Assembly: GCA_038217285.1 (NCBI GenBank)
Contig: JBBQPO010000008.1
Span: forward strand, 1 to 52,032
Source of the DNA: Chthonomonadales bacterium
GTDB taxonomy: Bacteria > Armatimonadota > Chthonomonadetes > Chthonomonadales > Chthonomonadaceae
Direction of reading: 5' to 3'
Length of the DNA: 52,032 nucleotides
A program made the translations under genes and the position numbers. The notes under the pieces are model-generated. The model searched no databases. It saw nothing but the letters and a program-made list of their open reading frames with translations, and was not told where the DNA came from. Position 1 is the first letter of the stretch; each line of letters starts with the position of its first letter. Below, piece after piece: positions 1 through 52,032 of this stretch.

Positions 1-1095
1 GTGGGGAGCTTGTTGTGGCTGGTGGGGGGTCTGGTGTTGACTCTGGGGGTGTACGGCCTCCTCTGGGTTGTGCCGCACCGGGCGGAGTTGGCGCGGGTCA
101 ACCACTACTATCTCTTCGATCAACTCATTCCCCACAGCCTGCAAGCCTTTCTCAACAACTGGCGGACCGCCCTGTTCGGTGACCATCGCGGACTGATTCC
201 GTATCTCTTCCGCCACGACCCAGTGCAGACTTTTATCGTGCTTCTGTGGATTCTCCAGCGCCTGAGTGCGGCGGTCAAGCGTCCAGCGGAGCGGGGGGAT
301 GAGAGTCCGACCCGTGCCAACGCCGACTACTTGTTGCTGTGGCTCCTCGTTTTCGGGTGCCTCTTGTGCAGCATCGGATACGCTCCGAGCCGTTACTATG
401 TACTGTTTCTTCCGGCCTTCGCAGGGCTTGCAGGATTAACATTATCGGACGTTTCAATATTCAAATTTGAATCTTTCCATAACCGGCGTTTAGCCGCACC
501 TGCCGTCGGTCTGTTCGTCTATCACGCGGCCCAGAGCCTACTGCATCATCTGGGAGTACCGGGCGTCCTGCTTCCGGCTCTGATCGGAGGGGCGTCTCTT
601 GGAGCAGCCTGCTTCCTGCTGCCGTGGACTAAACCGACGAGGATCTTACCGGAAGCGCGATGGACCTCTCTGTCGAGAAGTCTCCCGACAGTCGCCCTCC
701 TGCTCTGGGGGAGTGTCAATCTCTACTGGACCGGTGATTGGCTGTTTCATCTGAGCTACCGACAGCGGGACGCGGACAGGTGGCTGGCCGAGAACTTGCC
801 CGCGAACAGTGTCCTGATCGGAGCGGTTACTCCCGGACTGTCGCTGGACAACCGCTTCGTCTGTGTCAACGTGATCGACAAGCTTTGTAACGACAGAGGC
901 CCCGTCGAAGCATTTGCGCCGGGGCCGCGTTACATTCTGATCCTCGATGATAGGTGGCGCGAGGTCTGGTGGCAGCGTCACTATCCGGCTCTGATCGCCT
1001 CACCTCGCCGAATCCACGCGTTTCGAGGGCTGCTGCGGCCCTACTTCGTGATCGGCGTGTACAGAGTTCCGGAGGCTGCAGAGCGGGCGCGGTAA
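1..1095 (+). CDS. Polytopic membrane protein, probable GT-C/ArnT-like (GT39/83) glycosyltransferase; 5' end lies outside the window
   Basis: The ORF is open at the window edge. It has multiple hydrophobic helices, an 'RYYVLFLP' motif typical of GT-C C-terminal halves, and a soluble C-terminal domain starting 'ADRWLAENLPANSVL'. Confidence 0.6.
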   Translation: MGSLLWLVGGLVLTLGVYGLLWVVPHRAELARVNHYYLFDQLIPHSLQAFLNNWRTALFGDHRGLIPYLFRHDPVQTFIVLLWILQRLSAAVKRPAERGDESPTRANADYLLLWLLVFGCLLCSIGYAPSRYYVLFLPAFAGLAGLTLSDVSIFKFESFHNRRLAAPAVGLFVYHAAQSLLHHLGVPGVLLPALIGGASLGAACFLLPWTKPTRILPEARWTSLSRSLPTVALLLWGSVNLYWTGDWLFHLSYRQRDADRWLAENLPANSVLIGAVTPGLSLDNRFVCVNVIDKLCNDRGPVEAFAPGPRYILILDDRWREVWWQRHYPALIASPRRIHAFRGLLRPYFVIGVYRVPEAAERAR

Positions 1096-1153
1096 ATTCC
1101 TCATGCCGAACAGTCATGTTTAGACACGGTTTTGTGCTATGCTTTTAAGGAAT

Positions 1154-1567
1154 ATGCAAGTACTGGAAATAATGAAGAGCCATGTCGTGACAACGAACGG
1201 GGAGGCGACGCTCGCGGAGGCTGCCGACCTCCTCGATCTCTATCAGATAATGGGGCTTCCTGTCGTCGATGCCACAGGCGTTTTGCTGGGCATGCTGACA
1301 GAGAGCGACATCGTCCGCGCCGCGCGGGAGTTGTCCGGCGGGTTAGCGGCCCATCGCCGTGTGCAGGACTGGATGACGGTTCCCCCGGTCTGCGTTAGGG
1401 AGAGTTCCGATGTGCGCGAGGCCGCACTCCTACTTCGCACTGGCCGATTCAAGCGGCTGCCTGTGGTCTCAGACGCGGGCAAGGTGGTCGGTGTCCTGAA
1501 TCGAATCGATCTCCTGCAGGCTGTTTTTGAGGGTACTATCGCCGATGTCTTTACAGACGGGTCGTGA
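1154..1567 (+). CDS. CBS domain pair protein
   Basis: Two CBS repeats (IM..VVT...GLPVVD..G.LLGMLTESDI and WMT..P...RLPVVSDAGKVVGVLNRIDLL). ATG at 1154 follows AAGGA. Confidence 0.9.
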   Translation: MQVLEIMKSHVVTTNGEATLAEAADLLDLYQIMGLPVVDATGVLLGMLTESDIVRAARELSGGLAAHRRVQDWMTVPPVCVRESSDVREAALLLRTGRFKRLPVVSDAGKVVGVLNRIDLLQAVFEGTIADVFTDGS

Positions 1568-2393
1568 CCTCGTTCAGGCGTTGAAACGGGGACAGAGGTT
1601 CCTGGCCGATGGGGCCATGGGCACGGAACTCTTAAAGTTTGGAGTCGCCCCGGACCGCATCGTCGAGGCCAATCTATCCGACCCGAAGCGCGTTCGAAAT
1701 CTGCATCGTCGCGCCATCGCGGCCGGAGCCGAAATCATCACGGCCAACACTTTTGGGATGCCGACGAGCGTCGAGTGGGGCGCGGCGATGCAAGCCGGTA
1801 TAGACCTTGCCGAAGCAGCCGCCACTGAATCGGATGGGGCAACAGCCGTCCTGATATCCGTCTATCCTGGGGAGTTGTTACAGTGTCCAGAGGCGGTCCT
1901 GGCGCCGTTTCTCAGGCCAGGTGCCAGTGGCCCTGTGCTTCTCATCGAGACGGCTGTTGACATTCGGGAAGCGTCGGAGGCTGTTGCGCTCGCCAGACGG
2001 AGCGGTCCGTTGACGATTGCAGCGACCTGCCATTTTCAGGCAGACGACGTCATGCAGGACGGAACGACGCCCGAAGCCGCAGCATTGGCGTTGCAAGCTG
2101 CGGGCGCGTCGATCGTAGGAGCCAACTGCGGGGAGGTTCCGGAAGATCTGGTGACGGTGGCGCAACGTATGCGAGTCGTGACCGATCTCCCCCTGTTGTT
2201 TCAACCCGGTGCGGGGCTGCCGGAACTGGTGGACGGATGCTGGACCTATCCGGTCGATCCGATCCGGTTCGCCCAGAACGCGAAACGTCTGTTTCAACTT
2301 GGCGCCTCTATAGTCGGTGGATGCTGCGGTACGACACCCGCGCACATCGCCGCCGTTCACAGCCTTCTGTTTCACCCGCAACGTCGCGAGTAG
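1545..2393 (+). CDS. Stand-alone homocysteine S-methyltransferase-family (MetH N-terminal-like) protein
   Basis: Motifs LADGAMGT, AGAEIITANTFG and LIET, plus Zn ligands GANC and GGCCGTTP. Start taken at ATG 1545. Confidence 0.85.
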   Translation: MSLQTGRDLVQALKRGQRFLADGAMGTELLKFGVAPDRIVEANLSDPKRVRNLHRRAIAAGAEIITANTFGMPTSVEWGAAMQAGIDLAEAAATESDGATAVLISVYPGELLQCPEAVLAPFLRPGASGPVLLIETAVDIREASEAVALARRSGPLTIAATCHFQADDVMQDGTTPEAAALALQAAGASIVGANCGEVPEDLVTVAQRMRVVTDLPLLFQPGAGLPELVDGCWTYPVDPIRFAQNAKRLFQLGASIVGGCCGTTPAHIAAVHSLLFHPQRRE

Positions 2394-2495
2394 CCGAAAT
2401 TCCAGGGTCGGCATCGGTCAACGACCGGTTCACTGTTTCGCGTTCCAAAGCACGGATCGTATCGCTTCAAACCAGAGGGAGGATTTTACGCTACC

Positions 2496-3752
2496 ATGAC
2501 ATCGTCTCAAATGTTATCGCGCGCTGCCGTACGGCTGTCGGGAGTGGTCATTGCACTGACCGCGCTGACTCTAGCGGGCTGTAAAGATGACGCGCCCAAT
2601 GCAGGAGCCCCAGGGACATCGGGTGCTTCGTCGGGCGCAGCGCCGACCACCGGTGACAAGATCGTTGTTGCCGAGTACGGTTCGTTTACCGGTGAGCAGT
2701 CCGACTTTGGGAAAGCAACGCACAATGGAATTCAGCTTGCTATCGACGAAACCAATGCCGCAGGCGGCGTCGAGCGGGACGGCAAAAAATATCAGATCGA
2801 ACTCGATCAAGACGACGATAAGAGCCAGGCTCCGAATGCAGAGACGGTCGTCAAAGGCCTGATCGATAAATACAGTCCGATCGCGGTTCTGGGAGAAGTG
2901 GCGAGCAGCGCGAGTATCGCCGGCGGCAAAGTGTGTGAGCAGGCCGGTGTTCCTATGATATCGCCGTCGTCCACACGCGTCGATCTCACACACGGCAAAA
3001 ACTTCCTCTTCCGTGTCTGCTTCACCGACGCCTATCAGGCGGCAGTCGTAGCCCGGTTCGCCATCGACGGCCTCAAAGCCAAAAATGTCGCGATCCTGAC
3101 GAACAACTCCCAGGCATACAGCACCGGCTTCCGCGACGAGTTCGAGAAGGCCTTTACACGTTATGGCGGCAAAGTCATCGTAAAGCAGACCTATTCGGCG
3201 AACGATCAGGACTACCGCAGTCAGTTGACCGCCATCAAAGCGGCCAACCCCGATGCCATCCTGATCCCGGGATACTACAACGATGCCGGAACTATCGCCA
3301 AACAAGCCCGCGAAATGGACATCAAAGTGCCGCTGCTCGGCGGCGATGGATGGAGCTCCCAACAGCTTTTCCCGATTGCCGGCGACGGCTCCGAGAACTG
3401 TTATATCTCCGATCATATGTCGGTCCAGAATCCCAGTCCCGCAGTTCAGAGCTTCGTGAAGGCCTATAAGGCAAAATACAACGCCGATCCGACCTCCATG
3501 TCGGCGCTCGGATACGACGCAGCGAAACTGCTGATCGTCTCGCTGAAAGCGGCGAAGACTCTGGATCGCACCGCTGTCAAGGATGCTATCGCGGCGACCA
3601 AGGATTTCCCCGGCGTCAGCGGCAATATCACCATCAACAAAGATCATGACGCAGAGAAGTCGGCGGTCATTCTGCAGATAAAGAACAAGCAGTTCAACTA
3701 CTATACCACCGTTCCTGATCCGGAGAAGCCGCTCCCGCCCATCGGCAAGTAG
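2496..3752 (+). CDS. livK: Branched-chain amino acid ABC transporter substrate-binding lipoprotein (LivJ/K family)
   Basis: Lipobox LAGC and Peripla_BP_6 motifs (GIQLAIDETNAAGGV, VPMISPSST, FRVCFTD, LLGGDGW, GYDAA). Confidence 0.9.
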   Translation: MTSSQMLSRAAVRLSGVVIALTALTLAGCKDDAPNAGAPGTSGASSGAAPTTGDKIVVAEYGSFTGEQSDFGKATHNGIQLAIDETNAAGGVERDGKKYQIELDQDDDKSQAPNAETVVKGLIDKYSPIAVLGEVASSASIAGGKVCEQAGVPMISPSSTRVDLTHGKNFLFRVCFTDAYQAAVVARFAIDGLKAKNVAILTNNSQAYSTGFRDEFEKAFTRYGGKVIVKQTYSANDQDYRSQLTAIKAANPDAILIPGYYNDAGTIAKQAREMDIKVPLLGGDGWSSQQLFPIAGDGSENCYISDHMSVQNPSPAVQSFVKAYKAKYNADPTSMSALGYDAAKLLIVSLKAAKTLDRTAVKDAIAATKDFPGVSGNITINKDHDAEKSAVILQIKNKQFNYYTTVPDPEKPLPPIGK

Positions 3753-3770
3753 AGCGGGCCGGACGGTTCT

Positions 3771-3811
3771 GAATCCTCTCCGTGTCTCATACCGGAAATT
3801 CGGAGAGGTTC
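3771..3811 (+). other. Intercistronic stem-loop after the binding-protein gene (mRNA stabiliser or attenuator)
   Basis: gaatcctctccg (3771-3782) pairs imperfectly with cggagaggttc (3801-3811). There is no U-tract. Confidence 0.4.
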
Positions 3812-3879
3812 GCATGCCCTGCACTGAACGGAAGCCAGGGCGGTGATTCGCCAACCCTATCATGAAATGAGGGTCACGC

Positions 3880-5001
3880 TTGACCGAAGCGTTGCAAATT
3901 TTTCTCCAACAACTGATCAACGGCATCCAGACCGGCAGCATCTACGCCCTCATCGCCATCGGGTACACCATGGTATACGGCGTCCTGAAGTTTATCAACT
4001 TCGCGCATGGCGATGTCTATATGGTCGGCGCGTACATCGGTTTTTTTGCCGTTACCGGGTTTCTTCTTCATGCGTCGCCTCTCCTGCAGAACATCGGCGG
4101 CCTGCTGCTCTGTATGAGCGGGTGTGCGCTGCTCGGCGTCTTCATCGAGCGTCTGGCCTACCGTCCCCTGAGGAACGGCCTGAGCGCGACCGACGCCTGG
4201 CCCTGGGCGTTGTTCGTAGCGCTCTATTTCGGGCTGTTCGTCGGGCCGAAGGTCGAAGAGCACAGTCGATTGACCGGTACCGCCGCCTTCCTGATCGTCA
4301 CGGCAGTCGCCTTCGGCGCGTTCTGGCCCCTCTTTCGCCCGGTGTTTCGTGCTCTGGGCAGCCACCTCAAACCCTCTCGTAATCGCCTGACCGCGCTCAT
4401 CACCGCCATCGGCATCTCGCTGCTACTTGAGAACCAGGGGCAGGCCACCTTCAGTCCGACTCCGCAGCAGTACCCCAGTCAGGGTTTCCCCTCTCTGAAA
4501 CTTGCCATGGGAGCCATTCACCTGAATATCAGCAGCGGTCGGGTCATTGAACTTGTCGCTGCCATCCTGCTGACGGCGCTGCTGGTCTACATTGTCCGCT
4601 TTACGCGTACCGGTCGCGCGATTCGTGCCGTCTCTTTCGATCCGGAAGCTGCGGCGCTCATGGGTATTCCCACCGATCGTATCATCGCTCTGACGTTTAT
4701 TATAGGATCGTCTCTCGCCGGAGCCGCCGGGTTTCTGAACCACAACCTCGGGCAGATCCCGTTCAAGCCGGATGTGGGTATTCAACTGGGCCTCAAAGCC
4801 TTTGTCGCGGCCGTTTTGGGGGGGATCGGAAGCATCGAGGGCGCCGTGTTAGGCGCACTCCTCATGGGCCTGGCGGAGAGCTTTGTCGGCGGATCGGCCC
4901 TGAACTCCTTCAAAGGAGCCATCGCCTTCGTCATTCTGATCGCGGTACTTTTGTTCCGACCAGCGGGGCTCCTCGGTCGCTATGTCGCCGAAAAGGTTTA
5001 G
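3880..5001 (+). CDS. livH: Branched-chain amino acid ABC permease LivH with an extra two-TM insertion
   Basis: Motifs GSIYALIAIGYTMVYG..INFAHG, GRAIRAVS.D.EAA.LMGI and KAFVAAVLGGIGS. About 67 extra residues lie between ERLAYRPLRN and RLTALITAIG. Confidence 0.92.
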   Translation: MTEALQIFLQQLINGIQTGSIYALIAIGYTMVYGVLKFINFAHGDVYMVGAYIGFFAVTGFLLHASPLLQNIGGLLLCMSGCALLGVFIERLAYRPLRNGLSATDAWPWALFVALYFGLFVGPKVEEHSRLTGTAAFLIVTAVAFGAFWPLFRPVFRALGSHLKPSRNRLTALITAIGISLLLENQGQATFSPTPQQYPSQGFPSLKLAMGAIHLNISSGRVIELVAAILLTALLVYIVRFTRTGRAIRAVSFDPEAAALMGIPTDRIIALTFIIGSSLAGAAGFLNHNLGQIPFKPDVGIQLGLKAFVAAVLGGIGSIEGAVLGALLMGLAESFVGGSALNSFKGAIAFVILIAVLLFRPAGLLGRYVAEKV

Positions 5002-5013
5002 GAAGGGAATCGT

Positions 5014-7137
5014 GTGAAGCGTCTGTTATGGCTCGGGATCGCGGTCGTGCTGCTGCTGGCAGGCAGTGCGGTCAACAGTCACCTCAATCACTACCGGCAG
5101 GATGTCGTGCAGTTGTGCGGCATCGCCGTCATCCTGGCGGTCAGCCTCAATATCGTCAATGGACTGACCGGACAGTTCGCGATCGGCCATGCCGGCTTCA
5201 TGGCTGTCGGAGCCTATACCGGCGCCAGCGTCACCTATTTCGCCGCGTTGAAGTTTACGCACCCTGCAACGCCGGGGATGGCCTGGATGCTGCTGGCCAT
5301 GCTGGTCGGTGGGCTGGTGGCAGCGCTCTTCGGCTATATCGTCGGTGTGCCGAGCCTGCGACTGCGAGGCGACTACCTTGCCATCGTCACGCTCGGATTC
5401 GGGGAGATTATACGGGTGTTGCTGGAGAATACGCACGAGATCTCTCCAGCGCTCGACTATATGGGCGGCGCCACCGGCTTTCAGGATATTCCGCCGCTGG
5501 CCCGATTTCCCCTCTTATGGGGCACTGCGATTCTCGTCATCGTTCTGACCCGAAATCTCAAGTTCTCCTCGCATGGACTGGCCTTCATGTCCGTGCGGGA
5601 GGACGAGATCGCCGCAGATGCGATGGGCGTGAACACCACTCGCGTCAAAGTCTCCGCCTTTGTGTTGAGCGCGTTCTTTGCCGGGGTGGGGGGCGTCCTC
5701 TATGCGCATGCGAAGTTCATCAAGCCCGATGTGTTCGGATTCACGCTTTCGATGGCCTATGTCGTGATGATCGTACTGGGCGGAACCGGCAGCATTACGG
5801 GGGCGACGCTGGCGGCCATCGTTCTGACGGCTCTGCCGGAAGCCCTCAAACCGGTGCGCGACAGCGTCCATTTCCAAAACGAGTACCTTCAGGTCATCTA
5901 CGCCCTCATCCTGGTTCTGATGATGATCCTCCGGCCCTCCGGCGTATTCGGAATGGGCGAGCTCAGTTTCGCTGGCCTGCGCCGGTGGTTCTTCCGCAAG
6001 CACAGTCCAGACCCCGTGGTGAGCGCAGAGACGACGACTGCGCCTCTGCCGCCTGCCGAACGCCGACCCCTGGAGGCCGGGGAGCCGCTCGTGCTGGATC
6101 TCGCGGGGCTGACCCGGCGTTTCGGGGGATTGACAGCCGTTGGAGACGTCAATATCCAGTTGCAGCGCGGAGAGTTGGTCGGACTGATCGGGCCGAATGG
6201 GGCGGGGAAGACGACGCTTTTCAACCTGTTGACGGGTGTTTATGAACCGTCCGAAGGCACACTGGCCTTCTGTGGCAGCCAACTGGCGGGGGATCGCCCG
6301 ACGCCTCCGGCGCGCCGCTGGCTACGGCTCGGCGGAGACGTGCTGATCGCGATGTTCGGTGGATGGATTATCGGGACTATCCTGTCTACCGCCGTCGTGC
6401 CGTATGTAGGCAGCCCGGAGGCGCAGCGGTTACAGACGACGATCAAGTGGGTCGTGTTCGGGCTGATCACGGTCTGGGCTGCGGTGCTCACCCCACGCCG
6501 TCGCCGGTTCCTGGCGGGCTACAAGCCGTTCCAGTTCGCGCAACGGGGTATCTCCCGGACGTTCCAGAATATTCGACTGTTCGGCGAGTTGACCGTGCTG
6601 GAAAACGTGCGGATCGGAACCTATCTGCGCCGCCGCACCAGTCTGTTCGACGCGCTCTTCCAGACCAGGCGGCTCCGGCACGAAGAGGCGGAGAATATTG
6701 CCAAAGCGCGGGAACTTCTGACCCGATTCAACCTTCTCCGCGTCGAAAACGAACAGGCCAAGAATCTGCCCTATGGTGACCAACGCCGACTGGAGATCGT
6801 TCGCGCTCTGGCGACCGACCCGAAACTGCTCCTGCTCGACGAGCCTGCGGCGGGAATGAATCCGCAAGAGAAGGTCAGCCTGATGGCGCTCATCGGTCAG
6901 ATACGCGACGACTTCGGGCTCACGATCCTCCTGATCGAGCACGATATGAAACTCGTCATGGGCATCTGCGAACGTATCTACGTGCTAGACTACGGGCGGA
7001 TCATCGCCGAAGGGTCGCCGTCGGAGATCCGCAACAATCCGAAGGTCATCTCCGCCTATCTGGGCGAAGAAGAGACCGACGCGGGCCCACAATCGTCCCC
7101 TGTTTCGCCCTTAACGACACGACTGCAGCCGGAGTAA
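5014..7137 (+). CDS. livM-livG: LivM permease fused to LivG ATPase, with a membrane hairpin inserted in the ATPase domain
   Basis: The N-half has LivM motifs (GQFAIGHAGF, LRLRGDYLAIVTLGFGEI, VREDEIAA). The C-half has Walker A GPNGAGKTT, RTFQNIRLF, LPYGDQRRLEI, Walker B LLLLDEPAAG, IEHDM and AYLG. Confidence 0.92.
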   Translation: MKRLLWLGIAVVLLLAGSAVNSHLNHYRQDVVQLCGIAVILAVSLNIVNGLTGQFAIGHAGFMAVGAYTGASVTYFAALKFTHPATPGMAWMLLAMLVGGLVAALFGYIVGVPSLRLRGDYLAIVTLGFGEIIRVLLENTHEISPALDYMGGATGFQDIPPLARFPLLWGTAILVIVLTRNLKFSSHGLAFMSVREDEIAADAMGVNTTRVKVSAFVLSAFFAGVGGVLYAHAKFIKPDVFGFTLSMAYVVMIVLGGTGSITGATLAAIVLTALPEALKPVRDSVHFQNEYLQVIYALILVLMMILRPSGVFGMGELSFAGLRRWFFRKHSPDPVVSAETTTAPLPPAERRPLEAGEPLVLDLAGLTRRFGGLTAVGDVNIQLQRGELVGLIGPNGAGKTTLFNLLTGVYEPSEGTLAFCGSQLAGDRPTPPARRWLRLGGDVLIAMFGGWIIGTILSTAVVPYVGSPEAQRLQTTIKWVVFGLITVWAAVLTPRRRRFLAGYKPFQFAQRGISRTFQNIRLFGELTVLENVRIGTYLRRRTSLFDALFQTRRLRHEEAENIAKARELLTRFNLLRVENEQAKNLPYGDQRRLEIVRALATDPKLLLLDEPAAGMNPQEKVSLMALIGQIRDDFGLTILLIEHDMKLVMGICERIYVLDYGRIIAEGSPSEIRNNPKVISAYLGEEETDAGPQSSPVSPLTTRLQPE

Positions 7138-7146
7138 GACCGAACG

Positions 7147-7854
7147 ATGTTGAGTATCAAAAATCTTTCGGTCTACTATGGCGCGATCCAGGCCCTGGAC
7201 AGCATCTCCCTCGAAGTGAACGAAGGGGAGATCGTCACCATGATCGGGGCGAATGGCGCGGGCAAAAGCACGACGATCCGGACGATTTCAGGGCTGGTCC
7301 GTCCACGCTCCGGCGAAGTGATGTTCGAGGGCAAACCTCTGCACCAACTGCCGCCGCATGAGATCGTCACACTGGGCATAGGGCAGTCGCCGGAAGGGCG
7401 GCGTGTCTTCGCGAACATGACGGTGAGGGAGAATCTGGAGCTTGGGGCCTACACCCGGCATCGTCTGAAAGCCCAGGTGCGCGAGGATATGGAGCGCGTG
7501 TTCGTACAGTTCCCCCGACTGAAGGAGCGCGAGGCCCAGTCGGCGGGTACGCTTTCGGGCGGTGAACAGCAGATGCTTGCCATCGGGCGAGCGCTGATGG
7601 CGCGCCCTCGACTGCTGCTGCTCGACGAGCCTTCCCTGGGCCTCGCGCCGTTCCTGGTGCAGAGCATCTTCAAGATCATCCGGGAGATCAATCAACAGGG
7701 CGTCACGGTGCTCCTGGTCGAGCAGAACGCCAATCAGGCTCTAAGGCTCGCCAACCGCGGATACGTCCTGGAAACAGGCCGCGTGGTCCTGGCCGATACC
7801 GCTCAGAAATTACTTCAAGACGATTCTGTGCGAAAAGCCTATCTGGGTGAGTAG
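7147..7854 (+). CDS. livF: Branched-chain amino acid ABC ATPase LivF
   Basis: Motifs GANGAGKST, PEGRRVF, LSGGEQQM, LLLDEPSLGLAP and VEQNA. Confidence 0.95.
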   Translation: MLSIKNLSVYYGAIQALDSISLEVNEGEIVTMIGANGAGKSTTIRTISGLVRPRSGEVMFEGKPLHQLPPHEIVTLGIGQSPEGRRVFANMTVRENLELGAYTRHRLKAQVREDMERVFVQFPRLKEREAQSAGTLSGGEQQMLAIGRALMARPRLLLLDEPSLGLAPFLVQSIFKIIREINQQGVTVLLVEQNANQALRLANRGYVLETGRVVLADTAQKLLQDDSVRKAYLGE

Positions 7855-7877
7855 AGAGGGCGAGGGTAGGGCAGCAG

Positions 7878-8705
7878 GTGGACGATACACTGAAAATATT
7901 GACCGTGGGATTTTTCGCCCTTCTGACCTTTCATGCCAGCCTGGAGCGGCGCTCGGCGCGGGCGGCCGACAGACAGATGCAGGAAGCCTTCCATGGCACC
8001 GGTACGGTTCACAGTGCGGTCAAGCCGAGGGGGGTGTTCGGACTGCTCGCCAACGACATCTGGTCGATCGACATCTACAGTGCGCATCAAGAGTCGGATC
8101 GACTGCCTTTCTATATCTATCCGAAGGGGGGATGGAAGGGCCGAATCCGCCATCTGCGCCTGCATTTCTCGGAGTTTACCCTGGCGGGCCTGCCCATCGA
8201 ACGCCTGGAAGCGGACATTCCTTTCGCGACCTACGATCTCGGCCATACCCTCTATAAGAACCGACTTGTGCTGCGAGGAACGGGCGAAGGGCCAGCGCTC
8301 GTTGCGGTGGGGGAGCGAGGGCTGCAGACGTTCATCAGTCGCAAATACCCGCGTCTGATGCGGGACGTTCGCGTGGAGATCGCCGAGGGAGGCGTTACGA
8401 TTTCCGGTAAGTTGTCCCTCTTTACCGGCCTTTCGCCGTTCTCCGCGTCCGGCACGTTGGTCCCGCGTGCCGGACGCTATATCGACCTTGAGAACCCGAC
8501 TGTCGTGATCGACGGCAAACTGCTTGACCCCGTAGCCGCACAGAACCTGTTGAAGTCCATCAATCCCGTCCTTGACAGCGACCAGGATCTCAAACTCGGC
8601 GGCTTCTTTCGTCTGTCGCGGGTGGAAGTCACAGCGGGGCTGCTTTCCATTCAGGGGACGGCGAAGGTTCCCCCGCTTCCCACCGACCCCCTCAACCCAC
8701 CGTAA
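7878..8705 (+). CDS. Membrane-anchored protein, probably LmeA/DUF2993-like
   Basis: N-terminal hydrophobic anchor and a beta-rich body ending 'LSRVEVTAGLLSIQG'. It fits between livF and gcvT. The family call is by resemblance only. Confidence 0.45.
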   Translation: MDDTLKILTVGFFALLTFHASLERRSARAADRQMQEAFHGTGTVHSAVKPRGVFGLLANDIWSIDIYSAHQESDRLPFYIYPKGGWKGRIRHLRLHFSEFTLAGLPIERLEADIPFATYDLGHTLYKNRLVLRGTGEGPALVAVGERGLQTFISRKYPRLMRDVRVEIAEGGVTISGKLSLFTGLSPFSASGTLVPRAGRYIDLENPTVVIDGKLLDPVAAQNLLKSINPVLDSDQDLKLGGFFRLSRVEVTAGLLSIQGTAKVPPLPTDPLNPP

Positions 8706-8716
8706 GGAATAATGTT

Positions 8717-9799
8717 ATGGAAACCAATTTGCGCCGCACCCCACTTTTCGCCGCACACCAGAAACGAAACGCCCGGATGGTCGATTATGCAGGCTGGGAG
8801 ATGCCTGTTCTCTACACCGGTATCCTCGAAGAGGCGCGCGCTGTGCGTAACCACGTCGGCATCTTCGACATAAGTCACATGGGGCGTATCCAGGTTGCGG
8901 GGGAGGGGGCTACCGCGATGCTGCAGTTGCTCACGTCCAACGATGTCGCCGGGTTGAAGCCTTCCGAAGCCCAATATTCGTTGCTGACGAACCTGAATGG
9001 CGGTATCATTGACGACATAATCGTATATAGAGCTGGGGCTGAGGACTATCTGGTCGTCATCAACGCCAGTAACACCGCGAAGGATCTGGCCTGGATTGCG
9101 CCCTACACGCCGCCATCGGTTCGCGTAGAGGACGATACGCTGCGTACCGCGATGATCGCCGTGCAGGGGCCCGAGGCTCCTGCACTCGTTGCGCGCCTCG
9201 CCAACCAGGCAGCGCTGTTGGAACTGGGACGGTTCCAGTATGCGATAGGGGAGATTGCGGGAGCCCCTGCGACCTTCTGCCGAACCGGTTACACGGGAGA
9301 AGACGGCTTCGAGGTGATCGTCCCGGCGGCGAATGCGGAATCCGTCTGGGACGTGCTCAGCAGTGGGGGAGCGACCGCCTGCGGTTTGGGCGCACGGGAT
9401 GCACTGCGGATCGAGGCGGGCTATCCTCTCTACGGTCACGAGATAGACGAGACGACCAGTCCGGTAGAAGCAGGTTTGATGTGGGCCGTTAAATTGGACA
9501 AAGCAAATTTTATCGGACGTGATAGAATCACAATAATTAAATCAGAACCGGCCCGCATACGACTGGTCGGGCTGGTCACTCAGGAGAGGATTCAACCCCG
9601 GCAAGGGTATACTATTTACGTAGGAAACGAGCCGGTGGGAGAGGTGACGAGCGGTATTTTCTCGCCTGCGAAGGGCGTCAGCATCGCGATGGGATATGTC
9701 GCCGCGCGCTATGCGAAAACGGGAACGATGGTGGAGATCGCCATTCGTGACCGCCGCGCGACCGCCACCGTCGTTCCGAAGAAAAATCTGTTGGCGTAG
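8717..9799 (+). CDS. gcvT: Glycine cleavage system aminomethyltransferase T
   Basis: Motifs RTPL, YAGWEMPV.Y, FDISHMG, RTGYTGEDGFE and GLGARDALRIEAGYPLYG. Confidence 0.97.
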   Translation: METNLRRTPLFAAHQKRNARMVDYAGWEMPVLYTGILEEARAVRNHVGIFDISHMGRIQVAGEGATAMLQLLTSNDVAGLKPSEAQYSLLTNLNGGIIDDIIVYRAGAEDYLVVINASNTAKDLAWIAPYTPPSVRVEDDTLRTAMIAVQGPEAPALVARLANQAALLELGRFQYAIGEIAGAPATFCRTGYTGEDGFEVIVPAANAESVWDVLSSGGATACGLGARDALRIEAGYPLYGHEIDETTSPVEAGLMWAVKLDKANFIGRDRITIIKSEPARIRLVGLVTQERIQPRQGYTIYVGNEPVGEVTSGIFSPAKGVSIAMGYVAARYAKTGTMVEIAIRDRRATATVVPKKNLLA

Positions 9800-9848
9800 A
9801 CGAACCGTACCACATTCACGATAGAGAGATAGAGAAGGAAATTCAGAG

Positions 9849-10241
9849 ATGGCAACTGTTCCTGCGGAACTCAAATACAGCAAATCCCATGAGTGGGTCA
9901 AGCTGGAAGGGGACGTCGCGGTGATTGGGATCACCGACCACGCCCAGGCGGAACTCGGTGACATCACCTATCTGGACCTGCCGGAGCCGGGCCGTATGGT
10001 GCAGGTAGATGGCCTGTTTGGGGAGGTAGAGTCGGTCAAGGCCGTCTCCGAGCTGTTTTCGCCCGTCAGCGGCGAAGTCGTCGAAACCAATACAGAGATT
10101 GCCCATGCGACCGAACTCGTCAATGAAGACCCTTACGGCAAAGGCTGGCTCATCAAGGTGCGTCTCAGTAAAACGGAGGAGCTTGCGGCTCTCCTGGACG
10201 CGGCCGATTATGAGAAGTTTGCTGATGAGGGAGGACACTAG
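9849..10241 (+). CDS. gcvH: Glycine cleavage system H protein
   Basis: Motifs SHEW and GITDHAQ, lipoyl motif VESVKAVSE, and PYGKGWL. Confidence 0.97.
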   Translation: MATVPAELKYSKSHEWVKLEGDVAVIGITDHAQAELGDITYLDLPEPGRMVQVDGLFGEVESVKAVSELFSPVSGEVVETNTEIAHATELVNEDPYGKGWLIKVRLSKTEELAALLDAADYEKFADEGGH

Positions 10242-10244
10242 AGC

Positions 10245-13160
10245 ATGACGATGTTTACGGTTTCCCCCAACGCCTCCGAAGGTTCGGATAGCGACGGGAG
10301 TGGCTTCCTATCACCCTTTTCGCCCTTCGTAGCGCGGCATATCGGCCCGCGCCCCCAGGATGTCAAGGAGATGCTGCACGCGTTGGGGCTCTCCTCTTTG
10401 GAGGAGCTTGTCGATAAAACGCTTCCCGCGTCGATTCGACGCGGGGGTAAAGTCTCGCTGCCGTCTGCTGGCGCCGGTCTGTCTGAGACGGAAGTACTGG
10501 CCGAACTGCAAACCATCGCTGGCAAGAATCAGATATTCCGCTCCTACCTGGGAATGGGCTATAACGACTGCATCACGCCGCCCGTTCTGCTGCGCAATAT
10601 CCTCGAAGATCCTCGCTGGTATACGCCGTACACGCCGTATCAGGCGGAGGTCGCCCAGGGCCGTCTGGAAGCCTTCCTGAATTTTCAGACGATGGTCATG
10701 GATATGACTGGCTTCGAAATCGCAAACGCCTCTCTCCTGGACGAGGCGACGGCGGCGGCCGAAGCGATGGCGATGTGTGAGGGTATCAAGGGTAGGGTAG
10801 GGAGCGTCTTCTTTATCGCACAGGACTGTCATCCACAAACCATCGAGGTCGTAAAGTCCCGCGCGCTGCCCCTTGGCATCGAAGTTGTGGTGGGCGACTA
10901 CCGCACCTATGCCTTTGATCGCCCTCTCTCCGGGGCCCTTCTCCAGTATCCGGCGACGGATGGCGGCGTCTTCGACTATACCGAGTTTATCACGAAGGTG
11001 CATGAGCAGGGCGGCCTGGCTGTCGTAGCTGCGGACATTCTCAGTCTCGCTCTCCTCAAGCCGCCCGCTGAGTTCGGGGCGGACATCGCGGTCGGATCGA
11101 CCCAGCGCTTCGGTGTCCCGCTCGGCTACGGGGGGCCGCATGCGGCCTATCTCGCGACGACTCTTGCCTATAAGCGAGAGCTGCCGGGGCGACTTGTCGG
11201 CGTCTCCAAGGATGCGGCGGGGAATCCGGCCGTCCGGCTCACCCTGCAGACGCGGGAACAGCATATTCGGCGCGACAAGGCCACGAGCAATATCTGCACC
11301 GCGCAGGCGCTGCTCGCGATCACGGCGGCGATGTATGCTTCTTATCACGGCCCCGACGGTATCCGAGCCATTGCGGAGCGAATACACGAGCTGGCCGCGC
11401 GCCTGGCTGACGGCCTGAAAACACTCGGCTACGCGATAACCCATGAAACCTTCTTCGACACGCTCTGTATTGAGATCGGAGATCAGGCCCTCGAAGGTAT
11501 CCTCGCCCAGGCTGTCGAGCGCCGTATCAACCTGCGTCGATGGAATGCACATTCTCTGACGGTCTCGCTCGATGAGACGACGACCGAAGCGGATGTTGCA
11601 GATCTACTGGCGGTTTTCGGCGCGGAAGAGGGGACCTTACCACCAGGCCGCAGAGGTTCGGCGAGTTATCCGCTGGCGCTGGCCCGTACTTCCGCTTACC
11701 TGACGCATCCGGTGTTTAACGCGTACCACTCCGAAACCGAGATGCTGCGGTACCTGAACCGGCTTGTGAGCAAGGACATCTCTCTGGCCTACGGCATGAT
11801 CCCGCTCGGCTCCTGTACCATGAAGCTCAACGCCACAGCGGAGATGATTCCGATTACCTGGCCGGAGTTCGGGAAACTGCACCCTTTTGCGCCGATTTCG
11901 CAGGCAGAGGGCTATCAGGAGCTGCTGCAGAGGCTGGAAACGATGCTGGCGGAGATCACCGGTTTCGCGGCGATCTCGCTGCAGCCGAATGCTGGCTCTC
12001 AAGGGGAGTACGCCGGCCTGCTCGTCATCCGCAAATACCATGAGGTACGTGGCGAGGGACAACGTAATATCTGTCTGATCCCGCACTCCGCGCATGGCAC
12101 CAATCCGGCCTCTGCCGTAATGGCGGGTATGAAGGTCGTCGTGATCCGGACCGATGAGGCCGGAAACATCGATCTGCCCGATCTGCGGGCAAAGGCACAG
12201 GAGTATGGACCCAACCTCGCGGCGCTCATGATCACCTATCCCTCGACGCACGGCGTGTTCGAGGAGGCGGTAACCGAGATGTGCGACATTATCCACGCGC
12301 AGGGTGGTCAGGTCTATATGGATGGCGCCAACATGAACGCGCAGGTCGGCCTCTGCCGCCCTGGCGACTTCGGGCCGGATGTCTGCCACCTGAACCTGCA
12401 CAAGACCTTCTGCATTCCTCATGGGGGAGGGGGACCCGGCATGGGACCGATAGGCGTCGCGGCTCATCTGGCGCCGTACCTGCCGACGCACCCCGTGATC
12501 CCGACCGGTGGCAACGATCCCATCGGCCCGGTTTCCGCAGCGCCCTGGGGCAGCCCTAGCATACTTCCCATCTCTTACGCCTATATCCGTATGATGGGGG
12601 AGTCAGGCCTGACGTATGCCACACAGATCGCCATTCTGAGCGCGAACTATATTGCCCGGCGTCTGGACGAGCACTATCCCGTTCTCTACCGGGGCGGCAA
12701 CGATCTAGTGGCCCACGAGTGCATTCTCGATCTTCGCTCTTTGAAGGCGAAAGCGGGTGTTGAGGTCGAAGATGTCGCGAAGCGGCTGATGGACTACGGT
12801 TTTCACGCGCCAACCGTCTCGTGGCCGGTTTCCGGAACCGTAATGGTCGAGCCGACTGAGAGCGAGTCGAAGGTGGAGATGGACCGCTTCTGTGCCGCCA
12901 TGATCTCTATTCGCCAGGAGATCACGGAGATCGAGCAGGGCGGCATGGACAGAACTGACAATCTGCTCAAAAACGCCCCTCACACGGCTGCCGAGGTGAC
13001 GGCCGATGTATGGACCCATCCCTATTCGCGTTCTCAAGCGGCCTATCCCACGCCGGAGTCCCGTCAGTCGAAATACTGGCCGCCCGTCGCGCGCATCGAT
13101 AATGTGTTCGGTGATCGTAATATCGTCTGCTCCTGTCTGCCGCTGGAGGCGTATCAATAG
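10245..13160 (+). CDS. gcvP: Glycine dehydrogenase (decarboxylating), single-chain P protein
   Basis: Motifs [31 protein letters not shown] and [10 protein letters not shown], and PLP motif HLNLHKTF. Confidence 0.98.
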
Positions 13161-13223
13161 AGACGCGAGGGCGTCGTTACAACCGTCTGTCAACTGTTCG
13201 TCCAAACGGTTGCATTCGAACAA

Positions 13224-13252
13224 TTGACAGACGCGGACAGTTATGATATACT
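13224..13252 (+). promoter_or_regulatory. Sigma70-type promoter of the response-regulator gene
   Basis: TTGACA (13224-13229), 17-bp spacer, TATACT (13247-13252), with an extended TG. Confidence 0.8.
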
Positions 13253-13346
13253 GCAACTGAACTGGATGCTTACAAGGGACGTGCGAACGCTGGGCGTCAC
13301 GCTCCTGCGCGCCACGAATTCTCATGAGAATAGGGGAGCATAACCG

Positions 13347-13763
13347 ATGGCTAAGAAGATATTGGCTGTAGACGACGAGCGACACATTGTTCGGCTCGTC
13401 CAGGTCAATCTGGAGCGTGCAGGGTACGAAGTCGTCACCGCTTTCGATGGTAAGGACGCCCTCGAAAAGGTGGAAGCAGAAAACCCGGATCTGGTCGTTC
13501 TGGACGTCATGATGCCCTATATGGACGGTTTTGAGGTTCTGCAGAACCTCCGCAAGAACCCGGCCACCCGTGACCTACCCGTCATTATGCTGACGGCGAA
13601 GGCGCAGGATGCCGACGTGTTCCGGGGCTGGCAGAGTGGCGTGGACTGCTATCTGACGAAGCCGTTCAACCCGATGGAACTGATCTCCTTCGTAAAGCGG
13701 ATCTTCAAATCCCAGGAAGACGGCGATGACGGCGGCGGCGGCGGTCGCATCAACATCGGCTAA
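13347..13763 (+). CDS. Single-domain (CheY-like) response regulator
   Basis: Motifs ILAVDDE, phospho-Asp in LDVMMP, IMLTA and YLTKPF. There is no output domain. RBS is GGGGAG. Confidence 0.93.
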   Translation: MAKKILAVDDERHIVRLVQVNLERAGYEVVTAFDGKDALEKVEAENPDLVVLDVMMPYMDGFEVLQNLRKNPATRDLPVIMLTAKAQDADVFRGWQSGVDCYLTKPFNPMELISFVKRIFKSQEDGDDGGGGGRINIG

Positions 13764-13789
13764 TCCATTGGAACCCAGGCCCCGTCGAA

Positions 13790-14071
13790 ATGAACGCAGA
13801 AATGTCGGTACGCGAAAGGAAACGGTCGTTGGAAGCAGGCAGTAAGAAGAATATTATCGTCTGGTCGAGCGTTGCGGCAGCCACCGCCGCCGTCATCGCC
13901 GTCGCGGCAATCTTCACCTGGAAAGCTCGAACTTTGTCTGCTCAGCAGATAAGCACACGCATTCGGGACGTTCAGGACGTTTTGCTGGATTGCGAACGCA
14001 AAATTCACGAGAGAAAGGGCCATATCACCGAAATTATCCCCTCGGTTTCCCAAACATCAACGACTTCCTGA
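13790..14071 (+). CDS. Small bitopic membrane protein, hypothetical
   Basis: One TM helix (IIVWSSVAAATAAVIAVAAIFTW) followed by an amphipathic helix. The start is uncertain. Confidence 0.55.
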   Translation: MNAEMSVRERKRSLEAGSKKNIIVWSSVAAATAAVIAVAAIFTWKARTLSAQQISTRIRDVQDVLLDCERKIHERKGHITEIIPSVSQTSTTS

Positions 14072-14095
14072 ACGTCCCGAATGCGTGTGCTTATC
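13948..14095. repeat. Perfect 30-bp inverted repeat (13948-13977 / 14066-14095)
   Basis: gataagcacacgcattcgggacgttcagga and its exact reverse complement are 88 nt apart. Confidence 0.95.
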
Positions 14096-14120
14096 GCCTC
14101 TATCGTAGTGTGCTAAGCTC

Positions 14121-14356
14121 CGTTGCTTCCAACGCCTCACGGTGTTTGGAAGCAACGTTTCTAATCCATTCTTTAACGTCCGATAATACAAGGTATGTTG
14201 TATTATCGGAGAGGGGACGTCAAGTTTGAGTTGGAACGTCCGGCGTTTCCGTTGCCTCCAACGGAAACTATTTCTTCGCAATACCTTCACTGATCCGGAC
14301 ATCATCCCTATTGAACCCAGGTGCAACACGCAAATGTTGCACCTGGGTTCAATAGG
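14121..14356. repeat. Cluster of four perfect-stem hairpins (12, 13, 10 and 22 bp)
   Basis: Stems are 14121-14132/14146-14157, 14179-14191/14198-14210, 14245-14254/14259-14268 and 14307-14328/14335-14356. Confidence 0.9.
14176..14203 (+). other. dif-like (XerCD-type) site, degenerate in the XerD arm
   Basis: ACGTCCGATAA-TACAAG-GTATGTTGTAT has the 11-6-11 layout. The right arm matches E. coli TTATGTTAAAT at 8 of 11 positions. It lies where gene orientation converges. Confidence 0.45.
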
Positions 14357-14382
14357 CCATAATTATGCGGTTTCGGCCAGTG

Positions 14383-14934
14383 TTAATTTTCGCTCTGTTG
14401 CACGGCTTCCAGAACGGCTTCCGCCACGTAGATCGGAGCATGGAATCGTAACGCCAGGGCAATGGCATCGCTGGGACGCGAGTCTATCTCCAGGGCCTCT
14501 TTGTCGCCATCTCGCAGCAGATAGACCTTCGCGTAGAACGTATCCTGCCACAGATCGTCTATAATGACCCGATCTATCTTCGCGCCTAGCCGTTCCAGCA
14601 TCACCCGCATCAAATCGTGGGTATAGGGCCTGTCCGGGCTTTCGTCCGAAACTGCCAGAGAAATGGCATAGGCGACATCTCGCACGACAAATATTCGGAG
14701 ATCCCGGCCACGACTGTCGCGCAGCAACACAAAAGTCGTCGTTTGGGTCGGAATTCCGGTGGTCACACCGCTAACAACCCCCTCGAAAACGTTGACGACC
14801 TTGACTTCCTTTTCATGGAGGGCCCGCGGCGCGCGATTCTCCGGCTCTCCGGAACCGTTTTCCGAAGGGAAGCGTCTCTCGTCGTCAGACGGTCTCCAGT
14901 CCCTGGGAAATATACCTTCAAAATCGCTGCTCAT
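14383..14934 (-). CDS. Bifunctional nuclease family protein (DUF151)
   Basis: Motifs RPYTHDL, TFYAK and IDSRPSDAIALALR...PIYV. RBS is GGAGG. Confidence 0.92.
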   Translation of the reverse strand: MSSDFEGIFPRDWRPSDDERRFPSENGSGEPENRAPRALHEKEVKVVNVFEGVVSGVTTGIPTQTTTFVLLRDSRGRDLRIFVVRDVAYAISLAVSDESPDRPYTHDLMRVMLERLGAKIDRVIIDDLWQDTFYAKVYLLRDGDKEALEIDSRPSDAIALALRFHAPIYVAEAVLEAVQQSEN

Positions 14935-15009
14935 GTCGTGCCTCCGCCGAATAAGTTATCCTATACTCCCCGACCCGTTTACCCGATCTACGAAGGCCAG
15001 CGTTAAGCG

Positions 15010-16293
15010 TCAGTCGTCGCTCTTCAGTGTCTTGTCAACCATGACAAGGAACTCCTTATTGGTCTTCGTATGCAGCAGTCGCTCTTTGAGCAGTTCGGTC
15101 GCTTCCATAGGATCCAGGCCGTGCAGCAACCGACGCAGTTTGCCGATCTGTCGATAGGTCTCTTCATCGTAGAGAAGCTCATCATGGCGCGTACCGGACC
15201 TCAAAGAGATGGCAGGGAAGATGCGTTTGTCTGCAAGGCTCCGGTCCAGTTCGACCTCCATGTTGCCTGTACCCTTGTACTCTTCGAAGATCAAATCATC
15301 CATACGGCTGCCGGTTTCGACCAGTGCGGTCGCCAGGATCGTCAGACTTCCGCCTTCTTCTATGTTACGTGCCGCTCCAAAAAAACGTTTCGGTCGGTAC
15401 AGAGCGGCGGGATCGAGCCCTCCGGCGAGTGTACGCCCGCTTGGTGTCACGGTAAGGTTGGAAGCGCGGGTATAGCGGGTCAGGCTGTCCATCAGCACCA
15501 CCACATCCCGTTTGCTCTCTGCCAGCCGCTTGGCCTGCTCCAGCACCATATCTGCGACCCGCATGTGGTTCTCGGGGGTTTCGTCAAACGTAGAGCTGAT
15601 GACCTCGCCCTTGACCGAGCGCCGAATATCCGTAACTTCCTCCGGGCGCTCATCGATGAGCAGCACGATCAGAATGCACTCGGGATGGTTCAACACAATG
15701 GAGTTGGCGATCGTTTTCAGGATCGTTGTTTTACCCGCCTTCGGCTGGGCGACGATCATGCCGCGCTGGCCCTTGCCGACAGGAGAGATCAGATCCATGA
15801 TGCGCCCCGTCATCTCAGTGCGCGTCGTTTCGAGCTGCAGCCGCTCGTTGGGATAGATCGGTGTCAGGTCGTCGAAGTGGACGCGATTGCGGGCCACGTC
15901 CGGATCGACTCCGTTCACGGCCTCCACGCGCAGCAGGCCATAGTACTTCTCCGACTCTTTCGGAGGTCTGACCTGGCCGGTAACTTCATCTCCCGTTTTC
16001 AAGACGAAGCGTTTGATCTGAGTTTGGGAGACATAGATATCTTCCGCATTCGGGGAGAAGTTGCTGCGGCGCAGAAACCCCCACCCGTCCGGCAGGATCT
16101 CCAGGATTCCCTTGGCGAAGATGACGCCGTTCCGATCCGACTGCACCTGCAGGATGCGGCCGATTAGCTCATCCTTGCGTGTGTTGGGACCCGTTCCGTT
16201 GGATACGCCGAGCTCGCGGGCCAGCTCATGCAGATCGTTCAGACTCTTATTTTCTAGATCAGAAAGGTTGGTACTTCCGATAGTCTCTTCCAT
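15010..16293 (-). CDS. rho: Transcription termination factor Rho
   Basis: Motifs [47 protein letters not shown] and [16 protein letters not shown]. Confidence 0.98.
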
Positions 16294-16666
16294 ACGATTA
16301 GTTCACCTTAGACAGGGAGAACACGCTGCGTGCAGTTTCGGGGAATGGAGAACACGATCCCCTACCCTGCGGCGGGTGTCAGATTGTTGATTGATGGGCA
16401 CACAATATCCAGAATGGTTGTGAAATGGGAATGAAATGGCGTAACACCGACGTGGGAGACCACAGGAAAATCTTCGATGTAGAGCAGGTAACGAACATCC
16501 GGACCCGGCACTCCTGAATCCAGGAGAGAATCAAAGAGGACAACAACTCCAAGGAACCGCACCAGAGACGGAAACTTCGCTGGACGGACGTTTCGGAGAG
16601 CGGGGAAAGGGAGTGACAGACGGCCCGGTTCGTAGAATGATCGCAAGCGGACGATACAGACCCCTT

Positions 16667-16695
16667 ATTATAGCATAGTTCCCGCGTTCTGTCTA
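16667..16695 (-). promoter_or_regulatory. Sigma70-type promoter of rho, giving a leader of about 370 nt
   Basis: On the minus strand: TAGACA (16695-16690), 17-bp spacer, TATAAT (16672-16667), with an extended TG. Confidence 0.75.
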
Positions 16696-16703
16696 CTTTC
16701 TCT

Positions 16704-17324
16704 CTACCTTTCATTTTCTTCTTCGAACGTCAGCACACCGATGTAAGGCAAGCCCCGATAATTCTCGGAATAGTCCATTCCGTACCCGATGACGAACTGA
16801 TCCGGAATTTCAAAACCACTGTAGTTCACGGGGACATCGACGCGGCGCCTGGAAGGTTTGTCCAGGAGCACACAGACGCCTACACTGCGGGCATGTCTGG
16901 CACGCAGGGACTCGATCAGGTAGCTGAAACGCAGCGTCAGACCCGTATCGATAATATCTTCCACGATAAGCACATGCTTGCCCGCGACAGAGGCGTCCAG
17001 ATCCTTCAGTATCCGGACCTCCCCCGAGGTGTGGGTAGCCGCGCCGTACGACGAGATCGCCACGAAATCGAATTCGACGGGCCGCGCGATGGTGCGTATC
17101 AGATCCGCAATAAACAGCGCTGCGCCCTTTAGCACTCCGACCAGCAGCAGCGGCTCGGTGTGATCGGCAAAATCCCGACTGATCGCTTCCCCTAACTCCC
17201 GCACCCGCTGCCGGATCCGTTCTTCCGAGATCAGGACATCGATACGATGCGACGGCAGCGCCGAAGATGCGGTTGCGGCTTGAGGAGAAACCTGGCCGGA
17301 ACTATCCCTCTCCCCTACTCCCAT
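16704..17324 (-). CDS. hpt: Hypoxanthine phosphoribosyltransferase
   Basis: Motifs [33 protein letters not shown] and FVIGYGMDY. Start taken at ATG 17324, overlapping the end of guaA; it is uncertain. Confidence 0.95.
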
Positions 17325-18871
17325 TCGATGGTCGCCGGCGGCTTGGAGCTGATGTCGTAAACCACACGATTGATGCCGTCTACTTCGTTGACGATGCGGC
17401 TGCTGACCTTGTCGAGAAAATCGTAGGGCAGCCGTGCCCAACTGGCCGTCATGAAGTCTTCCGTGGTCACCGCGCGCAGGATGACCGGATGCGCATAGGT
17501 GCGCAGGTCACCCATGACCCCGACGCTGCGGATGGGAGCCAGAACCGCCAGCGCCTGCGATACGGTTCGGTACAGCCCTGCCGACCGCAATTCGGAGATG
17601 AAGATCGCGTCCGCCTCCTGCAGCATCTGCAGGCGCTCCGCAGTCACCTCGCCCAGGATACGAATGGCCAGGCCGGGCCCAGGAAACGGATGCCGCCATA
17701 CAATCGTCTCCGGCAGCCCGAGTTCGGCCGCCACGGCGCGCGCCTCATCTTTGAACAGCAGGCGCAGAGGCTCGATCACCTTCAACGACATATCTTCCGG
17801 CAGCCCGCCGACATTGTGATGTGTCTTGATTGTCACCGAGTTCTTGCTGCCGCCGCTCTCGATGACGTCTGGATAGAGCGTTCCTTGCGCCAGAAACGTC
17901 GCGCCGCGCAGATCTGCGGCATACTCCTCGAAAACGCGAACGAACTCTTCACCGATCACCTTGCGCTTGCGCTCCGGATCTTCGATGCCAGCCAGGCGCA
18001 GGAGAAACCGCTCGCGGACATCGGCGTAGATGAGCCGAATGCCGAACGCCTTCGCGAAATCGTCGCGGACCTGTTCGGCCTCCCCTTTTCGCAGCAGGCC
18101 GTGGTCCACAAAGATGCAGGTCAACTGATCGCCGATGGCCTTGTGCATCAAGGCCGCCACGCAGCAACTGTCGATGCCCCCGGAGACGCCGCATACCACG
18201 CCCTCATCCCCTACCTGGGAACGGATCAGCGCGACCGCCTCATCGACGAAATGCGCGGGCGTCCAGGTTCCAGAACATCCACAGGGTCCCATCAGAAAGT
18301 TTTGGAGCAGTCGCGTGCCAAACGGCGTGTGCGCGACTTCCGGGTGAAACTGGACGCCATACAGCTTCCGCGCCTCGTCCGTGATCGCTGCAATGGGGGC
18401 GCTCTGGGTCGTCGCGACGACGCGAAACCCGGCCGGAGGCGTGAGGACATGGTCGCCATGACTCATCCAGCAGGGAACCGTCTCTTTCCCCTCCCCTACC
18501 CCAACGAACAGCGGAGCCGAATCAAGGATCGTCAGGTCGGCGTGGCCGTACTCCGCACGCTCGGCAGGCTGAACCTCTCCGCCCAGTTGATGCGCCATCA
18601 ACTGAAGGCCATAGCAGATTCCGAGCACCGGAATGCCCAGGTCGTAGACGCGCCTATCGGCATGGGGAGCTCCTGGTGCGTAGACACTGGAGGGGCCACC
18701 GGAAAAGATGATCCCCCGCGGGCGCTTCGCCGCGATCTCTTCCACAGGCGTATCGAACGGCAGGATCTCGCAATAGACCTTGCACTCCCGCACTCTGCGG
18801 GCGATCAACTGCGTGTACTGCGCCCCAAAGTCCAAAATCACGACGTTCTCATCGGTCGCATCCATTTGCAC
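17315..18871 (-). CDS. guaA: GMP synthase (glutamine-hydrolysing)
   Basis: Motifs [34 protein letters not shown] and KPPATIEWE. Confidence 0.98.
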
Positions 18872-19660
18872 CTACTCGTCCTCCGTATCCTCTTCAGGCC
18901 GTTCACTGCGCTCTTCCAGTATCACGGCGCGCGGCGTCTTTGCGCCGAGTCGCTCCTGCTCGTTTTCGATCCAGAACAGATAGGTATCCAGCAGATGCGA
19001 GCGTACCGACTCGTAGTCCATCCCGTCCTGCAGCAGCGAAACACGTTCTGTTTGCCAGAGTTGATTGGCTTCCTGATAGAGCGTCGCTTCTCGCCACCCC
19101 ATGGCCTCGGCCCAGAACATGCCGTCGCCCAGCTCGCGCGGCAGCCAGAGACAGCGAACGTCCAGCTCATCTTCCAACTCTTCGCACCAGGCACGGTATC
19201 CTTGCTGCCACTCCGCTTCCTCATCCGGATTCAGGCTGGCATACTGTTCGCGACGCTTCCTATAGAGGATGCCGTCATCGAGTACGCTCTGCACCCACTC
19301 CGGCAGGTCGAGCGCCTGTTCCGACCGCAGATAGATCCCGAAACGACGCAGCGAATCCGGCAGGCGTTCTTCGGTTTCGGTATCGGCGATGGACTGGCGA
19401 ATATAGTGGCTGAATACGAACCACCGAAGTTCGAATTCGTTCATGTTGCGGATCGACTTCTGGTAGTGATTGGCAAGGTAGTCGAGGAGGCTCTCGGCAT
19501 TGAAACAGTCCTGCTGTGCGGTTCTGGTATCGAGGCTGGCTTCCGACTCCAGCCACTCTACAAACCCATCCAGCAAGTCGTAAGCCTCGTCCAGCAGCGT
19601 TCCGATTTCAGACCCGTTCTCGGCTTCTTCGTCCTGCTGCCAGTCATTTTGTTCGGTCAT
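18872..19660 (-). CDS. Acidic helical hypothetical protein; N-part resembles the tyrosine-recombinase core-binding (SAM-like) domain
   Basis: ATG 19660 (MTEQND) follows GGAG and the gene abuts guaA. The FVEWL...RTAQQD...LLDYL...SLRRFGIYL pattern is a resemblance judged by eye. Confidence 0.6.
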   Translation of the reverse strand: MTEQNDWQQDEEAENGSEIGTLLDEAYDLLDGFVEWLESEASLDTRTAQQDCFNAESLLDYLANHYQKSIRNMNEFELRWFVFSHYIRQSIADTETEERLPDSLRRFGIYLRSEQALDLPEWVQSVLDDGILYRKRREQYASLNPDEEAEWQQGYRAWCEELEDELDVRCLWLPRELGDGMFWAEAMGWREATLYQEANQLWQTERVSLLQDGMDYESVRSHLLDTYLFWIENEQERLGAKTPRAVILEERSERPEEDTEDE

Positions 19661-19709
19661 GCCAACTCCCGTGTCGTCATTTGTCGTCCTTACAACTCTT
19701 GGAAAATGA

Positions 19710-19845
19710 AACCTGAATACGCGGGGAACTACCGTCGATGCAGAGGTGATCGCTTCCAGAGTGCGGCGCGCCCGGTAACGAGCGAACCGCTTCATGGTAA
19801 TGACGTTCAAGCTGTCGAAACAGTTCCCCATACCGCCGTCAGGGG
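19710..19845 (-). ncRNA. ssrS: Probable 6S RNA
   Basis: The minus strand folds as a rod. Closing stems are CCUGA/UCAGG, GGGAACUG/UAGUUCCC, UCGA/UCGA and CAG/CUG. The central bubble is about 21/19 nt. Inner stems are GCGG/CCGC and CGCUCG/CGGGCG. G-U pairs favour this strand. TATGTT lies upstream and a U-rich tail downstream. Confidence 0.6.
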
Positions 19846-21254
19846 AGAACATACCGCATAAACGCCGCCGCGATAACCCCCAGGAGCACCAGGAGGAGCG
19901 CCGACGCCGGATTCTTCCAGCGCTCCGGAAACAGCCCTCGAAATCCCAACCCAAAGACCAGAGACAGAGGCAGCATCGCCGGAAACATATACCGACCCTG
20001 CATCTGAAAATATTTCGAGATGAATACTCCGTAAGCGAGTCCCACGAGCGCCATCGTCAAGAACAGGAGCCATAAACATTCGATCTGCACCCGTGTGAAT
20101 AGTGTGCGACGCTGAAGATGGAGCCGTCCCAGTCCGATGACTGCACACAGGCAGACCATCCCCAGTAAGAGATAGATCCTCGGTTCAAGAAAAAGGACCT
20201 GCTTCCCCTGCTCCAGGGCGCGCAGTTCTTCCGCGTTTCGCGCCGATCCATACACGGCCCAGAAGCTGAAGAATGTCCACAGGCCAGCCTGCAGGTAGTA
20301 GGCGCCCCAGCCGCCCAGCCGCTCCACCATCGGGGCGGCCTGGACCGTATGGCCAAAATCCGCCGCGAAGAGGCGTAGCGGAATAAGCTCACCGTAGAGC
20401 GCCTGATTACGTGCGAACCACCACCCGCAGAGAAGGAGTACCATTACCAGCGTAATTCCGGAGTTGCGGAGCAGCTCCTTCGTTTTTCCGGAGTTGTGGA
20501 GCGGCTCCTTTGGCGCGCTCCCGGAACGCCACATCAGGAGAACCGCAGCGCCGAATACCGGCAACAACAACAGACCGGTGGCCTTTGTCAATATCGCCGC
20601 CCCGATGGACAGGCCGAGCCACATCGCGCTGCGTCGGGAAAAGCCGTTCTGCAGCGCCCCGATCAAAAGAACGAGCGAAGCGCTGAAACAGAGTTCGAGC
20701 AGAACATCATTATTGATTGTCGAGGTGATGGCGATGTGAGTAGGCGTCAGAGCCGCCATCCCGACCGCCACAAGCGCCACAACGGGATCGGCCGGAAACA
20801 GCATCCGTCCCCCACGATAGATCAACAACAGGCCGCCTACGCCACACAGGATGGAAAATAGCCGCACCCCATGCTCACCAAAAACCAGGAATGGTGCCGC
20901 CAGGACATAGTAGAGCGGCGGCTGATGCCACTCATAACCGTTCGGGACCGTTTTGTCGGTAAACGGAGTGGGATGATCATGGGTTGGAAGGTGGAAGGTC
21001 GCCACGTTCCGTACATACACCGCATGGGCGGCCTCATCGGGGGCGTTCTGATACCCGGTCTTACCGGTCGGGACGCTGAAGGCGTGCAGGCAGGCGAATC
21101 CGACGTAGAGCAGGAGCAGCAGCGGCAGCACGAACCTCCAGCCTCCCTGAGACGCGCGGACTGCCGAAGCCTCTCCGGAGGGAGGAGGTTGTACAGTGTC
21201 GTCGCTGGGGTTCGCCCTGCCGACATTCGCTCCGCCGGTAGTACGACGTCTCAT
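19839..21254 (-). CDS. GT-C superfamily (ArnT/PMT-like) membrane glycosyltransferase
   Basis: APDEAAH acidic motif after TM1, then HQPPLYY, INND and ILTK; polytopic. ATGA overlap with the upstream gene. Confidence 0.8.
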   Translation of the reverse strand: MRRRTTGGANVGRANPSDDTVQPPPSGEASAVRASQGGWRFVLPLLLLLYVGFACLHAFSVPTGKTGYQNAPDEAAHAVYVRNVATFHLPTHDHPTPFTDKTVPNGYEWHQPPLYYVLAAPFLVFGEHGVRLFSILCGVGGLLLIYRGGRMLFPADPVVALVAVGMAALTPTHIAITSTINNDVLLELCFSASLVLLIGALQNGFSRRSAMWLGLSIGAAILTKATGLLLLPVFGAAVLLMWRSGSAPKEPLHNSGKTKELLRNSGITLVMVLLLCGWWFARNQALYGELIPLRLFAADFGHTVQAAPMVERLGGWGAYYLQAGLWTFFSFWAVYGSARNAEELRALEQGKQVLFLEPRIYLLLGMVCLCAVIGLGRLHLQRRTLFTRVQIECLWLLFLTMALVGLAYGVFISKYFQMQGRYMFPAMLPLSLVFGLGFRGLFPERWKNPASALLLVLLGVIAAAFMRYVLP

Positions 21255-23437
21255 GGCAGGTTCCTTCCTGCCAGGGAGACACGACCTCCGCCGCTTTCGC
21301 CCCCTACGATTTCGAGAACGACCACGCCATGGGTGTGCGCGGTTGTCGCGGTCCATAGGCCGCGCCGCATCGCGTCCGCGAGCAGATAGCGCCACTGCCC
21401 CGGCACGGGCGTTTCGACGTACCAGGTGCGCAACTGCTCCAGCTCCTGCCCGGCAACGAGGGGATCTCCCGGACGATTATTCGGCGACCAGTGCAGATTG
21501 ATCAGGACGTAGCGGTATCCGCGTTCGCGCAGCCACGAGGTCAACTCGATGCCGTCTTTCATCTTGTCGTAGGGAATATAGGAGGAGTGTTCACGATTTC
21601 CCCAGATATAGGGTCGGTCCAGGTAGAAACCCCGAGGCTCGTCGTAAAGAACGACCCCTTCCGAAGGAGGAGTGTTGCGATTGATCCAGTCCATCGCCGC
21701 ATAGACGTCCAGACGTCGATTCAGATAGTCATCGTGAGTGTCGGGTTCCGTTGCATTTTTCAGTACGTCGCCCAAAGAGAGGCCCGTTAACATCAAGCCA
21801 GTTTCTGTGGAGACTTTGCTGCTAGTCGGCAGAACGAAGATCGCCCAGATTGTGAAGAGCACCTGCCAGGTCAGAACCAGGGTTGCCAGGGTCGGGAACA
21901 GCCTCAGGTTCCGGGCTGTCGTCCCTCCTCGTTTACGATCCAGGCTGCTGACTGCGTAGAGTCCATAGGCAGCGCATACTGCGGCGAGAGGCAAAAGGTA
22001 CACGAGATACCGAACGACCTGGCCGACGAAGAACCAGACCAGGAGTTGAGCGCCAAGCAGCAGCAGTAGATTCACAATAGGACGGGGGATTTTACGGAAA
22101 TAGACCAGCGGGAAGATGCCCGCTGCATAGAGGCCGCCGACGAGCGCGATGAAAGTGTAATCGCCGCCATTCGTGAAGAGCCTGGGGACCGATATCAACC
22201 GCCAGGGCGCCTGCATGAGATTGGCTAAAGTGACGCCCGGCCCCGCCGGTCCACCGTGGGCATCGACGCCTGGCGTCAGGGCATGTGAAAAGCCGAACCC
22301 ACTCTGTTCGGACTGGTAGATGGCAGCGCGGTCTGCGCTCCAGTACTTGCTGGAGGGGAAGAGCTTATAAAAATAGGGATAGACAGGGTTGTGAGTCATC
22401 ACGACGTTCTTGACATACCATGGACAGCCGATCAGGACCGCGATCCCGACGACGGTGAGTATCTGCCGCAACGGAACGCGCCTATACGCCAGAAGGAGCG
22501 GCAGCATCGCAAACGGAATCAGGGCGAGATATTTGATGCCGAGCGCGAATCCGGTGGCTGCGCCCGCTAGTAGCCCCCACTCTCGCAGGCGGCGGCTCCG
22601 GTCTGCTGCCCCCTCCGCCGACCCGGCGTCCGGTTGGGGTTCTGCAGCCTCGATCAACATCGTGCCCGCAAACGCTGCGAGAGTAACGTAAAGCCCCAGG
22701 CCTGCGTCTATGTACGCCACACAACATTCCCACAGGTAGAGAGGCGTCGTCGCCAGCAACAGAACAGCGATCCATCCGACCTGTGCGGGAAATACGCGAC
22801 GACAAAATCCGAATACCGCCGCCAGAGTGAGCACACCCATGGTCAGGTGAAGGAGATTGGCCAGCGGATAGCCGTCGTACAGGAGGCCGACACAGTACAG
22901 CATCTCCATGAGAAACGGAAAGTTGCTGTGATGCTCCGTCGGAAGGACCGTGATGCGGTGCTGAGAAAGAAAGACTTTAGGGTCTGCCAGATGATAGGCC
23001 AGGGCATCCCATTCATGGCCGGCGGGCGGCTGAAAACAGGCGCAGACACAGAACAGGACGGTGCCAGTCAGGACGAGTACCGCAAGAGGAGCGATCAAGT
23101 TGACATACGTCAGGTCCGTATCCCCGTTAGGAAGCCGGAAGAGCCGAGTAGGTCGGCCCCGGACCAGCCACTGCAGGGCATCTCCCACGTTGCGGATGGT
23201 GCCGACCAGACCGATCCCGGCCAGGAGCAGCCACCAGGCGGAGATGGGCCAGAAGGAGAGCAAACCGGCCATCCCAAGCGCAAAAACGCCCAGTGCGCCG
23301 ATGCCCAGTCCGAGGGCGGTTCCGTACGCGAAACGTTCTATCGGAGCGCTGCTCAGGACGGTACAACGGCGAAGCAAAACCCTGCCGAGGCCGGAACTGA
23401 TCAGTATGAGGAGCAGCAACAGTAGTAGCGATTTCAT
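21251..23437 (-). CDS. GT-C superfamily membrane glycosyltransferase
   Basis: Motifs WDALAYHL, YID, GIKY, PWYVKN...NPVYP and RYL; more than 12 hydrophobic segments. ATGA overlap at 23434-23437. Confidence 0.75.
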   Translation of the reverse strand: MKSLLLLLLLILISSGLGRVLLRRCTVLSSAPIERFAYGTALGLGIGALGVFALGMAGLLSFWPISAWWLLLAGIGLVGTIRNVGDALQWLVRGRPTRLFRLPNGDTDLTYVNLIAPLAVLVLTGTVLFCVCACFQPPAGHEWDALAYHLADPKVFLSQHRITVLPTEHHSNFPFLMEMLYCVGLLYDGYPLANLLHLTMGVLTLAAVFGFCRRVFPAQVGWIAVLLLATTPLYLWECCVAYIDAGLGLYVTLAAFAGTMLIEAAEPQPDAGSAEGAADRSRRLREWGLLAGAATGFALGIKYLALIPFAMLPLLLAYRRVPLRQILTVVGIAVLIGCPWYVKNVVMTHNPVYPYFYKLFPSSKYWSADRAAIYQSEQSGFGFSHALTPGVDAHGGPAGPGVTLANLMQAPWRLISVPRLFTNGGDYTFIALVGGLYAAGIFPLVYFRKIPRPIVNLLLLLGAQLLVWFFVGQVVRYLVYLLPLAAVCAAYGLYAVSSLDRKRGGTTARNLRLFPTLATLVLTWQVLFTIWAIFVLPTSSKVSTETGLMLTGLSLGDVLKNATEPDTHDDYLNRRLDVYAAMDWINRNTPPSEGVVLYDEPRGFYLDRPYIWGNREHSSYIPYDKMKDGIELTSWLRERGYRYVLINLHWSPNNRPGDPLVAGQELEQLRTWYVETPVPGQWRYLLADAMRRGLWTATTAHTHGVVVLEIVGGESGGGRVSLAGRNLP

Positions 23438-24255
23438 AACAGTTCCAGTTTCGCGCGAAATGTCAGGGGGCCCTGAAGTGGGCACTGAACGCGAGACTTC
23501 TCGATCTGCACGGTTCCCACGTGACTCCCCCGGCTACCGGCCTGGACGATAAAGGTGTTGGCGACCTGCACTCCCTCCTCCAAAACCGTGTGCGAATGCC
23601 CGCCGACGATCAGATCTATACCCGGCACAGTCGCAGCGAGTTCCTGATCGCGGGCGAAGCCGATGTGTGTCAACGCGATCAGGACGTCCGGCTTATACCG
23701 CTCCCGCAGAAGTGGGATCAGGCGCTGTGCGCAGCGAATGGGGGCTTCAAACACGTAGGCGGAAACCTTGCGCGACAGCATACGTTCCGTTATCATCGGA
23801 ACCGTCAGTCCAAGGATCACGACCCTCCACCCATTTTTATCCTGTACGATATAGCGGTGTACCGGCAGCGCGTCCGACGGTTCTCTCGGCAATATCTCCG
23901 AGAGAACGTCGTCGGAGGAAGGCATCGGAGCTGGGTAGACGTTTGCACAGAGGACAGGAAACGTGGCCCGGGCCAATTTGCAGCGAAATCCGACGCGCGT
24001 CAGATGAAAGTCCCGGTTACCGACCGTCATGGCATCGTAACCGATCTCGCTCATGCGTTCCAGGATGGGCTCTCCCCCGGCCCGAAAGGTGAGGTTTCCG
24101 GAGCCGCCGGCGTCCCCTGAATCCAGCAGCAATCCCCTATCACCGAGATCCTGCTTCATGGCGGTCAGGCGGTTCGCCGCCTCTTCCGTGAGTCGATTAT
24201 GGAAATCGTTGGTGTAAATAATCTGCAACAAGATCGATCCGATACCTTTACCCAA
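23434..24255 (-). CDS. Calcineurin-like metallophosphoesterase (5'-nucleotidase N-terminal type, no C-terminal domain)
   Basis: Motifs TNDFH, DSGD, GNRD, LTH and GGHSH. The start is uncertain. Confidence 0.85.
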   Translation of the reverse strand: MGKGIGSILLQIIYTNDFHNRLTEEAANRLTAMKQDLGDRGLLLDSGDAGGSGNLTFRAGGEPILERMSEIGYDAMTVGNRDFHLTRVGFRCKLARATFPVLCANVYPAPMPSSDDVLSEILPREPSDALPVHRYIVQDKNGWRVVILGLTVPMITERMLSRKVSAYVFEAPIRCAQRLIPLLRERYKPDVLIALTHIGFARDQELAATVPGIDLIVGGHSHTVLEEGVQVANTFIVQAGSRGSHVGTVQIEKSRVQCPLQGPLTFRAKLELL

Positions 24256-24294
24256 AAAGGGGAGTAGGGGTGGAATAGCCCTTGCAGGAGGTTG

Positions 24295-24879
24295 TCACTG
24301 GCGTCCCAGGCTCGAATCCGTCGTCAGGGACCGCAAATAGTCCGCCAGAACCTGGTCCCACTGTTGGCGGGCCGCAAGCAGCGCGTCACAGACCTCCCGC
24401 ACAGCGCCGTGGCCGCCCATGGCCACGGTAACGTAGTCGGCGCGGGCGCGCACTTCTCCACGCGCGTCTGCGACCGCGATCTTCACACCGCAGGCATAAA
24501 ACGCGCCGAGGTCGTTCCAGTCATCCCCGATGTAGGCGATCTCGTGGGCAGTTATGTCGGCGGAATTCGCCAGGCCTTGCAGAGCGTTCTGTTTATCGCG
24601 CACTCCTTGCAGCAGGTGCCCCACCCCGAGCTCCCGTGCACGCCGCTCCACGGCCGGGCTGACGCGCCCCGAAATCCAGGCGATCTGTATACCGGTGGCA
24701 AGTAACAGAGTCAGTCCTAGCCCATCGTGCACATGGAAGCGTTTCACCTCGCTCCCGTCACTGCTGTAGCCAAGGGTGCCATCAGTCAACACACCGTCCA
24801 CATCCATGGCGAGCAGGCGTATCCCAGCCAGTGGAGCGGGGGAAAGGTCGGAGGATAGTTCATCGGATCGAGGCTGCAT
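24295..24879 (-). CDS. kdsC: KdsC/YrbI-family HAD phosphatase
   Basis: Motifs MDVDGVLTDG, FHVHDGLG, ISGR, YIGDDWND and GGHGAVRE. Confidence 0.85.
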   Translation of the reverse strand: MQPRSDELSSDLSPAPLAGIRLLAMDVDGVLTDGTLGYSSDGSEVKRFHVHDGLGLTLLLATGIQIAWISGRVSPAVERRARELGVGHLLQGVRDKQNALQGLANSADITAHEIAYIGDDWNDLGAFYACGVKIAVADARGEVRARADYVTVAMGGHGAVREVCDALLAARQQWDQVLADYLRSLTTDSSLGRQ

Positions 24880-24987
24880 AGTCGTAGATTATAACAGGTT
24901 TGACCCTCCAAAGACAAGGCGATAGCCGCATCTGGTAAATGTGGTACTTAACACGTCCGATAATATTAAGTAGTGGAATTGATAACG

Positions 24988-25031
24988 ACGCTTTTTTTGA
25001 GGGGGTGCTAGCACCCCCTCAAAAAAAGCGT
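24988..25031. repeat. Perfect spacerless 44-bp palindrome
   Basis: acgctttttttgagggggtgct|agcaccccctcaaaaaaagcgt. Confidence 0.95.
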
Positions 25032-25047
25032 GCCGCGACGCGGCCCG

Positions 25048-26049
25048 CTACCGCCTCGGCGTCGGGCTCGATCTCCCACGGACATAAGCCTCCAGTTTTC
25101 GTGCGGCCTCTTCATCGTGCAAGGGCCCTAGCCCCCAGTCATCAACGTCCAGGACGGCCGGTACTCGCCCGGCGGCAAGCACTTCGTGGTTCAAAACGAA
25201 GACCAGATTCTCGTTGATATGGTTATGCGACCACTGGTAAAAGCGCGAGCGTCCTTCCGCCGTCAGGCCCAGGTGCAGGATCCATGTCTTGCCTCCGACC
25301 AGAGTGGACTGCTGCTCCTCCAGAGTGGCGCTGTTGAACTGAGGTCCGGTCAGCGCGATCGGACATACTCTGGCGAGGGTATCCGCCGGAATCGTCATGC
25401 CGTGCTCAACTTCATGCGTACTTCCAGTACCGCCGCCGTCCTGCGTCTCCTTAACGCCGCCCTCCATCCCACCGGCGGCAGAATACTTGGCGATCAATGC
25501 GCCCAGATTTCCTTTATTGACGGGCGCACCCGGATGAGAGCCCTCCACGACGACAGGCGCATTTTCGTCTACTTTGCCGAGCCAGTCGGTTTGCCCCAAT
25601 AGATGCGCGATACCCGACCTGAGGTAGGGTTCGAGCATGGCAGAGCCTGTATCGCCGTCCACGTCGCGGGCGTGCTTGATCGCGTTCCCGGTCGCTTCCG
25701 TAAACATCGGGCCGTTTTTGGGATCAAAAATCGACCGCCATCCGAAATCTGTCAGTTCGACTCGAAACTCTTTGTTCGCCTGGACCACGCGAAACATATT
25801 CCGGTCGTAGTCTCCCCGCGCGTCCAGGGTACCCACTACGGTCAGCCCGGTAAGGTCCGCCGCCAGCGCCTTCCAGTGATGTTCCAGCAGATAGTGATCC
25901 CGGATTTTATCGACCCCGATCCAGATCACGATTAGTCCGAGGAAACCGATGACCAGCCGGCGTGTTCCCCCTTCACGGGTCCAGAACATCCTCTGCGAAG
26001 CGTCGGGGCCGCTCTTAGTAGGTTTTTGCTCCTGCGGAAATAAAGGCAT
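25048..26049 (-). CDS. Membrane-anchored protein with a C-terminal SecDF P1-head-like domain
   Basis: One N-terminal TM helix. The C-terminal 'LTGPQFNSATL...LHLGLTAEGRSRF...LVFVLNHEVLAAG' resembles the SecD periplasmic head. Confidence 0.55.
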   Translation of the reverse strand: MPLFPQEQKPTKSGPDASQRMFWTREGGTRRLVIGFLGLIVIWIGVDKIRDHYLLEHHWKALAADLTGLTVVGTLDARGDYDRNMFRVVQANKEFRVELTDFGWRSIFDPKNGPMFTEATGNAIKHARDVDGDTGSAMLEPYLRSGIAHLLGQTDWLGKVDENAPVVVEGSHPGAPVNKGNLGALIAKYSAAGGMEGGVKETQDGGGTGSTHEVEHGMTIPADTLARVCPIALTGPQFNSATLEEQQSTLVGGKTWILHLGLTAEGRSRFYQWSHNHINENLVFVLNHEVLAAGRVPAVLDVDDWGLGPLHDEEAARKLEAYVRGRSSPTPRR

Positions 26050-26107
26050 TCAAAACACTCCACGCGCCGGCATACGCCAGGCAGTTATTCGTCACGGGTC
26101 GCCGCCC

Positions 26108-27214
26108 TCAGTTGAGCAGAATTTTCAGCGCCGCCAGCAGCAGCACGACGTTTCTGCGTGTGGCGGAAGCCCCCATCGTACCGACTCGCCAGACCTTGCC
26201 TTTCAGCGCTCCCAGCCCGCCGCCGATCTCCAGACCATACTCCTCCAGGAGTCGCATTCGAATGGCAGCTTCGTCGGTGACGTGGTCCGGGATCCTGAAT
26301 GCATTCAGAGTGGGCAGGCGATAGCCCTCCTGCGCGAAAGGTGTCACACCGAGTTCCGCCATGCCTTCGGTCAGGAAGGCGCTCTGCCGACGGTGCCGTT
26401 CGAAACGTGCCTCCAACCCCTCTTCAACGATCTCCGCGAGCGACTCGCGCAGCGCATAGTAGAGGTTCACAGGTACCGTATGATGATACGCATGCGCCCC
26501 GTCGAAGTAAGACTGGAGCAGTTTCCAGTCGAAGAACCAGGATACGGGGCACGTTCTCCGGTTGGAGACTTCCAGCGCCCGGTCGTTTACGGTGATCGGT
26601 GAGAGGCCGGGAGGGGCGCCCATACACTTCTGCGTCGCGGAATAACAGACATCCGCGCCTACCCTGTCACTCTCTACGGGTATTCCGCCCAGCGATGTTA
26701 CCGTGTCCGCCAGAAAAAGGGCTCCGTAGCGATGGGCGATCTCCGCGATAGGCGCTAGCGGCGTGCCGACGCCCGTAGAGGTCTCCGCGTGGACACAGGC
26801 CACCAGTTTCACATTTTTCAGCGGCTTCAGCGCCTGTTCGAAAACGTCCGGCTCAAGAACGCGTCCCCACTCGGCATCGACCTGCGTCACTTCCGCGCCC
26901 AGCCGTCGGCAGATCTCGACCATGCGCCCGCCGAAAAAACCGTTCACGCCGATGACCACCTGGTCATGAGGCTCCAGCAGGTTCGCCAGGCACGCTTCCA
27001 TCCCTGCCATCCCTGTGCCTGTGAGGGGTATCGTAAAGCCGTTGGTCGTGCCATAGACCGTCCGCAGGTCGGCTCGAAGCCCGTCCAGCAACGTAAACAG
27101 TTCCGGATCGAGGTAGCCTATCGGCGCCTGACCGAGCGCTTGAAGCACACGCGGCGTTACCGAACTGGGCCCGGGGCCCAGCAGGATGCGCGGGGAAGGC
27201 AGAGGTGTCGTCAT
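26108..27214 (-). CDS. Alanine-glyoxylate/serine-pyruvate aminotransferase family (class V)
   Basis: Motifs LLGPGPS, GTGMAGME, HAETSTG, DTVTSLGG, SATQKC (PLP Lys) and YHHT. ATG at 27214. Confidence 0.92.
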   Translation of the reverse strand: MTTPLPSPRILLGPGPSSVTPRVLQALGQAPIGYLDPELFTLLDGLRADLRTVYGTTNGFTIPLTGTGMAGMEACLANLLEPHDQVVIGVNGFFGGRMVEICRRLGAEVTQVDAEWGRVLEPDVFEQALKPLKNVKLVACVHAETSTGVGTPLAPIAEIAHRYGALFLADTVTSLGGIPVESDRVGADVCYSATQKCMGAPPGLSPITVNDRALEVSNRRTCPVSWFFDWKLLQSYFDGAHAYHHTVPVNLYYALRESLAEIVEEGLEARFERHRRQSAFLTEGMAELGVTPFAQEGYRLPTLNAFRIPDHVTDEAAIRMRLLEEYGLEIGGGLGALKGKVWRVGTMGASATRRNVVLLLAALKILLN

Positions 27215-27290
27215 ATCGAATACTCCCTTTGAAATCTCATGCCGCCCGGACGCCACAGCGCCCGGCAGCGACGATCTGTTGCCGTTCCGG

Positions 27291-28091
27291 CTAACCATCG
27301 ATCTGCTTCATCATTCCCATCACATTGTATCCTCCATCGACATGGAGGATCTCTCCGGTAATACCACGCGCGAGGGAACTGAGCAGGAAGAGGGTCGCGT
27401 CCCCCACCTCATCCGCCTCTACGGGCCGCCGAAGCGGCGAGGCCTCGCCGACCTGTTTGCGCATGGCATCGAAATTCGCGATCCCTTTCGCCGACAGCGT
27501 CTTGATGGGACCTGCGGAAACGGCGTTGACGCGGATGCTCTCAGGTCCAAGGTCGTAGGCCAGATACCGGACACTCGCTTCCAGGGCCGCTTTGGCCACC
27601 CCCATGATATTGTAGTTCGGCACGACCCGTTCAGCTCCCAGGTAGGAGAGCGTGACGATGCTGCCGCCGCCCGCGGCATTGAGCAAGGGCCGCGCCGCTC
27701 GGGACAGGCGGAGAAGCGAATAGACGCTCACTTCGTGCGCCAGCGCAAAACCTTCGCTCGATACCGCGCCGAACTCGCCCCGCAGATCAGCCGAGTTCGC
27801 GAACGCCATCGCATGCACCATTCCGTCCAGCTTGCCGTGGAAAGCCTCCCCGATCCTACTGAACAGGGCGGTCACCTGGCCTTCATCGCTCGCATCGCAC
27901 TGCACGACCGGCCCCTCGATACCTGCGTCGCGCATCAGTTTATGGACGTTGCTCTCCTCGCCCTCGCCCAGCACCGAAAAGGCCAGTTCCGCCCCTTCAC
28001 GATGCAGCGCCAGGGCCGTATGCCAGGCGATGCTCCACTTGTTCCGCGGCCCGGTGACAAGCACACGCTTTCCATTCATCAATCCCGGCAT
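27291..28091 (-). CDS. fabI: Enoyl-ACP reductase
   Basis: Motifs N.WSIAW, SVYSL, YNIMGVAKAALE, VSAGPIKTL and ITGEILHVDGG. Confidence 0.95.
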   Translation of the reverse strand: MPGLMNGKRVLVTGPRNKWSIAWHTALALHREGAELAFSVLGEGEESNVHKLMRDAGIEGPVVQCDASDEGQVTALFSRIGEAFHGKLDGMVHAMAFANSADLRGEFGAVSSEGFALAHEVSVYSLLRLSRAARPLLNAAGGGSIVTLSYLGAERVVPNYNIMGVAKAALEASVRYLAYDLGPESIRVNAVSAGPIKTLSAKGIANFDAMRKQVGEASPLRRPVEADEVGDATLFLLSSLARGITGEILHVDGGYNVMGMMKQIDG

Positions 28092-28203
28092 TTGCGTTCT
28101 CCTTTAACCGGACGACCCAGTTACGATCCTGATGTCGCCAACTATTTGCGGCGAAATGATAGCCGCCCTGCACCTTCCCGGCGACGGCGGCGTATAATAC
28201 GAT

Positions 28204-29082
28204 ATGAAAACTACTCTCGCACGGGTTTGCACCTGGTCTGGGACACGACGGCGCGTCTCCTCGCCCCGTCGCACCCCGCAATACTATGGTCTACACTATG
28301 AGGATGTGCACTTTTCTTCCGATCACTCCGATCAGGTCCGACTTTCCGGTTGGCTGATCCCCGCACACGCCCCGGTCGGCGTCGTGATTCTATGTCATGG
28401 CCATACCAGTACGCGGTCGCATCTTCTCGATAAGGCGGTCATGTTGAATGCACACCATTTTACCACGTTGTCATTCGATTTCCGCGCCCGGGGTCTCAGC
28501 GCCGGCGATCTCTGCACCCTGGGCGCCAGAGAGACGGAGGACGTTCTGGGCGCCGTAGCCTATCTACAGAAGCGCAGCGATCTACTCGGTCTTCCCATCG
28601 CTGCCCTGGGCGAAAGTATGGGCGGCGCGGCCGTGATTCAGGCCGCCGCCCGGACACCGGCATTGCGATGCATCGTTGCAGAAGCCTCTTATGCCTCCCT
28701 GGATCGGGTGGTACGCCAACGACTGGCCTTCGCCTTCGGGCCGTTTGCCGACTCGGTCCTGCAAGCCTGCCGGAAGATGAGCATCGAGGAGTTGTCTCTG
28801 GACATCGCCGACGTTTCGCCGGAGGCGGCGATCACCCATATCAGCCCACGCCCGGTCTTGCTGATCACCGATGGCCTCGATCTGACCTGCCCTCGCCAGG
28901 AATCGGATCGCCTCTATGCCGCAGCGAGGGAGCCGAAAGAGCGCTGGATCGCCGCATCCGCCCCCCACTGTCTGGCCTATCTCACCAACCGCGAGGGTTA
29001 TACGGAGAGGGTCAGCAAGTTCCTGCAGCAGAATCTACGCAGGGACGGTGTCGAATTGCCGGATCCCGGGATACGAACCTGA
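28204..29082 (+). CDS. Alpha/beta hydrolase
   Basis: Motifs LSGWLIP, LCHG, FDFRARG, nucleophile elbow GESMG, Asp in DGLDLTC and His in APHC. Confidence 0.88.
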   Translation: MKTTLARVCTWSGTRRRVSSPRRTPQYYGLHYEDVHFSSDHSDQVRLSGWLIPAHAPVGVVILCHGHTSTRSHLLDKAVMLNAHHFTTLSFDFRARGLSAGDLCTLGARETEDVLGAVAYLQKRSDLLGLPIAALGESMGGAAVIQAAARTPALRCIVAEASYASLDRVVRQRLAFAFGPFADSVLQACRKMSIEELSLDIADVSPEAAITHISPRPVLLITDGLDLTCPRQESDRLYAAAREPKERWIAASAPHCLAYLTNREGYTERVSKFLQQNLRRDGVELPDPGIRT

Positions 29083-29092
29083 CCTAACGCTA

Positions 29093-30151
29093 TTACTTTC
29101 CGACGAGGGCCCGAAACTCCTGAATGTTGGAGGCACGTCCGAGCGCATCTTCGAAGGTAATCACATTGTTGATGACGAGATTCGCCAACGACTGATCCAG
29201 CGAGATCATGCCATGCCGTTGCCCTACCTGAATAAGCGAACCGATCTGATGTGTTTTGCCCTCTCGTACAAGGTTTCGGACAGCGGGTATCGCCACCAGG
29301 ATCTCAAAGACGGCGATGCGGCCTTGCCCATCTATGCGTTTGACCAGATTCTGCGAGACGACTCCCAACAGGTTGGCGGACATCTGCATCCGTACCTGCT
29401 GCTGTTGGTGGGCGGGAAAAACATCGATGACGCGGTCTACCGTCTGAACCGAATCGGTAGTATGCAGGGTACCGAAGACAAGATGGCCGGTTTCCGCCGC
29501 CGTGATCGCCAATTTGATCGTCTCCAGGTCGCGCATCTCCCCGATCAGAATGACATCCGGATCTTCGCGCAGCGCGGCCCGCAGGGCATTGGGAAATGTG
29601 AGGGTGTCGGTATCCAGTTCGCGCTGATTGATCAGAGCCTGGATGTCCGTGTGGACAAACTCCACAGGGTCCTCGATGGTGATGATGTGAAGGGGATAGT
29701 TGCGGTTGATATAGTCGATCATCGCCGCCTGCGTTGTCGACTTGCCGGAGCCTGCCGGCCCCGTCACCAAGACAAGGCCACGCGGCCGCTCGGCAAAACG
29801 CTTGCAGATCTCCGGTAACTGGAGGGCCTCGATCGTCTTGATCTCGTAAGGGATGACGCGAAAGGCGCCGCCCACATTCCCACGCTGCACATAGATATTG
29901 CCACGAAAACGCGCCAACCCCTCGATCTCATAGGCGAAATCGAGTTCCAGTTCGTCGTGAAAGCGTGTCCTTTGTACGTCGGATATGGGCGCCATACACA
30001 ACTGTCGTACCTCTTCGGCCGACAGAGGATCGATATCCAGCGGCAGAAGATCGCCGTAGATACGGATCAAGGGAGAACTATCCGCCTTGAGGTGCAGGTC
30101 GGATCCCTCGTTATAGACGCACGCTGCCAGCAGATCATCCAGAAGAACCAA
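29093..30151 (-). CDS. pilT: Type IV pilus retraction ATPase, PilT family (copy 3)
   Basis: Motifs SDLHL, GPAGSGKSTT, TIEDPVE, LIGEMRD, AETGH..TLHT and AVRNLVRE. TTG start at 30151 follows GGAGG. Confidence 0.92.
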   Translation of the reverse strand: MVLLDDLLAACVYNEGSDLHLKADSSPLIRIYGDLLPLDIDPLSAEEVRQLCMAPISDVQRTRFHDELELDFAYEIEGLARFRGNIYVQRGNVGGAFRVIPYEIKTIEALQLPEICKRFAERPRGLVLVTGPAGSGKSTTQAAMIDYINRNYPLHIITIEDPVEFVHTDIQALINQRELDTDTLTFPNALRAALREDPDVILIGEMRDLETIKLAITAAETGHLVFGTLHTTDSVQTVDRVIDVFPAHQQQQVRMQMSANLLGVVSQNLVKRIDGQGRIAVFEILVAIPAVRNLVREGKTHQIGSLIQVGQRHGMISLDQSLANLVINNVITFEDALGRASNIQEFRALVGK

Positions 30152-30246
30152 CGCCCGCCTCCATTTCCCATGGCGCTTTCGATGCCGCCTCAACCACGAC
30201 GCATGCCGTCTCCAAAGGTGTTCGAATAGGGCTCACTAAGCGAACC

Positions 30247-31341
30247 TTACAGCAACGCCATGTCGGTAGATATACCTGCCCGCTCAGCCCGGATCTGAAA
30301 CTCCAGGGGACTGGACGTCTTCGCATACGCATCTTCGTAGCTAACAAGGTCGCGCTTCACCAGATCGAGCAAGCAGTTGTCCAGAGTCTGCATGCCATAC
30401 TGCTGCCCGGTCTGAATATCCGTATTGATTTGATGCGTTTTGCCCTCGCGAATCAACGTCCGGATCGCGCTCGTACAGACCATGACTTCAAAAGCCGCCA
30501 CCCGCCCGACTCCCGTTTTCTTCATTAGCAGCGTCTGCGAGATAACCGCTTGCAGCACCGTCGCCAGTTGCATTCGAACCTGCTGCTGCGCATCTGGTTC
30601 AAACACGTCGATAATTCGGTCGATCGTCTGGGGTGCGTCGGTCGTGTGCAGTGTCGCGAACACAAGGTGGCCTGTCTCGGCTGCGGTGATCGCCAGTTGA
30701 ATCGTCTCCAGGTCGCGCATCTCCCCCACGAGGATCACATCGGGATTCTGCCGCATGACGTGTTTTAGCGCTGCCGCAAAACTATGAGTGTCGGTCCCGA
30801 CTTCCCGCTGATTGATGGCGCACTGTTTGTCGCGATGGACATATTCGATGGGATCTTCAATCGTGACCACATGGCCGGGCCGGGACTCATTGATCAGATC
30901 GATCATGGCTGCCAGAGACGTAGATTTGCCCGACCCGGTGGGCCCCGTCACCAACACCAGTCCACGAGGCATTACCGCGATCTCCTTGGATATCGGAGGC
31001 ATCCCCAGTTCGTCGATCGTCTTGATGTTGAATGGGATGACGCGCATCACCGCGCCGATATGCGACTGCTGGCGAAAAATGTTGACGCGAAACCGGGCCA
31101 GACCGGGCACGGAATAGGACGTATCCAACTCCAGCATCTGCTGAAATCGGACTTCCTTGTCCGTGTTCATCACCGGATGAATCAGGTCGTACATATCCCG
31201 GTCCAGCAGCGCCGGCATCTTGAGGCGGATCAGACTGCCATGGATCCGCATGACGGGCGGCTCGCCAACCCGCAGGTGCAGGTCGGACGCTTCCCGTTCC
31301 ACCAGCATACGGAGCAGTTCATCGATATGCATCATCTTCAA
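30247..31341 (-). CDS. pilT: Type IV pilus retraction ATPase, PilT family (copy 2)
   Basis: Motifs ASDLHL, GPTGSGKSTS, EDPIE, VGEMRD, TLHT and AIRTLIRE. Confidence 0.93.
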   Translation of the reverse strand: MKMMHIDELLRMLVEREASDLHLRVGEPPVMRIHGSLIRLKMPALLDRDMYDLIHPVMNTDKEVRFQQMLELDTSYSVPGLARFRVNIFRQQSHIGAVMRVIPFNIKTIDELGMPPISKEIAVMPRGLVLVTGPTGSGKSTSLAAMIDLINESRPGHVVTIEDPIEYVHRDKQCAINQREVGTDTHSFAAALKHVMRQNPDVILVGEMRDLETIQLAITAAETGHLVFATLHTTDAPQTIDRIIDVFEPDAQQQVRMQLATVLQAVISQTLLMKKTGVGRVAAFEVMVCTSAIRTLIREGKTHQINTDIQTGQQYGMQTLDNCLLDLVKRDLVSYEDAYAKTSSPLEFQIRAERAGISTDMALL

Positions 31342-31466
31342 AACTCCTCACAGACGGGAAAAAGGCAAAGATGGAAGAGAGCAGTCCCCTCTCCTCTCTC
31401 TTCGCCTTTTATAAAGGATTTCCCTGCACCGAGCAGACGGTCGGCAGCCGAAAATTTGCCGGATCT

Positions 31467-32633
31467 CTAGCGCATGGGTGGCGGCGGCATCGGAGGAGGC
31501 ATTCCCGGGATCGGGGGCGGAGGTCCACCGGGCGGCGCCTGACGCATCTCGCCCTTGGTCTGCGCCATACGGATCATCTGCCGTAGTTCGGTGTACGGGT
31601 TCGCATTCGCCAGCGCATCCGCCTCCGTGATCAAACCCTGCTTGACGAAGCTCAGAAGAGCCTGGTTCATCGTCTGCATGCCCCAGTAGGCTTCGATCCC
31701 TGCCTGCCGGATCGCGTTATAGATCTCGTCGGAGGCGCCCTTTTCCAGGAGGTTGATGATCGTCGGAGTCACGTCCATGACTTCAATGGCCGCGATACGT
31801 CCCTCACCATCCGCGCGCGGCAGCAGTTTTTGAGAAATCACGCCACGTAGGGTTGTCGAGAGCCGCAGCCACAGCATCGGACGTTCGTGCGGCGCGTACA
31901 TATTGGAGACCCGGTCCAGCGTCTCGGCCGCGCTCGCGGTATGTACTGTGGCGAAGACAAGGTGGCCCGTCTCCGCAGCCTGTAGCGCGATGTTCATCGT
32001 CTCCAGGTCGCGCATCTCTCCGATCAGGATGATGTCCGGCGCTTGGCGCAGAACGTGTCGCAGGGCCACGTTGAAGTTGTCCGTATCGATACCGATTTCG
32101 CGCTGGCTGACGATCGCCTGTTTATCTTTATGGACGAACTCGATCGGGTCCTCCAGTGTGATGATGTTGACCTTGCGGTTCTGATTGAGCAGATCGATCA
32201 TAGCGGCGAGCGTCGTCGTCTTTCCGCAGCCGGTGGGTCCTGTCACCAACACCAGTCCGTTGCGGTGTGTGGTAAAGTCTTTCACCTTCGGCGGGCAGCC
32301 CAGCTCTTCCAGCGACCGTATCCGCGTTGGAATCAGACGACAGACGGTCGCAGGCCCGCCCCGCTGTTGATAGATATTCATTCGGATTCGGAGGCCTTCG
32401 CCGACCGAAAAGGCCAGGTCCATCTCGTGATGCTGCTCGAAGATCGCCTGCTGCCGGGGAGTCATCTTGCTGTAGACCAGATTATGAACTTCCTCGAAGG
32501 AGAGACTGGGATGGTCTAAGGACACGACCTTTCCATGTTGCCGAATCGAAGGAATGGAGTCGGATTTAATGAACAGGTCCGAAGCGCTTAGTTCGCCCGC
32601 TGCCAGGATCATCTCGTCTAGATCATAATTCAT
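31467..32633 (-). CDS. PilT/PilU-family ATPase (copy 1, PilU-like)
   Basis: Motifs ASDLFI, GPTGCGKTTT, EDPIE, GEMRD and TVHT. The AIRNLIRE helix has diverged to TIINLLEK. The tail is Pro-rich. Confidence 0.9.
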   Translation of the reverse strand: MNYDLDEMILAAGELSASDLFIKSDSIPSIRQHGKVVSLDHPSLSFEEVHNLVYSKMTPRQQAIFEQHHEMDLAFSVGEGLRIRMNIYQQRGGPATVCRLIPTRIRSLEELGCPPKVKDFTTHRNGLVLVTGPTGCGKTTTLAAMIDLLNQNRKVNIITLEDPIEFVHKDKQAIVSQREIGIDTDNFNVALRHVLRQAPDIILIGEMRDLETMNIALQAAETGHLVFATVHTASAAETLDRVSNMYAPHERPMLWLRLSTTLRGVISQKLLPRADGEGRIAAIEVMDVTPTIINLLEKGASDEIYNAIRQAGIEAYWGMQTMNQALLSFVKQGLITEADALANANPYTELRQMIRMAQTKGEMRQAPPGGPPPPIPGMPPPMPPPPMR

Positions 32634-32743
32634 ACGTAGGTCCTTTCATCCGGAAAAGTGGGGAGCACGGCCACTTGTTTACTGCCGGAACGCCTGCTGC
32701 TTTCAATATTCCATGTTGGGCAGCGGAAATCCTCTTCTTTCCG

Positions 32744-33508
32744 CTACGGCAGCCGCCTCGGCTTCACATCGTGTACACGGTGCCGTGCCAGCCACTGGAG
32801 GGCGACCCCGCCTGTCAACAGGCCGCCTACAATAATAAACAGCGAGGGCCAGAACCGCGAGGGGCTTACCGGCCGGACCGAACCCACCGAATCAATCGGA
32901 TCGCGTGCGCCTCTCTGCGTCGAATTGGCCCACCCGGAAGCCTTTGCTGGCGGCTCGGACACATCTCGGATCAAGGGAGGCAGACTCTTGGAGTGCTCGC
33001 GGATCGTCGCTACATAGCTGTAGACACCGTCGCTTTTCGCCATCGCCACATCGAGGGAAGGAGTGTGAAAATGGGTGACGCCATTGTACGGCTGAAGGTC
33101 CGGGGTAACGAATAAGACCTCAACCCTGTTCCATGCCTGGAACGCTTGCAGGTAGTAGGCCAACACGGGCGCGTTGTCGTGAAATTGTGGGGCATCGATC
33201 ACACCGAACAGGGCAGCAGTCGTCGGAGGAAAACCCTTCGGATTATCGGCATGAACCGTACCATCGGTTATCGCAAGATCCCCACTCAACTTCCAGCCGG
33301 AGACGGCAAGCAGTTTCTGGATCTCATTGCGAACCTGTTGGTGTGGAATACGTTTTCGGTAGGCCAGGCCAATCCTGGCGGATGTAGGACCGTCGGGGCG
33401 AACAAACAGAACGACATCCGTCTTTGTCGCTGCGGTCGTTTTTGGAGCAACCTGTTGGGCATTCGCCCCGCCCAGAACAAGCGCAAGGGCACATGTCGAA
33501 CAGATCAA
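32744..33508 (-). CDS. Hypothetical exported protein with a C-terminal membrane anchor
   Basis: Signal-like ALALVLGGANA-QQ and a C-terminal TM helix followed by basic residues. The start is moved to TTG at about 33508 because the longer ORF overlaps the tRNA. Confidence 0.6.
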   Translation of the reverse strand: MICSTCALALVLGGANAQQVAPKTTAATKTDVVLFVRPDGPTSARIGLAYRKRIPHQQVRNEIQKLLAVSGWKLSGDLAITDGTVHADNPKGFPPTTAALFGVIDAPQFHDNAPVLAYYLQAFQAWNRVEVLFVTPDLQPYNGVTHFHTPSLDVAMAKSDGVYSYVATIREHSKSLPPLIRDVSEPPAKASGWANSTQRGARDPIDSVGSVRPVSPSRFWPSLFIIVGGLLTGGVALQWLARHRVHDVKPRRLP

Positions 33509-33598
33509 AGGCAGAAAGCGAGCAAGAGAAATGTAGACGGAGCGGGGGACACAGGAGCGAATGACCTGCCGGGTACGGGGAACCAGAAATTGAGTATA

Positions 33599-33671
33599 TG
33601 GAGCTAAGGAGGCTCGAACTCCTGACCTCTTCAATGCCATTGAAGCGCTCTCCCAACTGAGCTACAGCCCC
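33599..33671 (-). tRNA. tRNA-Ala (GGC), CCA not encoded
   Basis: GGGGCTGTAGCTCAGTTGGGAGAGCGCTTCAATGGCATTGAAGAGGTCAGGAGTTCGAGCCTCCTTAGCTCCA folds as a cloverleaf with anticodon GGC and the G3:U70 pair. Confidence 0.97.
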
Positions 33672-33722
33672 ACGATGCCAATAACGGAGTACGCTGGGTA
33701 CGTCCTCCTTCGGTACGACGCT

Positions 33723-33751
33723 ATTATACTCCAATCCGTCCTGTAATGCAA
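33723..33751 (-). promoter_or_regulatory. Sigma70-type promoter of tRNA-Ala
   Basis: On the minus strand: TTGCAT (33751-33746), 17-bp spacer, TATAAT (33728-33723). Confidence 0.7.
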
Positions 33752-33860
33752 GGGCAGCGGACGGCGAAAATCACAAATAGAAGCAAGGGAGGAATCGACG
33801 TCGGGAACTGCGAACCTGCTGGTCGGTACGAGACACAGAAACGGGAGACTCGAGTCCCAG

Positions 33861-35651
33861 ATGGCAATCCCTTTACAGACATTACCGCCCGATGGCCGCA
33901 GCGCTCGAACCGAGTGCCGGTGGGCCTGGATCGTCGCAGGTCTGGTGATGCTCACGACACTTATTCCCTACCTGATTGGCGCCAGTCTGGCCAATGGCCG
34001 ACGGTTTATGTGGCTCGGTTACAATCTTGATGATAGCTGCGTCTATCTCTCCTGGATGCGACAAGCGGCGGACGGATCCTACCGCGCTCTAAACCTCTTC
34101 ACCACCGACGCGCAGCACGGCATGGCTCTGAACCCTCTGTTCCTGGTACTGGGCCGCATCGCCGGTTGGACTCACCTGCCTCTCATCGCCGTCTATCATG
34201 GGTCGAGGCTGCTCTTCGGTCTCCTGTTGTTGCGTCTGGTCTGGAACTTCATCACACAAACGGTCGCCGATGCAAGGGCGCGCAAGCTGGCCTTCCTCTT
34301 CGTTTGCTTGTCGTCCGGGCTCGGCTGGCTGCCCGGATGGTGGAGCGAACTTCCGATTCAGACTCCGATCGATAAATGGCAACCGGAAGCCATCACCTAC
34401 CTCTCCCTCTATCTCAGCCCTCTCTTTTGCTTTTCAATGGGACTACAGGTGTGCATTATCACACTGCTGTTTTGTGGGGTACGCACTGGCAAAATGCGTT
34501 ATGCAGTCGGAGCCGGCCTCTGTGGCGCTGTCCTCGGCGTCGTCCACACCTACGACATTCTCTCCCTGGCAGCCGTCTGGCTGGTCTACCTGCTTCTCCA
34601 CACGATAATGCCGCGCCACGTGGAGCACCGGAAATGCGGAGCCAACTGGCTGCAGGCGCTCGTGGCAGGTTCGATCACCGCCCCATCTGTCCTCTACATC
34701 TATCTGCAGTTGACGTCGGAGGCGGTTTTTCGGGCCAGAGCCGAGGTGAAGACCCTGGCTCCCCTCCCCTTCTGGGTGGTTATGGGCTATGGGGTTCCGG
34801 CGATTCTCGCGGTCTGCGCCGCCATCGTGCTCCTGAAGCGCAGAAAGACGGCCGCTACCGCAGACGAACCGGTGACCACAAAGGAGTGGACGACCGGCAG
34901 GGACGCCAGTCTGTTGCTTCTCGTCTGGGGATTAGTCAACTTCGCGGTGTCCTATATCCCCACCTCGATTCAGAGAAAACTACTGCAGGGTACGCATTTT
35001 CCCATCGCGATCCTGGGCGGTATCGGAGCGGCCTGGCTCCTCCTACGGCTCAGTCCGAACGCGAAGCCATGGCAAGTCGCTTTCAAGATGGCGGGCCTTA
35101 CATTTTTCTTGAGTATCACGAATGTGCGGTTCTTAATCAGGGACATCGACAACGATGAGAACAACCTGGCTCAGACTCGACTGCAGCGCACCTACCTGCA
35201 ACCTGGTGAGATCGAAGCGCTGGAATGGATACGCGATCATTCGACCGACACAGACGCCCTTCAACCTCTCCCCTGGATCGTGCGCGCAGGCGAGCACTCG
35301 ATTCGGAGTTCGGACGAGAGTGTCGCCTGTTTTACGCCGGGTCTGATCGGCCGGCGTGTCTACTGCGGCCACTGGGGAGAAACGCCTGATTTCGGGAGCA
35401 AACTCACGGAGATGCGCGATCTTGAACTCGGGCGTACCACGGATGATACACGAAAAGCGCTGCTTCGCAAGATGAAGGTTCGATTTTTGCTGTTCTCGCA
35501 AAAGCCGGTCCGCGACGAATCCCTGGAGGCGACCATTTTCGCAGATTCTGCCCTGCCGCTGTTCAGAGGCCGCCTGCCGTTGCCGCCCTACCTACAACTC
35601 GTGCATAGCAACGATGATGCAGACGTCTACGAGGTGTCGCCAGATCTCTAA
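33861..35651 (+). CDS. Polytopic membrane protein, probable GT-C-fold glycosyltransferase
   Basis: 'DDSCVYLSWMRQ' acidic motif after TM1, HTYD, about 11 hydrophobic segments, and a C-terminal domain containing VYCGHWGETP. Confidence 0.55.
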   Translation: MAIPLQTLPPDGRSARTECRWAWIVAGLVMLTTLIPYLIGASLANGRRFMWLGYNLDDSCVYLSWMRQAADGSYRALNLFTTDAQHGMALNPLFLVLGRIAGWTHLPLIAVYHGSRLLFGLLLLRLVWNFITQTVADARARKLAFLFVCLSSGLGWLPGWWSELPIQTPIDKWQPEAITYLSLYLSPLFCFSMGLQVCIITLLFCGVRTGKMRYAVGAGLCGAVLGVVHTYDILSLAAVWLVYLLLHTIMPRHVEHRKCGANWLQALVAGSITAPSVLYIYLQLTSEAVFRARAEVKTLAPLPFWVVMGYGVPAILAVCAAIVLLKRRKTAATADEPVTTKEWTTGRDASLLLLVWGLVNFAVSYIPTSIQRKLLQGTHFPIAILGGIGAAWLLLRLSPNAKPWQVAFKMAGLTFFLSITNVRFLIRDIDNDENNLAQTRLQRTYLQPGEIEALEWIRDHSTDTDALQPLPWIVRAGEHSIRSSDESVACFTPGLIGRRVYCGHWGETPDFGSKLTEMRDLELGRTTDDTRKALLRKMKVRFLLFSQKPVRDESLEATIFADSALPLFRGRLPLPPYLQLVHSNDDADVYEVSPDL

Positions 35652-35797
35652 TCGGCCGTTTGAACACGCACCCACGAGGATTGATCGCGGCCTGCCAGTG
35701 CCGTCACCGTAGCCAGTTCCTCCCTGGCAAACAGAAGAGAGCCTGTTGCTTCCGCACGGAGGCAACAGGCTCTACAGACTACGGAAGGACACGACAC

Positions 35798-36364
35798 TTA
35801 CGGGGAGACGGTCAGTTCGTTGGAAACTTTGTCCGTCGCGTTCAAGTCCTTCAGAGACTTCTGCGCGATCATGCCCGCTTTCTTCTTCATCGCTTCGGTG
35901 GCGACGTGCCCAGTTACGTGCACCACCCCATCCGTGGTGTTAATGTTGATACGGTTGCGGGAATCGATGAGTTCTTTGTCCGCCAGGATCGCCAGTTTGA
36001 CCTTCGGCGTCACTTCCGTCACCGCTGTCACGGTTTTCCCTGCGTCTTTGGCGGCAGCCGTCGTCGCGTCCGCAGCCGTCTTCGCGGCATCCACGGTCGC
36101 ATCTGCGGCCTTTTTGGTGGCATCCACGGTCTTGTCAGCGGCCATCTTGGTTGCATCCGCTGCGTCGGCCGCCGCTTTTTTCGTCGCGTCTACCGTATTG
36201 TCAGCCGCGTTTTTGGCAGCGTTCGCCGCGTCATTCGCAGCAGACGCCGCTTTCTGCCCGTTGGAAGCCGTATCATCGGCAACTCCCTTTTCTGTATTTG
36301 GGCAACCGAAAAGGCCCACGCTGAGCAGCAAGTACGCCGCACCCACAACTGCAAATTTTTTCAT
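35798..36364 (-). CDS. BON-domain lipoprotein with Ala/Asp/Lys-rich 11-residue repeats
   Basis: MKK...LFGC lipobox, DATKKAA-type repeats, and a C-terminal BON domain (ININTTDGVVHVTGHV...VSNELTV). Confidence 0.88.
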   Translation of the reverse strand: MKKFAVVGAAYLLLSVGLFGCPNTEKGVADDTASNGQKAASAANDAANAAKNAADNTVDATKKAAADAADATKMAADKTVDATKKAADATVDAAKTAADATTAAAKDAGKTVTAVTEVTPKVKLAILADKELIDSRNRININTTDGVVHVTGHVATEAMKKKAGMIAQKSLKDLNATDKVSNELTVSP

Positions 36365-36557
36365 CGAGTTCTCCCTGTGCGTCGATAGCACCTTGTACGT
36401 ATTGAGAGGAAAACCGATTTTCCTCGTTCCTGCCGTAGGACGTACCAGCATAAATGATTGTTCCATTTCTTCGCCCGGATAGATCGCTGTTCTCGACTTC
36501 CGTTCCGTGACGTGGGGGTGAGAAGGAAACCGTGATCTTCAGGCAGAACTGACCGGC

Positions 36558-37406
36558 ATGAAATACGCTATCTGCAATGAAACTTTCCAGAGCCAGGACT
36601 GGGCCGAGACATGCCATGCGGTCGCCGCCTTGGGGTATCAGGGGATCGAGGTCGCGCCGTTCACTCTCGCCGAAGACGTGCGTGACATCAGTGCGTCTGC
36701 CAGGCGCGAATACGCGAATACGGCAAAGCGTGAAGGCCTCGACGTTGTCGGGTTGCACTGGCTGCTCGTCTCGCCAAAGGGTCTTTCGGTCACGGATGGT
36801 GATACCGCTGTCCGTGAACGCACGGCCCGGTACCTTGCCGACCTGGTCACGTTCTGCGCCGATATCGGCGGAGCCGTCCTGGTCCTAGGCTCCCCCGCGC
36901 AACGCCGTCTGCCTACCGACGTGGCGCCGGACGCGGCACGCAGGGTGGCTATAGACCGCCTCCAGTCCTGCCTCGAACCCGTCCTGGAAACGGCATGGCA
37001 AAACGCAATTACCCTCTGTCTGGAGCCACTTCCCGCCCCGGAAGCCGACTTTATTCTGACGCTGCAAGAAGCGACCGACATTATGAAGCGCCTGCACCAC
37101 CCCGCGCTCCAGACCATTTTCGACGTCAAGAGCGCCTGCAGCGAAGGCACACCCTTGCCACAACTGATCCAGGACTTTGCACCCTACATCGCGCATGTAC
37201 ACGCGAACGACGCCAACCGCCGCGGCCCCGGCTTCGGGACAACCGACTATCGGCCTCTCTTCGCGGCCCTGTACGCCGCCACCTACACAGGATATGTTTC
37301 GGTCGAGGTGTTCGACTATACGCCGGATCCGTTTACGATTGCGCGAGAGAGTCTGGCCTACATGAAGCGCTGTGAGACGGCAGAGGAGGCAAGTCGTGGG
37401 TTCTGA
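36558..37406 (+). CDS. Sugar phosphate isomerase/epimerase (xylose isomerase-like TIM barrel)
   Basis: Motifs GIEVAPF, LEPL, FDVK, HVHAND and VSVEVF. Confidence 0.88.
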   Translation: MKYAICNETFQSQDWAETCHAVAALGYQGIEVAPFTLAEDVRDISASARREYANTAKREGLDVVGLHWLLVSPKGLSVTDGDTAVRERTARYLADLVTFCADIGGAVLVLGSPAQRRLPTDVAPDAARRVAIDRLQSCLEPVLETAWQNAITLCLEPLPAPEADFILTLQEATDIMKRLHHPALQTIFDVKSACSEGTPLPQLIQDFAPYIAHVHANDANRRGPGFGTTDYRPLFAALYAATYTGYVSVEVFDYTPDPFTIARESLAYMKRCETAEEASRGF

Positions 37407-38550
37407 AACGCCGTTCTTGACCGTTCATGCCGGCCCGCATGACAGACACCAGTGCCCTGTCTCCTTCGATCTTCCCGAAAGCCATCGAAAGGACGACTGG
37501 GAGTTGATTCAGCCCCATGGCCCGGCACTCGCCGTTCAGATACAGGCAGACGGCTCAGGAGTCTTTATTCTTCCCGAACTGTCCGCAGGCGAGACAATCA
37601 CATTTCGCCTCCAAAGCACAAGCGAACAAATGCCAGGCCATCTCAATTACGTCGCCCTCGCGGACACCGGGAACGCGCTCTCACTGACGGTTGGCGGAAC
37701 TCTGCTCACGACGTATCACTATTCGAATGTCCCGGCGCGCCCCTATTTCTATCCCCTGCTCACCGCCAACGGACGGGAAGTCACACGGGCCTACCCGATG
37801 CGCCACAACGTCGCCTTCGAATCGCAGGACCATCCGCACCACCGCTCTCTCTGGATCGCCTTTGGAGACGTCAACGGCACAGACAACTGGGGTGAAGAAC
37901 CAGGGCATGGATCTACGCGACACGATTCGACCGATAGGATTCAGAGTGGAGATGTCTTCGGTCAGTTTGCGACCACCGGCACCTGGACCACACCGATGGG
38001 CAGCCCCCTCTTGACGCAGCATCTCCGCGTTACCGCCTGGGCCACGCCGCCCGAGTTCCGGCTGCTGGACTTCGACATCGACCTCACCGCCCTTGAGGAC
38101 GATGTCCTCTTCGGAGACACCAAAGAAGGCGGCATCCTCGCGGTGCGCGTCGTGGGAACCATGGATGTGCCGCGTGGAGGACGAATCGAAAACAGCTACG
38201 GAGCGATCAACGAGGCAGAAACCTGGGGGAGATCCGCGCACTGGTGTGACTATTCCGGGCCTGTAGCGGACCGAACCGAGGGTATCGCCATCATGGATCA
38301 TCCGCTCAGTTTCCGCTACCCGACCCACTGGCACGTCCGCAATTATGGCCTGATGACCGCAAACCCATTCGGCTATGCCGCCTACACCGCCGGAGCGAAA
38401 CGAGGGGAGCATCGCCTCGGCAAAGGTGAGACGTTGCGGTTTCGATACCGCCTCCTTATCCACAGCGGTAATGCGCAAGAGGGCCGCGTACAAGCGCGTT
38501 ACCTCGATTTCGTAAGTCCGCCCGTGGCAAAGCTCACGATACCGGAGTGA
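37396..38550 (+). CDS. PmoA-like/DUF6807 family protein (not a methane monooxygenase subunit)
   Basis: Motifs RPYFYPL, DHPHHRSLW, DTKEGG, WCDYSG and WHVRNYGLMTANPFG. GTG at 37396 follows GAGGAGG. Confidence 0.8.
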   Translation: MGSETPFLTVHAGPHDRHQCPVSFDLPESHRKDDWELIQPHGPALAVQIQADGSGVFILPELSAGETITFRLQSTSEQMPGHLNYVALADTGNALSLTVGGTLLTTYHYSNVPARPYFYPLLTANGREVTRAYPMRHNVAFESQDHPHHRSLWIAFGDVNGTDNWGEEPGHGSTRHDSTDRIQSGDVFGQFATTGTWTTPMGSPLLTQHLRVTAWATPPEFRLLDFDIDLTALEDDVLFGDTKEGGILAVRVVGTMDVPRGGRIENSYGAINEAETWGRSAHWCDYSGPVADRTEGIAIMDHPLSFRYPTHWHVRNYGLMTANPFGYAAYTAGAKRGEHRLGKGETLRFRYRLLIHSGNAQEGRVQARYLDFVSPPVAKLTIPE

Positions 38551-38618
38551 CGTTACTACCTCCCCGGTACGTGGCCTATGAGCCTTCCGGGCCTATCTTA
38601 AACCAGGACGATAATATC

Positions 38619-39263
38619 ATGCAGCCACCGCCCGTCTACTCGATACCACCCAGTTCCTCCCTCGTGCCTCGGTGGGGAAAAATTCTACTCGGATGCGGTA
38701 CGCTGACGATTCTTCTAATGCTCCTCATAGGCTACGCCATCACCCGCTACGTTGCAGGATCGAAGCGGACGTTCCAAACGCAGTTTTGCTTTCAGAACCT
38801 CAGGAATGCCCAGCGAGGCATTGTCCTCTACAGTCAGGATTACGATCAAACATTTCCACAGAGCGCCATTTGGATGGATGCGGCGACACCCTACGTCAAA
38901 AACCGGACAGATTTCAAGTGCCCGGTCGTACGTGTGTCCAATCCTCATGACTATGGATATGCCTTCAACCGTAAACTTTCCGGGTCCAAAACCTCGAAGA
39001 TCGAAGTTCCCCAGGGGACCCCAGAAGTCTACGATTCAACAGATATGCGACGTAATGCCACCGACGCGTTTACCAGTCTTCCGTCGCCCCCGCGGCATCT
39101 CTATGGGCGCAACGGATCGACAGAAAAGGGATCGTTTCACGGCAACTCCGTGCTTTACGCCGACGGTCACGTGCGCCTTCTCGCTATAGACGGATCCACG
39201 TTCGAGGATCCGGCCGGCGAAATGAGAAAGGGCTGGTTCGGGCGACGACGCAAACAGAAATGA
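38619..39263 (+). CDS. DUF1559/H-X-DG-type pilin-like protein with an N-terminal membrane anchor
   Basis: Motifs CFQNLRN...LYSQDYDQTFP, FKCP, YAFN and NSVLYADGHV. Confidence 0.75.
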   Translation: MQPPPVYSIPPSSSLVPRWGKILLGCGTLTILLMLLIGYAITRYVAGSKRTFQTQFCFQNLRNAQRGIVLYSQDYDQTFPQSAIWMDAATPYVKNRTDFKCPVVRVSNPHDYGYAFNRKLSGSKTSKIEVPQGTPEVYDSTDMRRNATDAFTSLPSPPRHLYGRNGSTEKGSFHGNSVLYADGHVRLLAIDGSTFEDPAGEMRKGWFGRRRKQK

Positions 39264-39302
39264 GCCGGGAGTTGAACTCTCCTGCGGAGGGCAAGGCTAC
39301 CA

Positions 39303-39333
39303 TTCCTCCCCTGCCTAAAGGCAAGGGGCCTCC
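39303..39333. mobile_element. Isolated IS200/IS605-like end hairpin (REP-like remnant)
   Basis: ttcctcccctgcctaaaggcaaggggcctcc follows the TTCCTCCCC...TAAAG...GGGG pattern of HUH-transposon ends. No transposase is nearby. Confidence 0.55.
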
Positions 39334-39423
39334 TGGTATGAATCTGTGAAGATTCTCCCGGCGCGTACTCCGGAACCATTCATGCGAGTTGTTGTGGATC
39401 GTCGAACAGTGGGCGGTGTCCGC

Positions 39424-40686
39424 CTAACGGCTTTTGGCCGCCGTCGGAAGCGCCAGTACATCGTCCGGCAGCCCGCTTGCACGCAGTTCCGCCTTCGTTA
39501 ACAGTTCCAGGGCCTGTCTCGCAGCCGCCGTGGAGCGCCCTTTTGCGAGGAAGTCGCGCAGATCGTTTGCGGCAGAACGAATGTCCGGCGCCGCTGCAAT
39601 AGCGATGCCATCTTGATACTCCTTCAACGCCTGCGTCCCCTGGTCGCGAACGGCATAGGCCAGGCCGATGTTGAACCGCACGTAGGCCTGTTTCGGATCG
39701 AGCGCCAGCGCCTTGCGGCCGCTCGTTACCGATTCGTCCATCAGTCCTTCTTCATATTGCGACCATCCGAGATTACCCCACAGCGGTGAGCTATTGGGGG
39801 CCGCAGCGAGGGCCAATCGGTATTCGCTGATGGCGCTCAGATGTTTCCCCTCGGCATCCAGTATCTGGGCCAGAGTGGAATGGGCATCCACACTCTGAGC
39901 GTTTATGACGATCAGGTCGCGCGCGATTTTTTCCGCCTCTCCGAATCGCTTCAGGCCGGAGAGCGCCGAGGCGCGCCCGAGCATACCGCTCAAGTTTTTG
40001 GGGTCGATCCGCAGCGCGGCATCGTACTCCTCCAGCGCTTCCATGTGCCGATTCTCCTGCTCGTTCAGATCTCCCAGTCGCGCATGGACATCCGGACTGT
40101 CAGGCGCGAAGCCAAGGGCTGCCAACAGCGAGCGACGAGCCGCCGAATACTCTTTTTGCTGCAGATACGTCTCCGCAATCACCAGTCGGAACCGAAGATC
40201 CGAGGGAGACAGTTCCACCGCGCGATCAAAACTGGCTCGTGCCGCAGCATACTTCGCCTCGTCCACCTGGGAGGAACCGAGATAGTAGAGAAACTCAGGC
40301 TCTTTTGGACTGAGATCGACCACTGCCTGGAAAGTCTGCGTGGCCGCCGGGAACTGCCGCAGCAGGGCGTATGCCCTGCCGAGCAGTACGCGACTCTGGA
40401 TGCTTTTCGGATCAAGGGCGACAGCCTGTTTGAGCAGCACCACGGCCTCCTGCCCTTTCCCCTGCTCGAGGAGCGCCTGTCCCTTGCGGTCTAGTTCCGC
40501 AACAGTCGGCGGCGCGGGAACGGAGGGGGGCGGCGCCTGCCCGGTCGCAGGCGCTTTTGTATCCGCAGCCTTCCCAGGAGCCGTTTTCGCCGGGCCCTTC
40601 TTCTCCTGGCCTGCGGCCGTTTGAGTCCACAATGTCAGACCTAGGGCCACACCGATCACGGTTCTGCCAATCCATAAGAGCCTCAT
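39424..40686 (-). CDS. Secreted tetratricopeptide repeat protein
   Basis: Signal peptide, Pro/Ala linker and about 9 TPR units (A..L.P......LG pattern). Confidence 0.9.
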   Translation of the reverse strand: MRLLWIGRTVIGVALGLTLWTQTAAGQEKKGPAKTAPGKAADTKAPATGQAPPPSVPAPPTVAELDRKGQALLEQGKGQEAVVLLKQAVALDPKSIQSRVLLGRAYALLRQFPAATQTFQAVVDLSPKEPEFLYYLGSSQVDEAKYAAARASFDRAVELSPSDLRFRLVIAETYLQQKEYSAARRSLLAALGFAPDSPDVHARLGDLNEQENRHMEALEEYDAALRIDPKNLSGMLGRASALSGLKRFGEAEKIARDLIVINAQSVDAHSTLAQILDAEGKHLSAISEYRLALAAAPNSSPLWGNLGWSQYEEGLMDESVTSGRKALALDPKQAYVRFNIGLAYAVRDQGTQALKEYQDGIAIAAAPDIRSAANDLRDFLAKGRSTAAARQALELLTKAELRASGLPDDVLALPTAAKSR

Positions 40687-40819
40687 CGTTTATGCCTCTC
40701 CTCGCGCTTGCACACTCCGACGGGAATCGATAGTCGAGCCTATGGTAGCAGACCGGCACCCCTCTCGTCAAGCCGAACCGGGGCAGGAAAAAAGTGAGCC
40801 GTCGAAGAATATACGGAGC

Positions 40820-42325
40820 ATGAAATCACGAACCACCCGTCGATCCCTAGCGGCGGCTACTCTGCTGGCCTTGATGGTGACTGTGCTCCAAACTCCGTCC
40901 TCCCGGTGCCGCGCCGACGACGCCGGCACGGGAACCGATCCAGCTCTCGTCGAACGTATAGAGGCGCTCCTGGCCGACAAAACGCTCCAGACAGGCTTTC
41001 AGGGCCTCCTCATTCAGTCGCTCAAAGACCATACCACCCTCTATGAGCGCAACGCCGACAAGGTGTTCTTACCGGCATCCAATAATAAACTACTGACGTC
41101 CGGAGCAGCCCTTACTCTCCTGGGTCCGAGCTTTTTCTACACGACTCGCGTCGTCGCCGCCGTGCCGCCGGATCGCAAAGGTGTGCTTCACTCCGATCTC
41201 ACGCTGGTAGGTTCCGGAGATCCAGTCCTCTCGTCGGCCGATCTCACGGACCTCGCTCACTCGCTCAAGGCAGCCGGGATAAAGAGGATCGAAGGCGCCG
41301 TCACCGGCGACGACTCCCTGTTCGACCTGCAGCGCCTGGGCGATGGATGGACCTGGGACGACGAACCCTTCTACTACTCGGCGCAGGTGAGCGCCCTCAA
41401 CCTGAACGAGAATCTCGTGAGTGTCCGTGTCCTGCCTGGGATGAAAGAAGGCGATCCCGTTCGGGTTCTCGTGACACCGACGGAAAAGTACATGACGATT
41501 CGTAATCTGGCGAAGACCGCAGTCGCCAAAACAAAGTCTTCCATCCTTGTGGATCGCCTTCGTGGCCAGAATATCCTCATTGTCACCGGAGCGGTGGCCG
41601 TGGATACTACGGAACAGGACGCGCCCAAGGTGGCCGTGACCGTCGATGATCCGACGCAGTTCACCCTGACCGTCTTTCGCGAGGCCCTGGCCAGGGAGGG
41701 AATTCGGGTCGGCGGCAAGCGCTTCACGACGCCCTCCAGTACGGTGACTCTTGCCCAACATAGCTCCGTACCGCTCTCCGAAATCCTGAAGCTTCTCAAC
41801 AAACCCAGCGATAATCTGATCGCCGAGTGCCTGCTGAAGACAGTAGGCGCGTTCAAAAAAGGGAAGGGCACAGCGGGAGCCGACGGAACCGGCGCGCAGA
41901 CGGCGAGAGATCTCTTTAAATCGATAGGTATGGATGTGACGCACCTGAACCAGTCGGACGGCTCCGGCCTCTCGCGGTTCAATTTTGTCTCCCCCCGCGA
42001 CTTCGTCCAACTGCTCACGTACCTTCACAACCAATCGTCCTTCCCGGTCTTGTACGAATCACTTCCGATCGCGGGAGTCGACGGCTCGCTGCGTAATCGT
42101 CTGAAAAACAGTGCGGCGACCGGCAACTGCCATGCCAAAACCGGCTACATTTCGAGGGCGAGCAGTCTCAGCGGCTACATCACAACGAAGGATAACGAAA
42201 TGCTGGTCTTCTCTATATTAATGAACAATCACCTTTCGTCGAACGCGTTGCCCGTCTCCATTCAGGACAAGATCATGCTGCTGCTCGCGAACTACTCTCG
42301 CCCCGGTGTGCCCCATGCGCAGTGA
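40820..42325 (+). CDS. dacB: D-Ala-D-Ala carboxypeptidase/endopeptidase PBP4 (peptidase S13)
   Basis: Motifs PASNNK (SxxK), GSGDP, SDN, DGSGLSR and AKTG. ATG at 40820. Confidence 0.93.
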   Translation: MKSRTTRRSLAAATLLALMVTVLQTPSSRCRADDAGTGTDPALVERIEALLADKTLQTGFQGLLIQSLKDHTTLYERNADKVFLPASNNKLLTSGAALTLLGPSFFYTTRVVAAVPPDRKGVLHSDLTLVGSGDPVLSSADLTDLAHSLKAAGIKRIEGAVTGDDSLFDLQRLGDGWTWDDEPFYYSAQVSALNLNENLVSVRVLPGMKEGDPVRVLVTPTEKYMTIRNLAKTAVAKTKSSILVDRLRGQNILIVTGAVAVDTTEQDAPKVAVTVDDPTQFTLTVFREALAREGIRVGGKRFTTPSSTVTLAQHSSVPLSEILKLLNKPSDNLIAECLLKTVGAFKKGKGTAGADGTGAQTARDLFKSIGMDVTHLNQSDGSGLSRFNFVSPRDFVQLLTYLHNQSSFPVLYESLPIAGVDGSLRNRLKNSAATGNCHAKTGYISRASSLSGYITTKDNEMLVFSILMNNHLSSNALPVSIQDKIMLLLANYSRPGVPHAQ

Positions 42326-43427
42326 GGGCACCGCGCGCGCAGCCGTCATTCCCGGTCCAGGTCAACCTCCGGAAGTCCGAACCTACCTCATTCCTGAACT
42401 GGAACCGGGCGCGGTCCTTCTGCAAACGATTGCTTCCGAAGTCTGCGGCACCGATGTTCATCTCTGGCACGGGCGACTCGCCGGTGTCCCCTATCCTCTG
42501 ATCCCCGGCCATGTCAGCGTGGGCACGGTCGAGGCCGTCCGAGGAACCGTTGTCGATGTCGAAGGTATCCCGATCTGCAAGGGCGATGTCGTGACGTTCC
42601 TGGATGTACACGGAACCTGCGGCAGTTGCTGGTACTGCCTTGTCGCAAAGGCGAGCACCCGCTGCCCGCATCGCCGTGTCTACGGCATTACCTACGGAGC
42701 CGACGAAGGGCCCGGCCTCTCCGGGGGCTGGTCGGAACGCATCTATCTCCGGCCCAGCACGAAACTGCTGCGCCTCCTTCCCAACGTGTCGCCGGACGCC
42801 TGGATCGGCGCTGGCTGCGGACTGCCGACGGCCGTTCATGCCGTCGAACTCGCCCGCATACGGTTGGGCGACCGGGTGCTGATTCAAGGCAGTGGTCCGG
42901 TCGGACTCAGCGCCGCCATGTTGGCTCTTCTCAGTGGGGCCAGTTGGGTGGGTGTCCTCGGCGCTCCGGAGGAGAGACTTGCTACCGCCACCCGTGTCGG
43001 GGTAGACTGGACTGGAAATGTCACACAATTGACTCCGTCCGAACGAGCGGCGCAGATACGGGATGCGACAGGCGGGCGCGGACCTGACATCGTCATAGAA
43101 GCCAGCGGTAACCCGAATGCGGTTCCGGAAGGATGCGAGTTGGTTCGCGATGCTGGGCGCTATGTCGTCGTGGGACAGTATACGGATAACGGCTCGATCG
43201 AACTGAATCCGCACCTGCATATCAATCGCAAGCATCTGGAGATCCTGGGATGCTGGGGCTCTGACTTTTCTCATGTCTACCGTGCCATGGAGATCCTGGC
43301 GCGATTCGACCGCCGGATGCAGTGGTCGCAGCTCATTACCCGGCGCTACGGACTGAATGAAGTTGGTCTGGCGCTAGCCGATGTCGAAGCGAGACGGGTG
43401 GTCAAAGCCGTCGTTCTGCCCTCCTGA
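42315..43427 (+). CDS. Zinc-dependent medium-chain alcohol dehydrogenase
   Basis: Motifs CGTD and GHV (usually GHE), structural Zn site CGSCWYC...C, and GSGPVG. Confidence 0.9.
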   Translation: MRSEGTARAAVIPGPGQPPEVRTYLIPELEPGAVLLQTIASEVCGTDVHLWHGRLAGVPYPLIPGHVSVGTVEAVRGTVVDVEGIPICKGDVVTFLDVHGTCGSCWYCLVAKASTRCPHRRVYGITYGADEGPGLSGGWSERIYLRPSTKLLRLLPNVSPDAWIGAGCGLPTAVHAVELARIRLGDRVLIQGSGPVGLSAAMLALLSGASWVGVLGAPEERLATATRVGVDWTGNVTQLTPSERAAQIRDATGGRGPDIVIEASGNPNAVPEGCELVRDAGRYVVVGQYTDNGSIELNPHLHINRKHLEILGCWGSDFSHVYRAMEILARFDRRMQWSQLITRRYGLNEVGLALADVEARRVVKAVVLPS

Positions 43428-43437
43428 AGAGGCCAAC

Positions 43438-44493
43438 ATGCAGCATTCGGATACTATTTCCCAGGTCAACGCGCTGACGCAACGATTTTACACCAAAGAC
43501 GTCGCATGCGAAACCACGCTCTCCGCGCTGATGGAGTGTGTCCGGCCTGCGATCCGCAAGCGCCTTCAGGACAAGCATATTCTGGGCGATGACCTGGAGG
43601 ATCTCTACATCGAGACGGCGGAACGCCTGCTGACGGCGACCCGCCGCAGCCGTGAGCAGACGGATCACCATATCGGCAACTATATCAGTTATGCGCTCAC
43701 CGTGGCCGATACGGTCTTCGAAGATCATATCCGGCGCACCAAACCCAACTGGTGCCGACTGAAGCGCCGCATCCTCTACCTGCTGGATAACAAGACTGGG
43801 AACAAGGTCTTCGCCCGATGGCGTCTCAGCCTGCGCTGGCTCGGCGGCCTCTTTACCTGGCAGGGACAAACGTTCCAGCCCACGCGTACCTATAACGTTC
43901 TCTGCTCGGAACCGGATTCACTCTGCAGTCTGATATTTGCCCATCGCTCCCCCGAACATGTTCCCCTGCCGGAACTGCTGGCGCGCCTCTTCCGTTGGCT
44001 CGAAACTCCCCTCGAACTGGACGAGTTGACCAACCACATCGCCCAACTGCAGGGTATCGCCGATCACCTTCCCCACTCTCTCGAAGGTCTGGCAATGGTC
44101 GCCGAACGAGACACCGACTATTTCCTCCCGCCATCGTCGCATGACGTAGCGTCCGAAGTGATGGAGGCGCTCTCCAGTGAAGCGTTCCGCAAACGGATCT
44201 GGGACATCCTGTGCGAAGTGCCAATTCGCCAACGCATCGCCCTCCTTTTCGCGATGCCGCGCGATGAGGTTCTGCTGCTCGGCAGGGTCACGGAGATCGC
44301 GGCGGCAGTCGAACTGCCCTTACAGCAGTTCGCAGCGATCTGGCAGCAACTCCCGCTCTCCGATAAGGAGATCGCCGAGCGCCTGGAAATCACCCCGAAG
44401 CAGGTTTCCAACCTTCGCAAGTGTGCGAGAGAACGCATCTATCGCTGGCTGGCCCGTAAAGAAGTCGAACCGGATCAGCACAGCAATCGCTAA
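43438..44493 (+). CDS. Atypical sigma-70/ECF-like sigma factor with a long internal insertion
   Basis: Region-2-like 'DDLEDLYIETAERLL...NYISYALTVADTVFEDHIRR' and region-4-like 'VPIRQRIALL...LSDKEIAERLEITPKQVSNLRKCARERI'. It is followed by a ZAS-domain gene. Confidence 0.75.
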   Translation: MQHSDTISQVNALTQRFYTKDVACETTLSALMECVRPAIRKRLQDKHILGDDLEDLYIETAERLLTATRRSREQTDHHIGNYISYALTVADTVFEDHIRRTKPNWCRLKRRILYLLDNKTGNKVFARWRLSLRWLGGLFTWQGQTFQPTRTYNVLCSEPDSLCSLIFAHRSPEHVPLPELLARLFRWLETPLELDELTNHIAQLQGIADHLPHSLEGLAMVAERDTDYFLPPSSHDVASEVMEALSSEAFRKRIWDILCEVPIRQRIALLFAMPRDEVLLLGRVTEIAAAVELPLQQFAAIWQQLPLSDKEIAERLEITPKQVSNLRKCARERIYRWLARKEVEPDQHSNR

Positions 44494-44609
44494 CATTCTC
44501 GCAGTCCGTCAATTCCACATTCCCGGAAGAAAACTTGAAATGACAACTACATCGAACGCCACGGACGGTAGCCTGGTCCGTGATTCGGCGTCTGTATCAA
44601 GCTATCATC

Positions 44610-46277
44610 ATGGTTAACCACCTCTCGGCAGAACAACAGACGCGCTATCGAACCGGCGCCATCGTCAACGACCAGGAGCTGCAGGAGATCGACGCTCATC
44701 TGACGATCTGCGCCTCCTGTCGCGACGCGCTCTTCCACGCCCTGCGTGATAATACCGGCACACTGCGCCGGTCGCTTCTGCCTGCCCGTGACGAGCCGCA
44801 CTGCCTCGACGACCAGACGATCACCGGTTACGTGCGCGGTCAACTCGATGCCACGGATCGGGAAGTGGTCGAGGCGCATCTCGCCCTCTGTCCGCGGTGT
44901 GCTGAGGATGTGGCGTCGCTCCAGGCCTTTCATGAACAGATGCTGCGTTTCGACTGGACGACGCTCCCCGCAGAGACGCTGCGCGAGCGCCTGCGCCGCT
45001 GGTTCCACTTTCACGAATTCGGCCCCTTGCCGACCTTCCGCCAGGTGCATGAATGGTGGGAACACTACACACTCACCGCGAGAATTGTCACGGCGCTTAT
45101 TGTCGGTCTCTTGCTAGGCCTACTGCTTGGCGAGAGAGCCACGATCCTCGAACCGGTCCACGTTATCATCCTGCGTCTGCTCGGCGCACTGGCCACACCG
45201 TTGATCTTCGTCGCGATCATCCATGCCTTCCTCAAGGCGAATATGAACGCCGCCACAGCACGCAAGCTGGTCGTACTGCTCCTGACCAATACGCTGTTCG
45301 CCATTGTCGTCGGACTGATTGTCGTGAACGTTTTCAAACCCGGGAAGCATGTGAGCGTCGAGGGCGCCAATCAGATCGCGGACGTAGCCTCCCTGCATTC
45401 GCTGGCGCACAAGATGCCGCCCAGTATCCTCTCCGCCATGGCCGAGAACAACATCGTCTACGTCATTCTTGCGGCCATCGGGATCGGAATCGCCGTCCGT
45501 GCCGTCCGGCAGGAACAACAGCGCGAGGGTAGGAACGGCTACAAAGTGATCGAGGACCTGGCCGAAGTGACCTTCCTCACGCTCACGAAGATGATCCGAT
45601 GGGTCATTGCCCTCGTGCCGTTCGCCGTCTGCGCCATCATCGCCAACCTCGTTGGGCGCAAGGACTTCGAGACGGTGCGATCCCTCGGAGGCTTCGTCGG
45701 CACCGTCCTGTTCGCCCTATGCATCCAGGCGTTGTACTATCTGGTGCGGCTGCGTATGGGATCGTGGGTCACCCCTTCTCACTTCCTGCGCGCCGGACGC
45801 AGCGCATTTTTGACCGCGTTCTGGACCGCAAGTTCCGCCGCCACCATGCCCGTGACCTATCGCTGCATGCGGGAACGTGTCGGCCTGCGCGACGAGTCGA
45901 CCAGCCTGGGCATCCTGGTCGGCGGCAGCCTCAATCGTGATGGAACCGCCCTTTACCAGACGATGGCCTCTATTTTCGTAGCCCAACTCAGCGGCGTTCC
46001 CATTGCCCTGCCTCGACAACTCACGGTGATCCTGACCTCCGTCATGGCTTCGGTCGGCGCGCCGGGCATCCCGGAAGCGGGAATGGTCACCATGCTGATG
46101 ATCTTCCGCTCACTGGGCCTGCGCGAAGAGTATATCGGCCTCCTGTTGGCCGTCGACTGGCTCCTCGACCGCTGCCGAACCATGGTCAATGTCATGGGTC
46201 ATACCAGCGTCACGTGCATCCTCGATGGCAAAGAGCGGCCTCTCGAAGCTGTCCGGAGCGCCCCAGCCGTTCTCTAA
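44610..46277 (+). CDS. Fusion of two zf-HC2 (ZAS) anti-sigma domains to a dicarboxylate/amino acid:cation symporter (DAACS/SLC1)
   Basis: HLTICASC and HLALCPRC (HxxxCxxC) are followed in frame by DAACS motifs PLIF, AFWTASSAATMP, NRDGTALY, SVGAPGIPEAG and VDWLLDRCRTMVNV. Confidence 0.88.
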   Translation: MVNHLSAEQQTRYRTGAIVNDQELQEIDAHLTICASCRDALFHALRDNTGTLRRSLLPARDEPHCLDDQTITGYVRGQLDATDREVVEAHLALCPRCAEDVASLQAFHEQMLRFDWTTLPAETLRERLRRWFHFHEFGPLPTFRQVHEWWEHYTLTARIVTALIVGLLLGLLLGERATILEPVHVIILRLLGALATPLIFVAIIHAFLKANMNAATARKLVVLLLTNTLFAIVVGLIVVNVFKPGKHVSVEGANQIADVASLHSLAHKMPPSILSAMAENNIVYVILAAIGIGIAVRAVRQEQQREGRNGYKVIEDLAEVTFLTLTKMIRWVIALVPFAVCAIIANLVGRKDFETVRSLGGFVGTVLFALCIQALYYLVRLRMGSWVTPSHFLRAGRSAFLTAFWTASSAATMPVTYRCMRERVGLRDESTSLGILVGGSLNRDGTALYQTMASIFVAQLSGVPIALPRQLTVILTSVMASVGAPGIPEAGMVTMLMIFRSLGLREEYIGLLLAVDWLLDRCRTMVNVMGHTSVTCILDGKERPLEAVRSAPAVL

Positions 46278-46301
46278 ACAGGAGGCCATCACCGGTGTCT
46301 T

Positions 46302-49300
46302 CTACTCTTTCGGCGTATAGTTCAAGTTGGGTGAGAGCCAGCGCTCCACCTCCGACACTTCCATTCCTTTGCGGGCAGCGTATTCGGTGACCTGATCGGT
46401 TTCGATCTTTCCGACGGGGAAGTACCGTGACGCCGGGTGCGCGAAATAGAAGCCGCTGACAGAACTGGCAGGATACATCGCGTAGCTCTCCGTCAGATGA
46501 ATGTCCGCTTTTTCCTTGACGCCCAGCAGTTCCCAGAGAAGCGCTTTCTCGGTGTGGTCCGGGCAGGCCGGATAGCCCGGCGCGGGCCGGATTCCCCGGT
46601 ACTTTTCGCGGATATAGTCGTCGGTGCTGAGCGCTTCCTCCGTGCCATATCCCCACGCATCGCGGGCGATCTTGTGCAGCTTTTCGGCAAAAGCTTCTGC
46701 CAGTCGATCCGCGAGAGCCTCGACCATGATCGCGTTGTAGTCGTCGAGCTCTGACTGGAACTTCTTGACCACGACGTCCATGCCGTGCCCCGACGTGACG
46801 GCGAACGCCCCGACATAGTCGGGCAGACCGGTCGATTTGGGCGCGATGAAGTCCGCGATGGCATAGTTGACCGTTTCCGGCCCCTTGTCCATCTGCTGCC
46901 GCAGGGTATGCAGCGTCATCAAGACCTCGCCTCGTCCCTCGTCTGTATAGAGCTCGATGTCGTCGCCCACGCTGTTGGCGGGGAAAAGACCGTAGACCCC
47001 ATTCGCGGTCAGGCTCTTGTCCTTGACGAGTTGCGCCAGCAGCTTCTGCGCGTCGTCGAAGACCTTCTTCGCTTCTTCGCCGACGATCTCATCCTCGAAG
47101 ATCGCCGGATAACGTCCGGTCAGCTCCCAGGTATGGAAGAACGGCGTCCAGTCGATGAAAGGCACGAGATCCTTGAGCGGGAAGTTTTTCAGCTCCCGTA
47201 TCCCCAGCGCTTCCGGTATCGCGATGTCTTCTTTGTTCCAGACGATAGACGTCCGGCGTTTCCGCGCTTCCATCAGGGAGACCATCGCGCGCTCTCTGGT
47301 TCGGTTGGCATACTCCTCCCGAAGACGCTCCTGCTCGCATCGGTTCTGCTCGACGAAGGCCGACTTCGTCTCCGCACCGAGCAGGTTGCTGACAACGCCG
47401 ACAGCACGTGACGCGTCGGTCACATGAACGATCGGTTGCTTGTAGTGCTGCGCGATCTTGATGGCCGTGTGCGGCTTGCTTGTCGTCGCCCCCCCAATCA
47501 GCAATGGCACCGTAAATCCCTGCCGCTCCATCTCTTTCGCGACATAGATCATCTCGTCGAGGGACGGCGTGATCAGGCCGCTCAAGCCGATGATGTCGGC
47601 ACCGATCTCCTTCGCGGTCTGCAGGATCTTGTCGCAGGCGACCATGACGCCCATGTCGATAATCTCGTAGTTGTTACAGCCGAGGACGACGCCGACGATA
47701 TTCTTGCCGATGTCGTGTACATCGCCTTTAACGGTGGCCATCAGAATCTTGCCCTGCGCCTTGGTTTCGCCGCCTGCCGCCCGAACCGCCGCCTTCTCGG
47801 CCTCCATGAAGGGCAGCAGCACAGCGACCGCTCGCTTCATGACACGCGCCGACTTCACCACCTGCGGCAGAAACATCTTGCCCGCCCCGAACAGATCGCC
47901 GACGACGTTCATGCCGGCCATCAAGGGGCCTTCAATCACGCTGAGCGGCTTGTCGTACTGCTGCCGCGCCTCTTCGACGTCCGCTTCGATGAAGTCCGTG
48001 ATACCCTTGATAAGCGCATGAGAGAGCCGCGAATCGACGCTCTCCTGCCGCCAGGCGTCGTCTTTGACCTGAACTTTGCCCTTTTCGCCCTTGACGGTCT
48101 CGGCAAACGTCAGAAGCCGCTCGGTCGAGTCCGGGCGTCGATTGAGCAGCACATCCTCCACCAGACCCAGCAGCTCCTTCGGGATCTCTTCATAGACCGC
48201 CAACTGCCCCGCATTGACGATGCCCATGTCCAGACCGGCCTGTATCGCATGATACAGGAACACGGAGTGCATCGCCTCCCGAACCACGTTGTTACCCCGG
48301 AAGGAGAACGAGATGTTGCTGACGCCGCCGCTCACTTTGCACCCCGGCAGATTCTGCTTGATCCACCGAGTAGCCTCGATGAACGCGACTGCATAGCCGT
48401 TATGCTCCTCGATACCGGTTGCCACGGTCAGAATGTTGGGGTCGAAGATGATGTCCTGTGGCGGAAAGCCGACCTCCTCCGTCAGGATGCGGTAGGCGCG
48501 TTGGCAGATCGCGATCTTTCGCTCGAAGCTGTCGGCCTGCCCCTGCTCGTCGAAGGCCATGACGACCACAGCCGCGCCGTAACGCCGGACGAGTCGCCCC
48601 TGCTCCCGAAATTTCGCTTCTCCCTCTTTCATCGAGATCGAGTTGACGATGCCCTTGCCCTGAATGCATTTCAGGCCCGCTTCGATCACTTCCCATTTCG
48701 AGCTGTCCACCATGATCGGAACACGAGAGATCGAGTCATCCGGGCCGACAAGGTTGAGGAACGTCGTCATCGCATTCGCGCCATCGAGCATGCCTTCATC
48801 CATGTTGATATCGATGATGTTCGCGCCGCTCTCGACCTGTTGCCGCGCCACGGTAAGCGCCGCATCGTAGTCGCCGCCGAGGATCAGCTTCGAGAACTTC
48901 GGAGAGCCTGTAACGTTTGTGCGCTCGCCAACATTGATGAAGTTCGTCTCCGGGCGCAGTGTGAGCGCCTCCAACCCACTCAGACGCGTAAACTCCGCCA
49001 CCTGCGGCACGATTCGCGGGGCATACCCCTTCACCGCCTGGGCAATGGCCCGGATATGATTGGGGGTCGTTCCGCAGCATCCACCGACGATATTAAGCCA
49101 GCCGTTCGCAGCCCACTCCCCCAACAGTGGCGCCAGCGACTCGGGTGTCTCTGGGAACCCTGTGGGTGACAGCGGATCGGGAAGTCCGGCATTCGGGTAG
49201 GCGCTCACGTAGATCGGAGCCATGCCCGACAGCTCCTCGATATAGGGCCTCATCAGATCCGGGCCGAAGGCACAGTTGAGGCCTACACTGAGCAGAGGGG

Positions 49301-50006
49301 CGTGCGAAATGGAGTTCCAGAAGCCTTCGAGCGTCTGACCGGACATGGTGCGTCCGCCCTGGTCCAAAAAGAGGCTCGCCATGACGGGAACCCGTCGCCC
49401 ACCCTCGTCGAAAAATTTCTGGATGGCGAACAGCGCCGCCTTCAAGTTCATTGTGTCGAAAGTCGTTTCGGCCAGCAAGAGATCGGACCCACCGTCGATC
49501 AGTCCGCGAACCTGTTCGAGATACGATTCCATCACCTGATCGAACGTGACAAAGCGCTTCCCAGGGTCGTTGACATCGGTCGCGATTGACAAGGTGCGAT
49601 TCATTGGGCCAAGCGACCCCGCCACAAACCGCAGCCGCGATCCGTCTGCCGCCTGAATCCTGTCAACCGCTCGGCGCGCTATTTTCGTCGCCTCGACGTT
49701 CATCTCGTACGCCAGATCGGACAGGCCATACTCCGCCAGTCCGATTCGCGTTGCGCCGAACGTATTGGTTTCGATAATGTCCGCGCCAGCCTCCAGGTAA
49801 GCGGTATGTATCTCCTCGATCACGTCCGGCCGGGCAAAGTTCAGCACCTCGTTATTGTTCTTCAGGTCGATGGCATGGTCGCGGAACCGTTCGCCGCGAT
49901 AGTCGGCCTCTTCCAGTTTATACTGCTGGACCACGGTCCCCATCGCGCCATCGATGATGAGGATCCGCTCTTTCAGCAGAGAAACGATGGGATGATTATT
50001 TTCCAT
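46302..50006 (-). CDS. metH: Cobalamin-dependent methionine synthase
   Basis: Motifs [22 protein letters not shown]12 motif GDVHDIGKN, and activation-domain [15 protein letters not shown] at 50006. Confidence 0.98.
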
Positions 50007-50260
50007 GCTCCCTAACTTCCTTTCGTGTAGCCATTTCTTGCAGTCCCAACTCTCTCCAGACGATGTCTTTCGACTCGACTTCGGTTTCTCCACTCATACG
50101 CTTCATACGCTTCCGCCGTACCAGGTCTGACAGTTTCGACCGTATTTCGTGTGCAGTTATAAGCCAGCATCCCTCCGGTTCGCTCATTGAGTCCCTTTGT
50201 AAAATCTTGATCGAAGAGACCTCCATTATACCCGACATGGCTACATCGCTTTCGGGCAGC

Positions 50261-50455
50261 AGGCCGCCCCTAAAGGAGCGGCCTGAGATTCAAAGACCGC
50301 TGAAGCGGCCTGTCTGTGCGGATGGCATGACTGCATTGCCAGAGGAAAATTTGACCGTCTGTAGCCTTACCTGGTGAACCGCCGAGCAGTCTCTCGTCTA
50401 CACAGGGCCGTTTACGGTCCTTACGAAAGACAGACCGCTCCTTTAGGGGCGGGCT
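50261..50455. mobile_element. REPIN/MITE-like non-autonomous element bounded by inverted palindromic REP units
   Basis: aggccgcccctaaaggagcggcctg (50261-50285) matches the reverse complement of cagaccgctcctttaggggcgggct (50431-50455) at 23 of 25 positions. Inner hairpins lie at about 50295-50311 and 50406-50420. Confidence 0.7.
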
Positions 50456-50463
50456 CCCGGCTG

Positions 50464-51216
50464 TTAGCCCATTTGCGTAATGCGGCCCCCGGTGACGGGC
50501 AGATACGCCCCGGTGATGTAACTTGCCAGGTCGCTGAGGAAGAAGACACAGGCGTTCCCGATCTCGTCCGCGCTGCCGTGTCGGCGCAGCGGTAGGGTCT
50601 TCGCGAAGTTCTTCGAGCTGTCCGAGTTCGTGTCTACCTTCTCGTCCGCCATCCAGCCAGGGGCGACCATGTTGACCGTGATGTTCTCCGGCCCTAGTTC
50701 GCAGGCGAGCGACCGCGACATCCCGACCATCGCGCCCTTACCGGCCATGTAGACGGACCACTCCGAGGGGGCCATATCCCACAGTTCGGTGACGATATTG
50801 ACGATGCGCCCGCCGCCCTGGGCGACCATCACCGGGCGGGCGGCGTTGATCGTGTTCAGTACTGCAGTGCATCCGAAGGCGAAGGCGTTTTGATAGTCCG
50901 AGGGTGTCGCAACCTGGAGCGAACCGTTCTGACGGCCGCCGATGGCGTTGTTTACGACGCCATCGATACGCCCAAACTGCCCGACAACGGCCTCCATCAT
51001 GGCGGTAACCGCCTCGGCGTCCCGCACATCGGCCTGAAACGCCGCCGCCTTGCCGCCTGCCTCTTCGATCTCCGCGACGACAGCCTCCGCCTTTGCGGCG
51101 CTCTGGCCGTAGTTCACGGCGACCGTCGCGCCCTGGCGCCCTGCCACGCGGCAGATCGCCGCTCCCAGCCCGCGCCCGCCGCCGGTCACGAGTATCACAC
51201 GATCCTTCAATAACAT
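50464..51216 (-). CDS. Short-chain dehydrogenase/reductase (FabG-like)
   Basis: Motifs TGGGRGLG, VNNA, YMAGK (YxxxK), VAPGW and ITG. ATG at 51216. Confidence 0.92.
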   Translation of the reverse strand: MLLKDRVILVTGGGRGLGAAICRVAGRQGATVAVNYGQSAAKAEAVVAEIEEAGGKAAAFQADVRDAEAVTAMMEAVVGQFGRIDGVVNNAIGGRQNGSLQVATPSDYQNAFAFGCTAVLNTINAARPVMVAQGGGRIVNIVTELWDMAPSEWSVYMAGKGAMVGMSRSLACELGPENITVNMVAPGWMADEKVDTNSDSSKNFAKTLPLRRHGSADEIGNACVFFLSDLASYITGAYLPVTGGRITQMG

Positions 51217-51305
51217 CTCAGCCTCTCCTCTACGGGTATAATTCTGTTCAGAACCGATGGCGGTTCCCACCTATCCATTCCAACCATGACAAGGAGACAC
51301 GGCAC

Positions 51306-51827
51306 ATGCTCCCCGAAACGCAGTCTTACATGAATCTGCTTTGTGGACATCTTGAATATTTCACGCATCGCCTGCGTCAGTTGCCGCCGGAGGTGTGGGA
51401 CTGGACACCGGATGTCGCCGCCCCTACCCCGCGCACGCTCGCCGCGCATACCTGGCAGTGGCTCCAGTGCGACCGGCAGCATATCAGCGAACCCAACGCC
51501 TCAAAACACCACCGTATTCCGGACGCTCCTGCGGACCCGACAGAGATGTGTGACGCCATGGACGCTGAAAACGCGAAGTGGCGGGAGATGCTGACTGCGC
51601 TTACGGCGGAACAACTGGACGCAGTGCGATCTCAGTTCAACCAGCATGAGATGACCGTGCGCCAGTTCATCGGCCACATGATACAGAATACCATCTATAA
51701 GCACGGCCAGTTCGCCACGATCTTTTTCGCAAAGGGACTCGACGGCACGGCTCCCTATACCGCGCCGTTTCCGAACCCCATCTATGAGGAGATTTTCGGC
51801 CCATTCCCGGCGGACGGCACCCGATAA
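51306..51827 (+). CDS. DinB/YfiT-family protein
   Basis: Motifs WDWTP...TPRTLAAH and HMIQNTIYKHGQ. RBS is AAGGAG. Confidence 0.75.
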   Translation: MLPETQSYMNLLCGHLEYFTHRLRQLPPEVWDWTPDVAAPTPRTLAAHTWQWLQCDRQHISEPNASKHHRIPDAPADPTEMCDAMDAENAKWREMLTALTAEQLDAVRSQFNQHEMTVRQFIGHMIQNTIYKHGQFATIFFAKGLDGTAPYTAPFPNPIYEEIFGPFPADGTR

Positions 51828-51839
51828 CTTGAGGTGTGG

Positions 51840-52032
51840 TCAGGCGCGTTTAAACTGTTTATCCAGTTCGTGGAATGGCAGCATGACGACTATCGGACGA
51901 CCGTGAGGGCAGAGGTAGGGGTTCTCGGTGTCAGCCAACTGTTCCAGAAGCCCCTGCATCTCCTCGATGGTCAACGGGTCGCCCGCCTTTACGGCCATCT
52001 TGCAGGCGTTCGTGATCGTCACATGATCCTGC
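51840..52032 (-). CDS. mutL: DNA mismatch repair protein MutL, 3' end only
   Basis: ACKMAVKAGD and CPHGRP motifs of the MutL C-terminal endonuclease domain. Confidence 0.9.
   Translation of the reverse strand, partial: QDHVTITNACKMAVKAGDPLTIEEMQGLLEQLADTENPYLCPHGRPIVVMLPFHELDKQFKRA

Follow-up and report, generated by a model that had tools for sequence, protein, structure and literature searches.

In the known pathways, signals reach ECF sigma factors through single-pass anti-sigma factors, proteolysis cascades, partner switching and outer-membrane transducers. Among the described systems, the class I ZAS pairs ChrR/SigE, RslA/SigL and RsrA/SigR are the ones to which the locus presented here can be most directly compared: in all of them the anti-sigma gene is placed right after the sigma gene, and the anti-sigma factor carries an H/C...HxxxCxxC motif and forms a clamp between sigma2 and sigma4. 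Our locus has the same gene order and motif, and for its proteins such a clamp is predicted. However, different from the class I anti-sigma factors, which have one ZAS unit, the protein considered in this study has two in tandem, and where they end with a cupin domain, a single helix or no further part, it continues with a full SDF fold. The sigma factor also differs from those of the class I pairs, in that it features a 135-amino-acid insert between sigma2 and sigma4.

In the FecA-FecR-FecI system, the occupancy of a transport protein is conveyed through an anti-sigma/sigma regulator to an ECF sigma factor, and uptake genes are induced. The logic that we propose below is similar, since substrate occupancy would be relayed to an ECF sigma factor; nevertheless, FecA is an outer-membrane TonB-dependent receptor that acts in trans on a FecR-type protein, whereas here an inner-membrane SLC1 fold bears the ZAS units in cis. 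The use of a carrier fold as a sensing input is known from DctA/DcuS (DctA being a DAACS member), LysP/CadC, UhpC/UhpT and, in yeast, Snf3/Rgt2 and Ssy1. To our knowledge, the targets of transporter-based sensing in bacteria are kinases or ToxR-like activators, which are reached in trans. In the system proposed here, the carrier fold would likewise be the ligand input to a transcription pathway, but the output would be neither a kinase nor a ToxR-like activator but the sequestration of a sigma factor, and the link is covalent. Moreover, as for UhpC/UhpT, a sensor-like paralogue is found beside a canonical carrier in three relatives. In Kuenenia, an Amt-histidine kinase fusion is reported as a transporter-fold sensor (PMC5764959).

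No shorter wire from the binding site of a carrier to RNA polymerase would be possible than the covalent connection of an anti-sigma domain to a secondary-transporter fold. In agreement with the first-pass annotation of this DNA, which knew of no described anti-sigma-SLC1 fusion, the literature that we searched contains no description of one; the supplementary tables of papers on ECF and anti-sigma factor classification may list such proteins, and anti-sigma-transporter fusions may have been filtered out before. New here are the tandem-ZAS family context, the changes at D405 and M311, the bipartite motif and the plain SDF gene that follows the fusion.

The sigma factor and the tandem-ZAS module

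In the window (the whole stretch of DNA analyzed, 52,032 nucleotides), an ORF of 351 amino acids (43438 to 44493, + strand) encoding an ECF-like sigma factor is followed by one unbroken ORF (44580 to 46277, + strand, in the ORF listing); the coordinates confirm the succession that the first-pass annotation had described. The comparison with homologues places the start of the second gene at ATG 44610 (MVNHLS...) and not at GTG 44580; because the homologues all start at this ATG, the fusion protein has 555 and not 565 amino acids. The fusion gene (44610 to 46277, + strand) encodes two complete ZAS units, a linker of 39 amino acids and a full SDF/DAACS domain. The HMM scan recommended with the annotation detected both domains in Pfam, with PF13490 (zf-HC2) matching two stretches (E value, 8.7e-12; 45.3 bits versus a cut-off of 22.2) and PF00375 (SDF) matching residues 165 to 549 (E value, 8.1e-93; profile positions 1 to 385 of 387). 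Both matches are far beyond chance.

The sigma ORF scored just below the TIGR02937 cut-off (42.8 versus 42.9 bits), while in Pfam r4_2 gave 15.6 versus a cut-off of 25.7 and Sigma70_r2 gave no match; furthermore, a Foldseek search with the predicted structure returned nothing at an E value of ≤0.001, the best hit being sigma32 (9.2e-3). Despite these subthreshold HMM scores, ECF-type sigma2 and sigma4 folds are present in the AlphaFold2 model (pLDDT, 87.3), where VIA-align superposed residues 3 to 99 on SigC sigma2 (Z, 11.7; rmsd, 2.2; 88/88) and residues 249 to 340 on SigD sigma4 (Z, 7.9; rmsd, 1.6; 62/62). The sigma identity, which the annotation had made dependent on the existence of such a fold, is therefore upheld by the model. 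In the predicted structure, sigma2 (43438 to 43761, + strand) and sigma4 (44167 to 44472, + strand) are separated by an insert of about 135 amino acids (43762 to 44166, + strand; residues 109 to 243), which is folded and includes a beta hairpin at residues 125 to 138, whereas ECF sigma factors otherwise have only a short linker there. A protein atlas search with the insert gave no usable match. The dN/dS of the sigma gene is 0.04 to 0.08.

As regards the N-terminal part of the fusion, two HxxxCxxC fingers had been claimed, each preceded by an upstream His. We found both fingers (HLTICASC, 44697 to 44720; HLALCPRC, 44877 to 44900), each with a His or Cys as upstream ligand (MVNHLS; PHCLDD). In particular, ZAS unit 1 (44610 to 44780, + strand), a three-helix unit in the model, contains His4 and H30-x3-C34-x2-C37, and ZAS unit 2 (44787 to 44954, + strand) contains H/C65-66 and H90-x3-C94-x2-C97. 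The ligand sets of both units are complete, and the H, C and C positions do not vary across the 11 aligned modules (alignment A3); as for the first zinc ligand, homologues have either His or Cys in each of the two units. By sequence, unit 1 gave a weak match to the anti-sigma factor DdvA (E value, 0.004), and unit 2 matched the anti-sigma domains of ChrR (4e-5) and 3hug_B (1.4e-4); the fusion did not reach the full-length anti-sigma NCBIfam equivalogs (36.8 versus 100 and 34.5 versus 124.5). A tandem-ZAS profile retrieved 1879 representative clusters at an E value of ≤1e-10. Among the best 150 of these representatives, an SDF domain occurs in 5, and in most of the others a single TM helix is predicted around residue 140. 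As judged from these sequence comparisons, the tandem-ZAS module is that of a large, normally single-pass anti-sigma family, in few members of which the SDF domain takes the place of the usual C terminus.

The linker that leads from the two ZAS units to TM1 (44955 to 45071, + strand) is modeled as two short helices with a low pLDDT (55 to 63), and in the model of the full-length fusion no contact of the ZAS region with the transporter is predicted with confidence. Since the linker contains five Arg/Lys and five Asp/Glu residues, the positive-inside rule lends the topology no independent support; the presumed cytoplasmic location of the N terminus rests on the established topology of SLC1 proteins.

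The sigma/anti-sigma gene pair that had been suggested is supported, and the sigma gene adjoins the fusion gene in every locus examined. Moreover, the modeling of the sigma factor with the ZAS domains, which had been recommended as well, supports binding: the ipSAE is 0.75 (0.74, 0.75, and 0.75 in three runs) versus 0.00 for the best of three controls, the runs share at least 76% of contacts, and the pLDDT of the partner is at least 76. When the tool was calibrated, 58 of 80 solved complexes and 2 of 110 mismatched pairs attained the mark applied to such models; as solved sigma/anti-sigma complexes exist, the pass obtained here may come from a resemblance to them. The modeled contacts join residues 82 to 90 of the fusion to sigma4 and residues 103 to 108 to sigma2.

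Substrate and cation sites of the SDF domain

The SDF/DAACS (SLC1-fold) domain extends from 45072 to the stop codon (46277, + strand), as defined by PF00375 and by an alignment with solved SLC1 proteins, GltPh among them, and its nearest solved relatives are aspartate transporters and GltPh. With GltPh, GltTk, EAAT, GltP and DctA it has in common the full SDF fold, the NxDGT motif, the HP1 serines and the equivalents of D394, R397, T398 and N401, which are retained in all fusions scored. However, different from these carriers, the fusions have a predicted cytoplasmic N-terminal extension of 154 amino acids, and they feature the replacement of T92 with Asn, of M311 with Arg and of D405, a Na1 ligand, with His, Thr or Ala. 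In the window protein, these three positions are occupied by Asn, Arg (45936 to 45938, + strand) and His (46200 to 46202, + strand). The apparently complete symporter described in the annotation can be recognized as far as the fold is concerned (385/387 profile positions), but its cation site is not the canonical one.

The replacement of the Na1 aspartate distinguishes the fusions from the plain relatives: the D405 position is Asp in 0/21 fusions (18 His, 2 Thr and 1 Ala), compared to 53/53 plain relatives and, in a second set, 105/105 plain relatives. Similarly, the M311 position is Arg in all 17 fusions scored and His or Asn in the plain relatives, which are themselves atypical, having Asn at the T92 position in addition to the His/Asn at M311. 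According to one study, GltPh with D405N/A binds Asp without Na+, and HP2 is open in the apo state (PMC9171649). Another indicates R397 and D394 as determinants of specificity and D405N and M311L as marks of lost Na+ coupling, but it also reports the loss of D405 and M311 as a signature of working H+-coupled transporters (PMC12668577), so that these changes are no proof of lost transport. The fact that all fusions scored lack a conserved residue of the cation site speaks for a domain that is receptor-like or uncoupled, and against a normal symporter. On the basis of the residues described above, the SDF domain is probably a receptor or an uncoupled carrier, in which ligand binding lacks the normal Na+ coupling. 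The family-wide loss of the Na1 aspartate offers a testable handle on the change from carrier to receptor. The dN/dS values of the ZAS region (0.12 to 0.16), the linker (0.06 to 0.14) and the SDF domain (0.09 to 0.14) indicate that all modules of the fusion are under purifying selection.

Gene context and proposed signal transfer

The sigma gene appears to be the last of a putative operon that starts with a gene for a PBP4-type D-Ala-D-Ala carboxypeptidase/endopeptidase (40820 to 42325, + strand; TIGR00666, 307.8 bits versus a cut-off of 107.8) and continues with one for a Zn-dependent medium-chain dehydrogenase, HpnZ/Tdh-like (42306 to 43427, + strand; best NCBIfam match TIGR03366, 149 bits versus a cut-off of 328, with no equivalog reached). 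The PBP4 start (MKSRTT...) at 40820 was deduced from the signal-peptide-like N terminus and from relatives, while the ORF listing has 40742. The dehydrogenase gene is a conserved neighbor of the sigma gene in four related genomes (G001, G002, G034 and G019). Two strict matches to the promoter-like motif GGTAGC-N16-CGTC occur in the 52-kb window, the first (40744 to 40769, + strand) about 50 nt 5' of the likely PBP4 start and downstream of a terminator-like hairpin (40532 to 40555), the second (44567 to 44592, + strand) only about 17 nt 5' of the fusion ATG. The PBP4-side motif is present at the equivalent place in G001 and G002, and the core of the fusion-side motif, GTAG ... TTCnnCGTCT, is invariant in 6/6 aligned relatives, with a variable spacer. 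In the vicinity of the sigma and fusion genes, a scan of the + strand for sigma70-type promoters found none. Genome-wide, the motif has 19 matches at a spacing of 16 versus 4 to 21 at other spacings; given this lack of enrichment, no regulon can be defined. A plain SDF gene lies directly 3' of the fusion in G002, G034 and G019; in the genome of the window, the sole plain SDF gene is found elsewhere (contig C82, behind uvrB), and the motif is absent before it.

Taking these elements together, we consider it moderately probable, with the mechanistic steps included, that the locus encodes a sigma/anti-sigma signaling pair in which a whole SDF/SLC1-fold domain has taken the place of the usual sensor, one membrane helix with an outer domain. 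The two cytoplasmic zinc-binding units would clamp the sigma factor between sigma2 and sigma4 and tether it at the membrane. The SDF domain retains the residues for binding an amino acid whose side chain is acidic, and since the Na1 aspartate is lost and the M311 position is Arg, we infer ligand binding without normal Na+ coupling and a role as a receptor or uncoupled carrier. The occupancy by the ligand, or the movement of the transport domain, may then alter the cytoplasmic face and free the sigma factor, either directly or through exposure of the ZAS region to proteolysis; the support for such a putative transfer of the signal from transporter to sigma factor is architectural and comparative. 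As suggested by motifs and synteny, the freed sigma factor would transcribe from GGTAGC-N16-CGTC before the PBP4-dehydrogenase-sigma operon and before the fusion gene, resulting in autoregulation, and in relatives it would also reach the downstream gene of the canonical SDF transporter.

It is possible, albeit rather doubtful, to go further and hypothesize that the fused SDF domain no longer transports and serves solely as an SLC1-fold receptor, in which a gate or elevator movement driven by the ligand would directly set free an ECF-type sigma factor of an undescribed group. If this were true, it would represent a one-protein transceptor pathway for sigma factors and an ECF group defined by the receptor, the tandem-ZAS module and a sigma insert contacting that module. 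More generally, a carrier fold covalently linked to an anti-sigma domain would be a compact and portable sensor design (ligand pocket, anti-sigma factor, orthogonal sigma factor and promoter) and a natural case for the cytoplasmic readout of an elevator-type conformational change.

The full H/C-H-C-C ligand sets of both units, the sequence resemblance of unit 2 to ChrR and 3hug_B and the fact that most tandem-ZAS relatives are ordinary single-pass proteins would also be compatible with a redox- or metal-sensing anti-sigma factor, in which the ZAS units respond to thiol oxidation, singlet oxygen or zinc, like RsrA, RslA and ChrR, and the SDF domain is a mere anchor or an independent carrier. 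We regard this explanation as unlikely, since the exchange of His and Cys as first ligand in both units agrees better with zinc in a structural role than with a fixed redox chemistry, and the explanation accounts neither for the purifying selection on a complete 385-position SDF fold with its substrate residues nor for the specific cation-site changes common to all fusions. Proteolysis is the commonest inactivation route of membrane anti-sigma factors, and the linker is flexible in the model, so that regulated proteolysis or membrane stress could in principle act independently of any ligand, with the SDF domain as a membrane part controlled by degradation, e.g., by FtsH, Lon or Clp on the N terminus. 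However, site-1/site-2 cleavage suits proteins that cross the membrane once and is unlikely to act on a fold with eight helices and two hairpins, and the conserved substrate pocket would have no role, which makes this reading quite improbable. Even less credit can be given to the reverse logic, whereby the binding of sigma factor or zinc at the N-terminal domain regulates a working transporter and the control of transcription is secondary: carriers commonly bear N-terminal regulatory domains and the SDF domain is intact, yet the sigma-then-ZAS gene order and the conserved promoter-like motif are typical of ECF autoregulatory pairs, and the tandem-ZAS module also serves many nontransporter anti-sigma factors.

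Recurrence of the fusion

That the fusion is an assembly chimera or a decaying gene has a practically negligible probability and was ruled out, since, even though two contigs of sequencing run X2 end and begin near the junction (45045 to 45069) with an overlap of only 25 nt and fail to bridge it by 31 letters, a contig of run X1 spans it (44879 to 45788) with no differences, the open fusion recurs in assemblies from ENA, JGI, NCBI and Logan, and the dN/dS is about 0.1 in every module. At the junction, X3 and X4 provide short pieces only. The annotation had asked whether the fusion was unique to its assembly, whether the junction was supported and whether relatives encode the two parts separately; the bridging contig answers the second question, the close relatives do not encode the parts separately, and the fusion was found in further protein clusters, in a set of 401 genomes of the phylum and on metagenome contigs. 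In particular, PF13490 and PF00375 are combined in 15 of the 120 best-listed protein clusters, the other 105 having PF00375 alone. Among the 401 genomes, full-length matches are limited to G000, G001, G002, G019 and G034, plus G003, where the gene is split over two contigs. The fusion recurs in all five genomes of the genus, where the N-terminal module has strong matches in 5/5, and in a second genus; full fusions were also found in G034 and G019. When the N-terminal 150 amino acids were used alone in a word-based search of proteins, only the 13 close relatives were matched. A contig scan with patterns that also fit plain SDF genes yielded 80 plain SDF loci and no fusions, the records of near relatives having possibly been left out. 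No deep fusion lineages were present among the metagenome matches listed, which include at least two further close fusions (L108 and L109) with the same sigma-fusion-metH order as in the window. In the tree, the 17 fusions occupy one side of a branch with an SH-aLRT of 96.

Gene context and domain composition of the fusion protein

Four closely spaced genes on the forward strand encode a PBP4-type D-Ala-D-Ala carboxypeptidase (likely 40820-42325), a Zn-dependent medium-chain dehydrogenase (42306-43427), a sigma-like protein of 351 aa (43438-44493) and the fusion protein, whose ORF, 116 nt past the sigma-like one, is a single open frame ending at 46277. The next gene, metH (46302-50093), lies on the opposite strand, and the dehydrogenase gene is a conserved neighbor both in the genus of the window and in the second genus of the family. 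The ORF list places the PBP4 start at 40742, within the conserved GGTAGC-N16-CGTC motif; over the region where list and relatives part (40742-40820), a start at 40820 (MKSRTT..., signal-peptide-like) appears to agree better with the relatives.

In the fusion ORF, Pfam recognized an SDF domain (E 8.1e-93, 385/387 profile positions) and two zf-HC2 stretches (E 8.7e-12, 45.3 bits versus a cutoff of 22.2). The ATG at 44610 (MVNHLS...) is the start shared by all homologues and gives a protein of 555 aa; counted from this ATG, each ZAS unit presents four ligands, namely, His4 with H30-x3-C34-x2-C37 in unit 1 and His65/Cys66 with H90-x3-C94-x2-C97 in unit 2. The H, C and C positions are identical across 11/11 aligned modules, and the first ligand is His or Cys without exception. 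Sequence comparison links unit 2 to the anti-sigma domains of ChrR (E 4e-5) and 3hug_B (E 1.4e-4), and unit 1, weakly, to DdvA (E 0.004). Thus, the ORF layout, the Pfam domains and the complete ligand sets bear out the first-pass annotation, which had described tandem ZAS and SDF domains in one ORF. The topology of SLC1 proteins is established, and on this basis the ZAS pair would be cytoplasmic.

Reality, age and family of the fusion

The fusion is real and old. PF13490 and PF00375 occur together in 15 of the 120 best clusters of the protein collection (PF00375 alone in 105), and the 15 derive from ENA, JGI, NCBI and Logan assemblies. The same architecture, which the first-pass annotation had proposed to seek in other genomes, recurs: 5/5 genomes of the window's genus encode the N-terminal module (E<=1e-70), and complete fusions of 579 and 598 aa occur in G034 and G019, from another genus of the family. 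Among 401 evenly drawn genomes of the phylum, 152 contain some SDF match, and full-length fusion matches are confined to G000 (the window's genome), G001, G002, G019, G034 and, split over two contigs, G003. The order sigma, fusion, metH is also present on at least two further metagenome contigs among the matches listed.

The junction is spanned, over 44879-45788 and with zero differences, by a contig of sequencing run X1; in run X2, from a different study, two contigs meet at 45045-45069 and overlap by just 25 nt, so that X2 does not bridge it. Run X3 contains contigs joining across 43535-44977 and 45071-45344, at a low depth of 2 to 3.8 and with 20 and 46 letters on the shorter sides; since their likeness is 85% and the source is a metagenome, other organisms are their most probable origin. 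Comparison of the window with four relatives gave a dN/dS of 0.12 to 0.16 for ZAS, 0.06 to 0.14 for the linker, 0.09 to 0.14 for SDF and 0.04 to 0.08 for sigma, insert included, figures that indicate purifying selection and are rough because dS is close to saturation. An assembly artifact is excluded as the origin of the fusion by the independent assemblies, the bridging X1 contig and purifying selection. A quick maximum-likelihood tree of SDF domains (56 rows) places the 17 fusions together on one side of a branch (SH-aLRT 96), with long stems, and groups the plain SDF genes (those lacking the ZAS module) of fusion-bearing genomes with plain SDF.

A tandem-ZAS profile retrieved 12,544 representative clusters at E<=0.001, of which 1,879 reach E<=1e-10. 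Nearly all of the best 150 have two motifs about 60 residues apart, and most have one membrane helix near residue 140, as called by a crude, home-made predictor, followed by 200 to 350 aa more. SDF occurs in 5 of these 150, and Pfam assigned zf-HC2 to 98, TPR_19 to 13, DUF928 to 10 and SDF to 4 of 101 longer members. It follows from these counts that the SDF fusion is a rare domain swap in a large, ordinary-looking and undescribed anti-sigma family. Full-text searches of the literature yielded no account of either a ZAS-SDF fusion or paired ZAS units; 13 papers that mention both anti-sigma factors and a dicarboxylate symporter appear from their titles to be genome or transcriptome surveys. The source annotation of the fusion proteins reads only "DAACS family symporter." In the ECF reclassification, the number of membrane helices per anti-sigma factor is one, two, three, four or six (PMC7826278), and an anti-sigma classification dropped 132 subgroups with "unlikely" Pfam domains (PMC7406223).

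At five other loci, a tandem-ZAS gene follows a sigma gene of the window's kind (within the family and order). Five deep-lineage fusions have a long-sigma homologue from the same sources whose longest contig is of equal length (6046, 9126, 8727, 66475 and 13876), which suggests that the two genes may be adjacent there as well. ZAS units can form longer arrays, since HxxxCxxC units stand four in a row in P0263 (27/99/169/240) and three in P0304 (30/105/177). G000 also carries a paralogous pair on contig C159 (L021, 3294-5446, reverse strand), comprising an ECF sigma of 242 aa without the insert and then a 451-aa tandem-ZAS protein that shares 35% identity with the window's module and lacks SDF.

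The sigma factor and its predicted binding to the ZAS pair

The ECF-like sigma factor of the first-pass annotation stood as to its folds and fell short of the curated HMM thresholds: TIGR02937 was narrowly missed (42.8 versus a cutoff of 42.9), and the Pfam region 2 and 4 profiles scored below threshold. The ORF has 47 homologous clusters of about 350 aa. Its AlphaFold2 model (pLDDT 87.3, 49 input sequences) retrieved sigma factors as top-ranked yet weak Foldseek matches, 0/154 being at E<=0.001. By VIA-align, residues 3 to 99 correspond to SigC sigma2 (Z 11.7, rmsd 2.2, 88/88), and residues 244 to 343 match sigmaE region 4 (rmsd 2.5, 69/69) and SigD sigma4 (1.6, 62/62), with Z 7.9. Between the two lies a folded, well-predicted insert of 135 aa (residues 109 to 243; 43762-44166), with a modeled beta hairpin at residues 125 to 138; it is kept in about 47 homologous clusters under purifying selection, and a protein atlas search returned no named match for its fold. 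The protein would work like an ECF sigma factor, yet it lacks two features of ECF membership, namely, scores above the curated thresholds and a merely short linker between sigma2 and sigma4.

The sigma factor, the tandem ZAS and two Zn were modeled together in three runs with three controls. The complex scored 0.75 (runs 0.74, 0.75 and 0.75) versus 0.00 for the best control, a mark attained by 58/80 solved complexes and 2/110 mismatched pairs when the tool was calibrated; the runs share at least 76% of contacts, with partner pLDDT of at least 76. In the model, ZAS 82 to 90 contacts the sigma4 recognition helix (318 to 336), ZAS 103 to 108 contacts sigma2 107 to 114, and insert residues 121 to 124, 138 to 140 and 176 to 189 contact the anti-sigma partner. 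The modeling suggested in the first-pass annotation supports predicted sigma-ZAS binding, and the passing score may reflect resemblance to the sigma/anti-sigma complexes already solved.

The SLC1-fold domain as a candidate sensor and the upstream motif

Aligned to GltPh, the fusion SDF retains the equivalents of D394, R397, T398 and N401 and the HP1 serines. R397 binds the side-chain carboxylate and D394 the amino group, both setting specificity (PMC12668577), so the likely ligand would be an acidic amino acid or a near analogue. In contrast, the Na1 aspartate is lost: the D405 position is Asp in 0/21 fusions (His in 18, Thr in 2, Ala in 1) versus 53/53 plain relatives in the same alignment and 105/105 in another. 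At the M311 position, 17/17 fusions have Arg, and the residue of plain relatives is either His (64) or Asn (41). Only seven columns are near invariant in plain relatives but altered in fusions, one being Ala-to-Pro in HP2 (21/21 fusions). In GltPh, D405 is the sole side chain of Na1, and the D405N/A variants, in which HP2 is already open, can bind Asp in the absence of Na+ (PMC9171649). D405N and M311L also mark working H+-coupled carriers (PMC12668577), and plain relatives carry Asn at T92, so that the cation-site change indicates altered coupling, not loss of transport. The plain relatives P0018 to P0122, with Asn at T92, His or Asn at M311 and D405 kept, represent an uncharacterized cation-site variant.

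Of the explanations considered, an ECF-type sigma/anti-sigma pair with the SLC1-fold domain as sensory input is the best supported; in it, the tandem ZAS would hold the sigma factor, ligand would free it, and the freed sigma factor would autoregulate the locus. FecA/FecR/FecI, DctA/DcuS, UhpC/UhpT and an Amt-histidine kinase fusion are among the closest analogies. Redox sensing by the ZAS pair, with the carrier as an anchor, is a rather unlikely alternative, and release by proteolysis independent of ligand is less likely still; the reverse arrangement, transport itself being regulated, is improbable.

Under the sensory-input explanation, the sigma factor may read the strict GGTAGC-N16-CGTC motif, which has two copies in the 52-kb window, each on the forward strand: at 40744-40769, about 50 nt 5' of the PBP4 start and past a terminator-like hairpin (40532-40555), and at 44567-44592, 17 nt 5' of the fusion ATG. 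It precedes PBP4 in G001 and G002, the fusion gene in G002 and G004 and the sigma gene in G034, where G019 has GGTAGC-N16-CGTT. In six aligned sequences from 5' of the fusion gene, GTAG and TTCnnCGTCT never vary, unlike the spacer. The bare motif shows no genome-wide enrichment (19 hits at N16 versus 4 to 21 at other spacings), and the case for its function is its conservation at matching positions. A plain, Asp-bearing SDF gene lies directly 3' of the fusion in G002, G034 and G019; the only other SDF gene of G000, behind uvrB on contig C82, lacks the motif. The G019 locus (L020) has CAGCATTCAAA in three tandem copies upstream of the sigma gene and two copies of AATTTGTTCTAC 5' of the dehydrogenase gene; a different regulator may use these repeats as operators.

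Follow-up and report, generated by a model that had tools for sequence, protein, structure and literature searches.

A complete SLC1 carrier domain with altered coupling residues fused to a tandem ZAS anti-sigma domain in Chthonomonadales: a candidate amino-acid-gated regulator of an atypical sigma factor

SLC1 (DAACS) carriers can be sorted by their coupling ions through a handful of positions: in GltPh numbering, PMC12668577 gives [S/T]92-93, N310, [M/S]311, [D/E]312 and [D/E]405 as the signature of the Na+-coupled members, and a hydrophobic residue at 92, L311 and N405 as that of the H+-coupled bacterial carriers of the GltP/GltT type. The same source describes coupling that changes or is lost with the ion sites intact, and hence motif readings of coupling are unreliable. 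M311 has been reported to link the Na1 site, the substrate and the Na2 site (PMC4051121, PMC7673805). In GltPh the gate is described as open in the D405N and D405A variants, with D405N binding Asp without Na+ (bioRxiv 2021.11.29.470416), and changes of E404 in EAAT2 are reported to yield a homoexchanger or to remove H+ coupling (PMC6769379). In the exchanger LaINDY, the two cation sites are filled by Arg159 and His392 and, according to PMC7553777, movement needs bound substrate; the carrier-based sensor CbrA is reported to induce a separate main importer (PMC13022988). Among anti-sigma factors, those in the ECF classification of PMC7826278 carry one to six helices, and the passages covered here mention no symporter-fused form. 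Likewise, such a fusion was not found in the openly accessible literature searched on anti-sigma factors and SLC1, on ECF factors in Armatimonadetes or on bacterial transceptors, and the ESM Atlas holds no cluster for a ZAS/SDF fusion (best 0.80).

A gene of this kind lies in the window, by which we mean the whole 52,032-nucleotide stretch of DNA that was analysed. The relevant features are as follows (residues of the fused protein are numbered from the GTG at 44580, not from the ATG at 44610):

40744..40770, + strand: promoter-like motif, copy 1, GGTAGC-N16-CGTCA, before dacB; conserved in G000-G003
40820..42325, + strand: dacB-like D-Ala-D-Ala carboxypeptidase (Peptidase_S13, Pfam E 1e-113), first gene of a probable operon
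42306..43427, + strand: Zn-dependent dehydrogenase, 5' of the sigma gene in 6/6 cassette loci examined
43438..44493, + strand: atypical sigma factor of ECF-like type (351 aa), its regions 2 and 4 separated by a long insert; weak profile and fold matches
44567..44593, + strand: promoter-like motif, copy 2, GGTAGC-N16-CGTCT, 16 nt before the fused gene; in 5/5 genomes of the genus and three metagenome loci
44580-46277, + strand: fused ZAS/SLC1 ORF, probable start ATG 44610, 555 aa
44610..44954, + strand: tandem ZAS anti-sigma domain with two HxxxCxxC motifs at the N-terminus of the fused ORF (PF13490, zf-HC2, two stretches)
45072..46226, + strand: complete SLC1/DAACS (SDF) domain (PF00375 positions 1-385 of 387, E 8e-93)
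45288..45293, + strand: TM3 Na3-site positions (GltPh T92/S93, here Asn/Thr), as in unfused relatives
45813..45848, + strand: HP1 AFWTASSAATMP, its serine pair kept (sequence, alignment)
45933..45947, + strand: TM7 NRDGT, with the Arg codon CGT at 45936-45938 (GltPh M311); His or Asn in unfused relatives
45957..45959, + strand: Gln at the position of GltPh Q318 and the EAAT proton-site Glu; Glu in unfused relatives and in 6/22 fused rows
46074..46076, + strand: HP2 Glu E499 (GltPh G357), a trait of the whole subfamily; altered in 5/7 distant fused-clade rows
46167..46202, + strand: TM8 DRCRTMVNVMGH, with D394/R397/T398/N401 kept and the His codon CAT at 46200-46202 (Na1 ligand D405)

The N-terminus of SLC1 proteins is cytoplasmic. 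In the fused protein it displays the HxxxCxxC zinc motif that marks ZAS anti-sigma domains (PF13490), and all six zinc-ligand residues are invariant in 12 of the 12 fused rows aligned. The remainder belongs to PF00375, with 311.9 bits over a curated cut-off of 27.9. Its predicted model matches the GltPh and EAAT folds (Foldseek TM up to 0.80 of the target); the likeness of the AlphaFold model to inward-facing structures is given no weight as evidence. The core scores higher against EAAT2/3 than against GltPh, EAAT2 and EAAT3 being the closest among solved structures. Alignment to GltPh chains places R453 at M311, H541 at D405, Q460 at Q318 and T456 at T314, and D530, R533, T534 and N537 at D394, R397, T398 and N401, respectively. 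Thus, the Arg and His noted in a preliminary description of this DNA are confirmed, codons included, as is its claim that the aspartate-binding residues D394, R397, T398, N401 and T314 are retained, the substrate positions being kept in 196 of 198 cells of the fused rows. By sequence, the acidic amino acid pocket (S277/S278, T314, D394, R397, T398, N401) is complete, and the Na3 ligand positions N237, T238, N452 and D454 are identical to those of unfused relatives. With Asn92, Arg311 and His405 the protein departs from both the Na+-coupled and the bacterial H+-coupled signature, the GltP and DctA models scoring far under cut-off, and it has Gln where EAAT-type H+ coupling has Glu (GltPh Q318). 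Hence, fold and pocket place it in SLC1, but outside both signature classes.

The fused proteins form one clade (SH-aLRT 99 in a quick IQ-TREE run on 57 rows, with FastTree in agreement), sister to unfused carriers with NHDGT; the wider subfamily has NNDGT. The preliminary description took NMDGT as the starting motif, which does not hold: Met311 was lost long before the fusion, as judged from these sequences, the ancestral residue in the sister clade being His. The step at 311 was therefore His to Arg, a one-base change, and not Met to Arg. The fused gene is best explained as having arisen by duplication of the EAAT-like NHDGT carrier for acidic amino acids found in this lineage. A sequencing or assembly artefact is rejected, since orthologues differ by synonymous codons (CGT, CGC or CGA at 311; CAT or CAC at 405) and contigs from an independent run (X2) cover the fused gene including the ZAS/SDF junction region. 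A pseudogene is likewise rejected: in comparisons of the window with G001, G002 and L095 the core shows dN/dS of about 0.07-0.08 (at dS 0.6-1.2), below that of the scaffold, and by this sequence measure the core is under strong purifying selection. In L071/G411, where the fused gene is frameshifted, metH is hit as well. A salt bridge between Arg311 and Glu357 was considered as the reason for the Arg and set aside, Glu357 being altered in five of the seven distant rows. Armatimonadota, Cyanobacteria and Planctomycetes share a large, uncharacterised SLC1 subfamily of bacterial carriers, comprising L001/L024:7560-8891 and its relatives; its traits are NHDGT/NNDGT, GIPEAG, the proton-site Glu and Asn at T92.

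To survey these positions we pooled homologues, which gave 334 distinct domain sequences; after removal of 12 with gaps or misalignment at the sites, a ZAS was visible in 22 rows and not in the other 300. These rows are not independent of one another: a single genus-level clade supplies 16 of the 22 ZAS-bearing ones. Arg311 is present in 22/22 ZAS-bearing rows and D405 in 0/22, position 405 being His in 19, Thr in two and Ala in one, whereas D405 is kept in 286 of the 300 others. In those 300, residue 311 is Asn in 106, His in 102, Met in 53 and Ser in 22, and more rarely Lys (seven), Arg (four) or another residue (six). The four Arg311 rows all group with the fusion and are no counter-examples: L060, L102 and P0177 are fragments, and L071 has a frameshift, its ZAS lying in an overlapping frame. 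The loss of D405 together with Arg311 is thus real, conserved and specific to the fusion, and the substitutions are not common in unfused close homologues, which would have argued against the first reading of this gene. The exclusivity of Arg311 is qualified, on sequence grounds, from two directions. P0143, within the fused clade, has His311 with His405, and P0166, 84% like it and in or beside that clade, has His311 too, the N-terminus of both being missing; and Lys311 arose separately in unfused proteins. The expectation that Arg and His would co-occur solely with the ZAS therefore stands for Arg311 and for the loss of D405 but not for His405, which is not universal. In the G019/G390 fused branch residue 405 is Thr, Ala or Gly, so that the conserved trait is the loss of the carboxylate, not a second positive charge. 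Any of His, Thr, Ala and Gly might be usable there, given the open gate of D405N and D405A GltPh and the Na+-free Asp binding of D405N. In 16 of the 22 fused rows, comprising the window's branch, the proton-site Glu of the unfused relatives is Gln, and N310 is Ser in two of the seven distant fused-clade rows. The preliminary description had offered an uncoupled, an H+-dependent or a non-transporting receptor; the second is the least likely of the three for the window's branch, since this has Gln in place of the EAAT-type proton-site Glu and departs from the signature of bacterial H+ coupling.

A DNA pattern scan for NRDGTAL[YF][QE], which variants such as SRDGT escape, gave 28 matches in the genome collection and 46 in metagenomes. 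The ten SDF matches with Arg (6/28 and 4/46, respectively) all come from the Chthonomonadales fused lineage; the others are 29 SDF genes with Ser, matched through codon degeneracy, and 35 non-SDF sequences. SDF proteins with NSDGT (Ser at M311) are widespread (L055, L057, L058, L062, L068, L076, L078, L079 and 21 metagenome loci). In the tree, the seven unfused Lys311 proteins arise outside the fused clade; D405 is lost in 5/7, and their pocket has decayed, with 48 of 63 substrate cells kept versus 196 of 198 in the fused rows. They are possibly pseudo-transporters. One is named from a cyanobacterium, NKDGT is common to six of the 120 proteins in a search with that protein, and the group showed no plasmid match and no close orthologue among 401 genomes of the phylum. 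P0141, P0144, P0150, P0152, P0153, P0271-P0274 and P0277, unfused Lys311 paralogues with a decayed pocket and D405 lost, nest among cyanobacterial-type NNDGT carriers, P0141 and P0144 both coming from a 3221-base contig; P0138 and P0170 are separate from this group, likewise unfused and with Lys311 and pocket decay. Among longer SDF fusions (25 matches), the 20 long bacterial-type rows inspected all show a TM7 motif of canonical type, with neither Arg nor Lys at 311. A set of SDF proteins 770-880 aa in length (P0195, P0201, P0203, P0209, P0221, P0387-P0399) combines canonical-type motifs with long Lys/Arg-rich C-terminal tails that have no Pfam match.

The gene directly upstream of the fusion encodes the presumptive partner. 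Its Pfam region 2 and 4 matches fall under cut-off, TIGR02937 gives 42.8 bits against a cut-off of 42.9, and a fold search returns sigma factors, weakly and none at E<=0.001. This sigma family occurs in 21 of 68 genomes of the class, and the ~350-aa, insert-bearing members (43438-44493 in the window, L126-L155) with few exceptions precede genes for tandem-ZAS proteins whose C-terminal parts vary; outside the cassette these consist of a single helix with an outer domain or of a soluble domain. As the same sigma family pairs elsewhere with a ZAS and other C-terminal parts, the carrier occupies the position of the usual sensory part. A second sigma of the family in G000 (G000:C159:8750-9942; L023:6797-9365, - strand) is split into two frames; the gene after it encodes an anti-sigma with tandem ZAS and a single helix, and is itself preceded by a similar promoter-like motif. 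In the ESM Atlas the neighbours of the ~350-aa family are unnamed clusters, mostly from Acidobacteriota. A complex model of the sigma with the ZAS pair scored 0.76, the best control reaching 0.29; the mark applied to such models is reached by 116/157 solved pairs versus 2/215 mismatched ones, and likeness to solved sigma/anti-sigma pairs may contribute to the score. Between runs, 86% or more of the contacts recur, the partner's pLDDT is 82 or higher, and the predicted contacts include the region-4 helix-turn-helix stretch and the insert. This modelling supports binding of the neighbouring sigma by the ZAS pair and, with the gene neighbourhood, backs the sensor role suggested at the outset.

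The cassette was found in eight genomes of two genera, with the fused gene directly 3' of the sigma gene in 8/8. In four genomes (G002, G019, G390 and G411) the cassette is directly followed by an unfused carrier gene, and G000 has such a gene on a different contig (C82:12583-13821 region). G001 (86% complete) and G004 (73%) yielded no SDF besides the fused copy, and a search for an NHDGT-type unfused partner found none in G001, G003 and G004, which are incomplete genomes. The dacB-like gene is syntenic in G001 and G002. The dehydrogenase, 73-81% identical across cassette loci, carries GHV in place of the GHE usual in its family, and G390 and G411 have an unannotated ORF between dehydrogenase and sigma (L283:7374-8075, L284:6657-7145). 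G019 alone has DgcA-like and DgcN-like genes that converge on those of the carriers (L026:5039-7299); a link to D-glutamate was rejected, such genes adjoining the carrier in 1/15 loci and both scoring under NCBIfam cut-offs.

Two copies of the promoter-like motif lie in the window against 0.34 expected, a count that 4 of 100 shuffles reach. Copy 1 is a candidate autoregulatory promoter of the dacB-dehydrogenase-sigma run. In the form RGTAGM-N16-CGTC, the motif stands 42-43 nt 5' of the start of the fused gene in 5/5 genomes of the genus, as well as at three loci from metagenomes. The genes overlap in the second genus, and there the motif precedes the sigma gene in 3/3 genomes; as the motif was defined in the first genus, this is an independent test. 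Beyond the cassette, it is found before dacB in 3/3 cassette genomes versus 0/25 others and before one SPFH operon in 4/7 versus 0/20 (for both, rows with short upstream DNA were omitted and each search was held to at most 30 loci), before a second SPFH operon in 2/3 versus 0/16, and before a SigW-like sigma in 2/7 versus 0/23. A looser form precedes the anti-sigma gene in 4/19 other loci of the sigma family (shuffle mean 0.11). Genome-wide the motif shows no enrichment, and the cassette genomes represent two genera and few lineages. The conserved targets are dacB, SPFH/flotillin-like operons, secreted and membrane proteins and an AAA ATPase; the SPFH operons hold a small upstream membrane gene, NfeD-like by position only, with no Pfam match. 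TIGR04222 and DUF4126 genes are preceded by the motif in single genomes, and G000:C308:6270-6881, a secreted-looking protein with no Pfam match, has it 5' in 4/4 genomes of the genus examined. The SigW-like sigma is disfavoured as the owner of the motif: it is near-universal (60/68 genomes), yet the motif is tied to cassette genomes and precedes the SigW-like gene in these only. We infer that the cassette sigma reads GGTAGC-N16-CGTC. The joining to a ZAS domain and the loss of coupling residues with the pocket kept suggest that the fused protein is a membrane sensor acting on the sigma and, probably, on genes of the cell envelope.

The reading we favour, at roughly even odds (about 0.5), is that the fused protein is an acidic-amino-acid-gated sensor, exchange-only or non-concentrative, that controls the sigma factor by analogy with the DASS exchangers and the CbrA transceptor. 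Its most plausible mode of action is that of a transceptor with cation-surrogate chemistry. The carrier would have replaced the single helix that usually forms the sensory part of tandem-ZAS anti-sigma factors; the cytoplasmic ZAS pair, as modelled, would hold the neighbouring sigma. The sequence shows the pocket kept, the Na1 carboxylate lost and a permanent Arg gained at the NMD switch; the window's branch has lost the proton-site Glu as well. We posit that the pocket might be preset in a cation-bound-like state, binding Glu or Asp with little need for Na+, and that the transport domain would move mainly when loaded. The protein would then work by exchange or non-concentrative transport, its conformation signalling whether an amino acid is bound, and movement of the transport domain may free the sigma, directly or via proteolysis. 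The freed sigma would transcribe the genes behind GGTAGC-N16-CGTC, namely the cassette, dacB and the flotillin-like operons; further targets would be the SigW-like sigma, in one of the genera, and probably the downstream unfused carrier of G002. The placing of the Arg in the Na2 pocket is an analogy. Against the favoured reading stand the intact Na3 ligands, His311 in P0143, the fused copy as the sole SDF found in the incomplete genomes G001 and G004, motif targets that are envelope genes rather than amino-acid catabolism and the lack of genome-wide motif enrichment, along with the reports that substrate uptake persists in D405N GltPh (PMC6769379) and that CbrA, with Lys in its Na2 site, is yet an H+-driven transporter (PMC13022988).

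Several of these points would be accommodated by a transceptor that, like CbrA, retains ion-coupled net uptake (one Na+ at Na3, or H+ via His405) and signals from flux: the whole domain and the Na3 ligands are intact, CbrA and the functional D405N GltPh provide precedents, and in G001 and G004 no other SDF was found. We nevertheless deem it unlikely. A titratable residue is not required at 405, which is Thr, Ala or Gly in one branch; Arg itself is poorly titratable; N310 is Ser in 2/7 distant rows and the proton-site Glu is Gln in 16/22; and in G002, G019, G390 and G411 an unfused carrier is available directly downstream. More improbable still is a sensor of energy or membrane stress, in which a net-positive transport domain would shift with membrane potential or pH, the amino acid being a constant co-ligand. 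The motif targets (dacB, SPFH/flotillin operons, secreted and membrane proteins, a SigW-like sigma) would suit it, as would the charge-compensation model, in which a positively charged elevator domain feels its electrical surroundings and of which voltage sensing would be an extension; but the regulon is drawn from motif conservation, the strict retention of the pocket points to ligand sensing, and four genomes have the unfused carrier next door. A locked or passive subunit with its transport switched off, serving as an anti-sigma anchor, in mixed trimers with a working carrier or as a protease target on envelope damage, is equally improbable: the fused protein is sister to and often adjoins an unfused carrier, and the degenerate Lys311 paralogues show that switched-off copies arise, but its pocket is far better kept than theirs (196/198 versus 48/63 cells), its core is more conserved than its scaffold, and the incomplete genomes G001, G003 and G004 yielded no NHDGT-type partner.

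Beyond the favoured sensor, we tentatively raise the broader and rather doubtful picture of a receptor with built-in cation surrogates, whose ligand- or voltage-gated movement would free an unclassified sigma towards an envelope regulon, with extracellular Glu/Asp as a damage signal; the glutamate or aspartate might leak from damaged cells or be released from peptidoglycan. If true, SLC1 would join the few carrier folds used as signalling receptors, and ECF signalling would gain a new type of input. The fused and unfused pair in one genome, differing at M311, D405 and the proton-site Glu by one base each, amounts to an experiment that nature has run under selection on the most thoroughly studied coupling switch among glutamate transporters, making the step from symporter to exchanger or receptor directly testable, with the candidate promoter as a ready reporter.

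Against known systems, the cassette shares with the RsiW-type membrane ZAS anti-sigmas a cytoplasmic HxxxCxxC domain, a gene beside that of the sigma and a predicted envelope-type regulon with flotillin-like operons. It differs from them in having two ZAS units, a 351-aa insert-bearing sigma and a whole carrier as the membrane part. With the SLC1/DAACS carriers (GltPh, GltTk, EAAT1-3, GltP/DctA) the fused protein has in common the full fold, the HP1 serines and T314, D390, D394, R397, T398 and N401, but it has Arg at M311, no Asp405 and an N-terminal tandem ZAS. The DASS exchangers (LaINDY) likewise place Arg and His where cotransporters bind Na+ and use an elevator mechanism (PMC7553777), but their fold is unrelated and they have no signalling domain; the likeness is drawn from sequence, His405 not being universal in the fused clade. 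In E. coli, DctA/DcuS co-sensing also involves a DAACS carrier in sensing (PMC11109136), although there the proteins are separate, the carrier is a working H+ symporter and the output is a kinase. Finally, the CbrA/CrbS SLC5-STAC proteins share the fusion of a secondary carrier to a signalling output and a basic residue at the Na+ site (PMC13022988); they differ in their LeuT fold, C-terminal histidine kinase and proven H+-driven uptake, whereas the protein described here joins an elevator-type SLC1 carrier to an N-terminal anti-sigma domain.
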